A DNA stretch of 63,999 nucleotides from a virus. Taxonomy: Duplodnaviria > Caudoviricetes. The translations under genes and the position numbers were made by a program. Where the stretch lies: IMG/VR virus record IMGVR_UViG_3300037329_000068, positions 1 to 63,999 of that record; one strand, 5' to 3'. The notes beneath the pieces are model-generated. The model saw nothing but the letters and a program-made list of their open reading frames with translations. It did not search any database and was not told the origin of the DNA. Below, one piece after another: positions 1-63,999 of this stretch; the first letter of the stretch is position 1; every line of letters starts with the position of its first letter.

Positions 1-803
1 GAGTCGTTTTTGTTAAAAAACGATGTTATTATTGTGTCAAAAGAACCATCTACGTCAGCCACCCTAACAATTTCATTAATGTTCATCCCATCAATAAGAA
101 TTCTTTGGCCGATTTGGTGGCCACTTCCTGAATCTGTGATGTCAACATTGTTGACAACAGGAATGAGCCATTCACTAGCACCAAGTTCTGTCTCAATCGG
201 GAACCCATCTTTAAACTCCCCACTGATCCCTGAGATGGTTAATTCAGTTACCACGTATCGACCTACATATCTTGTTTTAACACTCTGTACAGAAGCTGTG
301 GCAACCTCCACGATGTCTTGATAGATAGGGCGTGTCTGAGTTATTAACTGAAACTGAAACTGCTCAAAATTATTAGTATTGAACGTTACGTAAATTAAAG
401 ATTCACCAGAGTTCCATTCACCGTCACTGGTTTTTAGAATATTATCTTTTGGTACATAGATTTCTGTATTTTGCTCATTGAATAATGTTTTAAACAAAAA
501 CTTATAAGACTCGTGAGAACCACGAGCCAAGTTAAAATATTTCGACCACTTGATAAACAATTCTTTATCCAGCAACACATTATCAGGAACATCACTAAGA
601 TATTCGTTTTTCATGTGTTCTACATAAGAATCCAATGTTTTTTCAAAAGACATATAATCAAGGTGATCCCGAATACTTGCATAGGGATTTCCATCTTGTG
701 ACAACCACTCATAATACGCACTAATAAAGTCTAAGAATCTTGGATAGCTCTCAACGATATGGTTGGGTATTTGTGATAAAATGTTATCTTTTATACTAGG
801 CAT
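1..803 (-). CDS. Baseplate wedge subunit (gp7-like), partial, runs off window
   Basis: Reads MPSIKDNILSQIPNHIVESYPRFLDFISAYYEWL...RGSHESYKFLFKTLF...PKDNILKTSDGEW from ATG at 803; directly follows gp6. Confidence 0.75.
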   Translation of the reverse strand, partial: MPSIKDNILSQIPNHIVESYPRFLDFISAYYEWLSQDGNPYASIRDHLDYMSFEKTLDSYVEHMKNEYLSDVPDNVLLDKELFIKWSKYFNLARGSHESYKFLFKTLFNEQNTEIYVPKDNILKTSDGEWNSGESLIYVTFNTNNFEQFQFQLITQTRPIYQDIVEVATASVQSVKTRYVGRYVVTELTISGISGEFKDGFPIETELGASEWLIPVVNNVDITDSGSGHQIGQRILIDGMNINEIVRVADVDGSFDTIITSFFNKND

Positions 804-806
804 AAA

Positions 807-2528
807 TTAAATTCTTCTTGTGGCGATTTGAATTAATTCGATATCTGTTTGGTCAATACTAATAATCTGACTCTGATTGACGTAAAAATTGTCTTGTAAT
901 GGACGCACAAAAACTCTGAGAGTTAAGCTTCCATCAATTATATTCAAAGCAAATTTAACTTCGCCTGTTTCGTAATCAATTGTACCTATGTTAGAAACTC
1001 TGGTTATAGATGAACTATCTACATAAGACAAAAATACATTACCCAACAGATCATCATACACTTTTGTTTCTGTTGAATTGTTAGCTACAGAAAATCCATC
1101 AATAGTCAGTGAACCAGCCTCGATTTCATTTTTAAACTCTACTGAATACAAAGGATTTTCAAAGTTTAAAACATCAACATCTTTGTAAACCAGTTTAGTA
1201 ATATCCACACTCGTAACGCCAGAAACCATTTTAATTCTTGAAATTAATTCAGATGGATTTAGGAACAAACCAAAATCGGATATTTCTTCATTGTATTGTG
1301 CAACCACATCACTAATAGCAGATACAAGACCAGAAAAACTCAAGTTAGTGCGTCTGTTATCATACGAAAAAATAATGCTTAAATTAGCTTTGAAAACAAC
1401 AGGGTCAACAATAGTAGGTGTTACAGAACCAACATTCTTTGTTGAAAGAAAAGAAACCATTTGTTGCTTAACGGATGATGTGATTTGACCGCTATCACTC
1501 AAGATAGAAATAAAAACAGTTCCATAAGCTGGTGGAATGTTTGTTTCTCCACCCCACGCAATAGCAGACTTAATAAAAGAAAATCTTGTTTTTAAAATAG
1601 GAATATAATCTGTATCTGTTAATGCCCTATCCTGTGCCTGATATATTTTTGGCGCTTGAAAACGAATGGTATCAATATCTTCTCTTTCTGATCCACCATA
1701 TGCAGCCGTTGTTACTGTGGGTACGATGTTGCTGTATCCAGATATTGTTGATGCTGGAACCAAGTTAGTTAGTCCATTTGCATTATCTTGTTCGGTTGCA
1801 ATATAGGTTATGTTAACGATATCACCATCAGAAGGTTCAAGACCTAGAATATTTTTACCAAACTCAATGACAGGTTGTGTGTACTGGTTTTCCCCCAAAA
1901 AGTAAACTAATGATGTATTACTAAATTCATCAATGCTTGTAGCCTTTATGTAAGGCGTAGAGTTAATATTGATCAACATTGTTGATGTGTCAGCATTTGT
2001 ATTAGAAATATTAATAGGCTCACTAGCATAGGTGTATCGTTCTGTAATACGCTGTCCTTGGTATAAGTCTACGTCAAATGCTTTGTAAGACTGAGAAATA
2101 TTTGAATATGAAAGAACATAAGATGCATTATTAATGAATGTAAATGAAACGTTGTCACTTGATGCAATAAATTGTGTCCCTGCATCCATGACAATAGAAG
2201 TAGGAATGTTGGTTGTTTCTACAGGAATAACCTCTATGTCACAAATAAGTCGTGAAGCTGTTGTTGATTTTGGAACATACGATAATTTTTGTGCGTGTGA
2301 TACAACGTTTCTTCGAATTTGAGCCGTGTCTAAAAAAGACTCGTTTGCAATCATATTCGCTTGATATGAAGTAATGTTTGTATTATAGACTAAAAGATCA
2401 ACAATAGTGTTGATAGCCGAACCTTCATAATCAATGTCTGAGAACTCAGGCTTTTCTTGAACAAACCTAATAAGACTTTGCTTTAAGTCTTCGGTGTCCA
2501 AAGATGTAACATTAAGTTGGTTAGCCAT
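807..2528 (-). CDS. Baseplate wedge subunit gp6
   Basis: DYEGSAINTIVDLLVYNT, ESFLDTAQIRRNVVSHA, QDRALTDTDY, WGGE..PPAYG motifs of T4 gp6. Confidence 0.92.
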   Translation of the reverse strand: MANQLNVTSLDTEDLKQSLIRFVQEKPEFSDIDYEGSAINTIVDLLVYNTNITSYQANMIANESFLDTAQIRRNVVSHAQKLSYVPKSTTASRLICDIEVIPVETTNIPTSIVMDAGTQFIASSDNVSFTFINNASYVLSYSNISQSYKAFDVDLYQGQRITERYTYASEPINISNTNADTSTMLININSTPYIKATSIDEFSNTSLVYFLGENQYTQPVIEFGKNILGLEPSDGDIVNITYIATEQDNANGLTNLVPASTISGYSNIVPTVTTAAYGGSEREDIDTIRFQAPKIYQAQDRALTDTDYIPILKTRFSFIKSAIAWGGETNIPPAYGTVFISILSDSGQITSSVKQQMVSFLSTKNVGSVTPTIVDPVVFKANLSIIFSYDNRRTNLSFSGLVSAISDVVAQYNEEISDFGLFLNPSELISRIKMVSGVTSVDITKLVYKDVDVLNFENPLYSVEFKNEIEAGSLTIDGFSVANNSTETKVYDDLLGNVFLSYVDSSSITRVSNIGTIDYETGEVKFALNIIDGSLTLRVFVRPLQDNFYVNQSQIISIDQTDIELIQIATRRI

Positions 2529-2541
2529 GATATACCTTTTT

Positions 2542-2925
2542 TTAAAAATTAATGCTTAATTGTTGTTCTTCTAATGTATTTATAACAGAATAAAAAATAT
2601 TTATGGTGATTGTATTGGGTGTGTTGTTCGGAGTGAAAACTTCAACCTCAATAATATCAACTTGTGGTTCAAAGTTTTCAATAGATCGAATAACATTCTG
2701 ACGCATACCCTGCAAAAATACATCACCTACATTATTTTCAAACAAAGAAGATTTTACGTTCGTTCCATACTCTACAAAATAGCCACGTTCGTAAAAATTA
2801 GTGAGTACAATGTTTCGAAGTGACTGATTGATTGCAGCTACACCAGATTTAGTTGCAAGATCACCAGTTAATGGATGAACAGTAAAAGAAAGGTCTATGT
2901 CTTTTCGTGAGTTTTTAAAAATCAT
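2542..2925 (-). CDS. Baseplate wedge/sheath initiator gp25
   Basis: DIDLSFTVHPLTGDL, AINQSLRNIVLT..ER, IENFEP; start moved to MIFKNS. Confidence 0.9.
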   Translation of the reverse strand: MIFKNSRKDIDLSFTVHPLTGDLATKSGVAAINQSLRNIVLTNFYERGYFVEYGTNVKSSLFENNVGDVFLQGMRQNVIRSIENFEPQVDIIEVEVFTPNNTPNTITINIFYSVINTLEEQQLSINF

Positions 2926-2930
2926 TATTA

Positions 2931-3221
2931 TTATCCTGAAAAAACATTTTGTGAACCTTCTGCCACCACTGAACCACATCCGATGGAATCACCGATTCTG
3001 CCCATGGCTTTACCATTTACAAAAACAGATGAAGAACCACTTGACAATGATGAAACATGACATTCACCTTTTGGCGAACAATGCCCACTGTAAGAATCAC
3101 CAAACCTTTGCACACCGATCCCATTTACAAAAACATCAGAACTCGCCTGTGCGTTTGGTCTAGGTGGAAAACTTTGATGACCAGAACACAAGCCACCGAA
3201 TAATGCTACAGGTTGTGTCAT
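2931..3221 (-). CDS. PAAR-domain spike tip protein (gp5.4-like)
   Basis: GH..FPPRP, VFVNG..V.RFGD, GSSSVFVNGK.MGRIGD...CG repeats. Confidence 0.92.
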   Translation of the reverse strand: MTQPVALFGGLCSGHQSFPPRPNAQASSDVFVNGIGVQRFGDSYSGHCSPKGECHVSSLSSGSSSVFVNGKAMGRIGDSIGCGSVVAEGSQNVFSG

Positions 3222-3724
3222 TGTATCTCGCTTGCTAGTTTTTTGATTGCAATGTTAGCTGAATCCCATCTGATCGTAACTTCTAGTGTAAAAGTTCTCT
3301 CAACTAAAAGATTATCGTCTTCGGCATCATTAGAAAAGACTCTCCACATATAGTATTTATACTCTTCGCTGCTAGGTATTAACTTATGAACTTTAGCACC
3401 AAAAGGAATATCAGATATATTATCAACAGTTCTTGATTCGCCATCAACAGAATAAGCCATGTCTATAAAGTCAGCTTGTGCGTTAACATCACCCGATATA
3501 TTGATTTCTGTTCCAGTATCATAAACAGAAACCGTTTCTGGAAGCTCTTCAAGCCTTTGTTCTTCATTTATAACTGGTTCATAGAAAACAACTAATTTGG
3601 TTCTAGTTTCCAATTCTGTAATAGGATCAATTTCAATACGCTCTACAAAGATTGTGAATGAAATAGAATCACCAGAACCAATTGTTCCAATTTGTGCTAT
3701 GTGTGACCACTCATATTCAAACAT
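3218..3724 (-). CDS. Baseplate-associated protein in the gp5.1 position
   Basis: 168 aa acidic ORF coupled between gp5 and PAAR. Confidence 0.5.
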   Translation of the reverse strand: MFEYEWSHIAQIGTIGSGDSISFTIFVERIEIDPITELETRTKLVVFYEPVINEEQRLEELPETVSVYDTGTEINISGDVNAQADFIDMAYSVDGESRTVDNISDIPFGAKVHKLIPSSEEYKYYMWRVFSNDAEDDNLLVERTFTLEVTIRWDSANIAIKKLASEIQ

Positions 3725-5240
3725 AATAGATTTTCAATCCCTGTTCATATTTGCCATTAATCATAGTTAATGCTGATCCTCTTTGTGTTTGTGATGATCC
3801 ATTATATGCAATATGCAACCAAATTCCATTTCCGTGTTCAATTATAATTTGATCTGGACTTAGATTATCAACAATCCATTCAGCAACCTCTAAGGTTTTT
3901 TCAAAACTCCACGAATCTTGTTGAATGTCTACGGCTTGACCAAGTTCATGTTGTGATCGACCTGAACCAATTCTAAATCCGCTGTTTATTTGGAAACTAC
4001 CAAATTCATCAAACACTGGTTGTAAAATGTTATTAGCCAGTGCTTCTAGATTACACACTATTTCTTGCTTGGTAAGACCAGCTTGATCACGTATAGTGTG
4101 AGAAAATATTGCATCACTTGATAACTGAGCAATACTAAACTCTGTACCTTCTAATTTTTGTGATGATGTACCAGAACTGATATCTGTAGAGCATAACAAA
4201 ATCTCTACAGTTTTTTGTTGCCCTTGTGCTACGCCTTCTTTTTTAACTGCTCCATCAAATGAAGAAGGTGTGGTGTCTTCTGGGAAATTTGCTGGTGTTG
4301 AACCAATTTCTGCTGGTTCGTCTAATGCCGCAAACCTACCCGCTTTCTTTATAACAGCGCCTGCTGATTCTAAACTGTACTCGGTTGGCAAAATAATAGG
4401 AATAGAGCCGTTTGCGCTTGCTATTCCACTGTTGAAATCTATTGTGGAAGCATCCAAACCAATTCCACCACCTGCAAGACTTGTAAGGGATTTACCAATG
4501 CTTTGTTTTAAGTCGCCAAGAACTACTTCTGTTTTGTTTCCATCCACTTGAATATTGTGATCACCAGAAATATGTTGATTGAGATTTCCACTCACACTCA
4601 TGTTGATATCACCATCTACGTAGAGAAAATTATCCCCTGCTGTGATGCTGTAGTTATCTTTTACGATCCTGACCACTTGTGAGCCATCTGGATGCAGTTC
4701 ATAGAAAGAACCTGACCGATGGTATACATGTAACCGTTCTGCGCCCTCAGTATCGTCACACTCAGTCACATGACCACTGTTGGATTGAGTTACCTTGTTA
4801 TTAGGATAAGTTGTGTTGTAAGGTGTTTGTGGTTCTGTCCATGACCCACCACCAACAATTCCAACATCTTTTATTGTGTTGTCTTGCTTTTCTTTAATAA
4901 TGGTCTGATCAATGTCTTCATTTCTGGCAAGCTTATTGATGTCATTCACACCATCAGGCATACCGTTCAAGGAACCAATAATCATTCCGTTTTGTAATGT
5001 CTGATCAATAAAATAACCAAACACCATCGAACCCATATTGTATTTTGGATTCGTACCAACCCCTTCTTGTGATTCAGAATTATTAACGACACACATAAAC
5101 CATTTCAATTGTGCTGTGGGTAGCTCAGACTTGTTCTCAGAGTGATAACTGACAACCCTGACCCGAACCCTACCTAATTTTTCTGGGTCTTTCACGTCTT
5201 CTACAAAGCCCCAGAATGGAATAAACGGCGTTCCTATCAT
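3717..5240 (-). CDS. Baseplate central spike gp5 with C-terminal peptidase M15 domain
   Basis: OB fold (GFVEDVKDPEKLGRVRVR), YPNNKV..SGH..E.DDT.G.ERLH.YHRSG, beta-helix repeats, then INSGFR..SQHELGQAVD..WLHI. Confidence 0.9.
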   Translation of the reverse strand: MIGTPFIPFWGFVEDVKDPEKLGRVRVRVVSYHSENKSELPTAQLKWFMCVVNNSESQEGVGTNPKYNMGSMVFGYFIDQTLQNGMIIGSLNGMPDGVNDINKLARNEDIDQTIIKEKQDNTIKDVGIVGGGSWTEPQTPYNTTYPNNKVTQSNSGHVTECDDTEGAERLHVYHRSGSFYELHPDGSQVVRIVKDNYSITAGDNFLYVDGDINMSVSGNLNQHISGDHNIQVDGNKTEVVLGDLKQSIGKSLTSLAGGGIGLDASTIDFNSGIASANGSIPIILPTEYSLESAGAVIKKAGRFAALDEPAEIGSTPANFPEDTTPSSFDGAVKKEGVAQGQQKTVEILLCSTDISSGTSSQKLEGTEFSIAQLSSDAIFSHTIRDQAGLTKQEIVCNLEALANNILQPVFDEFGSFQINSGFRIGSGRSQHELGQAVDIQQDSWSFEKTLEVAEWIVDNLSPDQIIIEHGNGIWLHIAYNGSSQTQRGSALTMINGKYEQGLKIYYV

Positions 5241-6436
5241 TTACCAACCTCAAATGCGTCTTTAACTAATTTCATAGTTTGTGTATATTGAGTTCTTTTT
5301 AATGTGTGTTTTATTTCAGCTACAAGAAATTTACCAGAAAATGGGTCTGGGATTTTTCCTTTGTTGGCATCTTTACCCCATACTGGCAAATTACACAGAA
5401 TAATACTTCCACACACATTGTGTGTATCACCAAACACGGTTATTCTTGCCGCATATCTTTGTGTGTTTAAAATTGTATTGATGTTTTTTAACCTAAAATT
5501 CTGAAAAGGTTTTTGAAAGTCATCAACATAAGTATATAGCTTGTCAGTATTTCTATTATTTACAAGCTCGTTATTAAGATTTGCACTTTTTGCTAAAGAA
5601 TTTTTTTTATCAAACTCACTTACATTGTCGTATTTGCTTTTGTAAAATCTTTTTTCGAGCAAATTTAAATTTGTGCTACTTGAACCCAGCACACCGTCAT
5701 CTATTTGTTGCATAAAATCAGGAACATCAATAACAGAATAATCTTGAATAGACGAAAATGATTCTTCTTCTTTTTTTAAAACGTTGTCATAAATGTTGGC
5801 TGTCTTATATTTGTATTGTGCTAATGGTTCTTGTTTGTACAAGTATTCAATAGGAAAATAACAAAACTGTTGATTATTTTCAAAGTAAAGGTAACCAGAT
5901 TCATTATTGACCGACATAGAACGGCGGGACAAATTAGCAATAACCTGAATTGGATTTTGATTAGCTCCCACAAAATGATTAATTTCTTTTGTTTCTATAC
6001 TTAACAGCTTTTTAGTTGAAATTTTTTCATGAAGAAGTTTTACAATATTCGAACAAACATCATTATATGATTTAGTAACTCGTGTTCTTGAATTGTTAAT
6101 AATTTCATCAGAGCAAAAATTTAAAAGTAACCCCGATGTGTGTTCGTTGATTCGCGCTGGTGGTGAACACTTATAAACAATTCCACTAACCGAAATTTCT
6201 TTTTTGGTTCCTGCTGTTTCAAATACAATTTCAACACGCTCTCCATTTCCTAAAAAGTTTTCATTGTAAAGTGAATTTGTATCCATAATTGTAATGTTTC
6301 CAGACATACCAACGCTGAACATTGATTCGTAGATAGAAACATCCATGAACAAAGGAATTAAGTTATAAGCAACTCCATCATCAAATTGCAGTTCTAGCTT
6401 TTTAAGAATATAGGAGCCATTCTGTGTGTACTTCAT
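5237..6436 (-). CDS. Baseplate hub protein (gp27-like)
   Basis: SIYESMF...MSGNITIMD, G.ERV.I.F, YLYFEN, SGKFLV.EIKH; next to gp5. Confidence 0.7.
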   Translation of the reverse strand: MKYTQNGSYILKKLELQFDDGVAYNLIPLFMDVSIYESMFSVGMSGNITIMDTNSLYNENFLGNGERVEIVFETAGTKKEISVSGIVYKCSPPARINEHTSGLLLNFCSDEIINNSRTRVTKSYNDVCSNIVKLLHEKISTKKLLSIETKEINHFVGANQNPIQVIANLSRRSMSVNNESGYLYFENNQQFCYFPIEYLYKQEPLAQYKYKTANIYDNVLKKEEESFSSIQDYSVIDVPDFMQQIDDGVLGSSSTNLNLLEKRFYKSKYDNVSEFDKKNSLAKSANLNNELVNNRNTDKLYTYVDDFQKPFQNFRLKNINTILNTQRYAARITVFGDTHNVCGSIILCNLPVWGKDANKGKIPDPFSGKFLVAEIKHTLKRTQYTQTMKLVKDAFEVGK

Positions 6437-6933
6437 AGGCGTTCAGCTTCCTCATCATGCATATTGACATAATCACCAATGTAATCTGTTCGGATTAAAC
6501 GTATACTTCTTTTTTCATCGTTCACTTCCGTTTCATGATCATAGTTGTTAACATCAAGTCTGTCGTAAGCAGGATGATCAACCCCAACAAAATTTCCTGT
6601 CTGAATACTCACGCTGTGATGTCTTGCATAAGGATCATCATATGTCTTCAAAACATACTGAACAAGAGCTTCTTGTTCCAGTGGCCATTCACTGTAATAA
6701 TCCACGACTTCATTAAAGTGAAGAATAACCCAAGCCATCTCCGCGTCGTCATAAAGCTTATCCGCTATTATAACAGGAGTGTCTCCTTCTTTTACATCAT
6801 ACTCAATGTAAAAACTAGGATTTTTAAATATAGAATTTATGTAAAAAGATCGTTTTGCAACGTCAACTACTGTATAAGAATTACCCGCCATTAAATAATT
6901 TGATATAATTGGAAATTTTTTAAAATAAGACAT
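6433..6933 (-). CDS. Baseplate wedge subunit gp53
   Basis: MSYFKKFP, YDVKEGDTP.IIADKLY..WVIL.FN..EWPL, NDEKRSIRL. Confidence 0.9.
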   Translation of the reverse strand: MSYFKKFPIISNYLMAGNSYTVVDVAKRSFYINSIFKNPSFYIEYDVKEGDTPVIIADKLYDDAEMAWVILHFNEVVDYYSEWPLEQEALVQYVLKTYDDPYARHHSVSIQTGNFVGVDHPAYDRLDVNNYDHETEVNDEKRSIRLIRTDYIGDYVNMHDEEAERL

Positions 6934-7866
6934 TTAAAATCCTTCTGTATGGCGTTCTTTGTGCAACGTTTCCAACTCAAAAAATTCTAGCGTAAGTTCT
7001 GTGAAAAATGGTGAACCATCTGTGTAAGTTGAAAAGTTGTTGTCACCACCATAAGTCACGTTCATATTTGTTAATGCACAGGTAGAGACTTTAAAAAGAA
7101 ATTCATTTTCTGTTCCTTTGTTTAAAAAAGAAATATCAAACTCAGAAGGGAATAACATATAATTATTAACGTTTCCGTACTTTATTTCTGGTGCGCGATG
7201 GAATTTCAACAAATCAATAATATCTTTTATTATTTTCTGTTCTTCTTTTGATTTCGGAATAAACTTAAACGTAAAACTAAACGATCTATTCTGGACGCCG
7301 TTAAAAACAACTTCTGTATAGGGGTTAGAAATACTTCGAGTAAATGCTTGCTTTGCGTCTTTTGTGTTAATTCCTGTTAGTGTTTGTGTCGCACCCGCAA
7401 GTGTGTTTAATAGAGCATCTGGTGCAAGCGTCTTTGCAGCTTCCCACATTGATTTCCATGACTGTGTTCCAGATAGGTCGCCTATGCTAGTAGCTGCATC
7501 AAAAACGCTGCCAACACTCTCTAGATTGGTTGTATTCCAATCTGCACCATATGCTGTCTGCACATTGTTAGGAATATACAAAGCAATGCTTTTATCAATT
7601 CGTCTTGTTGTTCCCGTCATTTTGCGCGCAAGACTTCCTGATGTTGATTGTTGGTAAACAGGAAGATCATCATCAACAATTTTATATTTTTTACCAACGT
7701 ATTTAGAGCCTTCAACTACGTTGATATTTATAAACATAATATTTCTTGTACCGTTTATATCAATATCTTGTGGAAACGAGAGAACTTTATAAGCACCTCG
7801 CTTGTTTCTATTTTCATTATCTAAGCTATTGTCTAGCTTTTTAAACATGCTTGATGATATACTCAT
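6934..7866 (-). CDS. Baseplate tail-tube cap gp48
   Basis: IALYIP, NPYTEVVFNG..RSFSFTFKFIPKS.EE, CALTNMNVTY, L.FFELE. Confidence 0.85.
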   Translation of the reverse strand: MSISSSMFKKLDNSLDNENRNKRGAYKVLSFPQDIDINGTRNIMFININVVEGSKYVGKKYKIVDDDLPVYQQSTSGSLARKMTGTTRRIDKSIALYIPNNVQTAYGADWNTTNLESVGSVFDAATSIGDLSGTQSWKSMWEAAKTLAPDALLNTLAGATQTLTGINTKDAKQAFTRSISNPYTEVVFNGVQNRSFSFTFKFIPKSKEEQKIIKDIIDLLKFHRAPEIKYGNVNNYMLFPSEFDISFLNKGTENEFLFKVSTCALTNMNVTYGGDNNFSTYTDGSPFFTELTLEFFELETLHKERHTEGF

Positions 7867-8330
7867 GGCTGGATTTCAACCTCCGTCATAATTTTAAATA
7901 CCCAACCTTTATTTTTACAATAGGCTGTTGCTGCTTTCCATTTTGCTTTGTTAACGTGATAAGTAATGACTTCGTTCAAGTATCGTTCTTTTTTCTTTCC
8001 TTTTGCTTTTGGTAATTGTGTTTCTCGTAGAGGCTTAATTTCTATAAGAGTAATAACACGTTCACCATTATTGTCAGCCACTACAAAAACATCTGGATAA
8101 TATCGGTGGATTCTGTTAGTTTTGGGGGAAACGTAAGGAATTTCTATAATTTCCGCACCCCATGCTACCACTTTTGGATTGAGGTCAAATTTTTTGAATA
8201 CTTTTTTTTCCCAGCCGCTGCGAAAAACACATTTTCTAGGATCACCTAAATATTTATCAGGGTTTTGTATGTTGTAAATCCCTTGGTGATATCTACCGCG
8301 TTTGTTTGGTGGAGCTACGTTTTCTGCCAT
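7863..8330 (-). CDS. Head completion protein gp4 (TnsA-like nuclease fold)
   Basis: NPDKYLGDP..VFRSGWE, IPYVSP..HRYYPD, IEIKP, NKAKWKAA. Confidence 0.92.
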   Translation of the reverse strand: MAENVAPPNKRGRYHQGIYNIQNPDKYLGDPRKCVFRSGWEKKVFKKFDLNPKVVAWGAEIIEIPYVSPKTNRIHRYYPDVFVVADNNGERVITLIEIKPLRETQLPKAKGKKKERYLNEVITYHVNKAKWKAATAYCKNKGWVFKIMTEVEIQP

Positions 8331-8360
8331 GATGATTCCTAGCTATTTTGATCACATGAC

Positions 8361-8368
8361 TATTTATA
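8361..8368 (-). promoter_or_regulatory. T4-type late promoter TATAAATA for the gp4-baseplate operon
   Basis: Exact consensus 30 nt upstream of gp4 start. Confidence 0.75.
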
Positions 8369-8377
8369 ACGTGGTTG

Positions 8378-8406
8378 TTGACAGGAATTTTTTGGTGTGT
8401 TAAATT
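8378..8406 (+). promoter_or_regulatory. Sigma70-type promoter
   Basis: TTGACA-17 nt-TAAATT facing an ORF-free region. Confidence 0.6.
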
Positions 8407-8510
8407 AAAAAGCTTAACAGAAAAATAAGTAGTTATAGAGATTTCCTATCGACTACTGTTTTATGATAGAAAAGTTCAATCAAAAAAGGATGAGGTTTTA
8501 GTTTTTGCGT

Positions 8511-8518
8511 TATAAATA
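8511..8518 (+). promoter_or_regulatory. Late promoter TATAAATA
   Basis: Exact consensus at the start of a structured ORF-free tract. Confidence 0.55.
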
Positions 8519-8519
8519 G

Positions 8520-8910
8520 AACTCGTAAAGGTAGAATTAAGTGGGCGGGCCACTATAAAATATGTTGATCTGTGCAACGCCTCAAATAGCAGCAGCGATT
8601 AGAGAAAAACAAGCCCTAATGGTGGGGGTAGGTGGTTTAGAGGATTTTCAGTCTTAGCAGCGAAAATTTCAGATCACCCGAAACGGGGTTTAGAATGGTG
8701 TAGTTGTAGTTCATGGTCGTTAGCCGACCTACCGAGGTCTGGGTGTTCCTTTTAAAATCATCCCCCGATAAGTTGTTTTCTTGAAAAATCTAAACCAACG
8801 GAAGTATGTGTTACTGATTGAATTAATGATCCTTTGAAAATGCAATTTGATGACGAAATTGTGTTCTCTCTAAAACGGATCAAGGCGGGCAAAGCCCTAA
8901 CCTCTTTTAT
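8520..8910 (+). ncRNA. Candidate large structured ncRNA
   Basis: No ORF in the track, GC-richer than flanks, several local and long-range stems, two upstream promoters. Confidence 0.45.
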
Positions 8911-8953
8911 ACCATTAACCCATCAAGAGATAATAATGCCTAGAATTTAGTGC

Positions 8954-9020
8954 TTGCAATCCTTCCCAACTTCCTTTACACTGGCTGTAGAAATTGAGAA
9001 ATACCTACCCAAAAGGAACT
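8954..9020 (+). promoter_or_regulatory. Early promoter-leader cassette, family B
   Basis: TTGCAA-17-TACACT-GGCTGTAGAAATTGAGAAA; repeated motif. Confidence 0.75.
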
Positions 9021-9026
9021 GCATTT

Positions 9027-9251
9027 ATGAACACCTACACCACAAACCTAATCAAAGAAGCCGCAAAGAATGCATTTACCTGTCCTGAAGTTGGTGACAA
9101 CCTTTATATGCTGGTGGTTGATATGGGTATGAATGATTTCATGGTTATTGACTATAACAACAACCTTGACGCATTGATCTCAACAGTTGCAGAAATTTAT
9201 GATCCTGCGTATATTGTTGATCGCAGACTTAACGTTACTGAATTCTCATGA
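9027..9251 (+). CDS. Hypothetical early protein
   Basis: RBS after cassette; start moved to MNTYTT. Confidence 0.65.
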   Translation: MNTYTTNLIKEAAKNAFTCPEVGDNLYMLVVDMGMNDFMVIDYNNNLDALISTVAEIYDPAYIVDRRLNVTEFS

Positions 9252-9436
9252 GATACGTAATCCACATCTTTTGGTCAGACAATTCAATTCCTGAACGTCA
9301 TTGCTCTACAGGGATTGAAGAGGTGGCGCACTGGACAGCCAAGGTCATTAGTATGACAGAACAGGTCAAGGTCAGTGTGTTTGATATTGAAACCAGCGAA
9401 AGAATCTTTTACGATAAGCTTCCAATGCCAAAATAG
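9248..9436 (+). CDS. Hypothetical protein
   Basis: ATGA overlap with upstream ORF. Confidence 0.6.
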   Translation: MRYVIHIFWSDNSIPERHCSTGIEEVAHWTAKVISMTEQVKVSVFDIETSERIFYDKLPMPK

Positions 9437-9448
9437 GAAATAACTATC

Positions 9449-9667
9449 ATGCAACCAATTTACATAGCATTTACCGAAAGATTTGAAGCCATAGATAGCT
9501 GGATTTTAGACGACTCTTTAACAAGCAAAAAAGAGCCGTTTTGGGTAGCTTACCAAAATAAACGACGCACAATGAAACACAACAACAAGAAAATTCAGAT
9601 GTCAAGTAAAGAAAAGGTAGAAAAAAGAAAGCAAAAGAAGGCTGCAAGAAAGAAAAATAGGGCTTGA
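9449..9667 (+). CDS. Hypothetical basic protein
   Basis: AGGA RBS; Lys/Arg-rich C-terminus. Confidence 0.6.
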   Translation: MQPIYIAFTERFEAIDSWILDDSLTSKKEPFWVAYQNKRRTMKHNNKKIQMSSKEKVEKRKQKKAARKKNRA

Positions 9668-9727
9668 CCCAAGATACACAATGCCTTATACTGGCTGTAG
9701 AAATTGAGAAATATCTACCGGAGATTA
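9664..9727 (+). promoter_or_regulatory. Early promoter-leader cassette, family B
   Basis: TTGACC-17-TATACT-GGCTGTAGAAATTGAGAAA...GGAGA. Confidence 0.8.
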
Positions 9728-9730
9728 CAT

Positions 9731-10063
9731 ATGACACACATGGCAGTAGCGAAAACGATTATTGAGCAGTTTGGTGGTGGTCGCAGCACGTACATGATCG
9801 GTGCCAAGAACATTGTAACTCACAAAGAGAAATGTGGCGGTGTTTCTATGAAGCACATGAAAACCACCATCAATTCCAAACCCGCCAACTATTTCAAAGT
9901 TCTTCTGAACGAAAACGACCTTTATGATCTTGAGTTTGGCTGGATTCGTGGACACACCTACACAGTCCGAGAAACCTTCACCAACGTCTTTGCAGAAGAC
10001 CTTAAAGAACTCTTCGAAGACACTACTAAACTTTACCTGACCATGGGAGAAGTGAGAGTATGA
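9731..10063 (+). CDS. Conserved phage hypothetical protein
   Basis: TIIEQFGG...MIGAK...DLYDLEF...FEDTTKLYL pattern; GGAG RBS. Confidence 0.7.
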   Translation: MTHMAVAKTIIEQFGGGRSTYMIGAKNIVTHKEKCGGVSMKHMKTTINSKPANYFKVLLNENDLYDLEFGWIRGHTYTVRETFTNVFAEDLKELFEDTTKLYLTMGEVRV

Positions 10064-10242
10064 AGATAAAGATTGATGACAAGTGGTACAGCCCAGAAGA
10101 AAATAAAATGGCCGTAGTGTTTGAGGACTGGGAACTTGAACAAATAAAAACTATGACACCAGAAACTCATCCAAACAATCGAATAATTTCTGGTGTTTTT
10201 GACGATGCTGAACATTGTAAAATTTGGGCAGGTAAGGTATGA
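10060..10242 (+). CDS. Hypothetical protein
   Basis: Overlap-coupled ORF. Confidence 0.55.
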   Translation: MKIKIDDKWYSPEENKMAVVFEDWELEQIKTMTPETHPNNRIISGVFDDAEHCKIWAGKV

Positions 10243-10481
10243 GCGATTTTGAAAATTCAGTAAGAAGGTTGTACTGGCTTGACGGATTGGGACAAGAAGG
10301 AAAAGATTGTTTGTCAGACGTTTTGTATGAATTTTTAGAGTTCCCACCAACAGACACACAAATTGAAAAGGCATTTTTCTTGATACCTTTTGACGACATT
10401 TGTGACGCTATGAAATATGGAATGTCTGACACAGAAGTTAGAGACAGTATTTACAGACATTTCGAAAAGAATCCGTTGTAA
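10239..10481 (+). CDS. Hypothetical protein
   Basis: Overlap-coupled ORF; stop lies in the next -35. Confidence 0.6.
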   Translation: MSDFENSVRRLYWLDGLGQEGKDCLSDVLYEFLEFPPTDTQIEKAFFLIPFDDICDAMKYGMSDTEVRDSIYRHFEKNPL

Positions 10482-10541
10482 TTTAGACCTCAGTATGAGA
10501 TAATAGCTTTGTACTGAGGAAATACCAAAGCAACTAGGAGA
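10476..10541 (+). promoter_or_regulatory. Palindromic early promoter cassette, family A
   Basis: TTGTAA..CCTCAGTA TGAGATAATAGCTTTG TACTGAGG..AGGAGA. Confidence 0.8.
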
Positions 10542-10547
10542 TTTATT

Positions 10548-10724
10548 ATGGATATCAGAGAACTAGCAACAATCGAAAACGCAAAAGAATATGAACTGGA
10601 TAGCGAAAAGTTTGTATTTTGTATTGACTTAATGGGTATTAGCGCACATGCAAGTGATTCCGAAATCTCCGTTAACGAACTTGAAGATATGTTTGAAGAG
10701 ATTTTGAAAAATAATCTCTTGTAA
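10548..10724 (+). CDS. Small acidic hypothetical protein (58 aa, not in ORF track)
   Basis: MDIRELATIEN...KNNLL*; AGGAG RBS; lies between two cassettes. Confidence 0.65.
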   Translation: MDIRELATIENAKEYELDSEKFVFCIDLMGISAHASDSEISVNELEDMFEEILKNNLL

Positions 10725-10790
10725 TTAAGACTTCAGTATGAGAAGATATTCTTGTACTGAGAGATTGACCAATCAATTCGAATTAGGAAA
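10719..10790 (+). promoter_or_regulatory. Palindromic early promoter cassette, family A
   Basis: TTGTAA..TCAGTATGAGAAGATATTCTTGTACTGA..TTAGGA. Confidence 0.75.
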
Positions 10791-10797
10791 CTATATT

Positions 10798-11010
10798 ATG
10801 AGCAACGTAACTTATATTGATCGCGAATTTTCAGCCCGTTTTGATGAAGAAGTCGCGCCAATGATTCTTGAAACTTATGATGCAGATGATAGTATCGCAT
10901 TTAATGAGTCTTTCAATGACTGGACTGATAGCCTGTGTAAAGATGGTGATATCAGCCAAGACGTTAGAAACAACGTCTGTTATGTTGGCAAATACTCAGG
11001 AGAAGAATAA
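10798..11010 (+). CDS. Hypothetical acidic protein
   Basis: MSNVTY...FNDWTDSLCKDGDIS; start after cassette. Confidence 0.65.
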   Translation: MSNVTYIDREFSARFDEEVAPMILETYDADDSIAFNESFNDWTDSLCKDGDISQDVRNNVCYVGKYSGEE

Positions 11011-11228
11011 TGAAGGTATCACAACGCAGAAATAAAGTCACCCAATCTATTGAACAGCTATGGGAATCAATTGCAAATCTATCTTCTCATGTTGATGATG
11101 ATAATTATAAATGTGATGAATACCCAAAAACAGTAAGAGAACGCCAATTGCTCAGTATAAAAATTATTATTTCAGAAATTGAAAAAACTATAGAATACCA
11201 AGAAACTTTTGGAGAAACCAATGATTAA
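11010..11228 (+). CDS. Hypothetical protein
   Basis: Coupled ORF with GGAG RBS. Confidence 0.55.
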   Translation: MKVSQRRNKVTQSIEQLWESIANLSSHVDDDNYKCDEYPKTVRERQLLSIKIIISEIEKTIEYQETFGETND

Positions 11229-11366
11229 AGCAATTTACAAATTTTTTTCCGGTAATCTTGAAATTGATATTGATGCCGTTTATTCTGTAGCAGAACTATT
11301 AGGACCAACAGAGGATTTTGACGGGCTTGTTAGCTCACTTGAAGACATGTAAAGTAAAAAGAAATC

Positions 11367-11443
11367 GGGCCTATACCATAGCGGTCTAATGGAGCGTACT
11401 CATAATGCGTTATACTCGTGTTCGAATCACGGTAGGCCCACCA
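11367..11443 (+). tRNA. tRNA with CAT anticodon (Ile2 likely; Met possible)
   Basis: GGGCCTA/TAGGCCC acceptor, CT-CAT-AA loop, GTTCGAATC T-loop, encoded CCA. Confidence 0.9.
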
Positions 11444-11463
11444 TTAAACTCAGGAGAATTAGA

Positions 11464-11676
11464 ATGAACAAAGAAAATGCCCTCATAGTGATTATTTTTT
11501 TGGTTGCTCTTACCATTGTTATTATAGGAGTTTTCGCACCAAAAGAAACTCAAAAAAGTCAAGAAATGAATGTGACTATACAGTATTGTGAGATGTGGTC
11601 AATCTGGCATGACTCAGATGGAGAATACGGTTGGCCAGATAAGAACAATTCATATGACAAGTGGTGTGTAAAATGA
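11464..11676 (+). CDS. Small membrane-anchored protein
   Basis: N-terminal TM helix, YCEM..W..GWPD motif; AGGAG RBS. Confidence 0.65.
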   Translation: MNKENALIVIIFLVALTIVIIGVFAPKETQKSQEMNVTIQYCEMWSIWHDSDGEYGWPDKNNSYDKWCVK

Positions 11677-11885
11677 TGATTGATATAGAACATAAACCAG
11701 AAAATAAGTCTAGATTTAGAGCAGGGGATTTATTAGGTTATGAGGGTAGCCCCACTAGATTTATGGTAGTTGGGGAAGATGACCTATATGTACATACCTT
11801 TGTATTAGGTACAGGGCAGTATTGGGGTATATTCAAACTTCGAGAAGATAACCTTCGATGCGTTATTAATTTTGATTGGGTGTGA
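11673..11885 (+). CDS. Hypothetical protein
   Basis: Coupled ORF. Confidence 0.55.
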   Translation: MMIDIEHKPENKSRFRAGDLLGYEGSPTRFMVVGEDDLYVHTFVLGTGQYWGIFKLREDNLRCVINFDWV

Positions 11886-11943
11886 GTAACAATAGACCCC
11901 ATTAATTCTTATATTTTTTAAAAATTTAAAATTGGTGTGTAAA

Positions 11944-12165
11944 ATGACTGATAGAATTATAGGTGGTTTAGTAGGTTTTTTATTTGGTTGTCTTTCGTTG
12001 GTATTTGGTGAAGCTTTTACAAACAGAAATTATGAAGAAAGCTCTAAAAAACTCAAAAATATAAACGATTACTGCGTGTCTGTAGATAGCAAAGCTAAAG
12101 AATTTGATAGTATAAAAGTATTTTGTGAAAATGGTGCAATGTTCACTATAGAAAATAGACAATGA
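11944..12165 (+). CDS. Membrane-anchored hypothetical protein
   Basis: N-terminal hydrophobic segment. Confidence 0.55.
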   Translation: MTDRIIGGLVGFLFGCLSLVFGEAFTNRNYEESSKKLKNINDYCVSVDSKAKEFDSIKVFCENGAMFTIENRQ

Positions 12166-12353
12166 AAGCATTAACTCTAATTATCTTTACGATATTTTTT
12201 GCTTTTGTCGGTGTTAGTATCACTGACTATTTTCTTGAATTTGAAAAGAACACAAACAGTGCTTACTTTTTCATATATGGCTTTGCATTATCTACAATTA
12301 TAGATAATATTGTAAGAAAACTCTTTTTTAGCGGACAAATATTTATTAAATAA
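12162..12353 (+). CDS. Small two-TM membrane protein
   Basis: Two hydrophobic segments; ATGA overlap. Confidence 0.55.
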   Translation: MKALTLIIFTIFFAFVGVSITDYFLEFEKNTNSAYFFIYGFALSTIIDNIVRKLFFSGQIFIK

Positions 12354-12371
12354 TCAGCGAGGTAAAAATGA

Positions 12372-12971
12372 ATGGATAAAACACTGGGTAATAGTGACGT
12401 AAACGGAGCAAGAAAAAATGTAAAGGATATCGTTGTTTTTGGCAACGGTGATCTATTTCGGCTTATTTGCAAAGCATCGAGTGAAAAAGAAGGCTGGATG
12501 AAATCAACGAAAGCGATGGATGTTGGTTCTGGTGTGGTTGTTCAAGTCACAACACAACAACGTGCTCCAGATGGGTCTTACGGAGTTGCAGAGGCACTAA
12601 CATATTGTCCTGATTGTCAAGTGACAGAAGGAGAAGATGGGAATCTATTTATTGAACAAAAAGATTATTTTGCAAACGTTCCTACGAGGACAGAAACAAA
12701 TCCAATAGAAAATATAACTTTGTATAAAAATATGAAAGAAAAAAGCCCAATATCTCTGACTTTTTATAGAGACTATAATACAACCGAGGGGCTTTTTAAG
12801 GACAAAGCCGGAACTATACCAGTTACAAAAGACGGGGATGTGGTTAAATTAATAATGGACCAGTCGGGTAATGGAAACCATTGGATCAGCAACGGCTTAG
12901 TTTACAGGCATGATGGTATTAGGGGTTTTTTGGAAACAGACCCCGATAGTGATTCTAAAAAAAGGTATTAA
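12372..12971 (+). CDS. Chimeric hypothetical protein
   Basis: KASS..EGWMKSTKAM domain followed by FKDKAGTIPVTKDGD.V..IMDQSGNGNH segment. Confidence 0.7.
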   Translation: MDKTLGNSDVNGARKNVKDIVVFGNGDLFRLICKASSEKEGWMKSTKAMDVGSGVVVQVTTQQRAPDGSYGVAEALTYCPDCQVTEGEDGNLFIEQKDYFANVPTRTETNPIENITLYKNMKEKSPISLTFYRDYNTTEGLFKDKAGTIPVTKDGDVVKLIMDQSGNGNHWISNGLVYRHDGIRGFLETDPDSDSKKRY

Positions 12972-12974
12972 AAT

Positions 12975-13160
12975 ATGCAAGAAAGAATGTTTAAAGACTT
13001 AGCTGGCACAATACCAGCTAAGTTGGGGGACAAAGTAGCGTTACTAAAAAATCCAACAATGGATCAAGTTATTATTTGGTCACTAGAGGCACACAGTATA
13101 GAATTGAAGATGAGACTGCTTAATAATCTTGTATTGGGCTTAAAAAATAACCCCAACTAA
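12975..13160 (+). CDS. Hypothetical protein sharing FKD.AGTIP motif with upstream gene
   Basis: MFKDLAGTIPAKLGDKV. Confidence 0.5.
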   Translation: MQERMFKDLAGTIPAKLGDKVALLKNPTMDQVIIWSLEAHSIELKMRLLNNLVLGLKNNPN

Positions 13161-13173
13161 ACGCATAGGGTAA

Positions 13174-13210
13174 AAAAAAGCCTCTTAGAAACACTCTAAG
13201 AGGCTTTTTT
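13174..13210. terminator. Bidirectional intrinsic terminator
   Basis: AAAAAAGCCTCTTAGA-aacac-TCTAAGAGGCTTTTTT. Confidence 0.85.
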
Positions 13211-13283
13211 AATCAATAAAGAAATATCTTGACAGAAAAATTTTCATCATGTAAGCTAGGTTGACCTAAAAAAAGGAATACAG

Positions 13284-13559
13284 ATGATATATAAAAGATT
13301 TTCAATTCAACCGATTACGATGAATATTTCCGATCCAGTCAATATCAACTTGAACTTGAAATGGTCGTGGTCGATGAGTGCAAAAGGATTTGGTGAGTAT
13401 AGTCAATTTATTTCACAATCTGTGTATTACAAACTAAAAAAATTATCGCATTCATTCTGTATTGAAGATGAGTATGAAAAGAAATACCTGTTGGTTGTGA
13501 AAAAGATTGATACAGAGTTTGTTATTTCAATCACTCCAATGATTGAAGAAATTAAATAA
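13284..13559 (+). CDS. Hypothetical protein
   Basis: Preceded by TTGACA promoter and AAGGA RBS. Confidence 0.6.
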   Translation: MIYKRFSIQPITMNISDPVNINLNLKWSWSMSAKGFGEYSQFISQSVYYKLKKLSHSFCIEDEYEKKYLLVVKKIDTEFVISITPMIEEIK

Positions 13560-13894
13560 TGTCTTTATTTGAAAATACTTGTAAAGTAGTGAACAGATCA
13601 AAAGACAGATATGATGTCTATATTGGAAGACCGAGCATTTTTCAAAATCCTTATTTTATTGGAAGGGATGGAACCAGAGAAGAGGTTATCGAAAAGTTCA
13701 AATATTATTTCATTGAAAAGATAAAAACTGATAATAACTTTAAATCTAAAGTTGACGGACTTAAAGGCAAAGTTCTTGGTTGTCATTGTAAGCCAAAGTT
13801 TTGTCACGGTGATATCATAAAGAGTTATATAGAAGGGAAAATCATATTATGTTACAAAAATACACACCGCAAGCAATTAAACGATCTAGATTGA
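13559..13894 (+). CDS. DUF4326-family protein
   Basis: YDVYIGRPS.F.NP, REEVIEKF, LKGKVLGCHCKP..CHGD. Confidence 0.85.
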   Translation: MSLFENTCKVVNRSKDRYDVYIGRPSIFQNPYFIGRDGTREEVIEKFKYYFIEKIKTDNNFKSKVDGLKGKVLGCHCKPKFCHGDIIKSYIEGKIILCYKNTHRKQLNDLD

Positions 13895-14382
13895 TTACTC
13901 TCTTTGGTCATGATACGCTTAACTGGTCAAAAAAAGAAAAAACTATTCGAGTTAGACTTTTGCACGAAGAATGTCAGGTTACGTGGTCGCCAAATACATT
14001 TTTTGTATTGCTTGAATCAAAGACCAAGGCTCAAAATTTTCATGGGTATATCTTGAGAGTGATTATGAACTAGCTACCTGTGGGTTTTACACCAACAACA
14101 TGAAAGGTTGTGGCTAGGTTGTTTGAAAAGTATGGTGCTATGTTTGACACAATCCAGACTTATGATCAGTACATAGAAATAAAAAGACTATCTAATCAAA
14201 TTATGAGGTTTGAAGATGTTTAAAAAATATTATTACGCGGATTTATACAGAGTAATTGATGATAAAGTTACATTATCGGGATCAAGAATTGTATCTGTCT
14301 GGTTTTTTCAAACACCTGTTTATGCCTACAATCAACTATGTAGTACGGGGGGAATCCCACATAACATGAAGAGGATTCGATA

Positions 14383-14589
14383 ATGCAAGTTAATCTTGAA
14401 AAAATTGAAGTGATGAACCTTACACCAGAAAGTATTATCGTGTATCGGTGTTCCGAACCTATCAATAGGGTGCAGATTGAAAGACTAAACGAAAGTCTGC
14501 GCGCAATTTTCCCAAAAAACACTGTTTTGATTATGGACAAAAATAGTAAATTAAGTATCATTGAAGAAGAAAAACACACATACACTTAG
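14383..14589 (+). CDS. Hypothetical protein
   Basis: GAGGA RBS. Confidence 0.55.
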   Translation: MQVNLEKIEVMNLTPESIIVYRCSEPINRVQIERLNESLRAIFPKNTVLIMDKNSKLSIIEEEKHTYT

Positions 14590-14753
14590 GTTTATGTTGT
14601 GAAATTGAAATACTAAAAAATGATTGATTATCTACAATCTAGATACTTTGAAATAGAAAGGTACAATGGCGTCTACATTTCTGATGACGTTGCTTGTCTT
14701 ACGTTATGGAACTTATCGGGGTAGATGGAAAAAATCATAAGGAAAAATTTTAG

Positions 14754-14960
14754 ATGAGCAAAGGCAACAAACCAACACTAGAAATTATCCGAAACATGAC
14801 AGATCAAGAGCTACAATATACAATGAACTCATGGTATGATGAAAAAGTAGCACTGATAGCCGAATATGGAAAAATGTGTAGAGTTACTGGTGATGTCGGG
14901 CGTGAAATAGCAGAAAGAAAATGCGTGAAAGAGATTGACGGATACGTAAGAATAGATTAG
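14754..14960 (+). CDS. Hypothetical protein
   Basis: AAGGA RBS. Confidence 0.55.
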   Translation: MSKGNKPTLEIIRNMTDQELQYTMNSWYDEKVALIAEYGKMCRVTGDVGREIAERKCVKEIDGYVRID

Positions 14961-15009
14961 GATTACCTTGAAATAAATAAAACCCTGAAATTGAAAAGGA
15001 AATTAAATT

Positions 15010-15288
15010 ATGTTTTGTTCAAATTGTTCTAAAGAAATCAGTGAATCTACAAAAGTGTGTCCACACTGTGGTCATCCTGTGAAGGGTCAATCTGGTCTGA
15101 AAAGTAAAGTAGCTTTCGTTCTCTTGGCTTTGTTTTTAGGTGGGCTGGGAGTTCATCGAATGTATATTGGTGATGTAGGGCTTGGTATCGTCTATCTTTT
15201 GTTTTGTTGGACTGGTATCCCTATTGTTGTAGCAGTGATTGAAGCACTGGTTATTGGGCTTCGAAGCAACGATCCTCGATTCGAATAA
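15010..15288 (+). CDS. Zinc-ribbon plus TM2-domain membrane protein
   Basis: MFCSNC..CPHCG; KSKVAFVLLALFLGGLGVHRMY.G..G.VYLLFCWT. Confidence 0.9.
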   Translation: MFCSNCSKEISESTKVCPHCGHPVKGQSGLKSKVAFVLLALFLGGLGVHRMYIGDVGLGIVYLLFCWTGIPIVVAVIEALVIGLRSNDPRFE

Positions 15289-15364
15289 AAAATGGGACTC
15301 AGTAGAGTCCCAAAAAGCGAAATAATCAAAACCCTTCATCATCAAAAAACTAAAAGAACTTTTT

Positions 15365-16351
15365 ATGGAACAGGAACTTTTTAGCTTTGGCTCTGTTGAG
15401 TCTCTTCACAATAAAGTAAAGGTAGCCCATCGTTACCCAGAACCAGAACGGATGTTTTTTGCCAAGCCTAAGCTTCACGGAACAAACGCAAGCATTGTTT
15501 TCAAAGCTCGTGGAATAGTCTACGCACAATCCCGTAAGAATGTCTTGACGCTCGAAAACGACAATGCTGGATTTGCTCGTTGGGTTTCTGAACTAAATTT
15601 TAAAGATTTTGTTTTTGACGGTATGACATGGATTCTTTACGGTGAATGGGCTGGCCAAGGCATTGGGAAAAATGATGCAGTGACTAAAATCGGAAAGAAA
15701 GCATTTTTCCCAATTTGCCTCCGTCGCATCTATAGTGATGATAGACTTGATCGTATAGATCATGAAGAGTATCTTATTAAATCTGGTCTTGAGAATATGG
15801 GAATTGTTGATCACCCAGACATCTACATCATCCCGAAAATCGGAGAAATTAGCATTTGTCTTAACGGAAACTTTGTTCACCTAGCAAAAGTAGAAACCTA
15901 TGTAAACACAATGGTAGAAAATTTTGAAACGGTTGATCCTTACATTCAAAAACAATTTGGGGTTGAAGCCGCTGGCGAAGGTGTGGTATTCTACCCAGAC
16001 ACCCATGATTGGGAAACATATAAGAATTTAATGTTCAAGGCTAAGACAGAAGCACATAGGGTGAACAAGTCAAATTCTGCGGCAAGTGCGAAAGTTGAAG
16101 TAAGTCATTACGTAGTAGAATTTGCAGAGAAGTTTGCAACAATTCAGCGATTTGAACAAGCGATGACAGAAATAAACACTGGATTTGATATGAAATCTAT
16201 GGGACAATTCTTGAAGTGGGTTAATACTGATATTTTAAAAGAAAGCAAAGATGAGATCGAAGAATCCGAACTTAACTGGAAAGAGTGTGCTAAAGAAATT
16301 ACAAACGTGAGCCGTGGTTGGTTCATGAACAACGCAAAGAGGATTACATAA
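15365..16351 (+). CDS. RNA ligase, Rnl2-like
   Basis: KLHGTNA (motif I), QSR, DNAGFA, LYGEWAG.GI, EGVV, FKAK. Confidence 0.85.
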   Translation: MEQELFSFGSVESLHNKVKVAHRYPEPERMFFAKPKLHGTNASIVFKARGIVYAQSRKNVLTLENDNAGFARWVSELNFKDFVFDGMTWILYGEWAGQGIGKNDAVTKIGKKAFFPICLRRIYSDDRLDRIDHEEYLIKSGLENMGIVDHPDIYIIPKIGEISICLNGNFVHLAKVETYVNTMVENFETVDPYIQKQFGVEAAGEGVVFYPDTHDWETYKNLMFKAKTEAHRVNKSNSAASAKVEVSHYVVEFAEKFATIQRFEQAMTEINTGFDMKSMGQFLKWVNTDILKESKDEIEESELNWKECAKEITNVSRGWFMNNAKRIT

Positions 16352-16352
16352 T

Positions 16353-16841
16353 ATGAACTTCAAAGATTTAAAAGTTGGTGCAATAGTTAAAGTATCATCA
16401 ACGTGTGGTGTTGAGGGATGCACAGGTACAATCCAGAGATACAATTCTAGTTCTGATGTGTATGTTTTGCTTGATAACTTGCCATTTTATTATAATGGTC
16501 ATAATCCAGTTCGGCTATCATCAAAATCTCTTGAACTTCTTGTAGAAAAGGAAACTTCAAAAAGTGAATCAACATCTGATGCTTTGCGGATTGGTGTATT
16601 CTACGCCGTAGACTTTGCTGATGATTTTGAAAGCGATGGCTACTTTTCTACCACTGAAGGGGTGTTAATTGTCAGGGCTAAAAGCAAAGAAGCCTGTATG
16701 AAAATCTTAGCTGATTTAATTGCAGAGGGCGATGCCAATGATGAAGAATATGATAGCCTTGTATTTGACAATCAAAAATACAGAATTAAAACACAATTTT
16801 GTGTGGTGATTGACGATGAGTTATTTAAAGGAAAAGGATAA
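16353..16841 (+). CDS. Hypothetical protein
   Basis: 162 aa; LKVGAIVKV SH3-like start. Confidence 0.65.
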   Translation: MNFKDLKVGAIVKVSSTCGVEGCTGTIQRYNSSSDVYVLLDNLPFYYNGHNPVRLSSKSLELLVEKETSKSESTSDALRIGVFYAVDFADDFESDGYFSTTEGVLIVRAKSKEACMKILADLIAEGDANDEEYDSLVFDNQKYRIKTQFCVVIDDELFKGKG

Positions 16842-16847
16842 CCAAAA

Positions 16848-17141
16848 ATGATAGTATTTCAATCAGAGTACGCAAAAGAGTTGAAGATTAACTACAAAAA
16901 TGGGAAGTCGTTTAAAGCGTTTGACACCGTTCTGGTTGAGGTTTTGAAAAGCGGGAGCAACGGTCATAACATTAGCTATATGCGCCGTACAAGTTCTTCT
17001 ATACTCTCTGGTGATGGGGTTATGTATACTTATCTACAACACGTTCAAACTAATACAGATGACGTGGTTTCTGTTGAGTTGAGAGATACAATCGTTAATG
17101 GAATGAAGCTTGATTTTGTGAAGAAATTCTTTATCCGATAA
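16848..17141 (+). CDS. Hypothetical protein
   Basis: AAGGA RBS. Confidence 0.6.
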   Translation: MIVFQSEYAKELKINYKNGKSFKAFDTVLVEVLKSGSNGHNISYMRRTSSSILSGDGVMYTYLQHVQTNTDDVVSVELRDTIVNGMKLDFVKKFFIR

Positions 17142-17144
17142 AGC

Positions 17145-17208
17145 TTGACGCGGTATCCTCAGTATGAGAAGATAATCTTGTACTGAGGAATTACCATTTT
17201 CTAGGAGA
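17145..17208 (+). promoter_or_regulatory. Palindromic early promoter cassette, family A
   Basis: TTGACG..TCCTCAGTA TGAGAAGATAATCTTG TACTGAGGA..AGGAGA. Confidence 0.85.
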
Positions 17209-17214
17209 CTGATT

Positions 17215-17436
17215 ATGAAGTTTATTGAGAGTCATACTACTATCAGTAATACAGTTATTGAATTGTATAGCACTGGTAAAGGATTCAAGACAGTAACTCA
17301 TCATCCAGCAACCAAAAATTCAGAAGCCGAAACTAAAATCAAAACCCACAGAACAGAAAGCGCAGCATCTTCAAAAATTAATAAAAGTCGCAAAGTTATA
17401 CGGGAATTGGAAGAGAAGTTGGCAAGAATAAAATAG
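17215..17436 (+). CDS. Hypothetical protein
   Basis: Follows cassette. Confidence 0.65.
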   Translation: MKFIESHTTISNTVIELYSTGKGFKTVTHHPATKNSEAETKIKTHRTESAASSKINKSRKVIRELEEKLARIK

Positions 17437-17439
17437 TTC

Positions 17440-17521
17440 TTGTATGTTTTCTCTCGATATGAGAAGATGGTATTGTAGTGAGGGGGGAAAGGGATGACCC
17501 TTTCCAAAGAAATCTAGGAGA
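17440..17521 (+). promoter_or_regulatory. Family A cassette variant with extra leader hairpin
   Basis: TATGAGAAGATGGTATTGTAGTGAGG then GGAAAGGG-atga-CCCTTTCC, AGGAGA. Confidence 0.7.
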
Positions 17522-17526
17522 TTAAA

Positions 17527-18015
17527 ATGAACGCAACAAAACACATTATGGAAAAGCTAGACGAAGTTTTTGCTCCAATGGATGCAATAGTTGTCGAAGC
17601 CGCGAAGAAGTGGGGTGTTGAAAGATTCGAAGCTGTCAAAGCTTTTATTTGCACTAAAGAGTATAAGCAAATAACTAACACCACTGCAAAATACGATAAG
17701 CTGCACGAAATTGCTGGTGGAAAGACTTGGTACAACATATTCAACGGTCGTAACAAAATCCTAATCGAAGAATTCATGGTAAAGAATTGTGAAATGGTCG
17801 TTAAAAAGCGTAATGTCAGCATCGCCAAGAAATTAGAAAAAGCGGGTGTGGCTGAAGTTCTTGGAGAAACTTTGTACGATACTAAAGACGGGTTCAACGG
17901 GTTCTTTAAAGTCGTTACCGACAAAGGAATCAAGAACGTGAATGTTGAAACAATCATGGCTGGTGGATACAACATTCAATGCTTACACCTGAGAGTTCTT
18001 GTAAAAGTCAAATAA
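17527..18015 (+). CDS. Conserved phage hypothetical protein
   Basis: C-terminal TIMAGGYNIQCLH.RVLVK motif. Confidence 0.75.
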   Translation: MNATKHIMEKLDEVFAPMDAIVVEAAKKWGVERFEAVKAFICTKEYKQITNTTAKYDKLHEIAGGKTWYNIFNGRNKILIEEFMVKNCEMVVKKRNVSIAKKLEKAGVAEVLGETLYDTKDGFNGFFKVVTDKGIKNVNVETIMAGGYNIQCLHLRVLVKVK

Positions 18016-18019
18016 TCCC

Positions 18020-18085
18020 TTGCAATATCAAACTCAATATGAGAAGATACTCTTGTACTGAGGGAATACCGAACCAATTAGGAGA
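18020..18085 (+). promoter_or_regulatory. Family A cassette
   Basis: TTGCAA..CTCAATATGAGAAGATACTCTTGTACTGAGG..TTAGGAGA. Confidence 0.8.
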
Positions 18086-18089
18086 TTAC

Positions 18090-18266
18090 ATGATGATAAG
18101 CCGAAGCGTAAAAGAAATCACCGCCGTAGCAGCACAGGAAGTAGCAAAATTTATTGGGGTAACAGCCGAAGTTGCCATGACAAATCACTCCGATTTAGTT
18201 TTCAAAACAACTTGTGCAATCATGGCTGGAATCGAAGCAGATAAAGCAAAAGGAGTATCATCATGA
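18090..18266 (+). CDS. Hypothetical protein
   Basis: Start after cassette RBS. Confidence 0.6.
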   Translation: MMISRSVKEITAVAAQEVAKFIGVTAEVAMTNHSDLVFKTTCAIMAGIEADKAKGVSS

Positions 18267-18433
18267 ACAACATTAACAAAACTCTACGCGAAATGTTCCT
18301 TGACTATTTCAACAACTACATTACTGTTGCAAAGTTTGCGGAACACAATGAAATCAGCACAAAACAAGCCAGTGCTTTGATTGAGATAGGAAGGGAACTT
18401 CACGAAGAATACGTTGAATTGATGAAGAAATAG
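18263..18433 (+). CDS. Small hypothetical protein (56 aa, not in ORF track)
   Basis: MNNINKTLREMFLDYFNNYITVAKFAEHN...; AGGAG RBS. Confidence 0.65.
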   Translation: MNNINKTLREMFLDYFNNYITVAKFAEHNEISTKQASALIEIGRELHEEYVELMKK

Positions 18434-18438
18434 TAATT

Positions 18439-18464
18439 GAAAAAGCCTCAATCGAGGCTTTTTC
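18439..18464 (+). terminator. Intrinsic terminator
   Basis: AAAAAGCCTC-aatc-GAGGCTTTTT. Confidence 0.8.
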
Positions 18465-18489
18465 TTTAAATCAAAAAAGGAAAATACGA

Positions 18490-18771
18490 ATGATTTACAT
18501 TAGTCCAGACTTTCGATTTAATACAGATCAGTACGGACACACTTTAGAATCTCGATCTGATGGCAAGGTCAAGGCTACAGGTGAACACAAAGACAATTGG
18601 GTAGTAACATATCACCCGACATACAAACAGATTGCCAAAAAGATTCTAGAAACATCTCTTAATAAAGAAACAGTAGAAGATCAATGTTCAGAACTGTTTG
18701 ATATTCAAGAAAGACTAGAGCGCCTTTCTTCATTGTTGGGTGACAAAATCAAAAAAGTGGCGGAATCGTAA
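18490..18771 (+). CDS. Hypothetical protein
   Basis: AAGGA RBS. Confidence 0.6.
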   Translation: MIYISPDFRFNTDQYGHTLESRSDGKVKATGEHKDNWVVTYHPTYKQIAKKILETSLNKETVEDQCSELFDIQERLERLSSLLGDKIKKVAES

Positions 18772-19130
18772 TGGACGCCTATACTATTAATGGCATTAAA
18801 GAACTAACTAAGACGTTAAAAGGAAAAACTCAAGACAACCCAAATTTTCGTTTTGAAGATAGTCTCGGAATTGTTCTCATGAATCTTGTAGCGCGTAAAT
18901 TGGCTGGCAACTACGGAATTCATTATCTAGATGCAGTCCGTATAGCAACTTCGATGAATGTTGATACAGAGATTCTTGTGGAAGAAGATGATTCTATACA
19001 AGTCATTGATGATCTTGCAGGGCTTTTTGCAAAGTTTATTGTAGAAACATCTATATCTATGTTTGACGACAAAACCCTAGATGCTCAAGTTATGCAAAAT
19101 TTTGCATCAAAAATGACTTTTAAGGTCTAA
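18771..19130 (+). CDS. Hypothetical protein
   Basis: Coupled ORF. Confidence 0.6.
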   Translation: MDAYTINGIKELTKTLKGKTQDNPNFRFEDSLGIVLMNLVARKLAGNYGIHYLDAVRIATSMNVDTEILVEEDDSIQVIDDLAGLFAKFIVETSISMFDDKTLDAQVMQNFASKMTFKV

Positions 19131-19136
19131 TTCATT

Positions 19137-19679
19137 ATGTCTACTAAAGTTGAACCCCATCAATATACAGAAGCAGAAATTCAACAAGTGTTGTCTGACG
19201 AATACTGTATTAATAAGCGTCATGAACTGAGTGTTCCCAATATCACAACGGTTCATGGCTTTTGGGAATCTGACTTGCTTTCTATGACAAAATCATACAT
19301 GCTTCACGAATTCGAAATCAAGACAACACGAAGTGACTGGTTGAAAGAAAAGAAAGCTATTGAGGGGTTGTCTCAGTCTCATTGCAAGGCAAGGCGCTGT
19401 GACGCCCTGTGTAAGCAGCTTAATGAAGATACTGACTTGGGTATAGCCCCCAACTACTTTTGGTTGTGTGGGCCTTCTAACGTCTTCTTAGAGGAAGAAA
19501 TTCCAGACTATGCGGGGTTTATCGAAATCTATGAATTTAGAAAAAACTATAGAATCCGTGTAATTAAAAACGCTCCAAAATTGCATAAAGGCAAAGCTTC
19601 TGATAAGATAATTTTTTCAATGATGCGTAGCCTGAACTTTAAATTCTGGAACTCAAAAAGGAAATGGTATAATGTTTAG
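19137..19679 (+). CDS. PD-(D/E)XK nuclease-like protein (MmcB-like)
   Basis: WESDLL......EFEIKTTRSD, PNYFW, EIPDYAG, APKLH. Confidence 0.7.
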   Translation: MSTKVEPHQYTEAEIQQVLSDEYCINKRHELSVPNITTVHGFWESDLLSMTKSYMLHEFEIKTTRSDWLKEKKAIEGLSQSHCKARRCDALCKQLNEDTDLGIAPNYFWLCGPSNVFLEEEIPDYAGFIEIYEFRKNYRIRVIKNAPKLHKGKASDKIIFSMMRSLNFKFWNSKRKWYNV

Positions 19680-19755
19680 TTTAGCGATTGGTTCTCGGCC
19701 CTATTTTAATTCTTTTTTCTATTGGTATTGTTGTTAAGAAAGGAAACCTTATAGT

Positions 19756-19986
19756 ATGAGCAATTATTTTACAGCAAGAAAAGCACAACGAGATTGTGTG
19801 TGTAGAGGGTGTGATAAAAGAATGAAAAAGAACGTTGATGATGTCATACACACATACAGTAGCAGAAACCGAGGACAGCATATTTTATTCTGTTTCGATT
19901 GTGGAAAGCTAATAGGTAATATGCACTTAGATTACCTTAACAATGGATGTCAAGAAATTACAGTGAATACAGATAGAACAGAATAA
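19756..19986 (+). CDS. Small zinc-finger protein
   Basis: CRGC...CFDC. Confidence 0.6.
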   Translation: MSNYFTARKAQRDCVCRGCDKRMKKNVDDVIHTYSSRNRGQHILFCFDCGKLIGNMHLDYLNNGCQEITVNTDRTE

Positions 19987-20032
19987 TCTACGAAATGTGG
20001 AGTATTTTCAACAAAACCAAAAGGATAAGCTT

Positions 20033-20323
20033 ATGAGTTTTGAATTTGATCAAGTCGCAGAATTTAAAGTCGGTGAAACATACTGGGAAAACTCTCAAGG
20101 TGGGTGTTATCAGTTTGAAGTAATGAGTCTGGTTGAGATTAACGAAACTGGACATGAAGGCGCAAAGACGATAAACTTTCAAGGGGTGGGTGTGAAGACA
20201 GGCGAGACTATTAACTTTTTTTTGAATAGTAATTTTATGCACTATGGGCCTAAAATTTCCAACCACCAACAATATTTCTCGCCACAAGAACTTCGTGGAA
20301 TCATGGGAAAAATGGATGACTAG
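20033..20323 (+). CDS. Hypothetical protein
   Basis: AAGGA RBS before MSFEF. Confidence 0.6.
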   Translation: MSFEFDQVAEFKVGETYWENSQGGCYQFEVMSLVEINETGHEGAKTINFQGVGVKTGETINFFLNSNFMHYGPKISNHQQYFSPQELRGIMGKMDD

Positions 20324-20326
20324 AAT

Positions 20327-20383
20327 TTGACACCAGATCACTAAGCCTGTATACTGATTGTAGAAATTGAAAAAACTTGGAGT
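20327..20383 (+). promoter_or_regulatory. Early promoter-leader cassette, family B
   Basis: TTGACA-17-TATACT-GATTGTAGAAATTGAAAAA. Confidence 0.8.
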
Positions 20384-20387
20384 CGGT

Positions 20388-21449
20388 ATGTTCAATGATC
20401 TGGTTGTTACTAAGTATCGAAACGGATTGGTAACGTGTGAGTACGTGCCATTTCCTGATACAAGAAATACCTACACACTCACAGTCATCTTTAACGACAA
20501 ACGAGTAACCACTATTCTTGAAAGTAAGGTTTACAATCGCAAAGAAGACGTGGTAAGGTATATTTAAAGTTGTTTAATTGGGGGTTAGACATGTTAGTTA
20601 AGATTACGGAAACCGTTTACTGGGGCAGTAAAGAAGTTATTGGAAAAGTAGTTAGTGCAACAGCTAAAAAAGATGGAGGTTTTTTTATTTCAACAGAAGA
20701 GTTGGTTCGAGTAGGCGCACGAGAGGGTTGCTTTTCGAAGGGACGGAGTTACTACTTTCTTGAAAGCAAAGTTGAAATTGTTTGATGAACTCCAACATAC
20801 TTTGAAATAGGATAAAATTATGAAGATTGACAAGCTAATTAGTGATATTTTAGTTGGAAAAACATTGATTTCTGTACAATATAACGATTACGATGATGTT
20901 GAATATTATAAGTCTATCGGTGTCACACCAGCTATTCTTCCATCAAAAATTAAAAGTGTTTCTGTTCGTGGTAATCGTTATACAGACGTTATAGTAAAAA
21001 TAATTTTAGAAAACGAAACAGTAGTAGAGGCGTATACCGACGAAGAACTAACATTTAAGGAATAAGCTATGCTTTGGAAAAAAACTATCGGTGGTATGGC
21101 TTTGTATCTTAATAACAATCTGATCGGTTGGGTCACTTCAACCATTAATGGAAAATACTTTTACGGATTCAATGAGCAATCTTCTCTAAAAAAAGAATTA
21201 GCTAAAACAAAACACGAAGCTATGTTGATATTAATGAAAGCCGTAGGAGAGTAAATCATGGAACTTAGGTGGGCTGTTTTTATACCAGATGCAAATAAAA
21301 TTAAAGCTTACATGGAAACAATGGGTTGTGGCTTGACACAAGCAAAACATGATTTAAAAACTAACCAACCAGTTCTTGAATTTTATGATGATGACGACAA
21401 AGAGTGGTGTGAATTACCTACTCACTTTCTAAAAAATAAAAGATATTAA
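20388..21449 (+). other. Run of five small hypothetical ORFs (20388-20567, 20591-20785, 20820-21065, 21069-21254, 21258-21449)
   Basis: Tightly packed, same strand, behind a family B promoter. Confidence 0.55.
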
Positions 21450-21658
21450 AAATGGAAAATATAAAAGGGTTTTTTGCAGTATTATTTTCTGTATTTTTCG
21501 TGGTTACTTTTTTGGCGTTTATTTCTGATCTTCTATACATTAAGACTCAAAAAAATCCGGCGTCGTGGTTTTTGTTTTTCTCTTGTGTGTTAATTTTGAC
21601 TGGAAGTGGTGTGTATTATTTGTGGACTTAATATACAATATAAAAAGGATATTGAAAA

Positions 21659-22219
21659 ATGATAGAAATTCAATTATACAGAGATGGCGGAACACTAAGT
21701 ATTTCGCACTCAGGGGTTGCGTTTTGTATTGATAAGAGAATCGCAACAGTAACGAAATACCAACTATATCTTGGACACCCAAGCCACAACAGACCCGTAA
21801 CCGAAGAAAGTGATTTTAATAAATTCTCAACAATGTTAGCTAAGGCAATAGCAGAAGACCAAATTACAAACGAACAACGTTACATGATAGAAAGGGCTGT
21901 TGAAATGTATGATGAGTACAAAAAGAAATCAGAAATAAATGAAATTTACGAAAAGTTTTACAACGGAGATTCTTTTACAGATGAAGAAGTTGATCAGGGG
22001 ATTTCTTTTTTTACAGACATTACAAAAATGCTTGATTGTCTAGGAAAAGAATTTAGGTTACAAGGAAACGAAACTCGACGGATTAGGGACTCTCTTATTT
22101 CTTACAGGGAAGCAAGAGAAAGATCAAGATTTAGGGCGGGGGAGTTACTAAATTCGATGAGCATTAACAAAAAGAAATCTTCTAAAATTTGTGATGAGGA
22201 TATTGACGAAATTGATTAA
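21659..22219 (+). CDS. Hypothetical protein
   Basis: 186 aa; RDGGT N-terminal motif; AAGGA RBS. Confidence 0.65.
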   Translation: MIEIQLYRDGGTLSISHSGVAFCIDKRIATVTKYQLYLGHPSHNRPVTEESDFNKFSTMLAKAIAEDQITNEQRYMIERAVEMYDEYKKKSEINEIYEKFYNGDSFTDEEVDQGISFFTDITKMLDCLGKEFRLQGNETRRIRDSLISYREARERSRFRAGELLNSMSINKKKSSKICDEDIDEID

Positions 22220-22535
22220 ATTTAACTGGCCTGAACTAAAGACAATCAAAGCAAATGAAGTTGCTAATGATTTAAAACTGTTGTGTCGTTTTCTGGATTC
22301 CAATACACCAATATCTACAGAAGAAAAGATAGATAGATTCAACAAAATTCTTAAAGACGCAAACAACAGAACTTTTTACGATGGAAAGTTAACAAATGGA
22401 GAAAGGCGTGAAGAGTTTAAAAATCTTACTTCAACCGTTAACAGCATATTTATGTACTTTCACAGTTCAGAAATGCACTATAAAGTCGAACCAAAAGTAT
22501 TCAAAGACAACATCGAATTCTTTAGTCACAGGTAA
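22191..22535 (+). CDS. Hypothetical protein
   Basis: 114 aa ORF in operon; start uncertain. Confidence 0.5.
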   Translation: MMRILTKLIKFNWPELKTIKANEVANDLKLLCRFLDSNTPISTEEKIDRFNKILKDANNRTFYDGKLTNGERREEFKNLTSTVNSIFMYFHSSEMHYKVEPKVFKDNIEFFSHR

Positions 22536-22539
22536 TATT

Positions 22540-22863
22540 ATGAACGACCACTTTACCAATCAACAGTTATACGTGTTGAATAAAAAGACAAACAAAGTAG
22601 TCTTAGTTGCTTGTGACCCTGTTTTTATTTTCAATGGAGAACCTAATTATTGCTACACTAGGGCGCTTTATATAAACACAGATGCCACATCAATAAATTT
22701 GATATTTAAAGAAGCATTTTCTGAAATAGTCAAGACTCTTGATAAAGAAATCGGTGATGTTATTTTTGTATTGAGTCATTCAGCTTGTCGTGTTAATAAT
22801 GAGTTAGGACGTGTGATTTACAAAATACGATACGCAGTAGCAAAAGGAAATTTTTATGAGTGA
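22540..22863 (+). CDS. Hypothetical protein
   Basis: Start moved to MNDHFT (AGGT RBS). Confidence 0.55.
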   Translation: MNDHFTNQQLYVLNKKTNKVVLVACDPVFIFNGEPNYCYTRALYINTDATSINLIFKEAFSEIVKTLDKEIGDVIFVLSHSACRVNNELGRVIYKIRYAVAKGNFYE

Positions 22864-23287
22864 ACTATTAAAGCAGATTAAACTAGATCAGGTAGCGGCT
22901 AGGAAACTCTCTGACACCATCACAGCAGGCATTTTGACTACACTGTTGGGGGAAGCCTCACCCAGTGGAAAGGCTACCACTACAGACGATAAGGTGAGGG
23001 CTGTGATCACAAAGTTTGTGAAGAACTTGAATGAGACGGTTTCTCTAATGAAAAACCAAGATAATATTGATATTGCTATTTTAGAGCTTTCTATATTGAA
23101 ATCATACCTACTCGCTCAGATTGAGGGGAGTTCTCTAGAAAATTTAATTTATTACTTCATCATTTCAGATGGGTGTGATAGTCTGGGTAAAGTAATGAAA
23201 GCATTGAACGACACATACAGTGGGCAGTTTGATGGAAAAGAAGCGTCTAAAATTGCTAAAGCTCATTTTGGAGTTGTGAGAATATGA
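22856..23287 (+). CDS. GatB/YqeY-like protein
   Basis: LLKQIK.DQ..ARK, TTLLGE, E..IL.SYL..Q, LGKVMKAL..Y.GQFDGK.AS. Confidence 0.8.
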   Translation: MSELLKQIKLDQVAARKLSDTITAGILTTLLGEASPSGKATTTDDKVRAVITKFVKNLNETVSLMKNQDNIDIAILELSILKSYLLAQIEGSSLENLIYYFIISDGCDSLGKVMKALNDTYSGQFDGKEASKIAKAHFGVVRI

Positions 23288-23481
23288 AATTAACAAAGAT
23301 AAAAGTTACAATAAACGAAGAAACATTTGAACCAATGATTCATTACGAGCTTGTTCTTCCAATAGAAATCGTTTCCGATGGAGAAACAATTTTTGGTAGA
23401 GAAGAATTAATTCAAGTTCTGGGAACAGAGTTGTATAATCAACTAAAAGAGGTTCATAAAAAAAATGACCATGAAAAATAA
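23284..23481 (+). CDS. Hypothetical protein
   Basis: Coupled ORF. Confidence 0.55.
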   Translation: MKLTKIKVTINEETFEPMIHYELVLPIEIVSDGETIFGREELIQVLGTELYNQLKEVHKKNDHEK

Positions 23482-23692
23482 AGCGTTTATGATTGAAATT
23501 ATTGAAGAGTGTCATGAGTGTAGAACAATACTCAGGAACTGGGTAGAAATTGACGGTTATACAGAAATTGTTTACCAAGAATGGTGTACGAATATTGGAC
23601 AATGGGAAGATAAAGACATCTTACCTGCTTTTTCAAAAGAACAGTTGCAATGTCTGTCAGATTCAATTAAGATAGTTGTAGATAACTTTTAA
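23471..23692 (+). CDS. Hypothetical protein
   Basis: Coupled ORF. Confidence 0.5.
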   Translation: MKNKAFMIEIIEECHECRTILRNWVEIDGYTEIVYQEWCTNIGQWEDKDILPAFSKEQLQCLSDSIKIVVDNF

Positions 23693-23748
23693 AACGCATT
23701 CATTCTGATTGGTTATAGAATATTCAGTAAAACTAATAGGTAATAAAT

Positions 23749-24027
23749 ATGAAACATGGAAACACATCTAATCCTGTAAAGGCACAAGAAACCGAGTTGG
23801 GATTAGTATCTGATAAATTAGAGTCACACCCCAGTTCCATAAAGGCAATTTCTTTTCGAATTCAAATTATCTTGGATCGGTTGACTTATCCTAGTGATGA
23901 AACATGCACCGAAGATGAGTGTCCTCCTAGTGGAACTATCGAACGCCTAAATTACACAAACAATAGAATCTGGGAATCAATTAATGAACTAGAGACTAAA
24001 CTGAAACGGCTAGAAGAACTGGTGTAA
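23749..24027 (+). CDS. Hypothetical coiled-coil protein
   Basis: AGGT RBS; followed by hairpin 24038-24060. Confidence 0.6.
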   Translation: MKHGNTSNPVKAQETELGLVSDKLESHPSSIKAISFRIQIILDRLTYPSDETCTEDECPPSGTIERLNYTNNRIWESINELETKLKRLEELV

Positions 24028-24059
24028 ATAATTAAAAACCCCATTCTTTTTGAGTGGGG

Positions 24060-24275
24060 TCTGAAAAGGATTGTGAAGCGAAACAGATCGAACCCGAGGT
24101 TGTACAGCTAGAGGTGTAGAGAAGAAAGTAGGTTGCACAGACTAGAAAACTGATCGGATGAACCCGTAGTAACTTTGGTGTCTATATGCCCGTCCTATTC
24201 TACGCTCTCTCCCCGAGCAATCGGATATGTAAAAGGTCAGATGTCACTGGTGTCAAAACCAGTATCTTTTTCAGA
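24060..24275 (+). ncRNA. Candidate structured ncRNA (~215 nt)
   Basis: 12-bp closing stem 24060-71/24264-75, GCAA tetraloop hairpin, further internal stems. Confidence 0.5.
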
Positions 24276-24323
24276 TAAGATGTGGTAGTATAGTTTTTTG
24301 AATAATTAATTAAGGAATTTATT

Positions 24324-24584
24324 ATGATGTTTGTTATTGAAGATAAAGGAAACGGTTCATTCAAGCTAACTATCACACAAGATAATGTAGTTAGGATTAA
24401 ATTACAAACCAACCTTAATAAAAAGATAAAAGATGATATGATTGAAAAAATCAAAAACATTGCCATTGCATTAATTGATGATGGTGTAAATACACAAACG
24501 ATTAGAGGTCAGTTTAAATATGGGGCTATATTTTTGAATCTATACACTGACAGCAAAAAGTTTGTTACAAAAATTACCCTTTAA
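24324..24584 (+). CDS. Hypothetical protein
   Basis: TAAGGA RBS. Confidence 0.6.
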   Translation: MMFVIEDKGNGSFKLTITQDNVVRIKLQTNLNKKIKDDMIEKIKNIAIALIDDGVNTQTIRGQFKYGAIFLNLYTDSKKFVTKITL

Positions 24585-24589
24585 GTGCT

Positions 24590-24597
24590 TATAAATA
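24590..24597 (+). promoter_or_regulatory. Late promoter TATAAATA
   Basis: Exact consensus upstream of ORF 24616 and the ncRNA/tRNA-Pro tract. Confidence 0.65.
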
Positions 24598-24615
24598 AGT
24601 TACAGGGAATATTAT

Positions 24616-24849
24616 ATGGCTGCTAGTAATTTTGAAATTTTCAGAAATCCTGACTGGCTAGTTGAAAGTGAACCATGCCACTTGGTTACATTTGTAAAAA
24701 ATAATAAGACGTATCTGTGTGGATGGAATATAGAATTTAATCTACCAATAGTAAAACACAGTAAAAGCGTAAGAAAGCTGGCAGGAGAAAGGGGTTATAA
24801 ATTAACAACGTGGGTAAAAATTCCTGATTGGATAATGAAGATACGTTGA
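24616..24849 (+). CDS. Hypothetical late protein
   Basis: AGGGA RBS after late promoter. Confidence 0.6.
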   Translation: MAASNFEIFRNPDWLVESEPCHLVTFVKNNKTYLCGWNIEFNLPIVKHSKSVRKLAGERGYKLTTWVKIPDWIMKIR

Positions 24850-24981
24850 GGAGGGTGACTGTTGTAAAGTTGCATGATGCATTAGAATCATATGGATTGA
24901 TACACAAAATACAGTTTAAATGCGCCGTAGTGGAGAGCAGCCGATTTTTAAATAGAATATGTTGGGGGTGACACCTTGACA

Positions 24982-25127
24982 GCTTAGAAAAGATGTTCTC
25001 GCTCAGGATAATGGCGAAAACTCTTCCGGCAAATTTTGTTCAACAATAGCAACATAACGCGGTGAAAGACCAAACGCTTGTAGTAGGTGGTCAAAGGCGG
25101 TGTTGTGGCGGGACAACTTTTCTAAGC
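24982..25127 (+). ncRNA. Candidate structured ncRNA (~146 nt) just upstream of tRNA-Pro
   Basis: Perfect 11-bp closing stem GCTTAGAAAAG/CTTTTCTAAGC extended by TGTTCTCGC/GCGGGACA. Confidence 0.5.
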
Positions 25128-25137
25128 ATAGGAGATT

Positions 25138-25215
25138 CGGGAATTAGCTCAGTCTGGTTAGAGCACTTCGTTTGGGGCGTAGTTGTCGCAGGTTCGAATC
25201 CTGCATTCCCGACCA
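25138..25215 (+). tRNA. tRNA-Pro (TGG)
   Basis: CGGGAAT/ATTCCCG acceptor, TAGCTCAG..GG D-arm, TT-TGG-GG loop, GGTTCGAATCC, CCA; one T:T mismatch in anticodon stem. Confidence 0.92.
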
Positions 25216-25311
25216 ATTTTTAATTTTTCATGGTTATTGCATAACTCAAAAAATCCTGCTATCATTCAGTTATTGAGAGATAGCAACCACAAACCATTGA
25301 GTGATAAAATT

Positions 25312-25512
25312 ATGATGGATACATTGTACGATCTGACTCGTAAAGTTAATGCACTGGATTCTAGCCAACACTACTGTGTAGGTGAGTCCGAGGGTGGTGG
25401 GTTTGACCTAACAGTAGACTTTGGAGAAGGTGATGAACTTTATGAAATTCGTGCGGGGTCTTTTTACAGTGTTAGGGATCATCTAATCGAGTGTTTAGAT
25501 TGGCAAAGTTGA
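25312..25512 (+). CDS. Hypothetical protein
   Basis: Start moved downstream of the tRNA. Confidence 0.5.
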   Translation: MMDTLYDLTRKVNALDSSQHYCVGESEGGGFDLTVDFGEGDELYEIRAGSFYSVRDHLIECLDWQS

Positions 25513-25735
25513 GTTTAATCCCTTCGGGGTAAAGTTTATGCGGAATTAAAGGAACTACAATGTATCAGATTGAGAATTTTCATTTCTACGATAAACAAAA
25601 GTTAAACCCAGACGATCAAGTATTAACTTGGGTTGCAGATGTTGGTTATCAGTTCATGCTTTACAAGAAAATGAACACACAATTAATCATTGGCTGGTTT
25701 TCTCCAAAATAAACTTTATATAGCTGAGAGGATTA

Positions 25736-26242
25736 ATGAAAACTATCCTAAAAACATTAAAAGTCAGAGTTAAAGATAATCGAAAGAATATCCTTAACCG
25801 CATGGCTTTTGAAATAAATCAGGTCTGGAATGCCGCTAATCAAGAAACCGCAGAAAATAGTTGGTTGCCTATTCCAGAAGCTGGTTGGGTTAGGAATAAT
25901 ATCTCTGCCTTTGATTTGCAAAAGCAACTGAAATCCATTAAAAAAGAAAGAGATTTCATTGTAGGTGCTGTTTCAAACATTAATTTTATTTCTATAGTTT
26001 CAACAGCGGCTACAGTGAGATTTCTTAAATTCTATGATCAAGATACAGTACCCAATGTGGGTACAGATATACCCACACATACATTTGCTATTTCTGTAGG
26101 GTCTAATCCTCTTCAAGCTCCACCATTGGGATTTAACTTTACTACGGGTTTTGCATATGCAATTATGCTAGGGGCAGAAGATGATAATTCAACACCATTT
26201 GCCGCGAATAACGAAGTTTTTATCATGATGGAATACACATAA
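25736..26242 (+). CDS. Chimera: TnpB (IS200/IS605 OrfB) N-terminal fragment fused to an unrelated phage domain
   Basis: KTLKVRVKD...LNRMAFEINQVWNAAN...SAFDLQKQL, then TVRFLKFYD..TVPNVGTD.P...GFNF.TG..YAI; no RuvC or zinc finger. Confidence 0.65.
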   Translation: MKTILKTLKVRVKDNRKNILNRMAFEINQVWNAANQETAENSWLPIPEAGWVRNNISAFDLQKQLKSIKKERDFIVGAVSNINFISIVSTAATVRFLKFYDQDTVPNVGTDIPTHTFAISVGSNPLQAPPLGFNFTTGFAYAIMLGAEDDNSTPFAANNEVFIMMEYT

Positions 26243-26265
26243 TTTTAAAAATATCTTTATGGAGA

Positions 26266-26302
26266 AAAAGGGCTTGCAAAAGCCCTTTTTTATTGGTAAG
26301 AT
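26266..26302 (+). promoter_or_regulatory. Terminator hairpin overlapping a promoter -35
   Basis: AAAAAGGGCTT-GCAA-AAGCCCTTTTT; TTGCAA-17-TAAGAT. Confidence 0.65.
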
Positions 26303-26330
26303 TATTTTGTCGAATTAGGAGAAAGAAAAA

Positions 26331-26654
26331 ATGAAAAAAAGATTTGATCTAGTCACTGTCCATTATGCAGCTATCACTATTGCCCCTAAAAATTTAACAA
26401 ACCCTAACAACCTTGATCTTTGTGATGAGATTAATAAAAAGGTTGATGATATTTTGTTCGTCTACACAGAAGCTGCCCCTACCAACTACAAAAAACCAAC
26501 TATGCGTTGTGTTGAAGTTGACGATGAGTTTTGTTGTGACTTACTGACAGAGGTTGGACTGAGAGGGTCAAACCGTGAGTGTGTGAGAGCCGCTGCTGTC
26601 GCAATTGTAAATTGGGTTGACAACCATAAAGATTTATATATAATTGAATCTTAA
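26331..26654 (+). CDS. Hypothetical protein
   Basis: TAGGAG RBS. Confidence 0.65.
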   Translation: MKKRFDLVTVHYAAITIAPKNLTNPNNLDLCDEINKKVDDILFVYTEAAPTNYKKPTMRCVEVDDEFCCDLLTEVGLRGSNRECVRAAAVAIVNWVDNHKDLYIIES

Positions 26655-26683
26655 TCAAAATTGATAGAAAAGGACATCAAAAT

Positions 26684-27064
26684 ATGTTAAATAGCGAAAT
26701 AGAATTTAAAGAAAATGGAGAATTTATTGAAATGTGGTGGGAACAAGATGCCCCTCCATTTGATGATCGACTAATGGGCTGCATACGAAAAGGTGACGAT
26801 GGGTATAGGTTTCACCCCGCTAGAAAAGCGGTGCTAACAGTTAAACATCTAAGGTTTTTAATAAAAAAATGCAGCGGATTAAATTATAAAGAATTTATAA
26901 CAGATAGTAGAGCAGATTTCGAAAAGTTTTGGCGGGCCGAGATGAACATTAAGGCTATGCCGCTGACCAGAAAAAGATTCCCTATGACTGCTTACTGCGA
27001 CCAACCCTATTGCTGCCAAGAAACCGACCGTAGCTGGATTTCATGGCAAGCATCCCGGAAATAA
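26684..27064 (+). CDS. Hypothetical protein
   Basis: C-terminal SRADFEKFW...W.SWQASR segment. Confidence 0.6.
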   Translation: MLNSEIEFKENGEFIEMWWEQDAPPFDDRLMGCIRKGDDGYRFHPARKAVLTVKHLRFLIKKCSGLNYKEFITDSRADFEKFWRAEMNIKAMPLTRKRFPMTAYCDQPYCCQETDRSWISWQASRK

Positions 27065-27110
27065 ATATTTTCTATAAGTGACAAAGAAAGCGATTGTCTT
27101 TGAATTTTTA

Positions 27111-27328
27111 TAATCAACATTGATGAGAGAACGGCAATAATAATGAACAAAGATTTAATTTGGTTAGTAGAGAACGAACGAGAGTGGTTTGATTGTGGAC
27201 ATGCCGGTGCTAAGTTACGAGTTGACCCGTACCTTATCGAAATTGAGCAAATAACAATCTACAGACTGTTGTGTGACAAATGTTACGACACTGTTGCAGA
27301 AGAGATTTAATCAACATTGATGAGAGAA
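27111..27328 (+). repeat. 21-bp direct repeat TAATCAACATTGATGAGAGAA flanking a 55-aa ORF (27143-27310)
   Basis: Exact copies at 27111-27131 and 27308-27328. Confidence 0.8.
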
Positions 27329-27332
27329 ATTT

Positions 27333-27539
27333 ATGACTGAACTACGAAAAGATAAAGGTGTTAAAGGTGGAAGCTGCAACGTAACAGCGTGTCAGGCTCC
27401 TGAGTCGGCTTTTTACTTTAACAAGTCCACTGAGGCATACTACTGTCAAAGCTGCGCTAGAGAAATTAACTGGCCGGGAGGAAGGGCTAACGTAATGGAA
27501 CTTTATGGTGTAGAGTACCTTTGCGAACGAGAGGACTAG
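27333..27539 (+). CDS. Small Cys-rich phage protein
   Basis: KG..GGSCNVTACQ...YYCQSCAREIN. Confidence 0.7.
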   Translation: MTELRKDKGVKGGSCNVTACQAPESAFYFNKSTEAYYCQSCAREINWPGGRANVMELYGVEYLCERED

Positions 27540-27543
27540 GACT

Positions 27544-27984
27544 ATGAAAGAAGATTTTGTAAGTAAAAGTTTGAATAAAGAATGTTTAGAATTGCTAAGG
27601 GATTTAGCAAACGAATTAGAATGTGGTATTGGGAAAATGTGGTTTGAGCATGATTTGTCATTAATTAGCGAAGTCAGAGAACTAATTAAAAAATTAGAAA
27701 CGGCAACATCTCATTTGAATTTACTTAAATGTTTTTGTGGAAACACACCAGATGTTGATTCATATGAGCCATGTGATGATTATCCGGGGAGTCTTTACGA
27801 AAATTGGGATAGTAATGTAAGATGCGGTTATTGTCGAGCTAGTAGTGAAGAACTACCGAAACGATATTCAACAAAAGAAGAATCTGAGGCCAACGCAATA
27901 CTTTTATGGAATAAATTTATAACTAAAAATAACAGTCCATCACTTCCCGAAATTAGTTTGCGAACGAGAGGATCAAAATTATGA
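27544..27984 (+). CDS. Protein with Lar-like (restriction alleviation) zinc domain
   Basis: LLKCFCG...VRCGYC...EANAILLWNK. Confidence 0.55.
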   Translation: MKEDFVSKSLNKECLELLRDLANELECGIGKMWFEHDLSLISEVRELIKKLETATSHLNLLKCFCGNTPDVDSYEPCDDYPGSLYENWDSNVRCGYCRASSEELPKRYSTKEESEANAILLWNKFITKNNSPSLPEISLRTRGSKL

Positions 27985-28061
27985 AAAAGGAAAGCAATCC
28001 TAGACCACCACCGGGAGTAAAAAGACCAGCACCACCACCGGGACCACCAAAAAAGAAATAG
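27981..28061 (+). CDS. 26-aa proline-rich micropeptide
   Basis: MKKESNPRPPPGVKRPAPPPGPPKKK*; GAGGA RBS, ATGA overlap. Confidence 0.55.
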   Translation: MKKESNPRPPPGVKRPAPPPGPPKKK

Positions 28062-28070
28062 GCATTGGTC

Positions 28071-28133
28071 TTGCAATTGAATCCTTAGTATGAGAAGATA
28101 CCCTTGTACTGAGGAAATAACTAATTAGGAGAT
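28071..28133 (+). promoter_or_regulatory. Family A cassette
   Basis: TTGCAA..CCTTAGTATGAGAAGATACCCTTGTACTGAGG..TTAGGAGA. Confidence 0.8.
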
Positions 28134-28139
28134 TAGATC

Positions 28140-28598
28140 ATGGTTAACACCAAGATGCTTGCAGAAAAACTTGCTTCTGACATCGAAGTTGTTTTGAAAA
28201 AAAACTTTCCCAACGGGTACATTCGTGCTTTCTATTCAAACAACCTTGCTCCTGTCGTTTTTGTTAGCTTCGGTCTGATCAAAGACATCAACGATGTGAC
28301 CAACAAGATTCGTCACAACGATCCGCTGATTCACTCTTTTTGTGTTCACATCAACGGCGAAGACAGCTACGAAGCAAGCTCTTCTATTAGTGGTCTTAGC
28401 GTCAACCCAGAGACTGGTTCTTATATGGCAATGGGTAGTGTCAAAACCCCATTCCGCAAGACTACGGGCGACTCTAAGAAGGTTTTAAAAGCATTCACAC
28501 GGTTCGCTGCTCGTGTTGCCAAGATCGTTGAAGATAACAAAGCTAATATCTACGGCTTGGAAAGAATTGACCCAAAATATTTAAAGGTTGTACTATGA
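28140..28598 (+). CDS. Hypothetical early protein
   Basis: 152 aa after cassette. Confidence 0.7.
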   Translation: MVNTKMLAEKLASDIEVVLKKNFPNGYIRAFYSNNLAPVVFVSFGLIKDINDVTNKIRHNDPLIHSFCVHINGEDSYEASSSISGLSVNPETGSYMAMGSVKTPFRKTTGDSKKVLKAFTRFAARVAKIVEDNKANIYGLERIDPKYLKVVL

Positions 28599-28776
28599 TT
28601 CCAATTTACAAAGCGGGTATTCGCCAAATTTAGGATAAAAATAGTAAAAACAAAATATGGGGATGTATATTATAATTAAATTAGCTGTGATAATAAAATT
28701 CTTGAAAACTTAACAGGTAACGATATTTTAATGTTCAAATCAATTTTCAAAAAGGAAGTTTAAATAAAAATAATCA

Positions 28777-28838
28777 TTGACCAACACCCCTCAGTATGAG
28801 AAGATAGTTTTGTACTGAGGAACTGACCAATTAGGAGA
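28777..28838 (+). promoter_or_regulatory. Family A cassette
   Basis: TTGACC..CCTCAGTATGAGAAGATAGTTTTGTACTGAGG..TTAGGAGA. Confidence 0.85.
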
Positions 28839-28842
28839 ATTT

Positions 28843-29064
28843 ATGAAAAAAGATAACAACCAGAAAAACCAAATGTTTTTAGATCTAATTTCTTCAACCG
28901 CCAAAAATCTTATTCTCGACAACATCGCTAACCACTACGGAATCACTAGAAAAGAAGCACTTGACGAAGTTGTTGATGGTGAAGCAGAACAATTGCTAGA
29001 GTACATGACCGGAGTAGAGCGTAACGCGGCTCTGGTTCTAATGAAAAAATATGGGTACGCATAA
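28843..29064 (+). CDS. Hypothetical protein
   Basis: ILDNIANHYGIT..EA..EV...EAE.LLEY motif. Confidence 0.65.
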   Translation: MKKDNNQKNQMFLDLISSTAKNLILDNIANHYGITRKEALDEVVDGEAEQLLEYMTGVERNAALVLMKKYGYA

Positions 29065-29065
29065 A

Positions 29066-29314
29066 ATGGTCAAGTTTCTAAGATGTGTAAAAAGAGATTT
29101 AAACCGAGATGGGCCTAACTCAAAAATGTTCCTTGAAGGCGGTTTGTATAGGATAATTCAAGATACCGAATACAGCTTTCAAATTGTTGACGAGCTAAAT
29201 CGAATTCGGGTTGTTGGAAAAGACTTTATGAAATTTTCTATTCATGGCGGTGACGTTAGGAATTACAACCCAACCGGTTACGCATATTTTGAAGAAATCT
29301 TTACAAATTGGTAG
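29066..29314 (+). CDS. Hypothetical protein
   Basis: Coupled ORF. Confidence 0.55.
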   Translation: MVKFLRCVKRDLNRDGPNSKMFLEGGLYRIIQDTEYSFQIVDELNRIRVVGKDFMKFSIHGGDVRNYNPTGYAYFEEIFTNW

Positions 29315-29396
29315 ACACACCCCAGCAGTTATGAGATAATACTTGTGTTGAGTAAGGGGGACTTCCCCAAAATTGAAAACCAAAAGGTAATATATT

Positions 29397-29537
29397 ATGA
29401 AAATGTTCTTTGACGCACGTTCCGCAGCCCGTAACTTCAACAAAGCTTCTGTTAACGCTATCAAAGTTGTTGACAACAAAGCAAACCCAAGTGTAAAAGG
29501 CAGCCGCTGGGCTGTATCGTACAACCGCAAAGCGTAA
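29397..29537 (+). CDS. 46-aa basic protein, monocistronic (not in ORF track)
   Basis: MKMFFDARSAARNFNKASVNAIKVVDNKANPSVKGSRWAVSYNRKA*; own promoter, AAGGT RBS and terminator. Confidence 0.75.
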   Translation: MKMFFDARSAARNFNKASVNAIKVVDNKANPSVKGSRWAVSYNRKA

Positions 29538-29560
29538 CACCTAAATAGTAAGCATACACT

Positions 29561-29588
29561 GAAAAGGCCATTCATTTGGCCTTTTTTC
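29561..29588 (+). terminator. Intrinsic terminator
   Basis: AAAAGGCCA-ttcatt-TGGCCTTTTTT. Confidence 0.8.
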
Positions 29589-29608
29589 TTATTAGGAATA
29601 AAAAATTC

Positions 29609-30199
29609 ATGACAATAAGCGAAGATTTAGCAGCAAGGTTGGCTAAGTACAATAAACCAAGCAAGAAAACATATATTAATAAAACGGGCTACTGGATTTC
29701 TCCAAAAGGAAAGATTACAGATACCGACAGCAAAAATCATATTGATCAAATTATATCTTCACCCAGCACTTTTAATATAACCGCAGAATACATAAAATCT
29801 GAACATAAAAAATATGGAGAGAGTATTGGGCAGGAAGGGGATGCTCGTGATAATATCATGACAAAAGTTTTGCAGGATGGTTGGATTCGTGTTAGGGCTC
29901 GTAGAAACTTTATTTCTGTTCAGGTATGGGAATTTTCACGCACCACAACTAAGAATTTAGAAGCCTTTGCTGTACAGGGGTTGGAGTCCGGCTTTTCCGG
30001 TGAGTTTATACAGCCTAATGAGATGTTTAAAGTGTCTTCACTAAGTAACGGTAGGGCAAGGCAGGTTGAGGTTGAAAGCCTCGCTAAAGGTGGTTTGGTT
30101 GAGTCCTGTGAGTTCGATGTATACTCAGGGTTCCTGATTCAAGAGTCTATGCCCACATTTAAACAATTTATAAATAGAAAGATAAAAGAACTAAAATAA
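29609..30199 (+). CDS. Hypothetical protein, possible internal head protein
   Basis: GYWISPKG...NH...GWIRVR motif; C-terminal IQESMPTFKQFI. Confidence 0.65.
   Translation: MTISEDLAARLAKYNKPSKKTYINKTGYWISPKGKITDTDSKNHIDQIISSPSTFNITAEYIKSEHKKYGESIGQEGDARDNIMTKVLQDGWIRVRARRNFISVQVWEFSRTTTKNLEAFAVQGLESGFSGEFIQPNEMFKVSSLSNGRARQVEVESLAKGGLVESCEFDVYSGFLIQESMPTFKQFINRKIKELK
30169..30176 (+). promoter_or_regulatory. Late promoter TATAAATA
   Basis: Exact consensus upstream of P-loop gene. Confidence 0.65.
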
Positions 30200-30214
30200 A
30201 CGGGGCGATGTACT

Positions 30215-31054
30215 ATGAAAAAATTTACTGAATTCACTAATGATCTAATTAGTGAAAAGCTAATTACTTTCGGTGGAAAGGCGTATCCAAATTTTGGACA
30301 GATTGTTATTTTGGCAGGCGGAGCAGGCTCGGGCAAGGGATTCGTACTTGATATGCTTTTGGGTATTGATGGAACTGTTCTGGATGTTGACGCACTCAAA
30401 AAATTGGTAATGGGTTCTGATAAAATGTCAAAACGCATCAAAGACGAGACTGGACAAGATATAAAAAACTTCGACTTGCGAAAGTCAGAAAATGTTTCTA
30501 AGCTTCATGAACTTTTGTCTGATGTCTATGGTATTACCAAATCAAATGAGCGTAGAATTTTTGCAGGTGCTCTTGCTGCCCCCGCTGACCGAAAACCAAA
30601 CATTATTTTTGACGTAACACTAAAAGATATGAGCAAACTTGAAAAGCTTACACGCAATGCTATTGAACTTGGTTATCAAAGAGAAAATATTCACCTCGTG
30701 TGGGTAATTAATGACGTTGCCATTGCTACCGAACAAAATGCTGGTCGTTCTAGAGTGGTTCCAGAAGAAATTCTTTTTGCTACTCACGAGGGCGCAAGTT
30801 TAACAATGCGAAAATTGGTTGATACAGATATCAAAATCTCTAGATATCTTGATGGTGATATCTGGTTTTCGTTCAACAAGGTTGGTGTGGACACAGAACT
30901 TTCAAAATCTGATTTTGGTGGGTCTTATATTTCAGATGCTAACTACATTCAAATTAAGAAGCAAGGTAAGAAACCAATGGATTTGCTAGACATTGGAGAG
31001 CGACTTCTTCTTAAAATTAAATTCTATACTCCACCATCAAAGACTTGGCAGTAA
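30215..31054 (+). CDS. P-loop kinase (zeta-toxin/AAA_33-like) with capsid-targeting-like N-terminus
   Basis: LAGGAGSGKG Walker A, LDVD, IIFDVT, QNAGRSRVVPE..L..TH; begins MKKFTEF...LISE. Confidence 0.75.
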   Translation: MKKFTEFTNDLISEKLITFGGKAYPNFGQIVILAGGAGSGKGFVLDMLLGIDGTVLDVDALKKLVMGSDKMSKRIKDETGQDIKNFDLRKSENVSKLHELLSDVYGITKSNERRIFAGALAAPADRKPNIIFDVTLKDMSKLEKLTRNAIELGYQRENIHLVWVINDVAIATEQNAGRSRVVPEEILFATHEGASLTMRKLVDTDIKISRYLDGDIWFSFNKVGVDTELSKSDFGGSYISDANYIQIKKQGKKPMDLLDIGERLLLKIKFYTPPSKTWQ

Positions 31055-31127
31055 TCAGTTGACAAATAGCACCTTCGGGTGCTAAACTCTTTATCTACTG
31101 AGAGATTACCAAATAGAGGATTTAGTT

Positions 31128-31610
31128 TTGAAAATTTACTTTGATATGGATGGAGTTATCGCTGATTGGGAGGCAGGATTTAATGCGACTTTTCCAATTT
31201 CTTACGATGTTTTTAACGCATTGCCTCGTGATCGTTATGACGCATACAAAAACCTGATCCAAAACACCCCAAAATTTTTCTACGACTTACCCGCTTTTGC
31301 TAAAACTGTTTCTATTTTAAAAAAGTTGATTGCTGATGGTTATGATGTTGAAATTATGACTAGCGCAGGAACCAACAACACCGCCAAAATTGTGAAACAA
31401 AAAAGGGATTGGTTGAAGAAAAACGGAATCAACGCTCCTTTTAATTACACCACCAGCAGCAAAGAAAAAGCAAAGTTTGCAAATGCAAACACTGTGTTAA
31501 TTGATGACCGAGAAAAAAGCACTAAGCCATTTAAAGCAGCCGGTGGTAATGTTATTCTCCACACCGACGGAAAGACTGACCTGATGAAAGAACTGAAAAA
31601 ATACTTGTAA
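31128..31610 (+). CDS. 5'(3')-deoxyribonucleotidase, HAD family
   Basis: IYFDMDGVIADW, FF.DLP, KRDWL, LIDDR, AGG..ILH. Confidence 0.88.
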   Translation: MKIYFDMDGVIADWEAGFNATFPISYDVFNALPRDRYDAYKNLIQNTPKFFYDLPAFAKTVSILKKLIADGYDVEIMTSAGTNNTAKIVKQKRDWLKKNGINAPFNYTTSSKEKAKFANANTVLIDDREKSTKPFKAAGGNVILHTDGKTDLMKELKKYL

Positions 31611-31682
31611 TCTACTTGACTTGAGGGGTCGTTCCCCTTACCATTCACTTGAACCAAACTTAATAAATGGGTAATTTAAATA

Positions 31683-34142
31683 ATGAAACCACTTCATTCC
31701 AATAATAAATTGGTGTCTAGTGTCAACAACACGACATCTTTCAAAATGGAAACCTCGGCGGAAACCTTCGAGATTTTCACCAGCAACATTTACGAACACA
31801 AAGCAAGAGCCATTATCCGTGAGCTTTCATGCAATGCTCATGATTCTCATGTTGACGCGGGAAAACGGGACACCCCATTTCGTATTCATTTCCCTACTGT
31901 GTTCGAGCCATGGTTTGAGGTAGAAGATTTTGGTGTGGGTTTGGATGACTATGACATTCGTGGTGAAGAAAAAGTTCTTTACGATGCTGACAGGAATGAA
32001 GTTTCTCGTTATATGGAAGGTGGTATTTACACCACATACTTTGCATCATCCAAACGTGAATCCAACGAGTCTATAGGGCATCTGGGGCTGGGTTCTAAAT
32101 CACCCATGGCTTACACCAAGTCTATGACAGTTGTGGCTAGGAAAGACGGTGTAGAGCGTCACTACGTGTGTTTCATCGGTGAGGGTGGACAACCACAAAC
32201 CACGTTCAACAGCGAACATGAAACAGAGAAAGCCAACGGTGTGAGTGTTCGATTCTCTGTGCCAAGTGACGATTTTGAAGAATTCCGCAGAGAAGCACAA
32301 TTTGTTCTTTCACTGCTTCGTGTGAAGCCAGAAAGCAACATCACCATCGAACCATTTCTCTCAGAACAAGAATGTTCTGAATTGCGTGATGAAGGTACGC
32401 TGATCATTAAAAACACACATCCGTTTGTTCAACATGAAACAGCGGCTGTGTATGCTAACATGGGTGGTGTCGTCTATCCTGTTCGCAATATTGATTTCTA
32501 CTTTTTAGGAAAAACTGTTCTCGTTAATGAAGATGCCTATAACACTGGTGAAGAAGATACACCCATCTATCACACCTTTGATAAGGCTACTGTTTCTTTT
32601 ATTAAAAACGTGACAGAACGTAGTAGTCGTTGCATCATTGTTAATTTTGCTATTGGTGATCTTTCTTTTATGCCTTCTCGTGAGGGTCTATCTCAGGACA
32701 CCACAACAAAACTCAATCTGTACAAAACATTGGTTGGTTCTTTTCATACAAAAGTTGTTGAGCTTAATTCAAAGATAGAAGCATGTAGATCACCACTGGA
32801 AGCAGTCAATAAATTTGGTGAATTTTCATCACCGACTGATATGTTTGCAATGGAGTACAAATACAAAGGCCAGTCCATTTCACAAATCGCGTACAACAAA
32901 GCTTTCAGAGATATTCGTGATCTATTAGATCATGAAGAAGCAGATAAGATTATTTTTCATTACAAAGATTACGTTGGTCGAAACAAATTCACAAGATCAG
33001 CAAATCATACGTGTGTGCGTAGAGAACATTTGTTTAGAAAAACCATATATGACCTTTATGAAATAATGAAAGAAAAAAATCAAGCTTCATTTGATTGCTT
33101 TTACTGCAATGATAAGGGCGATTATAAAAATCTTTCAAAAGCGATTCGATTCTACATCAACCAGAAAGAGGTTAATGGCGAACGTGTTATGTTCTTTTGT
33201 ACTCCTGTAGAATCAGAAGTGTTTAAAAAAGTTCGCGACGTTCTTTACGGCAATGTTCGATATCGCCATATCTCTGAACTTGTTGAAGAAGTCAAGGTTA
33301 TTGAACCAACATTTTTTGATAAAAAAGCTCGGGTTGTATCTGGTGGTAGAAAAGTTTCAAAGAAGAATGAAACAAAGTCAAAACTGATTAGGTGGGATAA
33401 TAAAAAGGACTCTTATATTTCTACCGACAAACAGGTTCTTGTTAAGCTAGATAAGCTGAACCATACCAATTGTGCGTGGGTTGATTATTCTCATAAGGGA
33501 TCAACAAGCAGCGAATACTATTCCATTGAAGTAGGTGGGTCTGTAAAAACGATATCACGATTAAGGCTTGAAAGTATATTAGAAGATTTTAATATCAAGG
33601 TTGTCTTGATTGCCAATAAGAAGAATGATGCTAAAATTGCCCGTTCTGGACTGTCTCACATCAGTGACATGATCAAGTCAGTCTTTGACGCACACTATGA
33701 CACCATCTTGAAAAACCGTGTGTATGAAAATCTACACACACTGTACAAGATTGATGAGAAAGATATTTTTAATAGATTTATTAGGTCTGAATATGGTACA
33801 GAAAAAAAGATTCTCAGTTACCTTTACAAAAGTGACACAGAATACTCTCAACCGATGATTGATTTTGTGATTGACAAAGTAAAAAGGTTTAAGATTGCTA
33901 ATGAATATGAAGAAAATTTCTTTGATAGTCTTTCAAGTTTTGTTAATGCGAAAGAGGTAGATAAGCTGGTAATTGCTAATAGATCGTTTCATGATGATAT
34001 TATTGATGAAATGGAACATATTACAAATTCCATAAAAAGTAGATATCCGCTTCTTTTTGGTGTTGACGAAGACGAATCTCTTGTGTTAGAATATGTCGAG
34101 ATGATCAACGAAAGAAGCAACAAACAAATTAAAGTAGCATAA
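31683..34142 (+). CDS. rIIA: rIIA protector from prophage-induced early lysis
   Basis: IYEHKARAIIRELSCNAHDSH, EDFGVGL, YTTYFASSKR, IGHLGLGSKSP (GHKL ATPase), PSREGL. Confidence 0.92.
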   Translation: MKPLHSNNKLVSSVNNTTSFKMETSAETFEIFTSNIYEHKARAIIRELSCNAHDSHVDAGKRDTPFRIHFPTVFEPWFEVEDFGVGLDDYDIRGEEKVLYDADRNEVSRYMEGGIYTTYFASSKRESNESIGHLGLGSKSPMAYTKSMTVVARKDGVERHYVCFIGEGGQPQTTFNSEHETEKANGVSVRFSVPSDDFEEFRREAQFVLSLLRVKPESNITIEPFLSEQECSELRDEGTLIIKNTHPFVQHETAAVYANMGGVVYPVRNIDFYFLGKTVLVNEDAYNTGEEDTPIYHTFDKATVSFIKNVTERSSRCIIVNFAIGDLSFMPSREGLSQDTTTKLNLYKTLVGSFHTKVVELNSKIEACRSPLEAVNKFGEFSSPTDMFAMEYKYKGQSISQIAYNKAFRDIRDLLDHEEADKIIFHYKDYVGRNKFTRSANHTCVRREHLFRKTIYDLYEIMKEKNQASFDCFYCNDKGDYKNLSKAIRFYINQKEVNGERVMFFCTPVESEVFKKVRDVLYGNVRYRHISELVEEVKVIEPTFFDKKARVVSGGRKVSKKNETKSKLIRWDNKKDSYISTDKQVLVKLDKLNHTNCAWVDYSHKGSTSSEYYSIEVGGSVKTISRLRLESILEDFNIKVVLIANKKNDAKIARSGLSHISDMIKSVFDAHYDTILKNRVYENLHTLYKIDEKDIFNRFIRSEYGTEKKILSYLYKSDTEYSQPMIDFVIDKVKRFKIANEYEENFFDSLSSFVNAKEVDKLVIANRSFHDDIIDEMEHITNSIKSRYPLLFGVDEDESLVLEYVEMINERSNKQIKVA

Positions 34143-34154
34143 AGGGAAATTAAT

Positions 34155-35210
34155 ATGATGGTACTATTAACACAAGAAGATAGGTTTGAAATTTTTAAGA
34201 CATTCCTTATTAACGGCAACAAAACAAAAACAGCAGAAATGTATTGTGTTAGCGCGAGAACGATTGGTCGTATTGTAAAAGAATATGAAAGCAAAGGCGC
34301 AGATGAAGAATTGCCAACAGTTGTTTTAACTGAGATTGAAAAACTAGGGGCTGAACTTGATAAAGACCTTTCAGATGCTATGGAAAAAGCGATTATTGAA
34401 GAGCTATCAAATCCTGATGCTTCTGATGAAAGTGGTTCTCTCATTGATAATTTTGATTGGAACCTGATTGCAACAGCAAAGTCAATTACGGTTACAAAAA
34501 CCAATAAAGAAAGCTCAGAAACTGACTCGGTAGAACTTGCCAAAGGTAGTGATAATTTTCGGGAAGCATGGGCTATCATTCGTAAAACTGATATGTCTGA
34601 CGAAGACGAGGTTTCTATTGCTTCTGATGAAATCTTTACAATGGCTGATCCAAAGTCTGCTATTGAAAAGTTTAGCCAGGGAAAATTGACGGTTAACGTG
34701 AAAGAAGAGTGTGTTTACTATGACGGAAACCCTATTGATAACAGTCTGACAAGTCGTGTTATTAGCATGGTTACAATGAATGGTATTGAAGGCACACAAA
34801 GTTTGATTAATTTCTTAGAAAAGTTGATGGAAAACCCAAGCTTTCGTGCTGTGAATGAGTTGTATGGATTCTTGCAACATAATGACATTGAAATCAACAA
34901 CGAAGGCAATTTCTACGCATGGAAACGAGTTAACTCAGATTTCACAGATTGTTATTCAGGAACTATGGATAATAGCGTTGGCTCGGAAGTAGAAATGCCT
35001 CGCAATATGGTTAATGAAAATCCTAATGAAACATGCAGTCGTGGGCTTCACGTCGCAGCCAAAAGCTACCTATCAAGTTTTTCCGGTGACGTTGTGATCA
35101 AGTGTGAAGTCAATCCAAAAGACGTGGTAGCAGTTCCTATAGACTATGGAAATGCAAAAATGCGAACTTGTAGGTACAAAGTTGTTGAGGATGTGACCAA
35201 CAAGTTTTGA
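34155..35210 (+). CDS. rIIB: rIIB protein
   Basis: HTH VSARTIGR; NFLEKLMENPS.RAV.ELYGFL, MPRNMV, TCSRGLH, V.VP.DY..AKMR.C.Y.V. Confidence 0.93.
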   Translation: MMVLLTQEDRFEIFKTFLINGNKTKTAEMYCVSARTIGRIVKEYESKGADEELPTVVLTEIEKLGAELDKDLSDAMEKAIIEELSNPDASDESGSLIDNFDWNLIATAKSITVTKTNKESSETDSVELAKGSDNFREAWAIIRKTDMSDEDEVSIASDEIFTMADPKSAIEKFSQGKLTVNVKEECVYYDGNPIDNSLTSRVISMVTMNGIEGTQSLINFLEKLMENPSFRAVNELYGFLQHNDIEINNEGNFYAWKRVNSDFTDCYSGTMDNSVGSEVEMPRNMVNENPNETCSRGLHVAAKSYLSSFSGDVVIKCEVNPKDVVAVPIDYGNAKMRTCRYKVVEDVTNKF

Positions 35211-35446
35211 TAAATTTGGGCGGGGGGTAAAACCCCCCGAACAGGAGAAGCGAAATGATTTACTACACAGATGATGGTGTTTTTAGAAATATCAGAACAT
35301 TCCACTTTACACCAACGATATCTTTTATTGAGAATCCAGAAGGGTCTGGAAAGATAAAACAAAAGAGATGGTTGAGGCTTTCTATCATTAAGCAGAAAAT
35401 GATTAATGGAATATGGGTGACAATGGAATTTTTAGACAAATAGCTA

Positions 35447-35508
35447 TTGCATCTAATCACTCGCTATGGGATAATATCCTTGTAGTGAGGGATTATTCAA
35501 TTAGGAGA
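35447..35508 (+). promoter_or_regulatory. Family A cassette variant
   Basis: TTGCAT..CTCGCTATGGGATAATATCCTTGTAGTGAGG..TTAGGAGA. Confidence 0.7.
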
Positions 35509-35514
35509 TTTGAA

Positions 35515-35757
35515 ATGAAACGCAAAAACTTTGAAATTATCAAGAATGGTGTTTATCTTGAAACTAAACACGCATGGAACTCTTCCATACGCGCTATAGA
35601 AGCCGATGTTAACAAGGTAGCACACGAAGAAGATACTGTGTATAACTTAGTTGATGCAGAATCTATTAAAGAAGGTTTCTACATGGTTTCTGGTTATCGT
35701 ATATGGGTTTCTGTTGCGGGAAACACTTTTAAGTATGAAATAAACTTGCTGGGTTAA
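35515..35757 (+). CDS. Hypothetical protein
   Basis: Start after cassette RBS. Confidence 0.6.
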   Translation: MKRKNFEIIKNGVYLETKHAWNSSIRAIEADVNKVAHEEDTVYNLVDAESIKEGFYMVSGYRIWVSVAGNTFKYEINLLG

Positions 35758-35768
35758 AAGACATTTTT

Positions 35769-36095
35769 ATGAAAATTATAACTAACCATCAATATCGTTA
35801 TTTTTTGTACGGATACGAAGTACCAGAGAAAATCAGAAAATGTGAATTTGATTATATGGATGATGAAACATTTTCAGAAGAAAGCTTTATTCTATACAAA
35901 GACGAATACCTTTCTATGAGTAATTTTATCAGAATCGTTGGACCAACGGAAAATTGTAGATTTGCTTATATTGACTATTCTGGCGATTTAAACGGTTGGA
36001 ATGGAATACTAACAGAAACTGGTTTTTCTGGGTTGTTGATAAAAGTTGGTGATCACGGAGACACATACAAGATTGGTCGGTACTGTAGCTTGTAA
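35769..36095 (+). CDS. Conserved phage hypothetical protein
   Basis: MKIITNHQ.R...EFDY...GW.G...FSGLLI. Confidence 0.65.
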   Translation: MKIITNHQYRYFLYGYEVPEKIRKCEFDYMDDETFSEESFILYKDEYLSMSNFIRIVGPTENCRFAYIDYSGDLNGWNGILTETGFSGLLIKVGDHGDTYKIGRYCSL

Positions 36096-36150
36096 TTCAG
36101 TCTTCGGTATGAGATAATGGTTTTGTACTGAGGAACTGACCAATTAGGAA
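36090..36150 (+). promoter_or_regulatory. Family A cassette
   Basis: TTGTAA..CTTCGGTATGAGATAATGGTTTTGTACTGAGG..TTAGGA. Confidence 0.8.
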
Positions 36151-36156
36151 TCTAAT

Positions 36157-36417
36157 ATGAAAGAATACAGTGAAGCAAAGTTTTTTGAATTGTCTGAGCT
36201 ACTTTACAACAATGACCCTGCGGGGACTTGCTGTTTAGAAAACGAAATGACTGATGAGTATGATGCGGAAGCATACAGAATTCTTTTGTTAAATGATTGT
36301 GACTTTAAAGATAGCAAATCTGTTCTAAATGTCTTTGATGAAATGTTTGATGACAATTACGATAAAGAAGTCATCAATAAAATCTTCCCTACAATCAAAC
36401 GCATAATGATGTCATAA
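36157..36417 (+). CDS. Hypothetical acidic protein
   Basis: DPAG...DEYDAEA motif. Confidence 0.6.
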   Translation: MKEYSEAKFFELSELLYNNDPAGTCCLENEMTDEYDAEAYRILLLNDCDFKDSKSVLNVFDEMFDDNYDKEVINKIFPTIKRIMMS

Positions 36418-36422
36418 AATAA

Positions 36423-36430
36423 TATAAATA
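36423..36430 (+). promoter_or_regulatory. Late promoter TATAAATA
   Basis: Exact consensus; another copy at 36979-36986. Confidence 0.7.
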
Positions 36431-36484
36431 GAGATAATAACCCATAAAGGGTAATATGTTACCCATAAAAGGTATTATCTCCAA

Positions 36485-36958
36485 ATGAAAACAATTAAAG
36501 ACATCCTTATAGAATCCCGACAAATGGATCGTTTCTCATCTGCAAAACAGAAGGGAAAACGATCTAAATCAGAAGAGCAAGAAGTAGCAAAAGATTCAAA
36601 CATCTTCTTTAAATACCCCTACAAAGGATGGAAGTTTGAATCCACTATTCATGCCGCCGCACAAGAATATGATCGCCGCCCCGATATGAAAGAAGATGAT
36701 TGGAAAGACTTCCACAACAGGGTCTTTGACAAGTTGGAAAAAATGAAACCCATTAGTGGAGCTTTTGTTTTCTTTTCAAAAAAGTATCAACAATCATACA
36801 TAGCCGCAGTTAGTTTTGAAGCCAAATCTGTTCGCATTATAACCGTCTTGCCCAAAGGAAAATCTGATCCCAGACAATCCGATCCTTCAAAACCACCTAC
36901 AATTCGTATGATTATTGAAGGTCAAGAATACGATCTTGAATTAATTGAATGTTCATAA
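36485..36958 (+). CDS. Late protein, possible BECR-fold RNase with capsid-targeting-like leader
   Basis: MKTIKDILIES; STIHA..Q..DR...VRIITVLP. Confidence 0.5.
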   Translation: MKTIKDILIESRQMDRFSSAKQKGKRSKSEEQEVAKDSNIFFKYPYKGWKFESTIHAAAQEYDRRPDMKEDDWKDFHNRVFDKLEKMKPISGAFVFFSKKYQQSYIAAVSFEAKSVRIITVLPKGKSDPRQSDPSKPPTIRMIIEGQEYDLELIECS

Positions 36959-37009
36959 GCATTCTAAATACAACCGAGTATAAATATATAATGTATAGGA
37001 AATAAAAAT

Positions 37010-37288
37010 ATGAGAAAATTACCAATTTGGGCTAAAAAGCCCAAAAGCAAAAAGAAAGTTATTGCAACACACAAAGGTTGGGTAGTTGAAGATACTGGCG
37101 AAGTATTGAAATGTCTTAAAGGGCTTGATGAAAGGCTAAAAGCTTTATTTGAAGAAATTGCAGAGCTTTCTATTTCAATAGAAAAAAATAAAATAGCAAA
37201 ATTTGAAAGTCAAGAAGTTAGTGAGTTACCAAAACCAAAGACACCTGTTCGGAGAGGCAGACCTAAGAAAAATGCAACTAAACGATAA
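37010..37288 (+). CDS. Late hypothetical protein with AT-hook-like tail
   Basis: IAT.KGWV..DTGEVL; RRGRPKK. Confidence 0.65.
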   Translation: MRKLPIWAKKPKSKKKVIATHKGWVVEDTGEVLKCLKGLDERLKALFEEIAELSISIEKNKIAKFESQEVSELPKPKTPVRRGRPKKNATKR

Positions 37289-37628
37289 AACTTTTAAATT
37301 GTTTGCTATGAAAGCATATGATAATCCATACTGCATTAGTGAACAAGAATTTGAAGAAGACTTGAAAAAAATTCGAACGATCAAAAAGATGATTTCAAAT
37401 GAAGCATCTGATGAGAGTTCGAATATTCGTCTGTTGGTCAATTACTTTATTTCATTTTACAATGTATTTGAACACAAATCTGCGACAAAGATTCTTTTTC
37501 ATAAGTTGCAACCACACCACAAACCTTATGCTAACTCAATATTGGCTTACCTTTCGCTCCCCGTTGGTGATGGGGGCGTAGTTGAAAGCTTTTATAATCA
37601 AATAGAAAAACAATACATCGGAGTATAA
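37272..37628 (+). CDS. Conserved T4-superfamily hypothetical protein
   Basis: LFAMKAYDNPYC...EFEEDLK...RLLVN..I..YNVF. Confidence 0.75.
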   Translation: MQLNDKTFKLFAMKAYDNPYCISEQEFEEDLKKIRTIKKMISNEASDESSNIRLLVNYFISFYNVFEHKSATKILFHKLQPHHKPYANSILAYLSLPVGDGGVVESFYNQIEKQYIGV

Positions 37629-37630
37629 GA

Positions 37631-37795
37631 ATGAAAAATTTTAGAGATTTTGTGAAAGAGAAAAAAGATGCTGATGATCCTTGCTGGAAAAATTACAGGC
37701 AATTTGGGACCAAGAACAAAAATGGAAAAGAAGTACCAAATTGTGTTCCCGAGTCTGATGAAAGTGAAGAAGACGAAGACGAAGACGAGGAATAG
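37631..37795 (+). CDS. Small putative internal virion protein (54 aa, not in ORF track)
   Basis: MKNFRDFVKE..DPCWKNY...GTK.KNGKEVPNCVP plus acidic tail. Confidence 0.75.
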   Translation: MKNFRDFVKEKKDADDPCWKNYRQFGTKNKNGKEVPNCVPESDESEEDEDEDEE

Positions 37796-37805
37796 GAAAT
37801 AAATC

Positions 37806-38135
37806 ATGCAATCTTTTAAAGAATATTTGTTGGGTGGAGAAGAGACTGTTTTTTATGTTCTTGAATCAGACGCTCCCACGAACACCACAGCGGGTGTTGC
37901 AAATCCTGATGCACAACCCCTCACTAAAAGTTCTTTTGCTGGTTATCCATGCTTAGACGTTGACTCAGACACTTATGTGAAGTGTAGTCGCGGCAAAGGG
38001 AAACAACCATACGCTCGTTGGAAGAATTATGTAGGTGATAAAGATTTAGAAGAATTTATTAAGAAGAATTTTAATAAAGAAAAAAAGCTTCTCATAAAAA
38101 ATCGCGATACAGGTTCAATGACGTTTATAAAATAA
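37806..38135 (+). CDS. Conserved late hypothetical protein
   Basis: MQSFKEYL; EsDAPTNTT, FAG...DV, GK..YARWK.YV, TGSM.F. Confidence 0.7.
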   Translation: MQSFKEYLLGGEETVFYVLESDAPTNTTAGVANPDAQPLTKSSFAGYPCLDVDSDTYVKCSRGKGKQPYARWKNYVGDKDLEEFIKKNFNKEKKLLIKNRDTGSMTFIK

Positions 38136-38148
38136 GGAACTGGATATA

Positions 38149-38565
38149 ATGTTTGCACTCATCAAAGCAATTCCACTGATGATGAAGTCTGCAAAGTTTT
38201 GGATAATCGCGGCCCTTGTATCAAGTTTAGTATCTGGTGTCGTATGGGTGGCATACGACTATAGGAAGACGTTACAAGAGCTTGCGATTTCAGAACAACG
38301 TGTTGACAATTTACAAAGTCAGTTATCAGTTGTTAATGAAAGAATTAAAAAAGAACGCGACAGAACACAAAGTCTTCGAAGTGATAATTCAAAAATAACC
38401 TCTCAATACTTATCTAAGATTCGAGAACTTCAAGAACTAAAAGAAAACTATCAGATGCTAAAGGACAAACCCAACGAGGCCGCATTAAAAATCGAATCAT
38501 CGTTTAACACGTTTATGAATGACATGTCATGCATTACAGGCGAAACTTCTCAATGTCCAAAATAA
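38149..38565 (+). CDS. Inner-membrane spanin (Rz-like)
   Basis: One N-terminal TM, long coiled coil, C-terminal Cys. Confidence 0.75.
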   Translation: MFALIKAIPLMMKSAKFWIIAALVSSLVSGVVWVAYDYRKTLQELAISEQRVDNLQSQLSVVNERIKKERDRTQSLRSDNSKITSQYLSKIRELQELKENYQMLKDKPNEAALKIESSFNTFMNDMSCITGETSQCPK

Positions 38566-38906
38566 TTCTATCAGTTATATTTTGTGTTGTTCTTTCGGGT
38601 TGTGCGTCAACACCAGCAGACATCTCATTCAACGAAACATTTTCTCACCCAGAGCTACCGAATCCTGTGCAGCCGTATAATTTTGACTTTTACGTGGTGA
38701 CAGAAGACAATGTAGAAGAATTTATTAATCAGCCAAAAGTTTTTGTTGCTATTGAGTATCAACAAACTCTACAATTCAGACAATTTCTTGAAGATATGAA
38801 ACGATTTATGCTTGAAGCCAATGGTGTGATCTGCTACTATAGGGAGAACTTGAAAGAGCAATTTTGCAAAAACCAACAAAGGTACTTGAATCGTGAAAAA
38901 GATTAA
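38553..38906 (+). CDS. Outer-membrane spanin lipoprotein (Rz1-like)
   Basis: Signal peptide with LSGC lipobox, Pro-rich stretch, ICYYR; overlaps i-spanin. Confidence 0.8.
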   Translation: MSKIILSVIFCVVLSGCASTPADISFNETFSHPELPNPVQPYNFDFYVVTEDNVEEFINQPKVFVAIEYQQTLQFRQFLEDMKRFMLEANGVICYYRENLKEQFCKNQQRYLNREKD

Positions 38907-38916
38907 TAAAAATTTT

Positions 38917-38924
38917 TATAAATA
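38917..38924 (+). promoter_or_regulatory. Late promoter TATAAATA
   Basis: Exact consensus. Confidence 0.65.
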
Positions 38925-38957
38925 GGACACACTCCGAAAAACTAAGGATAACGAAGC

Positions 38958-39389
38958 ATGACTTACGTTGATAAAGGACTAACTCTACCGGAAGTATTTA
39001 AAAGAGTTGCAGAAAAAGAAACAATTGAAGAAAAAGCAAAACTGTTGAAATTGTACGAAACAAAAAGCTTGCGTTGGTTTATTGACTCGTTGTATAATCG
39101 TGACTTATCTGATATTGCAATTCCACAATACAAAGTTTCTGTTAATCCATCTGGTATTGCTTTCATGAACATCAACAATTCTATTAGCAGAATTGAAGCA
39201 GCCATCAGTAATAAAGACAAACCACAAATTTTAAATCGTAATTTGACATTGGTTCTAGAGGGAGTCACTTCTGATGAAGCGATTCTTATTGAAAAAATAT
39301 TAAAAGGCGAACGCAGAATTAATGGCGTATCGAAAACGGTTTTTAAGAAGGCATACCCTGAATTTTTTCGTACTGAGGAAGAGGTTTAA
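38958..39389 (+). CDS. Conserved T4-superfamily hypothetical protein
   Basis: EVFKRV...EEKAKLL, LEGV..DEA.L, V.KKAYP. Confidence 0.7.
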   Translation: MTYVDKGLTLPEVFKRVAEKETIEEKAKLLKLYETKSLRWFIDSLYNRDLSDIAIPQYKVSVNPSGIAFMNINNSISRIEAAISNKDKPQILNRNLTLVLEGVTSDEAILIEKILKGERRINGVSKTVFKKAYPEFFRTEEEV

Positions 39390-39429
39390 TAATTTAAAGC
39401 GGGCTTGGAAAAAGAAATTTAATTAAAAC

Positions 39430-39457
39430 AAACCCCATTCATCCGTTTGGGGTTTTC
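39430..39457 (+). terminator. Hairpin/terminator upstream of arfA
   Basis: AAACCCCA...TGGGGTTTT. Confidence 0.6.
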
Positions 39458-39475
39458 AAAATAGAGACTATTAAA

Positions 39476-39658
39476 ATGTCGTTTCAACATGATAAAGGAA
39501 AAATAAAACACAATGCGTTGGCAGCATTGGTAACATCTAATGCTTTTTTACCAAAGAAAGAAAAAATCAAAAAAGGCAAAGGATCATACAACCGAAACAA
39601 TAAGCACAAATCAGACTACTCACATAATCGCATTTTCAAAATGTTATTTTGTAAGTAG
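39476..39658 (+). CDS. arfA: Alternative ribosome-rescue factor A homologue
   Basis: MSFQHDKGKIKHNALAALVTSNAFLPKKEKIKKGKGSYNRNNKH aligns by eye with E. coli ArfA (QH.KG.IK.NA..AL, F, EK.KKGKGSY.R..KH). Confidence 0.9.
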   Translation: MSFQHDKGKIKHNALAALVTSNAFLPKKEKIKKGKGSYNRNNKHKSDYSHNRIFKMLFCK

Positions 39659-39668
39659 TCTTTTTTTT
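39613..39668 (+). terminator. Long hairpin spanning the arfA stop codon, followed by a U-tract
   Basis: AGACTACT..ACA..CATTT-tca-AAATG..TGT.AGTAGTCT + TTTTTTT. Confidence 0.7.
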
Positions 39669-39695
39669 ATTGTAGGACTACACAAAGAGAATCAT

Positions 39696-40214
39696 ATGGA
39701 AACCATAAGCAAAAAACCAGTAAGAATAGTGTTTCTTGACATATCAGGCGTTTTAGCCACACACAGAGTTGAATTTTCAAGACTTGAAAGAGGGTGTTTT
39801 GGAGACTTTGACCCCGTTATAGTAAAGTTCTTAGAGTCTGTGTGTAGCAAGTATTTGTGTTATATTGTTATCACTTCAAGAAAAAGAAAGTTATTTAATG
39901 ATGTTGAATTTTTTAAATCAAAGATGATAAAATGGGGAGGCGGAGACTTGATAGATTTTTTGTTTCCTGATGATGATCTTTGGAGGACAACAGAAGAAAG
40001 CTTTAACAATAAGTCATTAGAAATTAATAATTGGATTAAAAAATTTAAAGAAAAATACAAACATAAATTTTATATTGACAATTATGCTATAATAGACGAT
40101 GATTCTTTGGGTTCTGAATTACACGACGATCATTTTGTTCTTGTCAAAAATAAACAGAATGGAATGGGTTGTGAAGAATATAGAAAATTAATTAAAATAC
40201 TCAACAACGGATAA
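39696..40214 (+). CDS. HAD-family phosphatase-like protein (RNA-repair Swiss-Army-Knife type), degenerate motif I
   Basis: IVFLDISGVL, IVITS, EINNW, YAIIDDD. Confidence 0.7.
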   Translation: METISKKPVRIVFLDISGVLATHRVEFSRLERGCFGDFDPVIVKFLESVCSKYLCYIVITSRKRKLFNDVEFFKSKMIKWGGGDLIDFLFPDDDLWRTTEESFNNKSLEINNWIKKFKEKYKHKFYIDNYAIIDDDSLGSELHDDHFVLVKNKQNGMGCEEYRKLIKILNNG

Positions 40215-40221
40215 TTTAGTT

Positions 40222-40479
40222 ATGGCAATAGTAAGAAACATAGTATGCGACGTATGTAAAAAATCAATTATTGATGGTGATTTAGAATCAATTTCAGTTT
40301 TTGGTAACATCAGCTCTGTGAATATTGATAAAATAGATGGTATTGGTGGTGGTCTTTTTGGTGATGGAGAATGGATTAAGACTATTCAAAAAGATGGACC
40401 CATAGAGTTACACGATGTACCACTAACACACGTTCATTTAGAATGTCTGAGAAATTACATGAAACCAACCAAACGATAA
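40222..40479 (+). CDS. Hypothetical zinc-binding protein
   Basis: CDVC...GNI...GGGL.G...H.EC. Confidence 0.6.
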   Translation: MAIVRNIVCDVCKKSIIDGDLESISVFGNISSVNIDKIDGIGGGLFGDGEWIKTIQKDGPIELHDVPLTHVHLECLRNYMKPTKR

Positions 40480-40547
40480 TTGTTGACACAACCCCTTGTC
40501 GTCTGTAGAGTGGGTACTCTGATGAGGGAAATTAGGAGATTGAAGAA

Positions 40548-40802
40548 ATGGCTAACATGAAAACAGTTAACAAAGGAATCAAAGAATCATTTGGTTGTGA
40601 TCTTGGAATAAAAGCTATTCGTGGTGATGGATACGTCTATTTTTATGTAAAGAATCCATTATTATGTGGATTTGATAAGGTAGAATCAATAATGACACAC
40701 CCCGTAAACACCACCACCGAAGATGTCACTCGTATGTGTGTTGAAAATATAAAGGATTATATGTTAATTCTTGTCGATGAAATTTGTGGGAAATCCTTAT
40801 GA
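40548..40802 (+). CDS. Hypothetical early protein
   Basis: TTGACA promoter, TAGGAG RBS; RGDGYVYF. Confidence 0.65.
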   Translation: MANMKTVNKGIKESFGCDLGIKAIRGDGYVYFYVKNPLLCGFDKVESIMTHPVNTTTEDVTRMCVENIKDYMLILVDEICGKSL

Positions 40803-40953
40803 ACTACGAAGAATTCAAATTAAAGTACACAAATTTTCTTGTTCAAATGATGAGATATGAGCCTGACCAAGCTGGTTCAAACATCTATGCAGAGAATCTT
40901 GGTGCGCTTTGTGATGAGTATCCAGAATTTGAAAAGAAATTAGACGAAGAGGG

Positions 40954-41015
40954 TTGACGCCAGAAACCCACTCCTTTATACTGGTTGTAGAAATTGAGAA
41001 ATACCTACCGGAGAT
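40954..41015 (+). promoter_or_regulatory. Early promoter-leader cassette, family B
   Basis: TTGACG-17-TATACT-GGTTGTAGAAATTGAGAAATACCTACCGGAGA. Confidence 0.85.
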
Positions 41016-41020
41016 TAGAC

Positions 41021-41389
41021 ATGGACAAGATTCAATTCGCAGTTATTGAAGCAAAAGTTTGTAACGCAGTTCTGGCTTACGAAGAAAACTTTGCATTTCG
41101 TAACGCAGGTCGCTTAGATTTCGGGACTTGTGGTTCTGCCATTGTTCTACTAGGATTTGGCCGCAAGCGCAAGATCAAGCAAGAATTTCTCGATGCAGGA
41201 TTCATCAAAGAAAACAATACTTGGGACAGCTACGGAAAGAAAGAATATGTGTTTCAGCTACAACAACCAACCGTAGGAACTCAGTACATTGGTTTCTATG
41301 AAGACCGGGTTCGCACCGCTGTTAATGTTCTTCGTGAAGAGCTTGATGGAACTGGGGTTGATGTTAATATGCACACTTGGGTAGATTAA
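41021..41389 (+). CDS. Hypothetical early protein
   Basis: Start after cassette RBS. Confidence 0.7.
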   Translation: MDKIQFAVIEAKVCNAVLAYEENFAFRNAGRLDFGTCGSAIVLLGFGRKRKIKQEFLDAGFIKENNTWDSYGKKEYVFQLQQPTVGTQYIGFYEDRVRTAVNVLREELDGTGVDVNMHTWVD

Positions 41390-41393
41390 TTCA

Positions 41394-41460
41394 AAGGGGA
41401 CTTGCAAAAGTCCCCTTTTTTCGTGTATACTGTATGTATTGATTGAGAAAACTTAGGAGA
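41394..41460 (+). promoter_or_regulatory. Terminator hairpin fused to a family B-like promoter
   Basis: AAAGGGGACTT-GCAA-AAGTCCCCTTTTTT; TTGCAA..TATACT..ATTGAGAAAACTTAGGAGA. Confidence 0.7.
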
Positions 41461-41464
41461 TTTT

Positions 41465-42118
41465 ATGTTAAGTTCATTGCTTATGAATAGTTTGTCTGCC
41501 AAAGAAGCCAAGATTATCCGCGCTGTTTATAGTGTTGGCAAAGACGCTGTTGATAAAAATGTCAACGATTATCTTGTTGACAAATCACGAGTTGAAGTTA
41601 GAAATTATTATGAATTTTCCATTGAGTCTCATGAAGAAGTGTGTAAAGTTTTTAAAACTAGAAAATTTGTGTATGGATACTGCGACTATAACAAATACAA
41701 AATTGTTCTTCATATTGATCACGTTCTGCACTCAACAATAGAAGACATTGTAGATACAATATTGCATGAATGTGCTCACGCAGTTTCTCACCACGTTTAT
41801 AATGAGAGAGGACATGGTAAGTATTTTCGTAAAGTATCTCGTATGTTCGGTAGTGTGCCTAGAGCAACATCAAAAGCATCTAATCCAAGCATTGCAGCAA
41901 AACACACAAAAAAAGAAAAATATAAAATAATCTTTCTAGACGACAAAAATTTAAGAGTCACTTCTGTTCATGAATGCTCACGGAGACTAAAAAATCTTAG
42001 TCGGCGGGGAATGAAGAATAGAAGCGAAACTGTCGGTAAGCTTTGGATGACCAAGATGGAAGACTATAACCAATTTGGTCTAGACTTTCAAAAACTTGCA
42101 GAAGTGGCTTTCCGATAA
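41465..42118 (+). CDS. SprT-like zinc metalloprotease
   Basis: YG.CDY...I.L, DTILHECAHA.....GHG..F. Confidence 0.85.
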   Translation: MLSSLLMNSLSAKEAKIIRAVYSVGKDAVDKNVNDYLVDKSRVEVRNYYEFSIESHEEVCKVFKTRKFVYGYCDYNKYKIVLHIDHVLHSTIEDIVDTILHECAHAVSHHVYNERGHGKYFRKVSRMFGSVPRATSKASNPSIAAKHTKKEKYKIIFLDDKNLRVTSVHECSRRLKNLSRRGMKNRSETVGKLWMTKMEDYNQFGLDFQKLAEVAFR

Positions 42119-42122
42119 AAGC

Positions 42123-42188
42123 TTGACACAAATCTCTTGGTATGAAATAATACATCTGTACTGAGGGATTGACCAATTACTAGGAGAC
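42123..42188 (+). promoter_or_regulatory. Family A cassette variant
   Basis: TTGACA..CTTGGTATGAAATAATACATCTGTACTGAGG..TAGGAGA. Confidence 0.75.
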
Positions 42189-42194
42189 TTACTT

Positions 42195-42446
42195 ATGAGA
42201 CTTTTTGACTACAACGAGAAAACCAACACCTTTTTAATTTTTTACCCCCGCATAACTATTTCCACAAAACTAGAGGCCACGTTCGACGGTGGTAAGGCTG
42301 TTGTTTTCAAAGACCCATATGACATGAAAGAATTCGTGGATTACCTTGAAGATAATTCAGTTGATGTTTCTGAGCTAGTCGCGTATTCTTTTGGAGGATG
42401 TGAAGAGACTGCTTTCATGCTGAACGACTTGCTTAAATTGAAATAG
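42195..42446 (+). CDS. Hypothetical protein
   Basis: Single gene between two cassettes. Confidence 0.65.
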   Translation: MRLFDYNEKTNTFLIFYPRITISTKLEATFDGGKAVVFKDPYDMKEFVDYLEDNSVDVSELVAYSFGGCEETAFMLNDLLKLK

Positions 42447-42449
42447 ATA

Positions 42450-42515
42450 TTGACACCAGAACCTCAGTGTGAGAAGATGATCTTGTACTGAGGAACTATC
42501 AAAGCAATTAGGAGA
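42450..42515 (+). promoter_or_regulatory. Family A cassette
   Basis: TTGACA..CCTCAGTGTGAGAAGATGATCTTGTACTGAGG..TTAGGAGA. Confidence 0.85.
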
Positions 42516-42521
42516 TTAGAC

Positions 42522-42794
42522 ATGACAAACTTAACAAGAATGGAAAAATTGGTTTTGACAGCAATCGACAATTCAGATTTTGGTTATAGTCTACAAGATG
42601 CGGTTTGGACTTTTAGTTTAGAGGGTTGTGTTCCAAAGGCATCACTTGGTGGTGTGGTTTCAAGCCTATCAAAAAAAGGATTAATTCTGTCTTTAGACAT
42701 TTACGGCGAAGATGAAGCCACTGTGGAAATGACCAAAACCGGCGTAGATATTTATATTTCTGAAGTAAATGCTACGCCCGAAAAGCCAATGTAA
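42522..42794 (+). CDS. Winged-helix-like small protein
   Basis: LTRMEKLVL...SLGGVVSSLSKKGLI...MTKTG. Confidence 0.6.
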   Translation: MTNLTRMEKLVLTAIDNSDFGYSLQDAVWTFSLEGCVPKASLGGVVSSLSKKGLILSLDIYGEDEATVEMTKTGVDIYISEVNATPEKPM

Positions 42795-42802
42795 AATATC
42801 TC

Positions 42803-42870
42803 TTGACCCAGAGCCCCTCGGTATGAGAAGATGGTCTTGTACTGAGGGAATACCAGATCAACTAGGAGAT
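42803..42870 (+). promoter_or_regulatory. Family A cassette
   Basis: TTGACC..CCCTCGGTATGAGAAGATGGTCTTGTACTGAGGG..TAGGAGA. Confidence 0.85.
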
Positions 42871-42876
42871 TTAATT

Positions 42877-43053
42877 ATGACAAACTTTGATCAAGAAATT
42901 CAAATGGCAAAAGACAGTGCAAAAAGTGCAGCAATTCTTGAACAGTACACAGCTTCTGAACTATACGAAATTGTCTCTAAAATATGGCAGGCAAGAAAAG
43001 ATGGAAATAAAGATTTAGTCAAGCAATTAAAAGAAGAGTATATTAATCTTTAG
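42877..43053 (+). CDS. Hypothetical protein
   Basis: Start after cassette RBS. Confidence 0.6.
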   Translation: MTNFDQEIQMAKDSAKSAAILEQYTASELYEIVSKIWQARKDGNKDLVKQLKEEYINL

Positions 43054-43135
43054 TCTTGACTAGGAGTATTCATGAAACGATTGTATTTTCCAGCAATCGT
43101 TCTTTTTTAAATAAAGATAAAAGAGAAATACAAAA

Positions 43136-43411
43136 ATGTATGAAACTGAAGATAGTTATAGTAAAGCAACAACACAATTTAATAAAAAATTTGGCAGCGA
43201 CTGGCAGCGACACATTCACCCCCAAGACCGAGATGAAATGTGTGCTTACTTGATTCGTATGTTTGCTGATTCATCTTGGCCTGTTTTCAGTGTTTGGAAT
43301 TCAATTACTAATCGCCCGACTGGTATTGACAGAATAAAAGATTCAGTAAAAATCTTAGTAAAAAGTCAGTCGGGCAGAAACTACGTAATAGAATGTCGCA
43401 CAAAGGATTAG
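43136..43411 (+). CDS. Hypothetical protein
   Basis: 91 aa ORF leading into NTase gene. Confidence 0.5.
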   Translation: MYETEDSYSKATTQFNKKFGSDWQRHIHPQDRDEMCAYLIRMFADSSWPVFSVWNSITNRPTGIDRIKDSVKILVKSQSGRNYVIECRTKD

Positions 43412-43416
43412 TTTTT

Positions 43417-44370
43417 ATGGAAAACATTAAATACGGGCGTAAGAAAAACGGTATCAAAGCCCAGTTAGTAAAAAAAGTTAACGAGTGGCTAGATACTATT
43501 GATGACCCAGTAGTTCAAAATCTGGCATCTTTAAACACTATTGTAACAGGCGGTTCAATTGCTTCTATGTTGCTTGGTGAAGAAGTAAATGACTACGATG
43601 TTTACTTTCGTGATAAAGTAACCACGCTGGCAGTTGCTAATTACTATGTTGACAAGTTCAATAAAGCTCAGTCTTTAAAAGTTGGTGACTCGGTAAATTC
43701 GTGCTCTCCCGAAGTTAAAGAAGATATCCTTGAAAACGCAAAAGGCGAGGAAGAAGAACGAGTTATTATCTGGATGCAGTCATCAGGAGTTGCTGGTGAA
43801 AATCAAGAGAAATATGAATACTTTGAAGGGCAACCACCAGAAGAAACACAAAAGTTTGCAGAATCTCTTTCTAAAGATGTTTCAGACAGTGATTTAAAAC
43901 CAAGTCATCGTCCCGTATTTTTGTCAGCAAATGCAATCACACTCTCTGACAAATTTCAGCTTGTGATTCGGTTCTACGGTGAGCCTTCTCAGATACACGA
44001 CAACTACGACTTCGTTCATGCTATGAACTACTATGACCATGGGACAAAAGCTCTTGTATTAAAGCCAGAGGCTCTAGAATGCCTGCTTAGTCGAACGTTG
44101 GTCTATGCTGGTTCCCTATACCCCATTGCGTCTGTGTTTAGAACCAAAAAGTTTATCGAACGGGGTTGGAGAATCGCAGCCGGTCAGCAGTTGAAAATAA
44201 TGTGGCAGATTTCTGAATTGAATTTAAAAGATTTAAATGTTCTAAAAGAACAGTTGACTGGGGTTGACATAGCTTATATGCATCAATTGGTTCAGGCACT
44301 AAGTGACGTAGAACCGGAAAAAATTAATTCTACATATGTTGCAGAAATAATTGATCAAATCTTTGATTAA
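43417..44370 (+). CDS. Pol-beta superfamily nucleotidyltransferase-like protein
   Basis: IVTGGSIASMLLGEEVNDYDVYF (hG[GS]..DxD), NAITL, YDFVH, R.KKF..RGW. Confidence 0.75.
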   Translation: MENIKYGRKKNGIKAQLVKKVNEWLDTIDDPVVQNLASLNTIVTGGSIASMLLGEEVNDYDVYFRDKVTTLAVANYYVDKFNKAQSLKVGDSVNSCSPEVKEDILENAKGEEEERVIIWMQSSGVAGENQEKYEYFEGQPPEETQKFAESLSKDVSDSDLKPSHRPVFLSANAITLSDKFQLVIRFYGEPSQIHDNYDFVHAMNYYDHGTKALVLKPEALECLLSRTLVYAGSLYPIASVFRTKKFIERGWRIAAGQQLKIMWQISELNLKDLNVLKEQLTGVDIAYMHQLVQALSDVEPEKINSTYVAEIIDQIFD

Positions 44371-44387
44371 TTATTCTATGATATCGT

Positions 44388-44900
44388 TTACTCTGTATCA
44401 TTAAAATTACCATGCAGTCTAACAATTGTATTAAAGTGTTCCTTGGTGATGAAGTTCTTTTGATTTTCATTTTGCAACTTCATCATCTGCTTTTCAAGCT
44501 CATGACTCTTTTCACGAGTTATATCAATTTTCCTCTCTAACTCACTAATTAGATTTTTAATTACACTTATTTCGTTAAATATAAAATCTCTAAGCTCTTT
44601 ATTCTTTGCATCAATAGAGGAATAAATTTCTCCTATTCTTTTATCAAAGTGGGCTCGAAAATCTTTCAAATCTTCTCTTGCTTCTAGTGATGTTTTTTCC
44701 TGCGTAGTAACAATAGACACCACCATTTCTTTTGTTGACTCTTTTAAAGCAGCAACCATTTTTTCCGCAGACTCTTGTGTTTTACTTGACTGTGTGCGAG
44801 AATACCATATAGCAGGAGCTACAAGGGTGGCACACATTCCAAATATAATTGAAACAATTTGCCATAGCTCTAATTGTTCTGCGATCATAGGATTGCTCAC
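44388..44900 (-). CDS. Single-TM coiled-coil late protein, holin candidate
   Basis: N-terminal TM plus coiled coil; own late promoter at 44931-44938. Confidence 0.45.
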   Translation of the reverse strand: MSNPMIAEQLELWQIVSIIFGMCATLVAPAIWYSRTQSSKTQESAEKMVAALKESTKEMVVSIVTTQEKTSLEAREDLKDFRAHFDKRIGEIYSSIDAKNKELRDFIFNEISVIKNLISELERKIDITREKSHELEKQMMKLQNENQKNFITKEHFNTIVRLHGNFNDTE

Positions 44901-44930
44901 TGTCTTTTATTGTGTTAGAATTTATACTAC

Positions 44931-44938
44931 TATTTATA
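44931..44938 (-). promoter_or_regulatory. Late promoter TATAAATA
   Basis: Exact consensus on minus strand. Confidence 0.7.
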
Positions 44939-44962
44939 CATAATTAGGAAACGAACCACATT

Positions 44963-45985
44963 ATGTTTCAAACAAAGCTCTATGTTGACGAAGCTTGGAT
45001 GAAAGGCTTGAGCTTAGGACTTCTTCGTTTTAGAAAAGTCAAGCCTAATGTTTACGTATGCCGTTGTCCGTTTTGTGGTGACTCAAAAAAAAGCACGACA
45101 ACCACTCGATTCTTTTTTTACGTTAGAAAAGGATCACTGAATGTTCAGTGTAAAAACTGCAACTACTCCCGATCATTCTATAACTTTGTCTTTGACTACT
45201 CACCGCAAAGATTTGAAGAATACAAAAAAGAAACCCTGCTTCATAGCTTTACAACGAAAAAGAAAAAAAACCCCGTTGAAAAGCCAATAAATAAGCTTAT
45301 CAACAAAAAAGAAGAAAAGTTGCTAACTTGCTTGAATAACACGATTAATTGTGCTACCTTGCCTGACAATCACCCAGCTATAACCTATTTATGTGGAAGA
45401 GGATTTAAAAAAGCTCAGATTGAAAGGCTCTTGTACACAGACGATTTTAAATCTGTTTGTATGCAGTTGAGCAAAAGTTCGTCTAAGAATTTGCTTGAAA
45501 ATGAACCAAGGATTGTGATACCTTTTTATGACGAGTCTGGTAATATAAAATTGATTCAAGGCAGAGCTTTAAAGAATTCTAAGATGAAATATATAACCAT
45601 CAAAACACATGACGAAGTGACAAAAATATACGGGCTGGAAAATTTAGACAAGACCAAAACAACTTATTGCGTTGAGGGACCACTTGACTCTTTGTTCGTA
45701 GAAAACTGTGTTGCAACGTGCGATGCTAACTTAACGAGATCGGATGCAAATGTTTTAATCTTTGACAACGAATCAAGGAATGAGCAAATTGTAAAGCTCA
45801 TTGAAAGCGCAATAGATCAAGGGCGATCCGTAGTTATATGGCCGAATTCAACAGACAAAAAACAAGATATAAATGATATGATACAGTCTGGAATTTCACA
45901 AAAACTACTCATGGGAGTCATACGCAAAAGAACATTTAAAGGTTTGATGGCGAGATTAGAATTCAACAAATGGAAAAAGGTTTAA
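44963..45985 (+). CDS. DNA primase gp61
   Basis: RCPFCGDS, C.NC, PRIVIPF, QGRAL, KYITIK, VEGPLDSLF, DNE.RN, DINDMI. Confidence 0.95.
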   Translation: MFQTKLYVDEAWMKGLSLGLLRFRKVKPNVYVCRCPFCGDSKKSTTTTRFFFYVRKGSLNVQCKNCNYSRSFYNFVFDYSPQRFEEYKKETLLHSFTTKKKKNPVEKPINKLINKKEEKLLTCLNNTINCATLPDNHPAITYLCGRGFKKAQIERLLYTDDFKSVCMQLSKSSSKNLLENEPRIVIPFYDESGNIKLIQGRALKNSKMKYITIKTHDEVTKIYGLENLDKTKTTYCVEGPLDSLFVENCVATCDANLTRSDANVLIFDNESRNEQIVKLIESAIDQGRSVVIWPNSTDKKQDINDMIQSGISQKLLMGVIRKRTFKGLMARLEFNKWKKV

Positions 45986-45986
45986 A

Positions 45987-47612
45987 ATGGCAGCATTACT
46001 AGAAGATGATAATGTCAAGTTAGAAATTTTAAGGTATAAACACGATAATCTTTCAACGAGGCAAATTAGTCAACTAACAGGAATTGCAAGATCAACACTC
46101 AATGACTTCGTTTTGAAGAAGACATACACTAAATGGTGGGAAAAATACAGCCAAAAACCTGTAGCATCTGGTAAGTTGTCGGCACTGCACGAGGACATTG
46201 AAGTTTTGGGAGAAGGCGTTTATATCGCTATTTCTGCTCAGAACAACACGTTTGTACATAACAAGTTTATGGACAGTCTTGAGGGGTTGGCGTTACAAAG
46301 AAATGCTAGAATTTTATGTGGGACATTTACATACAACACATCAGGATTTCAGAACCTTCAAAAAGGAACTGACTCAGAAGAGGTGTGGTATGATCCTCGG
46401 ATTAAGAAGTACATCCTAGACAAGCCTGTGATGCTCTCTGACGACCTTATGTGGTGTGGGGAACTCAACATACTACCTACAGCCGCAAACCCTCTTAGCG
46501 GGCTTCACAGTTACACTAGATCAGCCTCTGCTATTGTGCCTCATGCTAAATTGCAGCTTGAATCAATTCCAACCCACAAATCGCTTCCTGTAAAGATTAT
46601 GTATACAACAGGTGCGGTGACAAAAAGAAATTATATTCAAAAGAAAGCTGGACAAAAAGCAGAATTTCATCATGCTTTTAGTGCACTTTTAATTGAAGTT
46701 GATAGTGAAGGTACGCACTTTGTTCGCCAGTTAAATGCAGAAACAAGTACAGGATGTTTTTATGATCTAGACAGGTATTATACACCCAATGGCGGTTTGT
46801 ATATTTCTGATTATGTAGAAGCTATTAATTGGGGTGATCTTCACTCTGAAAAGAAAGATGTTGAAGTGTATGATCTGGCGTTTGGTAGAAATCCAAACAG
46901 CATGATAGATACACTACGCCCGAAGGTTCAGTTTGCAAACGATCTTGCAGATTTTACCTCTAGGAATCACCACAGCATCGGCGATCCGTATTTCAGGTTT
47001 AAGACGCATGTTCATGGAAATGACTCAGTGAGGAATGATATTTTTGCCGTTATTTCAACACTTGAATCTATGGAAAGGTGTTTTTGTCAAACTGTTGTGG
47101 TCGAATCAAATCATGATTTAGCACTTGAGCGATGGTTGAAGAATGCTGATTACAAAATTGATCCAGAAAACGCTATCTTCTTCCTTGAATGCCAGCTAAA
47201 GAAATATAAGACAATTGAAGAAGGGGACTTTGGGTTTTCTGTCTTTGAGTGGGCTGTCAAAAACAATTCAAAAGAATTAGACCACGTTAGGTTTTTGAAA
47301 ACAGATGAGTCTTTCCGTATCTGTGACGAAGATGGAAATGGCATTGAATGCGGTCAACACGGCCACAACGGGGCCAATGGTAGTAGAGGCGGGGTAGCCG
47401 TATTTCAAAGGTTAGGAAGTCGTCACAACGTAGGACACACCCATACAGCGACAATTAAGGATGGTGTGTATTACGCTGGTGTAATGGCTAATCTAGATAT
47501 GGGATATAACATAGGTGGTTCAAGTTGGTCACAAAGCTGTATTATAACGTACCCAAATAGCAAGAGAACAATCATTACAATTAAAGACGGCAAATGGAGA
47601 GGTAATGTATGA
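45987..47612 (+). CDS. HTH plus calcineurin-like metallophosphoesterase
   Basis: STRQISQLTGIARSTL; GDLH, D..DF..RNHH, SNHD, HGH, GHTH. Confidence 0.8.
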   Translation: MAALLEDDNVKLEILRYKHDNLSTRQISQLTGIARSTLNDFVLKKTYTKWWEKYSQKPVASGKLSALHEDIEVLGEGVYIAISAQNNTFVHNKFMDSLEGLALQRNARILCGTFTYNTSGFQNLQKGTDSEEVWYDPRIKKYILDKPVMLSDDLMWCGELNILPTAANPLSGLHSYTRSASAIVPHAKLQLESIPTHKSLPVKIMYTTGAVTKRNYIQKKAGQKAEFHHAFSALLIEVDSEGTHFVRQLNAETSTGCFYDLDRYYTPNGGLYISDYVEAINWGDLHSEKKDVEVYDLAFGRNPNSMIDTLRPKVQFANDLADFTSRNHHSIGDPYFRFKTHVHGNDSVRNDIFAVISTLESMERCFCQTVVVESNHDLALERWLKNADYKIDPENAIFFLECQLKKYKTIEEGDFGFSVFEWAVKNNSKELDHVRFLKTDESFRICDEDGNGIECGQHGHNGANGSRGGVAVFQRLGSRHNVGHTHTATIKDGVYYAGVMANLDMGYNIGGSSWSQSCIITYPNSKRTIITIKDGKWRGNV

Positions 47613-48217
47613 GAAAGTTAGAATCGGTTATGATTAACGGTGGAGTAAATCCAGTTGAACAAAGAGCTTACCCAATATCTTCAATGTACAACTTTTATAT
47701 CTATGGAGAAATTGTCTCTGATATCGGATCATACGTTGATATGATCACAGTAATGGATACGGCAGAAGAAAATGATGTAATTAATCTTTACATTAACACT
47801 GGCGGAGGCTCACTTGAATCTACTATCTCAATCGTCCACGCAATGATTCGGTCAAAAGCACAAATTGTATGTCATGCAGATGGACAAATTGCTAGTGCAG
47901 GAACACTGATTTTCTTTGCAGGAAGTTCTTTTGTGGTTTATCCTTTTGCTCACGCTATGTTTCATGATGGCTCTACTATTATTGGTGGAAAGTTTTCTGA
48001 AAATTTGAAAGCGGCGGAAGCAACAAGTGCATTGATAAAGAAAATTTGTATGGAGCTTTATCGTCCATACTTTACCAAAAAAGAAGTTAAAGATATTCTA
48101 AATGGTAAAGATATGTACTTGACATCGGATGAATTAAACGACCGACTTATTGCAGGGGTAGAAATTAGTAAAAAAGAAGCGGAAGAACTGAAAGGACTAG
48201 AGGAACTTATTTCTTAA
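47609..48217 (+). CDS. ClpP-like serine protease
   Basis: IYGEI, LYINTGGG, ASAGTLI (catalytic Ser), MFH, D.YLTSDE. Confidence 0.85.
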   Translation: MRKLESVMINGGVNPVEQRAYPISSMYNFYIYGEIVSDIGSYVDMITVMDTAEENDVINLYINTGGGSLESTISIVHAMIRSKAQIVCHADGQIASAGTLIFFAGSSFVVYPFAHAMFHDGSTIIGGKFSENLKAAEATSALIKKICMELYRPYFTKKEVKDILNGKDMYLTSDELNDRLIAGVEISKKEAEELKGLEELIS

Positions 48218-48234
48218 TAAATAATTTTGCGTTG

Positions 48235-48276
48235 GTCTGTATGTATTATAAATTCAAATCTATAATACATACAGAC
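48235..48276. repeat. Perfect 16-bp inverted repeat
   Basis: GTCTGTATGTATTATA-10 nt-TATAATACATACAGAC. Confidence 0.8.
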
Positions 48277-48328
48277 ACTAAAATGTAAAAAACTCCAGAA
48301 TATAACATAAAGAAAGGAAAATAATTAA

Positions 48329-48607
48329 GTGAAAGTAACTTTTATTACTGTTGATAGTATTGAATACGTTGCTCAGTACGACAAAGAAAATGTATTCTTT
48401 TCAACAAAAGGAAATGACACAACACGGAAAATGGTTGTTGTTGAAATCTCTTACGGTGAAATTAAATCGGTGCGTGTCATGAAGTCTGGTGTAGTTGAGA
48501 ATCTTAAAATATTGCCAGAGATTCAATTTAATAAATCGCCACACGACATCGTTCGTCATTACGCACCTATTATGCAAAAAGTATTATTTGATTCAAAAGT
48601 TGCTTAA
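48329..48607 (+). CDS. Hypothetical protein
   Basis: GTG start, AAGGA RBS. Confidence 0.6.
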   Translation: MKVTFITVDSIEYVAQYDKENVFFSTKGNDTTRKMVVVEISYGEIKSVRVMKSGVVENLKILPEIQFNKSPHDIVRHYAPIMQKVLFDSKVA

Positions 48608-48664
48608 ATAGTTATATATAGTGTAGAGGCTAAGTTAAAGTCGATAATCTCAGGAATATAATCA

Positions 48665-48928
48665 ATGCCAACTTACATTTACAAGTGCAAAACGTGTCAG
48701 ATTACAAAAGAAGAAACACTTCCTATGGAAGCCAGAAATAAGCCATGCGAAGTTCCTTGCAAGTCTTGTGGTTCTTTTTCTTTGTATATACAAATTCAAC
48801 CGACAAAGATGAGTTATCAAGGAACAATGAAAACCACACTTAATTTTAACGACCGGCTAAAAGATATTAGCAAGACTTTACCGGAAGGTAGTGTAGCACA
48901 AAGAAATATTACAGATCAGATTCGTTAA
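48665..48928 (+). CDS. FmdB-family zinc-ribbon protein
   Basis: MPTY.YKCKTC...PCKSCG...F.DRLK.I. Confidence 0.85.
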   Translation: MPTYIYKCKTCQITKEETLPMEARNKPCEVPCKSCGSFSLYIQIQPTKMSYQGTMKTTLNFNDRLKDISKTLPEGSVAQRNITDQIR

Positions 48929-49097
48929 CGGCATAAATAGAATTGAACTCTATGGTGGGAACAATAATGAAAAATAACTGGTTTCAAGACGCTCTCTAAA
49001 TTTTCCAAAAGCCCATTCCGCTTACCAAAGTGGTCTGAGCTTTTTTTTTGTTATGACTCAGCATTAAAAATTATTTAAACAATAAGGTGCTAAAGCA

Positions 49098-49844
49098 ATG
49101 AGCAAAAAGCCAAGTAGATTAAAAGTTGTAGAAGGTAGTTCCCCAGAAGCACATAAGACCTACGCTGGTAAAAAGTTAACACAGCATGATCTTGCAGCAT
49201 TCCCCGATAATCCAACCTATCCGCAACAGCAATACATGGATAGCCATTTCAGAGATACAGAAATTATTCTGCAATTGGGAAGTGCTGGCACTGGAAAGTC
49301 TTTTACAGCCATGTATTGTGCATTAGCAGACGTTTTTAATAGTGCAACGCCTTACGACAAAATTGCGATTTTCCGAAGCGCCGTTCAGGGCAGGGATATT
49401 GGGTTTTTGCCCGGTGATCAAGCTGAAAAAGATCAGGCGTATGAAGCTCCATACAAAGCACTGTGTGATGAGGCTATGAAATTCAAAACCAATAACTATG
49501 ATAACTTAAAAGCTTCTGGTTACATTGATTTTCATAACACATCGTTCTTGCGAGGAACTACGTTTAACGATACAATTCTACTTGTTGATGAGTGTCAGTC
49601 TATGACTTATCTTGAATTGTCAACACTGATTACTCGTGTCGGTATCCGTTCAAAGATTATTTTTTGTGGCGACACAAAACAAAATGACCTACATAAAAAA
49701 ACTGACGTATCTGGACTGGAACAGTTTTTGAAAGTTATTGATAAAATGCCGTCATCCTGTATTGACATTGTGCGATATACTCCAAAGGATATTGTACGAT
49801 CTGGAATCTGCAAAGCGTTCTTGTTAGCCGAAGAAGAAGTTTAA
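49098..49844 (+). CDS. phoH: PhoH-family ATPase
   Basis: GSAGTGKS, RSAV..RDIGFLPG, FLRGTTF, VDECQ, TRVG..SK..FCGD..Q.D, DIVRSG. Confidence 0.95.
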   Translation: MSKKPSRLKVVEGSSPEAHKTYAGKKLTQHDLAAFPDNPTYPQQQYMDSHFRDTEIILQLGSAGTGKSFTAMYCALADVFNSATPYDKIAIFRSAVQGRDIGFLPGDQAEKDQAYEAPYKALCDEAMKFKTNNYDNLKASGYIDFHNTSFLRGTTFNDTILLVDECQSMTYLELSTLITRVGIRSKIIFCGDTKQNDLHKKTDVSGLEQFLKVIDKMPSSCIDIVRYTPKDIVRSGICKAFLLAEEEV

Positions 49845-49852
49845 CCCCTCAC

Positions 49853-49891
49853 GATACGCACTTTTTGGAAATACTCTGAAAAGTGCGTATC
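49853..49891. terminator. 13-bp inverted repeat between phoH and ligase
   Basis: GATACGCACTTTT...AAAAGTGCGTATC. Confidence 0.55.
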
Positions 49892-49985
49892 AATGTACAT
49901 TCCGCACAAATATGTTATTCTTGTTGCACATCCTTTTTAAATTGTGGTAGAATATACTTTGTATTCACACTGGAAAGGAAACGCA

Positions 49986-51440
49986 ATGACAATTTATCAA
50001 ATTATTAAAAAACTGCAAGTTACACCCAAGCGAACTGAAAAAGTCGCCATACTCGAAGACTTAAAAACCTACCATGATGAAGAAAGCCTTACAGATGGCT
50101 GCAATTCAAAAGAATCAATAGAAGAAACTTTGTTCAAGCGTGTTGCTTGGTTGACTTATTCTCCATCAATTACATTTGGAGTTAAAGATGTTGACCTACC
50201 AAATAAACCTGTAATCATAGATACTCTTTTTGAAGATAAACCAAAGACCAATAGCTTATCTAAAGCTCTTGATGTTTTAGATTTTCAAATTGCTAAGCGT
50301 ATCTTTACTGGCAATGCAGCGCATAAAATTATACAAGAAACATTTAATGGGTTGTCTGATGATGATGCTTATGTCTTTAAATGTGTGTTAAATCGTGATC
50401 TTAAATGTGGTGCGTCTGCAAAGACAATTAATAAGGTCTGGTCTGATCTGATCTATGTACATCCCTATATGCGGGCATCTTCTTTTAGCGAAAAAAACTT
50501 GAAGAATATTAGATTCCCTTGTATTTCACAAACTAAAGAAGACGGGGAATACGAAGACATTATCATCTATCCAAAATCTAAACAATTTGAAGCTCGTTCA
50601 CGCAATGGTGCTATCAATAATCACCACTTTTCAGATAATCTACAATCAAATTTTCTTAATTTAGACTTGCCTTATAGATGTGTTCTCATGGGAGAAATTC
50701 TTGTCTATGAAACATCAGCGCGTCAAAAGTTAATGCCTCGTCAAAAAGGAAATGGGTATTTGAATTCTAGCTTAGTTGACCCTGAAAGGTTGCTTCACGT
50801 ACTATGGGATGTGGTTCCATACAAAGACTTTAAAGAAGGTATTTGCAACACCCCTTACGTCGATAGGTTTAATAGGCTAAAAGCTATTGTAGATGATCTG
50901 AGAGAGCACACAGACCAAGTTAGACTCATCGACTCCCGTATTGTGAACACTGTTAATGAAGTTATCGAACATTTCATGGAAAACATTAAAGATGGTCTTG
51001 AAGGTACAGTTATTAAGAATCAATCTATGTTGTGGAAAGACGGTGAATCAAAAAATCAGGTAAAGATCAAAACAGAATTTACCTGTGATCTTATCATTAC
51101 AGGATTCAACCAAGGAAAAACGTTAGGTGAATGGGATGAAGTTCTCGGTTCCTTGATTTGTGAAAGTCTAGATAGTAGGCTCGTAGTTAATGTAGGTACT
51201 GGACTAACTGACGAACTCAGAAAGTCAATCTGGGAAAATCAAGAACTTTATCTAAGAAAAATTTGTGAAATTAAATCTAACGACATCATTGCAAGTGAAA
51301 CAAGACCCGATACAATGAGCTTGTTTTTACCGCGTTTGGTTAAGTTCAGAAATGACAAGACTAAAGCAGATGGTTATGATAGAGTCGTTGAACAGAAAAA
51401 TGCTTTTGTTCACACATTAGAAGTCATTAACGAGGATTGA
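49986..51440 (+). CDS. ATP-dependent DNA ligase gp30
   Basis: RDLKCGAS.KTINKVW, QTKEDG, SRNG, GEIL, WDVV, EGTVIK, VNVGTG, SLFLPR...R.DK. Confidence 0.93.
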   Translation: MTIYQIIKKLQVTPKRTEKVAILEDLKTYHDEESLTDGCNSKESIEETLFKRVAWLTYSPSITFGVKDVDLPNKPVIIDTLFEDKPKTNSLSKALDVLDFQIAKRIFTGNAAHKIIQETFNGLSDDDAYVFKCVLNRDLKCGASAKTINKVWSDLIYVHPYMRASSFSEKNLKNIRFPCISQTKEDGEYEDIIIYPKSKQFEARSRNGAINNHHFSDNLQSNFLNLDLPYRCVLMGEILVYETSARQKLMPRQKGNGYLNSSLVDPERLLHVLWDVVPYKDFKEGICNTPYVDRFNRLKAIVDDLREHTDQVRLIDSRIVNTVNEVIEHFMENIKDGLEGTVIKNQSMLWKDGESKNQVKIKTEFTCDLIITGFNQGKTLGEWDEVLGSLICESLDSRLVVNVGTGLTDELRKSIWENQELYLRKICEIKSNDIIASETRPDTMSLFLPRLVKFRNDKTKADGYDRVVEQKNAFVHTLEVINED

Positions 51441-51444
51441 AATT

Positions 51445-51651
51445 ATGTCAAAATGCTCAGTTGTATTTGAAGATGTAGAAGATGATCAAGTGGGTATGAA
51501 TATTAATATACCAAGTCTTGAAAACACAGATGATTACACTGGGTCTGTGCACCTAACACTTCTTTTAGAATTTATTGTTAAAAGTAAGTATCATATTCAG
51601 TTTGAGGATGAATTCTTTAATCATGAAATGAAAGATCAGAAGGGGCGCTAA
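51445..51651 (+). CDS. Hypothetical protein
   Basis: GAGGA RBS; hairpin follows. Confidence 0.6.
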   Translation: MSKCSVVFEDVEDDQVGMNINIPSLENTDDYTGSVHLTLLLEFIVKSKYHIQFEDEFFNHEMKDQKGR

Positions 51652-51666
51652 CCCCCTCTTTTCACT

Positions 51667-53544
51667 CTAGTGATTGTACGCCCTTGAGTAATCTGCGTAG
51701 CTTTTGTTGCGGAAATTTGAATCTGGGTTAGCTGTATTACCACCACCGCCTTCTACTATTGTGTTGTTAACATTTGTATTAGAAGGCGCATTTACAATAG
51801 CCGCAGATGATTGTTTTTGTTGATTTTGTTTTGTAGAATTCATTCCTTTATTTGTCATGCTAAAAGTTTCCGAAGTCTTGGCACTTCCTGAATCACCAAA
51901 TCCAAATCTTCTATCAAATTCAGCTTGTAAATATTTATCAGATGTATCTTTTACTCCACTTATTTGATCCATGCTTCTCTTTGCAATTTCTTGAGAACCA
52001 ATAAATCCTTTTTCTTTATCATCTTCAAACCCAAGGAATGATTTAAAGTCTGAAAATGTAGGAATGTTCTCTTTCACAAAGTTTATAGATGAATCAAATA
52101 TATCCTTAAAAAAATTAGAGACTGTTGATATTAAGTTATCTATCCCCTCTTTAACTTTTTTTTCAATATCCTCTATAGTTAGTTCATCAACTCCGAACAA
52201 TCCCGTCACTACATTAAATAAAGCTAAAGGAATACTAAGAACACTTTTTGCAATTCCTTTTACACCATCCAACAAAGATTGCTCTTGGTCTGGACCGAAT
52301 CCAAACAAGGATAATATATCATTAAATACACCTTTGTAAAAATCAAAAATTTCTTTTATGCTATTAGAAATTATTTGTTTCGAATTCTCTGGCATAAAGT
52401 TAGTATCTATACCAAAAAATCCCAACACTGTAGACACAATGGAATTAATCATACGCAAGAACCCATCGACAACAGAACCCACACCCGCAGCAATTCTGTC
52501 GCTTATTGTTACTTCGTCTTCTCCAATTCCCAAAATCTCACCAGCGTTAAAAAACCCTTCAATAAATTCATATATTGCGTATATCACAGCAGGGATTATG
52601 GCGACCTTAGCAGCTAGTCCAGCGATACTGGTACTAGCGGCAAGGATAGGACCAAAAAAGCTTGCTATGCCCGTCACAGCCGCCATAATAGCACCACCTA
52701 CACCACCACCAAGAATGCTGTTTAAAAGTGAGTCGTCTTGTGGGTTTCCTGTAGGCGAAGGCCCGCTACCGTTTTCATCAACAGCATCTCTTCGTCTTTG
52801 TTCTTCTATGCTATCAAATTCATTTTGTTCTCTTAGAAGTCTTTGCTCTTCTTTAACTTCTTCCTCGACCCTAACAAGGTCAGATAATTTGTTGTTTGTT
52901 TCTGTAGTTCCATCACCCCAAATAGAATTAAGAGTAACAAGCTGATCAAGTATACTTTCTAAATACTTTTCGCTTTCACTAATAACACCAGAGCCACCAC
53001 CACCAGAAGACGTTTCATCTTCATCGTTGAGGATATCATCCGCTGTAACTTCCCCATCTCTTGCTGATTGTGATCTTTGTAATTTTCTTGACTTTCTATT
53101 ACTTGCTCCCTCTCCAACAGTTTGTAATAATCTGGCACTATAACCCAACACAGGGTTAGCGGTCATAATAGCAGAAGTTATATTGTCAAAGCTTGGAAGA
53201 ATGTTTGCTAGACCACCACCACCAGAGGCACCTCTACTTCCAGCCTCAACTGCTTTTTTTAAATCATCGCTTAAATTTGTCAGCTTTCTAACCAGATTTT
53301 TTTTGGTTTTTTCACTAACAGAAATGACCTGATTTATTAAATCTTTAACAGTCTGATTAAGTTCTTCAATACTTCTTAACATTAATTTTGGTTTGTTAGC
53401 TGCCTGAGCAACAATAGCAGCCTCAACCATTTTTTTAACGATGGCTTTAACATCTTCATCGGAATCCGCAGCCCGCAAATCCATTGATCTTTTCATCTGA
53501 CTTCTTTGAGAAAGTGCTTTTATCATACTGTCTGCGGATGCCAT
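51667..53544 (-). CDS. Baseplate hub/tape measure gp29-like
   Basis: 625 aa helical, amphipathic repeats, C-terminal IVNAPSNTNVNN; follows gp26/gp51. Confidence 0.7.
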   Translation of the reverse strand: MASADSMIKALSQRSQMKRSMDLRAADSDEDVKAIVKKMVEAAIVAQAANKPKLMLRSIEELNQTVKDLINQVISVSEKTKKNLVRKLTNLSDDLKKAVEAGSRGASGGGGLANILPSFDNITSAIMTANPVLGYSARLLQTVGEGASNRKSRKLQRSQSARDGEVTADDILNDEDETSSGGGGSGVISESEKYLESILDQLVTLNSIWGDGTTETNNKLSDLVRVEEEVKEEQRLLREQNEFDSIEEQRRRDAVDENGSGPSPTGNPQDDSLLNSILGGGVGGAIMAAVTGIASFFGPILAASTSIAGLAAKVAIIPAVIYAIYEFIEGFFNAGEILGIGEDEVTISDRIAAGVGSVVDGFLRMINSIVSTVLGFFGIDTNFMPENSKQIISNSIKEIFDFYKGVFNDILSLFGFGPDQEQSLLDGVKGIAKSVLSIPLALFNVVTGLFGVDELTIEDIEKKVKEGIDNLISTVSNFFKDIFDSSINFVKENIPTFSDFKSFLGFEDDKEKGFIGSQEIAKRSMDQISGVKDTSDKYLQAEFDRRFGFGDSGSAKTSETFSMTNKGMNSTKQNQQKQSSAAIVNAPSNTNVNNTIVEGGGGNTANPDSNFRNKSYADYSRAYNH

Positions 53545-53545
53545 T

Positions 53546-53731
53546 TTAACCTGCCTCTATTTCTTTTATTAGATTTTGTGCCATTGAAAGATAAATTTCT
53601 CTTTCATAAGGTAACATGTTTTCAAGATCATCAAGCGTGAAATTGTTAGAAACTTTGAAGTTGTGGTTTGGATGAAATAATATACTAAAGTTGTTTGTAT
53701 AATAACTTTCAACTGACTCATGACAAACCAT
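53546..53731 (-). CDS. Baseplate hub assembly protein gp51-like
   Basis: HES..SYY.NNF...LDDLENMLPYEREIY. Confidence 0.75.
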   Translation of the reverse strand: MVCHESVESYYTNNFSILFHPNHNFKVSNNFTLDDLENMLPYEREIYLSMAQNLIKEIEAG

Positions 53732-54456
53732 TAGATAAAAAAATCATTAATGCCTTTAAAAGTAATAGTCTCTTTTTTATTGTCTAACTTAGGAAGAACC
53801 ACATCTACTTTGTATTCTATGCGGGGAATGCTTGCAAAGAATTTGTTTATCGCTTTCATATTTAGCATATCAATGTCATCAACAAAACTAATCATTTCTT
53901 CGTCACTAATGTCTTCTCTGTTGTATACATTTTCTGCATCAAAGACACACACAATACACTTTGAAATAAGCTCAATGTCGTCTTTTGTGTCTTTCATTTC
54001 CCGAATAATTTTTAAGGTTGGGTGCCTAAGTTTAACACCAAGCTGTGATTCTTTATCAATGACAATTCTATCATCTACTTTTTCTTCAACTACAACCTTG
54101 ATATCATCAATGTTTATTTCAACATTAATAAAATCTGTTTTCTCAAGACCTTTTTCATCAACATACTTATAACTAAATCTTGGTTTAATAATCTCACCAA
54201 CAGACTTAGAACGAATTCTAAGGAAAATATCTTCCATGTCAAATGAACTAAGATTATCAATGTCGATATCATCAAGAATACAATTATGCAAAATTTGCAT
54301 CACAGCTTCAATTATTCTGCTTGTATTTTTTTCTTCTTGTTTGGCTAGTAGAAGAATTTTTTGTTCGGCATTTGTAAATGGACGATAAGAAACTTTTTTA
54401 TTCAAACCTACCAAATAGTGTGTGTACTTCGGGTGTTTAATTTTAGGCAATGCCAT
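53731..54456 (-). CDS. Baseplate hub subunit gp26
   Basis: MALPKI..P.Y, YRPF...EQKILLLA, FD.E.IFLRIRSKSVGE, FF.SIP, G.NDFF. Confidence 0.9.
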   Translation of the reverse strand: MALPKIKHPKYTHYLVGLNKKVSYRPFTNAEQKILLLAKQEEKNTSRIIEAVMQILHNCILDDIDIDNLSSFDMEDIFLRIRSKSVGEIIKPRFSYKYVDEKGLEKTDFINVEINIDDIKVVVEEKVDDRIVIDKESQLGVKLRHPTLKIIREMKDTKDDIELISKCIVCVFDAENVYNREDISDEEMISFVDDIDMLNMKAINKFFASIPRIEYKVDVVLPKLDNKKETITFKGINDFFI

Positions 54457-54462
54457 TTTACT

Positions 54463-55416
54463 TTATCCTAATTTGCTGAGTGTTCCGTCAATCAAGCCAA
54501 TTAACTGAGACTTCTGATCGTTGCTAATTACGTTGCTTAGATCGAGATTGGCTTTGATTCCATTTAAAAGTGATGCTGATTTGTTCGTAGATTGACCTGT
54601 TGTGTTTTTAACAACATCATCAATCTGATTGTATATATTCACAGCTTCGCCTTCCAAACTAGCACCACCTAAAAACTGAGTCTCTACAAAGTCTATACCA
54701 CGCTGTACCGCTGGATTAGAAAGTATGGGGGTAGTGAATGGCCCCAAAGGCGTTTGTGCTAGTGAGCCCACACCAGACGGTTGTGTGGTTGTGTCGGTTG
54801 TCCATCTTCTATAAGCAAAAGTAACACTGATTTTGTGATATTCGTCATTGCTTTCATTTGAAAGCTGCATAGTGCTTATGTCAATTGGAAATGCGTCTTT
54901 AATAATTACTTTATGGGTTACTTGGTCAAGCTCATTTAGTTGTTGGATTTCAATACTAGGCGAGACATAAGTATTAAAATAAGAAATTTCGTGTGTATCG
55001 GGATTAATAATTATATTCATCCATTTATCAATAATGTTTTTTTCTAAAAAATCTCTTGACACAACGAATGTAAATTCAACAGGGGTATAAGTAATATCAT
55101 GAGCAGCACTGAAATAATCAGAATTGTATTTAGTTTCTGATACAGCCAAAGCCTTTGATGGAAATTGTGCTGATTCACACATTATATCCAACCCACGAAC
55201 AATCTCTGTACCCGAACCCAGATAACTTTTAATTAAATTAATACCAACAGAACCGATTAGAGGCTGAAGAAAACTCCCAAATTCATCTTCATCAGATTTT
55301 TTCTCATTCAAAATTGCCTGTAGTATCTCTGGCAGGCTTATGATAACATTGAACCTGTTGGTTCTGGCTAAACCATGTTTTGTTATGTGCTTTATTGATT
55401 CGTTTAACGAAGCCAT
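54463..55416 (-). CDS. Baseplate tail-tube initiator gp54
   Basis: GLARTNRF.V, MCES..FP, W...I, DAFP, ISVTFAYRRW. Confidence 0.85.
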   Translation of the reverse strand: MASLNESIKHITKHGLARTNRFNVIISLPEILQAILNEKKSDEDEFGSFLQPLIGSVGINLIKSYLGSGTEIVRGLDIMCESAQFPSKALAVSETKYNSDYFSAAHDITYTPVEFTFVVSRDFLEKNIIDKWMNIIINPDTHEISYFNTYVSPSIEIQQLNELDQVTHKVIIKDAFPIDISTMQLSNESNDEYHKISVTFAYRRWTTDTTTQPSGVGSLAQTPLGPFTTPILSNPAVQRGIDFVETQFLGGASLEGEAVNIYNQIDDVVKNTTGQSTNKSASLLNGIKANLDLSNVISNDQKSQLIGLIDGTLSKLG

Positions 55417-55427
55417 ATTTTAATAAC

Positions 55428-55462
55428 CATAAATAGATAATTAGACTATACTGTTATTTATA
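55428..55462. promoter_or_regulatory. Overlapping divergent late promoters for gp2 and gp54
   Basis: CATAAATA (+, 55428-35) and TATAAATA (-, 55455-62). Confidence 0.6.
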
Positions 55463-55480
55463 ACGCAACACAGGACTGTC

Positions 55481-56119
55481 ATGGCAGAAAATGCAGAATA
55501 TAAAAATACAACAGGCACCGAACTAAAATTATTACAAGTTCTTGAAAAATCTTTCTTTGAAAGCCAAGGCCCGAAGTCTAAAAGAAACATTAAAAAAAGC
55601 ATGGACTGGTTCAGAAAAAGAATCGCAAGAAATTTTAGTAATGTGCAAACATCCAGAATGTTTCGTGATCAAAAATTATTTACGGATAGATTGACATTAG
55701 GAAAAATGCATTTTTTTGAATATTCAGCTTTAAATAGAGACACATTACCGGTGTGGGATAGATACCCTCTTATAATTCCATTCAGAGCGTATAAAACAAA
55801 AAGTGGTTCCGAGAATTTTGTTGGAATTAATTTTCACTATCTGAGTCCTATTTTAAGAATGGCGGCTTTTCGTGCGCTTTTGCGCTTTAAAAGTAGAGAT
55901 AGATTTGTTAAGTCAACAAAGCTTAACATTTCATGGAAAATTATATCAACACTTGCACAAAGCAAATATTTTAAACACGCTGTTAAAGAATACAGAATGG
56001 ATCAAGTTAGATCAAAGTTTGTAGAAATACCATCACAATCTTGGGAAATGTGTCTGTTTCTTCCGCTTGCTAGATGGCAGAAAGGCTCAAAATCAGAAGC
56101 ATGGAAAATGCAAAAGTAG
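55481..56119 (+). CDS. DNA end protector gp2
   Basis: SMDWFR, GKM.FF.Y, TLP.WDRYPL, GINFHYL, VK.Y...VRS, W...LFLP. Confidence 0.92.
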   Translation: MAENAEYKNTTGTELKLLQVLEKSFFESQGPKSKRNIKKSMDWFRKRIARNFSNVQTSRMFRDQKLFTDRLTLGKMHFFEYSALNRDTLPVWDRYPLIIPFRAYKTKSGSENFVGINFHYLSPILRMAAFRALLRFKSRDRFVKSTKLNISWKIISTLAQSKYFKHAVKEYRMDQVRSKFVEIPSQSWEMCLFLPLARWQKGSKSEAWKMQK

Positions 56120-56130
56120 AAAAGAAAGAG

Positions 56131-56162
56131 AAAAAAAGGAACCAGTTGGTTCCTTTTTTTTT
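56131..56162. terminator. Bidirectional terminator at convergence
   Basis: AAAAAAAGGAACCA-gt-TGGTTCCTTTTTTT. Confidence 0.8.
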
Positions 56163-56164
56163 CG

Positions 56165-56677
56165 TTAGAATAATGTATTATCTTTTTCTACAACCTTCTT
56201 AGGTCTTCCACGTTTTTTCTTGACAGCAGATACTTTTTCTTTCTCTACCACTTTTTTCTTTTTAGGATTTGAAATAGATTTATCCATGATGGCTTTTTCT
56301 TTTTTCTCTTTCAGTCTTTGTTTTATCTTAACATCAGCGTAATCAGGCGATTCAGTTTCATCGGGTATATCTTCGTTCATCACAGGAAATCGAGCTAGGT
56401 ACTCTTTCATAAAGTCTGGTGTTATCTTATCAAGGTACTCGTTAGCCCTTTCTACAACACGATCAACATCAGAATCCAACATGTTTAAAGGAAGACCAAA
56501 CGCACTCAATTCCCGACCTGTTTTGTACTCACACAACATGTAACAACTCATTAGCGGATTATAAGATCGAGTCACACAGAATGTATAATTATGGCGTTTG
56601 ATTACCATAATTATATCCGTTTCTTTGTAGGAAGAATTTTTTGGATTTTTAGTGTCTATTGCGGAAACTACTTTCAT
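56165..56677 (-). CDS. Hypothetical protein with basic AT-hook-like tail
   Basis: KKKRGRPKK. Confidence 0.65.
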   Translation of the reverse strand: MKVVSAIDTKNPKNSSYKETDIIMVIKRHNYTFCVTRSYNPLMSCYMLCEYKTGRELSAFGLPLNMLDSDVDRVVERANEYLDKITPDFMKEYLARFPVMNEDIPDETESPDYADVKIKQRLKEKKEKAIMDKSISNPKKKKVVEKEKVSAVKKKRGRPKKVVEKDNTLF

Positions 56678-56931
56678 AGATAAACCTTTATAATGCCCTT
56701 ATTAATCACTCTTACAATAGAACTAATTTCTTCCTTACAGCTTAACTTTTCCCAGAATGACAATTTATAATACCGAACTAAGAGTTTGTCAAAATGATCA
56801 TATGATCCCTCTTTGCCACCTAAACAAGAAAAGCAGATACCACTTCCATGTAGAACATCAGCATTTTTTACTTTTTCTTTAGTAACGGGGCATCTGTATT
56901 CTATTTTGTGATAATAATCTTTAATATTCAT
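56674..56931 (-). CDS. Hypothetical protein
   Basis: Coupled ORF. Confidence 0.55.
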   Translation of the reverse strand: MNIKDYYHKIEYRCPVTKEKVKNADVLHGSGICFSCLGGKEGSYDHFDKLLVRYYKLSFWEKLSCKEEISSIVRVINKGIIKVYL

Positions 56932-56943
56932 ACTTTTCCTTTC

Positions 56944-57399
56944 CTATTGTAGAAGAAGACCATCACCAGCGGCAGTAACAGCAAGCTCGATAGCCACAAC
57001 CTTTGCTCGCTTGAGTGTGTCCACGTACTGATCTAGGTCTTCTTCCCCGCATGGCCCATATTTAACAAAGGCTTTGTACCCACTATTTTCTTTAACAACT
57101 CCTATGTGGTTGTGTGCAGGATTGAAATCACTGTGAAATTCATCAACATACCATTCAGACCGAGATTCTTCTTTTTCCCAAGTTGCTTGTGTGTACAAGA
57201 ACCGACAAACTTCTGCGACACCTTTTTTTGAAATTACCTCGCCGTTATCAATTTTTTCACTTTCATCATATTCACTTTCAAGTTCTTCTCTTACGAATTC
57301 CACGGCGCATTCTGAAATTGCAAAAGCTAAGGCGTTGTCTGTGTGTTCTGCTTCACGAATCATTTCTTCATAAGTCAGATTTGTATATAGAAAGTTCAT
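56944..57399 (-). CDS. Hypothetical protein
   Basis: GGAGA RBS. Confidence 0.65.
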   Translation of the reverse strand: MNFLYTNLTYEEMIREAEHTDNALAFAISECAVEFVREELESEYDESEKIDNGEVISKKGVAEVCRFLYTQATWEKEESRSEWYVDEFHSDFNPAHNHIGVVKENSGYKAFVKYGPCGEEDLDQYVDTLKRAKVVAIELAVTAAGDGLLLQ

Positions 57400-57415
57400 A
57401 ATATAATCTCCGAAT

Positions 57416-57640
57416 TTATTTGTACATGATTACTAGATCACCAAAGTATTCATCAAATACTTTAATTAGGTTATCGTAATCACCACTCATCATTTTTTCA
57501 CGAATCGGTTCATAGTCGTATTCAAGGTCTTTGGCAAGACGTTTCCCATAACCAAGTAACACAAAAGCGTTACCATCTGAACCAGTTAAGTCAATTTCAA
57601 TTTTACGATAAGGCATTTCTTCGCGGCTAATAATTGTCAT
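57416..57640 (-). CDS. Conserved small phage protein
   Basis: IEIDLTG.DGNAFVLLG...SGDYDNL..VFD.YFG. Confidence 0.75.
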   Translation of the reverse strand: MTIISREEMPYRKIEIDLTGSDGNAFVLLGYGKRLAKDLEYDYEPIREKMMSGDYDNLIKVFDEYFGDLVIMYK

Positions 57641-57665
57641 ATTTAATATCCTATAAACTAAAAAA

Positions 57666-57709
57666 CCCCACTACAAGAATATCTTCTCATAATGAGGATT
57701 TTTAGTCAA
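57666..57709 (-). promoter_or_regulatory. Family A cassette
   Basis: Reverse: TTGACT..CCTCATTATGAGAAGATATTCTTGTAGTGGGG. Confidence 0.75.
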
Positions 57710-57739
57710 GTAAAAGTCTTGAAATGCTAGTTATTTTTC

Positions 57740-58627
57740 TTAACCAACACTTAGAGGTGCTTTAATAACTCCACTATGGGTATAATTTTTTAGGCATTCC
57801 TTAAAATCTAATGCTGTCAATTCCAATGTACTCTCTAGTGTCTCCGTTCCTTTTGGTAGTTCAATGGTTGGTCCTGTGTGAGTTTGATTGTTAATAAATT
57901 GAAAGATTGAATCTATGTGGTTTTGATACACATGCACGTCGCCCAAGTCACACGACAGAGTTCCGACTTCATACCCTGTCCACTTTGCCAGAAGATGAGT
58001 TAATAAAGCGTATGATGCAATATTAAAGGGTAGCCCTAAAAACGAATCAACAGACCGTTGCCAAAATTTTAAATTAAGCTTTCCCGTTTCTTGATTGACA
58101 TAACACTGAAATCCAAGATGACAAGGTTTCAAAGCCATCAAACCGTTTTCAATTTCGTATGGATTCCATGCCATGACAATATGATCGCGTCGATCAGGTT
58201 CGCTTTTTAATCTATCAATCAAGTTTTTAATTTGATCAACCGGTTTTGTCGGTGTGTTCATATTGTAATCGGAGCCGTAGCTTCTCCATTGATGAGAATA
58301 TAGATTCCCTAGAACAATATTTCCTTTACCACCCCATCGCTCGGCGTCATCTGTCCAAATAGTCCACTTGTCTGAATTTTGATCGTTGAACGTATAATGC
58401 TTTAGAACTTCAAGAGATGTCGAACCCGATAGAAAGTAAAGAAGCTCACCAAAACAAGAGTTCATAGCAAATTTTTTATTGGTGACAGCCGGAAATTCTT
58501 TTGAAAGATCAAATTCTAGCCTCTTATCCCATACACTAATTACGTTGCCTGTTCTAGTGCTTTTGCTTTCTCCCTCTTCAATAATGTGAAGATACATATC
58601 TTTTAATTTTTCGTCTACTAGACTCAT
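57740..58627 (-). CDS. thyA: Thymidylate synthase
   Basis: RTG, FPAVT.KK, EL.YFL.G, QWR, RR..V.AWNP, ALKPCH, QRSVDSFLGLPFNIASY, D.HVY.NH. Confidence 0.96.
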   Translation of the reverse strand: MSLVDEKLKDMYLHIIEEGESKSTRTGNVISVWDKRLEFDLSKEFPAVTNKKFAMNSCFGELLYFLSGSTSLEVLKHYTFNDQNSDKWTIWTDDAERWGGKGNIVLGNLYSHQWRSYGSDYNMNTPTKPVDQIKNLIDRLKSEPDRRDHIVMAWNPYEIENGLMALKPCHLGFQCYVNQETGKLNLKFWQRSVDSFLGLPFNIASYALLTHLLAKWTGYEVGTLSCDLGDVHVYQNHIDSIFQFINNQTHTGPTIELPKGTETLESTLELTALDFKECLKNYTHSGVIKAPLSVG

Positions 58628-59106
58628 ACTTTATTTTCCTCAATTTCTTTTTCTTGTACCATTCCCATCAAATCGAGAAGATCAACTTCTTGCACTTTAA
58701 CACGCTCATGATCGTTTACAAATTTTCCAACATCTCGTATTGATCCTGTGTGAAACAACTCACCGGTTTTTATTTGACCATAGATATATTGAGCAACATT
58801 AGACCCGTCTTTTATGTCCTGATGAACTACAGAATTAAATTTACAACCAAGCTTGCCAAACAAATCAATAATGAATTTGTTTTCAAGTTGAGAATATCCT
58901 CTTCTAATAGCAATAACATTACTAACAAAAACTTCCGGTAGTTGATTTTCTTCATCTGTTGTAATTATCATTAAGTTTTTATTAAGATTAATATAACTAC
59001 CATTTAAAGAAACCATCAGTGAATCACTATCACGTATTTTGTATTCGATGGTTCCGCTACCATTTATACACTCTTCTGCTTCAATAGGCAATAGGTAAGT
59101 TTTCAT
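58624..59106 (-). CDS. Hypothetical protein
   Basis: 160 aa, coupled to thyA. Confidence 0.6.
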   Translation of the reverse strand: MKTYLLPIEAEECINGSGTIEYKIRDSDSLMVSLNGSYINLNKNLMIITTDEENQLPEVFVSNVIAIRRGYSQLENKFIIDLFGKLGCKFNSVVHQDIKDGSNVAQYIYGQIKTGELFHTGSIRDVGKFVNDHERVKVQEVDLLDLMGMVQEKEIEENKV

Positions 59107-59113
59107 GTTTTTC

Positions 59114-59359
59114 TCACATAGTCATGTTTTTAATTTTAGTCTGTAGTTGATAAAACCCACCAACGTACTCAGTGAACCCGTCACTGGACATAAAAATTTG
59201 TGGCACAGTCTTTACAGGAGAACCCACCATTTCGGTAAGTTGTTCTACTGTGACTTCTACATTAACTGTTTTGTAGCTGTAAGGCAAGCCTTTATCTTCA
59301 CAAAGTTTTTTTGCTTTTGTACAGAATGAGCAGTTTGGAGTTCCGTAAATAATTACCAT
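59114..59359 (-). CDS. Glutaredoxin
   Basis: IYG..NCSFC..AK, TVPQIF, YVGG. Confidence 0.92.
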   Translation of the reverse strand: MVIIYGTPNCSFCTKAKKLCEDKGLPYSYKTVNVEVTVEQLTEMVGSPVKTVPQIFMSSDGFTEYVGGFYQLQTKIKNMTM

Positions 59360-59371
59360 TTTTTTTTTCCT

Positions 59372-59605
59372 TTACCAGTAGTTAGTATCCGTTATATCTT
59401 TAATGCTCCCACAACCCACACATTCAACAAGAACATTTATCCCTATACCACTACTACAAGAAAACAAAAATGTATAATTGGCATTACACTTTGAATGCCT
59501 GTTCTGGAACTTATCAGAATCCATTTTTTCTCTTGGTGACAGGTAGAATGTGTTATTGACAAGTATCTTATCAGGTAATGATCTTAGATTCCAATTTTTC
59601 GTCAT
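59372..59605 (-). CDS. Small zinc-binding hypothetical protein
   Basis: GIG....V.C..CG..KDITD...W. Confidence 0.6.
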   Translation of the reverse strand: MTKNWNLRSLPDKILVNNTFYLSPREKMDSDKFQNRHSKCNANYTFLFSCSSGIGINVLVECVGCGSIKDITDTNYW

Positions 59606-60137
59606 TTCGATTAATCCTTTTCTCTAGAAGGTTCCTTTCAGCTTTTACATCGCGAAAGATAGCCTTGTCATCTTCAAACTTGTGAGGAAACCGCTTGTAC
59701 AATTTATCAATGTTAATTGCAGCGGCTTGTTCGAAGTCTGTGTTAAGTGTGCGTAGCAACATAGCCTGATACCAGAGGCTGTCCCCGGTTTCTTCTACTA
59801 GGTTGACCACATCCACCTCTTCACCAGAAAGACGCTTATACAGGGCTTCCAGTAGCTCCACAGCCTCAGTAGCGATTCCTACCACAGCATGAACAATATC
59901 AGCGTCGTATTTTGGCAGCACAAGTTTTCCTTCTGAAATTTCGTTGATTGGATCAATCCAAGAAAAAGGTTTTTTGTAATAGACATGCTTTTTCAAATCA
60001 TCTAGTGGACTACCGGCTGCGATTACTTGTGAAATTGTGAATCGAAGAGCCTCCAAAACAGAATCATTGATTTCAAGACCTTCTTCTAATTTTGGTGCTG
60101 TGCGTTCTGATTCTTTCAAATACGTTTTCATATCCAT
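59571..60137 (-). CDS. MazG-like nucleotide pyrophosphohydrolase
   Basis: HA..GIATEAVELLE, NLVEETGDSLWY, NIDKL.KRFP. Confidence 0.85.
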   Translation of the reverse strand: MDMKTYLKESERTAPKLEEGLEINDSVLEALRFTISQVIAAGSPLDDLKKHVYYKKPFSWIDPINEISEGKLVLPKYDADIVHAVVGIATEAVELLEALYKRLSGEEVDVVNLVEETGDSLWYQAMLLRTLNTDFEQAAAINIDKLYKRFPHKFEDDKAIFRDVKAERNLLEKRINRNDEKLESKIIT

Positions 60138-60148
60138 TCTAATCTTTC

Positions 60149-61114
60149 CTATTTTAGTTTGTTTAAAAGTTCTTCTACATTCAAATTTATCATGATTTTG
60201 TTTGCCGCAAATTGTGATTCTGTAATGTCTGGATCACAAGGACTCTCATTAATATAATCCATAGCCGCAGTCAGTGCAACTCTAAGATTCTCTGCATTCT
60301 CCATTAGTGTAGCTACCTTGTCAATTACTGATTGAGGTTGGCGACTATTTTTTCCATAACCAGCCTGAATGTTAAAAGACCATTTGTTAGTATCGTTTTC
60401 ATCAAGTTCGTAAATTGTATCTAATTCGCGCTTAATATTCATACATTATCCTCAATTAAATATTCTATTTGTGATTCATCATCAATAAGAAGAAAAGACC
60501 CTTGCTCATAAAGTGTATTTGAAATGTGTTTTGTATCACATCTTGAAAATGATGCAGAATGAAACCAGAGAAATTCTTCAAAGTCCTCGAAATACGCTAC
60601 ATAGAAAGTTTCTGATTGATCAACTCTTCGTTGTGTGAATTTAACAGTCATACGTGATTACCTCTTTCAACCAACTTTAAAGAGCTTACTGGCAGTATAT
60701 CATAAACTCGAACAACAGAACATTTAATTTCTACTTCAACAAGCTCATAATCAGGAAAGGTTTTTATATAACTATAAATGTCATAAAGATTGTCTATGTT
60801 CCATTGCGTAGCTTTCCATGGGTATTGCTCATTACTTGGGTATCCACCACTTGTTGGATCGACCCTTGCGTAACATGGTGCAATTTTTGAGCGCAACACA
60901 AACAAACTTTTATTTTTCATTTTAGCCTCATTAAATTACAGAATTCAAAATTTTCGTCGTTCGGGCATTCATAACAAATAAGCTTTGTTCTCAAATTGTT
61001 GGTGGTAATATATTCGTAATCAGAATCATATTCGAATGTGTCCTTGTGCATTTTCTCATCCCAAGAATTTGAGAATTCTCCTGTGTCCAGATTCAACCAA
61101 ACGTATTTTTTCAT
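60149..61114 (-). other. Four small hypothetical ORFs (60149-60442, 60439-60651, 60648-60920, 60917-61114)
   Basis: Overlap-coupled on minus strand. Confidence 0.55.
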
Positions 61115-61116
61115 CT

Positions 61117-61611
61117 TTACACGTTCCCGTTTTGAAATTTCTGATCAATCTTGGTCAGTTCGTAAATAGCTTCTTCAAGACCCAGATTCACAAACCCGTT
61201 TGCATTTTCGTACCGAATGAACACACGCTTGATAGAAGCAGATTTTAGAAAGGCGACAAGCGAGGGGATGAAATCGTAATTGCGTGATTCGTTTCGCAGT
61301 GCGTCATATTTCTTAGAGACTTTGCGAAGCAGTTTTAAAGCTCTTTCGGCTTTGCGTAGCTCAAAATTACTCATTCCATCCAAGACTGGTTCAAACCCGT
61401 AAGGCTTTCTGAAATTATCACCAGTTGCGTTGTATTGAGCGTTAAAGACAACAGAACCAGAAATAGAGTCAAAGCTACTGGTATAAGGAAGATTACCAGA
61501 ATTAACACTTTCGAGGTCTTCCTTTGAAGACATATCAATTCTGGTATTGATGTGGTTGTAGGTGTGAGCAGAATTAACAAAGATAACGGCGTAGTTCATT
61601 TCAGCGTTCAT
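61117..61611 (-). CDS. Hypothetical early protein
   Basis: Start moved to MNAEMNY (AAAGGA RBS). Confidence 0.65.
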   Translation of the reverse strand: MNAEMNYAVIFVNSAHTYNHINTRIDMSSKEDLESVNSGNLPYTSSFDSISGSVVFNAQYNATGDNFRKPYGFEPVLDGMSNFELRKAERALKLLRKVSKKYDALRNESRNYDFIPSLVAFLKSASIKRVFIRYENANGFVNLGLEEAIYELTKIDQKFQNGNV

Positions 61612-61687
61612 AATGTAGTTCCTTTCGTTCAATTGGAAATCAGTCAACACAAATAGTATATCAAAAGGTGTGGTCTGCGTCTACATC

Positions 61688-61999
61688 TCAGTCAAGTTTA
61701 TTTTCGCCGTACATCTCAACACCAATAGATTCCAAATAGTCCATCAGCTTAATTTCTTGATCCTCAAGAACTTCAATTGTTAGATTCTTGATCTCGTTGG
61801 TAACATACACACCAGATAGATACAATTCATTAGGAACAACACCAAATCCCTGATCAGATGTAATTTTGTTGCCCATATTGAATATATGATTGGTGGAATC
61901 TTGTTCGATTCTTAAATTTCGCATTTGTTTAAGTTGGTAGCGAGTATTTTGAAGAATTCTTATTACTTTTGTTGCATTGTCTATGTCAGAAATTTTCAT
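61688..61999 (-). CDS. Hypothetical protein
   Basis: Coupled ORF. Confidence 0.6.
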   Translation of the reverse strand: MKISDIDNATKVIRILQNTRYQLKQMRNLRIEQDSTNHIFNMGNKITSDQGFGVVPNELYLSGVYVTNEIKNLTIEVLEDQEIKLMDYLESIGVEMYGENKLD

Positions 62000-62319
62000 T
62001 ATATTGTATCCATCTTTTTAAGTGCGTTTAGAACTCTTTTGCTGCATCCTGATTTCTTCATCTCAAAAACACCAGACTCAATAGCTGCTAGGGCTCCTAC
62101 ACCACCACCATCAGTACCCCAAATACTACCAGCACTTGTTGTGGGTATCAAGCCTAAAATGCCGTAGTACTCGCTGTCTGCTATTACAAAGGATTCTGTT
62201 GTTTTATCAAAGCTTTTGCGGATGACAAGAATGGTTGCTCTGGCTTCATATGTCCAGCCAAGATCATAGCAGGTTAATTTAATTTTTAGAGCAATTTCTT
62301 TTGGGCTAAGTTTCTTCAT
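61999..62319 (-). CDS. Conserved phage hypothetical protein
   Basis: GSIWGTDGGGVG...G.F.M.KSG. Confidence 0.7.
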   Translation of the reverse strand: MKKLSPKEIALKIKLTCYDLGWTYEARATILVIRKSFDKTTESFVIADSEYYGILGLIPTTSAGSIWGTDGGGVGALAAIESGVFEMKKSGCSKRVLNALKKMDTI

Positions 62320-62326
62320 TATTTAA

Positions 62327-62388
62327 TCTCCTAATTTGTTTCACTCTCACTACACAAACAGTATGACCATAGTGAGAGCTTATTGCAA
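62327..62388 (-). promoter_or_regulatory. Family A-like palindromic promoter with compensatory stem
   Basis: Reverse: TTGCAA..CTCTCACTA TGGTCATACTGTTTGTG TAGTGAGAG..TTAGGAGA. Confidence 0.7.
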
Positions 62389-62556
62389 GATATTATTGAG
62401 TCTTTATGGGAAGAATGTTGGTATTCCCTATTAATGTAGGCAGTGAAAGCTTAATCCATTTTTTGCTAGTCCATAAATAAACACCACCATCAGACTCTTT
62501 AAAGTAAAACTCGCTCAGTGATCCTTTATGTGTCGCATCTACAGGTTTCATAATCA

Positions 62557-62616
62557 ATCTCCTAAGTTTTTCTCAATTTCTACAATCAGTATAAAGCAAG
62601 CGCGCCCCTGCGTCAA
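62557..62616 (-). promoter_or_regulatory. Family B cassette
   Basis: Reverse: TTGACG-17-TATACT-GATTGTAGAAATTGAGAAAAACTTAGGAGA. Confidence 0.85.
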
Positions 62617-62619
62617 CAA

Positions 62620-62877
62620 CTAATATTGCTTTTTCATTAATTCGTTTTCGTCATATCCAAACAGTTTTGGTTTGCTTGGGCCTCTTGCTTTACCAAAGTA
62701 AGATGCACTCACACAAATAGGCTCAGGGGCGTATATAACGACAAATGCAGGCCCAAACAAGTCACCCTCTGCTTCCAACTTAGCGATAAGGGGCAATAGT
62801 TTCAAGTCAACGTCTGCAAACCTTTGAACGGTTTTTAATTGCTCGAAGCAGATGGTTAGTTTCTGTGAAGCTTTCAT
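62620..62877 (-). CDS. Hypothetical protein
   Basis: Coupled ORF, GAGGA RBS. Confidence 0.55.
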   Translation of the reverse strand: MKASQKLTICFEQLKTVQRFADVDLKLLPLIAKLEAEGDLFGPAFVVIYAPEPICVSASYFGKARGPSKPKLFGYDENELMKKQY

Positions 62878-63089
62878 ACATCATCCTCTTCGTCAAGAAA
62901 TTTATCAAGCTTGCGATTGATTGCTGCAATTTTATTTTTAGAGGCAAATGTGAGGTAGGTTCTTTCGCCAGAATTCCAAGCTTTGATTCCACCAAGAGAG
63001 TTTATTGGGTCATCTTTAATCGAATCAATTGCGTCAAAACACTCACAAGATGATTTTAAGTCAGCGATTTTAATTTTTGATTCTTTCAT
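62874..63089 (-). CDS. Hypothetical protein
   Basis: Start moved to MKESKI (AGGA RBS). Confidence 0.55.
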   Translation of the reverse strand: MKESKIKIADLKSSCECFDAIDSIKDDPINSLGGIKAWNSGERTYLTFASKNKIAAINRKLDKFLDEEDDV

Positions 63090-63246
63090 TTTCAATATCC
63101 TATTTTGGCAAGTCACACATAAATGAAGCCAGTAGAAAATTACCATCTTCGAGAACAACTCGAATAAAACGACTGTCTTTAGACATTGCAGGAAGACTTG
63201 ATTTGTGAATCCAAACTCTTTCAATTTTAAATGTTATCATGTTCAA

Positions 63247-63308
63247 TCTCCTAATTGATCAATCCCTCAGTACAAATATATTATCTCACACTAAGGTTTA
63301 TATTGCAA
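63247..63308 (-). promoter_or_regulatory. Family A cassette
   Basis: Reverse: TTGCAA..CCTTAGTGTGAGATAATATATTTGTACTGAGG..TTAGGAGA. Confidence 0.8.
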
Positions 63309-63313
63309 TGGGT

Positions 63314-63577
63314 TTAGCTCATTAAAGTGTTGCGATGTATTCCACCCAACTTGCCAATGTAAACTTCTCCCATTGGAAACTCGTAATCGCTACCTTCTAT
63401 TTTCCGTACAAATATTGCAGCAATACCGCCTTTAGCCTCTTCACGATTAACTGTCATGAAAATGTCGCACTTTTCACTGTTAACCCAGAACCCCACCGAT
63501 GTTAAACAAGCGCGACCAAGCGATTCTCGTTGAATGTCTGTAGGTTCTACATTGTATTTTTTGGTGAAAGAGGCCAT
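63314..63577 (-). CDS. Hypothetical protein
   Basis: Behind a degenerate cassette at ~63600-63646. Confidence 0.6.
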   Translation of the reverse strand: MASFTKKYNVEPTDIQRESLGRACLTSVGFWVNSEKCDIFMTVNREEAKGGIAAIFVRKIEGSDYEFPMGEVYIGKLGGIHRNTLMS

Positions 63578-63650
63578 TTTGCTTTTCCTTTTTTGGTGGT
63601 TTCCTTAACTTGAAATCATTATCTCATAACGAGAAGTGAATTGCAATATG

Positions 63651-63896
63651 TTATGTTTTCTTTTCAACAAAAATCTTTGGGATTCCAGCACGATCATAGT
63701 TGATTTCTGCAATCAACTCACCGCCGTAGCTGTAGTGAACAAAAAGCTCTGTGCTAATAACTTTACGGAAGACGTTTTTTGTGGTGGGTTTGTCGGCTAA
63801 TGCTTCCATGGTGATGAAGCTTTCTTTGATAGAAGAATCTACATGGACTTCAACAGTGTCATCTTTCTTTACCACGACAACAGCAACGTATGACAT
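63651..63896 (-). CDS. Hypothetical protein
   Basis: Behind family B cassette. Confidence 0.65.
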   Translation of the reverse strand: MSYVAVVVVKKDDTVEVHVDSSIKESFITMEALADKPTTKNVFRKVISTELFVHYSYGGELIAEINYDRAGIPKIFVEKKT

Positions 63897-63903
63897 AATT
63901 TAA

Positions 63904-63960
63904 TCTCCTGTTTTTCTCAATTTCTACAGTCAGTATAAACGAAAAAAGGGACACTCGCAA
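63904..63960 (-). promoter_or_regulatory. Family B cassette
   Basis: Reverse: TTGCGA..TATACT-GACTGTAGAAATTGAGAAAAACAGGAGA. Confidence 0.8.
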
Positions 63961-63999
63961 GAGCATCCCTTCATTTTCCTAACTATTTTTAGGAAAATG

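Follow-up and report, generated by a model that had tools for sequence, protein, structure and literature searches.

A phage arfA gene with its stop codon inside a conserved 3' hairpin resembling those of bacterial arfA genes

Results

The window, i.e., the whole stretch of 63,999 nucleotides that was analyzed, is a 64-kb virus record with an estimated completeness of about 40% and a GC content of about 36%. It encodes T4-type baseplate wedge and hub proteins, rIIA, an ATP-dependent DNA ligase and two tRNAs, and a comparison of the baseplate wedge protein places Pseudomonas phage pf16 (41.7% identity, 95% query cover) nearest among cultured phages. At 39476–39658 on the + strand is an arfA open reading frame (ORF) of 60 amino acids (aa), which ends in ...SDYSHNRIFKMLFCK and carries the variable tail NRIFKMLFCK. 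The sequence AGAGA found 9–13 nt 5' of its start is a possible ribosome-binding site, and a scan of the + strand yielded no convincing arfA promoter. The upstream gene (38958–39389, + strand; phrog_461), which adjoins arfA in relatives too, encodes a 143-aa protein of unknown function. Between the two genes lies a terminator-like hairpin (39430–39456, + strand) with an 8-bp stem (AAACCCCA/TGGGGTTT), a 10-nt loop and a following series of T's; it is kept in the related loci L002/L003 and L103/L104, and it is absent from the consensus terminator scan, whose loop limit of 8 nt its loop exceeds. Directly 3' of arfA (39696–40214, + strand) is a gene for a HAD phosphatase domain protein of the "Swiss Army Knife" RNA-repair type (PF18143, E 2.5e-13; phrog_1818), for which tblastn against the cultured-phage collection returned no match. 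The same order is found in the distant relative L106, where a phrog_461 homologue is located immediately 5' of arfA and the HAD gene directly 3' of it (1701–2225). Judged from this arrangement, arfA and the HAD gene may constitute a ribosome-rescue plus RNA-repair module.

Elsewhere in the window, the genes for a ClpP-like protease (47609–48217; PF00574, E 4.5e-14), PhoH (49098–49844; E 3e-39) and an SprT-like protein (41465–42118) share one early-gene region with each other. ARAGORN detected no tmRNA within the window, and an Rfam search of the window returned only the two tRNAs, with no family matched at the arfA hairpin. A palindromic repeat, CCTCAGTATGAGAAGAT..ATCTTGTACTGAGG, which forms hairpins of 14–18 bp, occurs on both strands at 10488, 10731–10762, 17157–17188, 18032–18063, 28083, 28789, 42462–42493, 42816–42847, and 57681; with up to 2 mismatches allowed, 15 half-sites were observed in the window vs. 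0.02 expected, one of which (39362–39378) falls inside the gene upstream of arfA and is probably spurious. This repeat may be a phage regulatory or processing signal.

The identification of the ORF as arfA in the initial annotation is borne out by its match to the Pfam family PF03889 (65.9 bits at a cut-off of 25.5, E 2.2e-18), which covers residues 3–45 of the protein and positions 2–44 of the 44-position model and was confirmed in a six-frame search. These residues form the conserved ArfA core (39482–39610, + strand), which contains the KKGKGSY motif at residues 32–38 and an alanine (A17) that aligns with A18 of Escherichia coli ArfA and is nearly invariant across 55 family members. The A18T change is reported to inactivate E. 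coli ArfA (PMC8012679). Over 42 residues the window ArfA shares 55% identity with its E. coli counterpart, and it matches the ArfA chains of ribosome-RF2 structures in the PDB (E 8e-9). Between the window and L002, L103, and L104, 6–8 of the differing codons within codons 1–45 are synonymous and 1 is non-synonymous. By these measures the gene is a genuine arfA, and its core is under purifying selection. Megablast and tblastn searches with the region and with ArfA against the phage collection returned nothing useful; this blank is uninformative because pf16, which is part of the same collection, carries an ArfA ORF that was detected with the HMM, and the short, lysine-rich ArfA query is the suspected reason for it.

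The initial annotation described an imperfect hairpin of ~49 nt that starts after the ArfA core, holds the stop codon in its 3' arm, encodes a hydrophobic tail and is followed by a U-tract, and each of these features was recovered. The hairpin (39613–39661, + strand) begins at codon 46, right after the core, and spans codons 46–60 and the stop codon. Its stem of 20 bp (8+3+3+6) is interrupted by three 1 × 1 mismatches and closed by the loop UCA, with a GC fraction of 0.29. The stop codon TAG (39656–39658, + strand) is located in the 3' arm of the basal 8-bp stem, 3–5 nt inside the stem base and 5' of a run of eight T's (39661–39668, + strand); this T8 run lies directly 3' of the stem, with its first T paired to A39613. 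The last eight residues of the 60-aa ORF, IFKMLFCK, are hydrophobic, whereas the 54-aa alleles of related phages end in KRIF and the L106 ORF in RIAA.

The predicted minimum free energy (MFE) of the hairpin is −17.9 kcal/mol, compared to −8.2 ± 2.2 kcal/mol in 200 dinucleotide shuffles, none of which was as good (z −4.49); for the 100 nt 3' of the KGKGS motif, z is −5.8. By energy, the hairpin is not among the top 40 of the 2243 local structures across the 64-kb window, so its significance rests on the local z-score, on conservation and on its homologous position. A hairpin followed immediately by T8 has, as far as sequence goes, the form of an intrinsic (rho-independent) terminator, i.e., a stem-loop and then a U-run. 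A simple terminator scan of the window did not list it, probably owing to the interrupted stem, and in a separate scan of window hairpins with a T-tract after them it ranked 5th of 141. A dozen clean terminators of the same phage, which were chosen by eye, have uninterrupted stems of 8–15 bp with a GC fraction of 0.33–0.57.

Scans of viral and metagenome contigs provided the DNA of five distinct relatives of the same clade, L002, L103, L104, L105, and the more distant L106, whose ArfA (P0005) is 70% identical to that of the window (L002 equals L003 over the 341 nt aligned, and L002 and L006 are the same contig). All five have a hairpin at the same codons, with z-scores of −4.75 for L002, −5.63 for L103, and −7.48 for L106. 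In L002, L103, L104, and L105 the stem is followed by a run of T6–T10. The L106 hairpin, which differs in sequence, has 26 bp, an MFE of −29.7 kcal/mol and the TAA stop in its loop, and no U-run is found 3' of it; termination therefore cannot explain the conservation of the hairpin there.

The C-terminal tail and the stop codon vary within this clade. The 54-aa ORF of L002/L003/L103/L104 ends in ...KRIF and has its TAA in the apical loop; the window and the gene for protein P0001 have the stop in the 3' arm and the tails KMLFCK and KVLLYE, respectively; and the L106 ORF ends in ...KRIAA. Thus four tail states are found after codon 45 (none, KMLFCK, KVLLYE, and AA), and in none of the five relatives does the stop leave the hairpin, although it shifts between loop and 3' arm. 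The L105 allele (1501–1683; protein P0006) lacks one A in the A-run after codon 29 and is consequently out of frame through KGKGSY; its frame closes at TAG in the 3' arm. The missing base reflects either a disrupted gene or a sequencing error in the homopolymer.

When the 5' arms of the window and L106 were anchored on their shared D-Y-S codons, 6 of the 21 codon-anchored positions showed double changes that keep the pairing (A-U to U-A, C-G to U-A, A-U to U-A, C-G to G-C, U-A to A-U, and C-G to A-U), a covariation signal that mostly comes from this one distant relative and from MFE folds predicted for each sequence. Of these 21 positions, 20 are paired in L106 and 16 in the window. Within the close sub-clade, where there is little variation, one compensatory pair was found. 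An RNAalifold analysis of a MAFFT alignment, which also gave one compensatory pair, was set aside in favor of the codon-anchored comparison, as L106 was misaligned in it. Given that the structure is kept while the tail and the stop drift, it is the RNA structure, and not the tail peptide, that appears to be under selection and, to judge from these sequences, to be conserved.

Beyond this clade, we found 17 distinct IMG/VR loci that encode ArfA relatives. All 10 of the phage ArfA proteins tested passed the Pfam cut-off, one of them at a borderline 25.8 bits. Three of the phage arfA loci belong to complete genomes (151–182 kb, with terminal repeats) and another to pf16. In the 100 nt that follow the motif, z was ≤ −3 in 12, > −2 in 8 and between these values in 3 of 23 viral or metagenomic loci including the window, a set in which L012/L013 and L016/L017 are near-duplicates and L009, L107, and L108 may be bacterial DNA. 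The tail after the motif in the viral and metagenomic set has a median length of 15 aa (range 8–34). The window clade, L008, L011, L015, and L020 make up a hairpin-bearing class, whereas pf16, L007, L010, L012, L018, and others fall into a short unstructured class, in which ORFs of 43–52 aa have a real stop 8–14 aa after KGKGS and z is > −2. These short genes look pre-truncated and constitutive, which would be the opposite solution to that of the window.

Small arfA ORFs are overlooked in phage annotation, as exemplified by the RefSeq record of pf16. The pf16 ORF (L014, 1489–1632, corresponding to about 131775–131918 of NC_041881.1 on the − strand; L110/L111) encodes a 47-aa protein of the ArfA family (70.9–72.5 bits), and its stop is at the top of a short hairpin (9 bp) that lacks a following U-run. 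The record annotates no ArfA at this position and has a hypothetical CDS on the opposite strand (gp199, 131883–132101) that overlaps the site. In L008 (1501–1653) and L015 (1501–1659) a short GC-rich terminator hairpin is found inside the arfA ORF, and the TAA stop is directly in or after the U-run (...CCCTTTTT TAA and ...CTCCTTTT AA, respectively), so that terminated transcripts would be predicted to end at or within the stop codon. A literature search identified one phage paper in which ArfA is annotated (g10 of Citromicrobium phage RXM) and, among titles and abstracts, no study of phage arfA regulation.

In bacteria, the arfA stem-loop is described as leading, by RNase III cleavage or premature termination, to a non-stop mRNA whose product is tagged by tmRNA; that of E. 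coli reportedly serves as a rho-independent terminator as well as an RNase III site (PMC8012679). The account of hairpin-truncated, tmRNA-gated bacterial arfA mRNA on which the initial annotation drew agrees with these published descriptions. In the same source, E. coli ArfA is active without its last 17–18 residues, only 46–48 residues of the active truncated protein are modeled in structures, and the occasional full-length bacterial ArfA is unstable owing to its hydrophobic C-terminus (PMC8012679).

Related loci were collected with a 14-sequence ArfA alignment, and 80 bacterial arfA loci were taken. A hairpin was found in 79 of the 80 loci; for the 100 nt after the motif, z was ≤ −3 in 52 and > −2 in 6, and the tail after the motif has a median length of 26 aa (range 17–83). 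An automated pick, which took one best hairpin per locus starting ≤50 nt from the KGKGS motif, called the stop after the hairpin in 54 loci, in the 3' arm in 11, in the loop in 9 and in the "5' arm" in 5, the last five and a few others being probably mis-picked hairpins. The E. coli stop, for instance, is in the "3' arm" in the automated pick and "after" the stem in a plain MFE fold.

Inspection gave clear cases of both kinds of buried stop: Providencia (L091 and L094), Xenorhabdus (L069/L070) and a Neisseriaceae genome (L044) carry it deep in the 3' arm, and Vibrio (L071), Pseudoalteromonas (L031/L036), and Parasalinivibrio (L074) carry it in the apical loop; the phage clade has both states. 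The Providencia and Xenorhabdus loci also have a T-rich tail after the stem, like the window, and Providencia stuartii L094 (TAG in the 3' arm, T-rich tail, z −6.66) has the window's architecture on a larger scale, the stems of the bacterial buried-stop hairpins being longer (24–40 bp) and more stable (−25 to −44 kcal/mol) than the phage stem. Judged from these sequences, the buried stop belongs to the variants already found among bacterial arfA genes and does not represent rewiring by the phage, and the novelty that the initial annotation had implied for it does not hold. Schaub et al. reportedly demonstrated in 2012 that ArfA of Proteus mirabilis and of Vibrio fischeri is synthesized from non-stop mRNA.

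The arfA gene of E. coli (yhdL) resembles that of the window in that a long, interrupted stem-loop within the coding region comes after the core and in that the tail is hydrophobic. One-nucleotide mismatches, which the window stem has too, are described in the E. coli arfA cleavage site. The two genes differ in ORF length (72 aa in E. coli vs. 60 aa in the window) and in the main stem, which has 26 bp in E. coli (z −4.07) and is shorter (20 bp) and AU-rich in the window. They differ further in the position of the stop, which in the MFE fold is 11 nt 3' of the main stem in E. coli and is inside the stem in the window; with the stop beyond the stem, premature termination in E. coli also yields a non-stop mRNA. 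In RefSeq, an E. coli "arfA-derived small regulatory RNA" has its 5' end after codon 55, a point that corresponds to a 1-nt internal loop of the 5' arm in the E. coli fold and agrees with the loss of 17–18 residues, and we infer that this 5' end is the RNase III cut. The brfA gene of Bacillus subtilis is similar in that a rescue factor is made from a truncated non-stop mRNA under repression by trans-translation (PMC8012679; PMC6881298). It encodes an unrelated protein, however, and its rho-independent terminator is described as lying 5' of the stop, so that termination alone gives a non-stop mRNA, unlike in the window.

The arfA genes of Vibrio, Pseudoalteromonas, and Parasalinivibrio end in ...MAA, ...KVA, ...KAA, or ...IAA. 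Nine loci have such ends (L031, L035, L036, L045, L071, L074, L077, L096, and L101), and the stop was called in the hairpin loop in 7 of them and in the "5' arm" in L045 and L077. The SsrA tag ends in ...LAA, which these AA-type C-termini, including ...RIAA of the phage relative L106, resemble. Such ends may make full-length ArfA a protease substrate and could thereby provide a second lock on expression.

Discussion

The initial annotation offered two readings of the phage hairpin, i.e., RNase III cleavage that makes a non-stop mRNA and lets the phage sense the load on host trans-translation, or termination after the stop that gives constitutive ArfA. The position of the stop bears directly on both. 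A transcript released in the T-run would extend some 10 nt past the stop, and its translation would be expected to end by ordinary release-factor termination. The window does not have the geometry for premature termination upstream of the stop: because the T-run comes only after TAG, termination is closed as a route to a non-stop mRNA. Since termination cannot remove the stop, a tmRNA-gated circuit would require endonucleolytic (RNase III-type) cleavage within the stem. The minimum substrate of RNase III is about two helical turns. Cleavage of this type fits the length of the predicted stem (20 bp in the window, 26 bp in L106) and the comparative data, and any cut within the hairpin keeps residues 1–45, i.e., the whole conserved core. 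The reading of the hairpin as a sensor is favored by the comparative data, with the restriction that its termination route is excluded and that only a cut in the stem would remove the stop.

We propose, as a reading with about an even chance of being right, that the phage arfA gene came with an arfA-type 3' regulatory hairpin, kept it, and retained regulation through cleavage. Host RNase III would cut the 20-bp stem and remove the stop codon, leaving a non-stop arfA mRNA. Normally, host tmRNA-SmpB would resolve the ribosomes that reach the end of this mRNA and tag the nascent ArfA for degradation. If trans-translation were overloaded or depleted by infection, untagged truncated ArfA of about 50 aa would be released and, together with host RF2, would free stalled ribosomes. 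We infer the cleavage, the tagging by tmRNA and the gain to the phage from the features described above. With the T8 run, the hairpin is likely to serve also as the terminator of the transcription unit, a role reported for its E. coli counterpart as well.

This proposal is favored over the explanation that the hairpin is a plain intrinsic terminator or 3'-end stabilizer which overlaps the last codons as a consequence of a compact genome, an explanation that we rate as possible but rather unlikely. TAG would then be kept in the transcript, RF1 would terminate translation, and full-length ArfA would be made constitutively regardless of tmRNA, which again strikes us as somewhat doubtful. A terminator would look identical to what is found in the window's sub-clade, where a run of T6–T10 follows the stem; terminated transcripts retain the stop, which lies within the stem; and the gene upstream of arfA also ends at a hairpin. 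Moreover, constitutive phage ArfA appears to exist, in that several phage genes consist of a short ORF that closes with a real stop and shows no significant structure. The 8 of the 23 viral or metagenomic loci that lack significant structure likewise count against retained regulation, given that phages evidently can do without the hairpin, as do the 54-aa alleles, which lack the hydrophobic tail that destabilizes full-length E. coli ArfA. However, L106 has a longer hairpin at the same codons without a U-tract, the stem in the window is long, AU-rich and interrupted compared to the shorter and GC-richer clean terminators that were picked by eye, and the position of the hairpin matches that of bacterial arfA hairpins. 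A terminator could follow the stop, yet the mobile stop remains in the hairpin in all five relatives. The maintenance of the hairpin by compensatory changes in L106, where the U-tract is missing and the tail and the stop have drifted, shifts the odds toward a retained regulatory hairpin.

Two further explanations appear improbable. If the hairpin were a translation-coupled attenuator, it would tune the downstream HAD RNA-repair gene, not ArfA: a closely following ribosome would cover the 5' arm and permit read-through, while a lagging or stalled ribosome would let the hairpin form and transcription stop. The stop in the stem, the T-run next to it, the HAD gene 28 nt further on without a recognizable promoter of its own, and the conserved order of arfA and the HAD gene are in line with this arrangement, which we nevertheless hold to be quite unlikely, in its mechanism as in its target. 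It is derived purely from geometry, L106 keeps the hairpin without the U-tract, and in the 54-aa alleles the stop in the loop alters the position of the ribosome while the hairpin is still kept. Alternatively, the hairpin may have been inherited with the gene from a bacterial donor and be functionless in the phage. Bacterial arfA nearly always has a hairpin (z ≤ −3 in 52/80 and > −2 in only 6/80 loci), and some phage copies have lost it, as would suit such a relic. Between the window and L106, however, the sequence has almost fully diverged while six double changes have kept the pairing, which is unlike neutral decay and leaves an inherited relic with a very small share of the probability.

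The feature is real, and it is a known bacterial arrangement, here in a phage. In bacteria, control of ArfA through a non-stop mRNA of its own making is a textbook example of a feedback loop. That a lytic T4-like phage carries the whole non-stop, tmRNA-gated arfA switch as a sensor of the ribosome-rescue capacity of its host is a tentative suggestion, which we hold to be somewhat short of probable. If true, the phage makes its rescue factor only once infection saturates or exhausts host trans-translation, and related large phages went the other way, with a constitutive ArfA that is truncated from the outset and has no hairpin. For the phage, the gain would presumably be that ArfA frees ribosomes from mRNAs cut in infection or by host RNases, which fits the neighboring HAD gene of the RNA-repair type; on that view, the conserved pairing of arfA with this gene would suggest a module for sustaining ribosome function while mRNAs are being cleaved in the course of infection or by host RNase-based defenses. 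Phage arfA genes with and without the hairpin represent a natural experiment on the importance of gating, and if the cis element of this feedback loop is maintained by selection in a lytic phage, phages would be monitoring the collapse of host trans-translation during infection and compensating for it.

Follow-up and report, generated by a model that had tools for sequence, protein, structure and literature searches.

The open reading frame (ORF) at positions 39476-39658 (+ strand) raises two linked questions: whether a phage carries its own copy of the ribosome-rescue factor ArfA, and whether the expression of such a copy is still coupled to tmRNA. The window, by which we mean the whole stretch of DNA analyzed (63,999 bases), is an IMG/VR virus record with a CheckV completeness of 40%. 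Nine of the ten large ORFs tested in the window match PHROGs families, and the matches include a baseplate wedge, a baseplate hub/tail lysozyme, a tail protein, RIIA, RIIB, a primase, an A1-like DNA transfer protein and an ATP-dependent DNA ligase. The 64 kb of the window are part of a T4-related myovirus. Judged by the A1-like protein, the closest isolate is Pseudomonas phage pf16 (60% identity), followed by phages of Shewanella, Paraglaciecola, Alishewanella and Vibrio (44-53%). pf16, which infects Pseudomonas putida, is described in its genome paper as a peripheral T4-like phage.

The ORF list gives 60 codons, with an ATG start and a TAG stop, and the translated product is MSFQHDKGKIKHNALAALVTSNAFLPKKEKIKKGKGSYNRNNKHKSDYSHNRIFKMLFCK. 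As the earlier note had proposed from the collinearity with Escherichia coli ArfA, KGKGS motif included, the product belongs to the ArfA family (Pfam PF03889); judged by its sequence, it is a true member and not an analogue. The ArfA-family HMM search suggested in that note gives 65.9 bits (E 2.2e-18), where the curated cut-off is 25.5, and the match spans residues 3-45 of the product and positions 2-44 of the 44 in the model. The whole record, searched in six frames with the HMM, returns the same match (65.1 bits), and a phmmer search of the PDB sequences brings up, with E values of 8e-9 to 4e-8, six distinct chains of E. coli ArfA (5U4I, 7OJ0, 5MDV, 5MGP, 5H5U and 5MDW). The alignment to E. 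coli ArfA runs without gaps, including the KKGKGSY stretch, with residue n of the window protein corresponding to residue n+1 of the E. coli protein, and 23 of 43 positions are identical by a manual count of the phmmer midline. The residues of the motif string drawn up earlier fit this alignment, but two of its spacers were each one residue short: there are five residues from AL to F (four had been given) and four from F to EK (three had been given).

An exhaustive search with the window protein returned 113 representative proteins at E <= 1e-3, and the ArfA domain is present in all six of the matches scanned, including P0001, for which the domain is a precomputed Pfam annotation, and P0005, P0007, P0009 and P0010, which were scanned directly. 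A chance ORF is ruled out by the Pfam match, the alignment to the PDB chains and the purifying selection described below. A long frame that overlaps the ORF (39540-40214) was also considered as the real gene, and was rejected because its Pfam domain and its conserved start both begin at 39696. The NCBIfam scan of the window protein found no matching model and the PHROGs scan gave weak matches only (E 0.02-0.03), to families of unknown function, a gap in annotation through which such genes are routinely missed.

ArfA-like genes in phages as such are already known from annotation. Citromicrobium phage RXM g10 is annotated as ArfA-like, and its match to the Pfam model (29.6 bits, above the threshold; model positions 12-43) corresponds to a short form of the protein. 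The gp30 of pelagiphage HTVC027P is reported to carry PF03889 and to be highly expressed both early and late in infection (PMC12753301). A tblastn search with RXM g10 finds a coding sequence (CDS) of Brevundimonas phage Kikimora annotated as "alternative ribosome-rescue factor", together with weak matches (E 2e-3 to 0.9) to hypothetical CDSs in Roseobacter, Erythrobacter, Caulobacter and another Brevundimonas phage. The annotated phages (HTVC027P, RXM and Kikimora) have alphaproteobacterial hosts. Unlike the window protein, RXM g10 and other short viral ORFs of its kind (35-58 aa) are without the N-terminal segment and match the model mainly in its middle and C-terminal parts. The earlier remark that no characterized phage ArfA was known stands in that our literature searches found no biochemical or genetic study of one, but it has to be amended for the annotations in RXM and Kikimora and for the transcript data on HTVC027P gp30. 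What appears to be new here is a full-length ArfA of the gammaproteobacterial type that is resident in a T4-related phage lineage and carries a hairpin of the bacterial type. BrfA and ArfT are small as well, and they too detect the empty mRNA channel and bring in a release factor. Both are named in reviews as ribosome-rescue factors, of Bacillus and Francisella respectively, and both are unrelated in sequence to the window ArfA.

Key residues of ArfA are conserved in the phage protein. The gap-free alignment places the N-terminal half at codons 3-26 (39482-39553, +), and codons 27-45 (39554-39610, +) hold the PKKE strand position and the basic tail KIKKGKGSYNRNNKHK. As a review describes it for E. 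coli ArfA, RF2 is activated by the N-terminal half, which touches the decoding centre and has a short helix there (residues 15-24). The contacts to RF2 are made by F25 and by the strand Q27-E30, which pairs with the domain II/IV sheet of RF2, and the C-terminus with its KH motif sits in the empty mRNA channel; the A18T substitution keeps ribosome binding and RF2 recruitment and loses RF2 activation. In the window protein A17 and F24 align with E. coli A18 and F25, and K32-K33-G34-K35-G36-S37 and K43-H44 align with E. coli K33-S38 and K44-H45. Across a 22-sequence alignment G8, A17, K33, G34, G36 and R40 are invariant, and A14, V19, S21, K35, S37 and K43 nearly so. The RF2-contacting strand reads P26-K27-K28-E29 in the window as against QRVE in E. 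coli, and this stretch is variable among the homologues in the same alignment. A complex prediction for residues 1-46 of the window protein with E. coli RF2 scored 0.10, the mark being 0.32, and so counts neither for nor against such a complex. In sum, the window protein is like E. coli ArfA (YhdL), whose structure on the ribosome together with RF2 has been solved (5U4I, 5MDV, 5H5U, 5MGP and 7OJ0), in being small (ArfA proteins have about 50-80 aa) and collinear over residues 3-45, in its KGKGS and KH motifs, in its equivalents of A18 and F25 and in the hairpin over the 3' end of its ORF, and differs from it in being phage-encoded and in having 60 rather than 72 codons.

By analogy with the E. 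coli system, the ORF is probably a functional phage-borne arfA, whose product would sense the empty mRNA channel and bring about RF2-dependent release on non-stop ribosomes. Its basic C-terminal half (KKGKGSYNRNNKH) would insert into the mRNA entry channel of the host 70S ribosome, a channel that would be empty only once the ribosome had read a truncated message through to its 3' end. The N-terminal half (HDKGKIKHNALAALVTSNAF) would recruit host RF2 and lock it in its open form, and RF2 would then use its GGQ loop to hydrolyze the peptidyl-tRNA, leaving the ribosome recyclable. The phage would thereby gain ribosome capacity while messages are being cut, and both phage-induced decay of host mRNA and host defence RNases are plausible as the circumstance that the gene serves. 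Ribosome binding and RF2 recruitment are features that we infer by homology to E. coli ArfA, and the benefit to the phage is a proposal.

The gene is not confined to the window. Two other viral contigs and four metagenome contigs hold close relatives (96% identical in amino acids over residues 1-53), and a further relative, L114, encodes an ArfA that is 74% identical to that of the window. An alignment-driven scan of IMG/VR confirmed at least 20 arfA loci, and at least 24 viral ArfA ORFs are known to us when that of the window is included, 13 of them full-length (49-80 aa) and 11 short (35-58 aa), the short ones being without the N-terminal segment. HMM searches found ArfA in all five of the related or other viral records tested, pf16 included. 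Just upstream of the gene in the window lie an overlapping Rz-like spanin pair and a 143-aa protein of unknown function (38958-39389, +) that belongs to phrog_461 (PHROGs E 1.5e-11). This protein is a syntenic anchor of phage arfA: a homologue lies immediately upstream of arfA in L007, L008, L009, L013/L014, L114 and pf16, with identities to the window protein of 29-40% in L007, L008, L009, L013 and L014, 42% in pf16 and 74% in L114. The T4-type tail gene phrog_350 is present in L007, L008, L009 and L014, as in the window. The gene has been retained in these phages over the long term. Among the viral loci, L016 also comes with a complete RF2, and the contig of L014 codes for a small protein with an RF-1 domain.

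Of particular interest is the copy in pf16 (NC_041881.1), since its presence in a cultured phage with a known host, P. putida, makes the idea directly testable. The pf16 ORF (L151, 3622-3765) encodes 47 aa from a GTG start that follows TAGGAG, and scores 70.9 bits with the ArfA HMM. Like the window ORF it holds the full ArfA core and lies directly downstream of a phrog_461 homologue (gp200); unlike the window ORF it is 47 aa long, begins with GTG and has no significant 3' hairpin. It is unannotated in the genome record, where the annotation instead places a 72-aa ORF on the opposite strand, and the pf16 genome paper contains no occurrence of ArfA. Searches of cultured phages by megablast, and by tblastn at E 1e-2, found no relative of the window ArfA, and tblastn at E 10 gave one match, to a Salmonella genome contig filed among the phages. 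The tblastn result, obtained with the low-complexity filter, is an invalid negative, because the HMM search found the pf16 copy.

The second question, that of expression, turns on the 3' end of the gene. The ORF ends inside an imperfect 20-bp RNA hairpin (39613-39661, +) that covers codons 46-60 and the stop codon, with the stop in the 3' arm. The hairpin contains three 1x1 mismatches and folds on its own to -16.5 kcal/mol with 20 pairs; its 111-nt context folds to -22.4 kcal/mol (z -3.47), and none of 200 shuffles folds as well. A run of seven U (39662-39668, +; tail UUUUUUUAUU) follows directly and gives the element a terminator-like appearance. An RNAalifold analysis of six clade members, whose sequences are either too close or poorly alignable, found a compensatory change in one of 19 pairs and an unfavourable covariation term; because only this one pair is compensatory, covariation support for the hairpin is not claimed. 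A sub-threshold Rfam match of the hairpin to a miRNA-precursor shape, seen on both strands (26.9 bits; gathering score 67), was set aside as uninformative beyond the hairpin shape.

Among the phage relatives the hairpin is kept in several forms. In L002 it has 20 bp in a shifted register (z -3.26), and a 1-nt indel places the stop in the apical loop and yields a 54-aa ORF; in L107 it includes a perfect run of 16 bp. The hairpin of L114, again with the stop in the loop, has 26 bp and a sequence of its own (-30.2 kcal/mol, z -5.80). The U run is present in the L002 group and absent in L114. At the ORF ends of L007, L009, L013 and pf16 no significant hairpin was found (z +0.47 to -1.5), and in L008 and L016 there is no more than a short terminator-like stem, which ends at the stop. 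The hairpin is thus not essential to phage arfA in general, because four copies show no significant one.

The placement of the hairpin in the window is that of bacterial arfA. We took the strongest hairpin within 200 nt after the GKGS codon at 80 bacterial arfA loci: it starts at a median of 36 nt after that codon and ends at 92, with a median energy of -26.9 kcal/mol, and lies before the stop in 43 loci, over it in 35 and after it in two (78 of 80 before or over). The window hairpin spans 38 to 87 nt after the GKGS codon with the stop at 81, and the L002 hairpin 39 to 87 nt with the stop at 63. In E. coli arfA, by comparison, the stop lies well downstream of the hairpin rather than inside it, and the U run sets the window apart both from E. 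coli arfA and from most bacterial arfA genes, the hairpins of which are without one. The bacterial arfA genes of the Pseudoalteromonas/Vibrio type (such as L026, L028, L046 and L069), which have the highest bacterial identity to the window protein (47-64%), share the layout of L002: their stop lies exactly 63 nt after the GKGS codon, apical in a hairpin of 20-28 bp. The bacterial proteins compared end in -KAA, -MAA or -KVA, whereas the window protein ends in RIFKMLFCK and that of L002 in RIF.

Reviews describe the hairpin of bacterial arfA as an RNase III target or a premature terminator that gives rise to non-stop mRNA, and bacterial ArfA as being SsrA-tagged and degraded while trans-translation works; in one of them the active truncated form of E. 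coli ArfA is given as 53-55 residues. If the phage gene behaves in the same way, a cut or a termination event within the hairpin would generate a non-stop arfA mRNA, the product of which would be tagged and degraded as long as trans-translation had spare capacity. Once trans-translation was saturated, an active ArfA peptide of about 46-55 residues would accumulate. Coupling to tmRNA is thought the likelier because the gene ends inside a 20-bp hairpin that is placed as in bacterial arfA. The case for it is nevertheless close to evenly poised, with gating slightly favoured over a terminator because L114 keeps the hairpin without the U run. The earlier suggestion that phage ArfA would recycle ribosomes independently of tmRNA has become doubtful, because in E. 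coli the hairpin puts ArfA under tmRNA control and the window arfA keeps the 3' hairpin that in bacteria is linked to non-stop mRNA. That the gene is a functional phage arfA is what we hold with reasonably good confidence, hairpin-linked expression being the less certain part of the explanation.

The strongest alternative, to which we assign a substantial though minority share of belief, is that the phage ArfA is constitutive and tmRNA-independent: the hairpin and its U run would form an intrinsic terminator or a 3' stabilizer, the stop codon would be kept and the cell would be flooded with ArfA regardless of trans-translation. The run of seven to eight U after the hairpin in the window and the L002 group is what such a terminator would have, and since the stop lies in the loop (L002) or in the 3' arm (window), a transcript ending in the U run would retain it, so that a normal, stop-containing mRNA is possible. 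The pattern of lengths points in the same direction, as the complete ORF of L002 and its relatives, at 54 aa, is already no longer than the truncated form in which E. coli ArfA is active, and the copies in L007, L009, L013 and pf16, which show no significant hairpin, end at real stops after 47-50 aa. The window clade has also lost the C-terminal -AA that L114 and many bacterial ArfAs keep. L114 tells against this alternative, however, in that its stronger hairpin is followed by no U run and is not a terminator there. In addition, the stem in the window is long, AU-rich and mismatched and so resembles those of bacterial arfA more than the GC-rich stem that is typical of terminators, and the terminator scan made no call there. 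Finally, 35 of the 80 bacterial loci likewise have the stop inside the hairpin.

ArfA and SmpB-tmRNA both occupy the same empty mRNA channel, and the phage protein might act mainly as an antagonist of trans-translation rather than as a back-up, filling the channel and keeping SmpB-tmRNA off, with the result that truncated phage proteins are released untagged or tmRNA-dependent host responses are blunted. SspB is an adaptor for SsrA-tagged proteins, and the related phage pf16 encodes a homologue of it (118.8 bits), which suggests that this lineage interferes with the tagging pathway; a search of the 64-kb window, on the other hand, found no SspB. Antagonism is improbable also in view of the residues needed for RF2 activation, all of which are conserved in the window protein, whereas a pure blocker would not need them, even though reviews agree that ArfA and SmpB-tmRNA share a substrate, the ribosome stalled on non-stop mRNA.

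RF2-dependent rescue by a maintained phage gene, the reading that we prefer, also draws on the pattern of substitutions and on phylogeny. The window arfA differs from those of four close relatives by 8-10 synonymous and two non-synonymous changes (pN/pS 0.05-0.06), and from that of L114 with a pN of 0.08 and a pS of 0.91 (pN/pS 0.09). The gene is under purifying selection and is maintained, not carried as a passenger. The tree (46 columns) is mostly open (42 of 82 inner branches), and only two of its features are used here: a supported clade (97 SH-aLRT) that unites the window with L002 and L114 and is distinct from every bacterial group in the tree, and the placement of L010. For the rest, the window clade groups loosely (81) with L007, L008, L009, L013 and one Vibrionaceae sequence, L012 falls within a Pseudoalteromonas group, and L011, L015 and L016 lie near Enterobacterales and Pasteurellaceae. 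L010 falls within Neisseriaceae; its source is a prophage call in an isolate genome, and it may be a host gene.

Among bacterial ArfAs, those of Pseudoalteromonas, Alishewanella, Rheinheimera and Vibrio come closest (identities mostly of 47-64%), and with these neighbours an aquatic gammaproteobacterial host fits. A review gives the range of ArfA as beta- and gammaproteobacteria; the presence of the gene in a virus record widens the range of the family and is not a failure of homology. That the gene is a recently captured host copy, a passenger or decaying moron without a role in the phage, is very improbable: the shared hairpin layout of the nearest bacterial genes and the frameshift caused by a 1-nt deletion in the relative L110 could be read that way, but the low pN/pS, the constant genomic position beside a flanking protein that is only 29-42% identical between phages, the separate clade and the absence of any bacterial ArfA more than 68% identical to that of the window all speak against it.

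A wider reading, which we put forward only tentatively, is that the pf16-like, T4-related lineage has long carried arfA as a deliberate take-over of non-stop rescue and SsrA tagging. Under such a take-over some members would have kept the hairpin (window, L002 and L114) and others would have shed it in favour of a pre-truncated, always-on ArfA (pf16, L007 and L013), with SspB (pf16), RF2 (L016) and the RF-1-domain protein (L014 contig) as possible additions, and the driver would be the survival of translation when defences or phage nucleases shred mRNA. If this were true, phage ArfA would be a counter-defence factor against immunity of the RNase type or the non-stop-translation type. ArfA has so far been treated as a housekeeping back-up of some beta- and gammaproteobacteria. 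A selectively maintained, full-length phage arfA with a hairpin indicates that phage growth is held back by ribosomes stalled on truncated mRNA to a degree that makes a dedicated gene worthwhile. The coexistence of hairpin-bearing and hairpin-less phage copies, moreover, offers a natural experiment on the tmRNA-ArfA circuit.

The immediate surroundings of the gene add some minor observations. Upstream lies a second terminator-like hairpin (AAACCCCA...UGGGGUUU; 39430-39455, +), which ends 20 nt before the arfA start codon; it is conserved in seven close relatives, with an energy of -12.5 kcal/mol and a z of only -1.10, and was not called by the terminator scan. The 20 nt between this hairpin and the start codon are all the room there is for a promoter of arfA in that interval, and promoter scans found no convincing one, their counts being near the shuffled expectation (11 versus 6.7 and 18 versus 15.3). 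Downstream, a 172-aa HAD phosphatase of an RNA-repair-associated type (39696-40214, +; PF18143 HAD_SAK_2, 51 bits against 27.5; phrog_1818) follows arfA in the window's own clade only, L114 included. An Rnl2-family RNA ligase is encoded elsewhere in the window (15461-15679, 34.8 bits). An RNA-repair-type HAD protein together with an Rnl2-family ligase fits a phage equipped against RNA damage, adjacency by itself being a weak argument. Two sequencing runs contain the region, and both are of DNA.

Among the viral sequences that encode ArfA, one carries its partner as well. L016 is a complete phage genome from IMG/VR: the contig measures 151,510 bases, has direct terminal repeats and reaches a CheckV completeness of 100%. 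It encodes a full-length RF2 (positions 2564-3592; TIGR00020, 455.7 bits, where the cut-off is 370), in which the SPF and GGQ motifs are visible, and, 2.4 kb downstream of it, an ArfA of 52 amino acids (positions 6001-6159; Pfam, 75.7 bits). Thus both proteins of the ArfA/RF2 rescue pair come with the phage. A further phage contig, the 106-kb contig of L014, bears, besides ArfA, an RF-1-domain protein of 127 amino acids (positions 1345-1728 of L158, taken from that contig; 36.5 bits). When its sequence is read by eye, GGM is found where GGQ is expected, and the adjoining ORF looks like an Mre11/gp47-type nuclease.

Viral ArfAs also include a second class of mini ORFs, 35-58 amino acids long, in which the N-terminal segment is absent (loci L017-L025, L004 and L005, and g10 of Citromicrobium phage RXM). 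Their typical pattern is xNPIAxxL...KPKKGKGS[FY]xR. The Pfam scan covered nine of these ORFs (L004, L017-L022, L024 and L025), together with RXM g10; all nine passed the ArfA cut-off (25.9-39.7 bits), and so did RXM g10 (L006, positions 4308-4490) with 29.6 bits. The related PHROGs families, phrog_37108 and phrog_20887, are labeled only as 'unknown function'. Since a lysine replaces E. coli A18 in the L022 protein, as read by eye from the model coordinates, the mini-ArfAs may work in a different mode.

Where the stop codon falls within the loop of the hairpin, many ArfAs have -AA as their last residues (KAA, MAA or IAA); examples include the bacterial loci L026, L028, L046 and L069, the more distant relative L114 (positions 2107-2277), and the proteins P0005, P0018 and P0026. 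The end of the SsrA tag resembles this ending, and -AA may serve as a built-in degron of the full-length ArfA. The ending is gone in the clade of the window and L002, which reads RIF... whereas L114 reads RIAA. L110, a metagenome contig and close relative, has lost one nucleotide at about position 3110, in an A-rich run before KGKGS, so that arfA continues in the reading frame of the gene that follows it (protein P0006); this frameshift is either a homopolymer assembly error or the mark of a decaying copy.

SspB is the adaptor for SsrA-tagged proteins, and a homolog of it (L159; 118.8 bits) is encoded by the cultured Pseudomonas phage pf16. The same genome holds an unannotated ArfA ORF of 47 amino acids on the minus strand (L151 3622-3765; NC_041881.1, positions 131796-131915; 70.9 bits), in place of which the record annotates a hypothetical gene, gp199, on the opposite strand. 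The authors of the genome paper discussed SspB without connecting it to ArfA.

Within the window, a 328-amino-acid ORF (positions 15365-16351) matches the Rnl2-type RNA ligases (PF09414, 34.8 bits) and a HAD_SAK_2 gene lies at positions 39696-40214; the phage thus has RNA-repair-type parts. Directly upstream of the phrog_461-arfA-HAD block, two genes for Rz-like spanins overlap each other (positions 38149-38565 and 38529-38906; phrog_739 and phrog_812). The spanin genes of T4 adjoin pseT, the RNA-repair kinase/phosphatase. No tmRNA gene was found within the 64-kb window, which encodes a tRNA-Met (CAT) at positions 11367-11443 and a tRNA-Pro (TGG) at positions 25138-25215.
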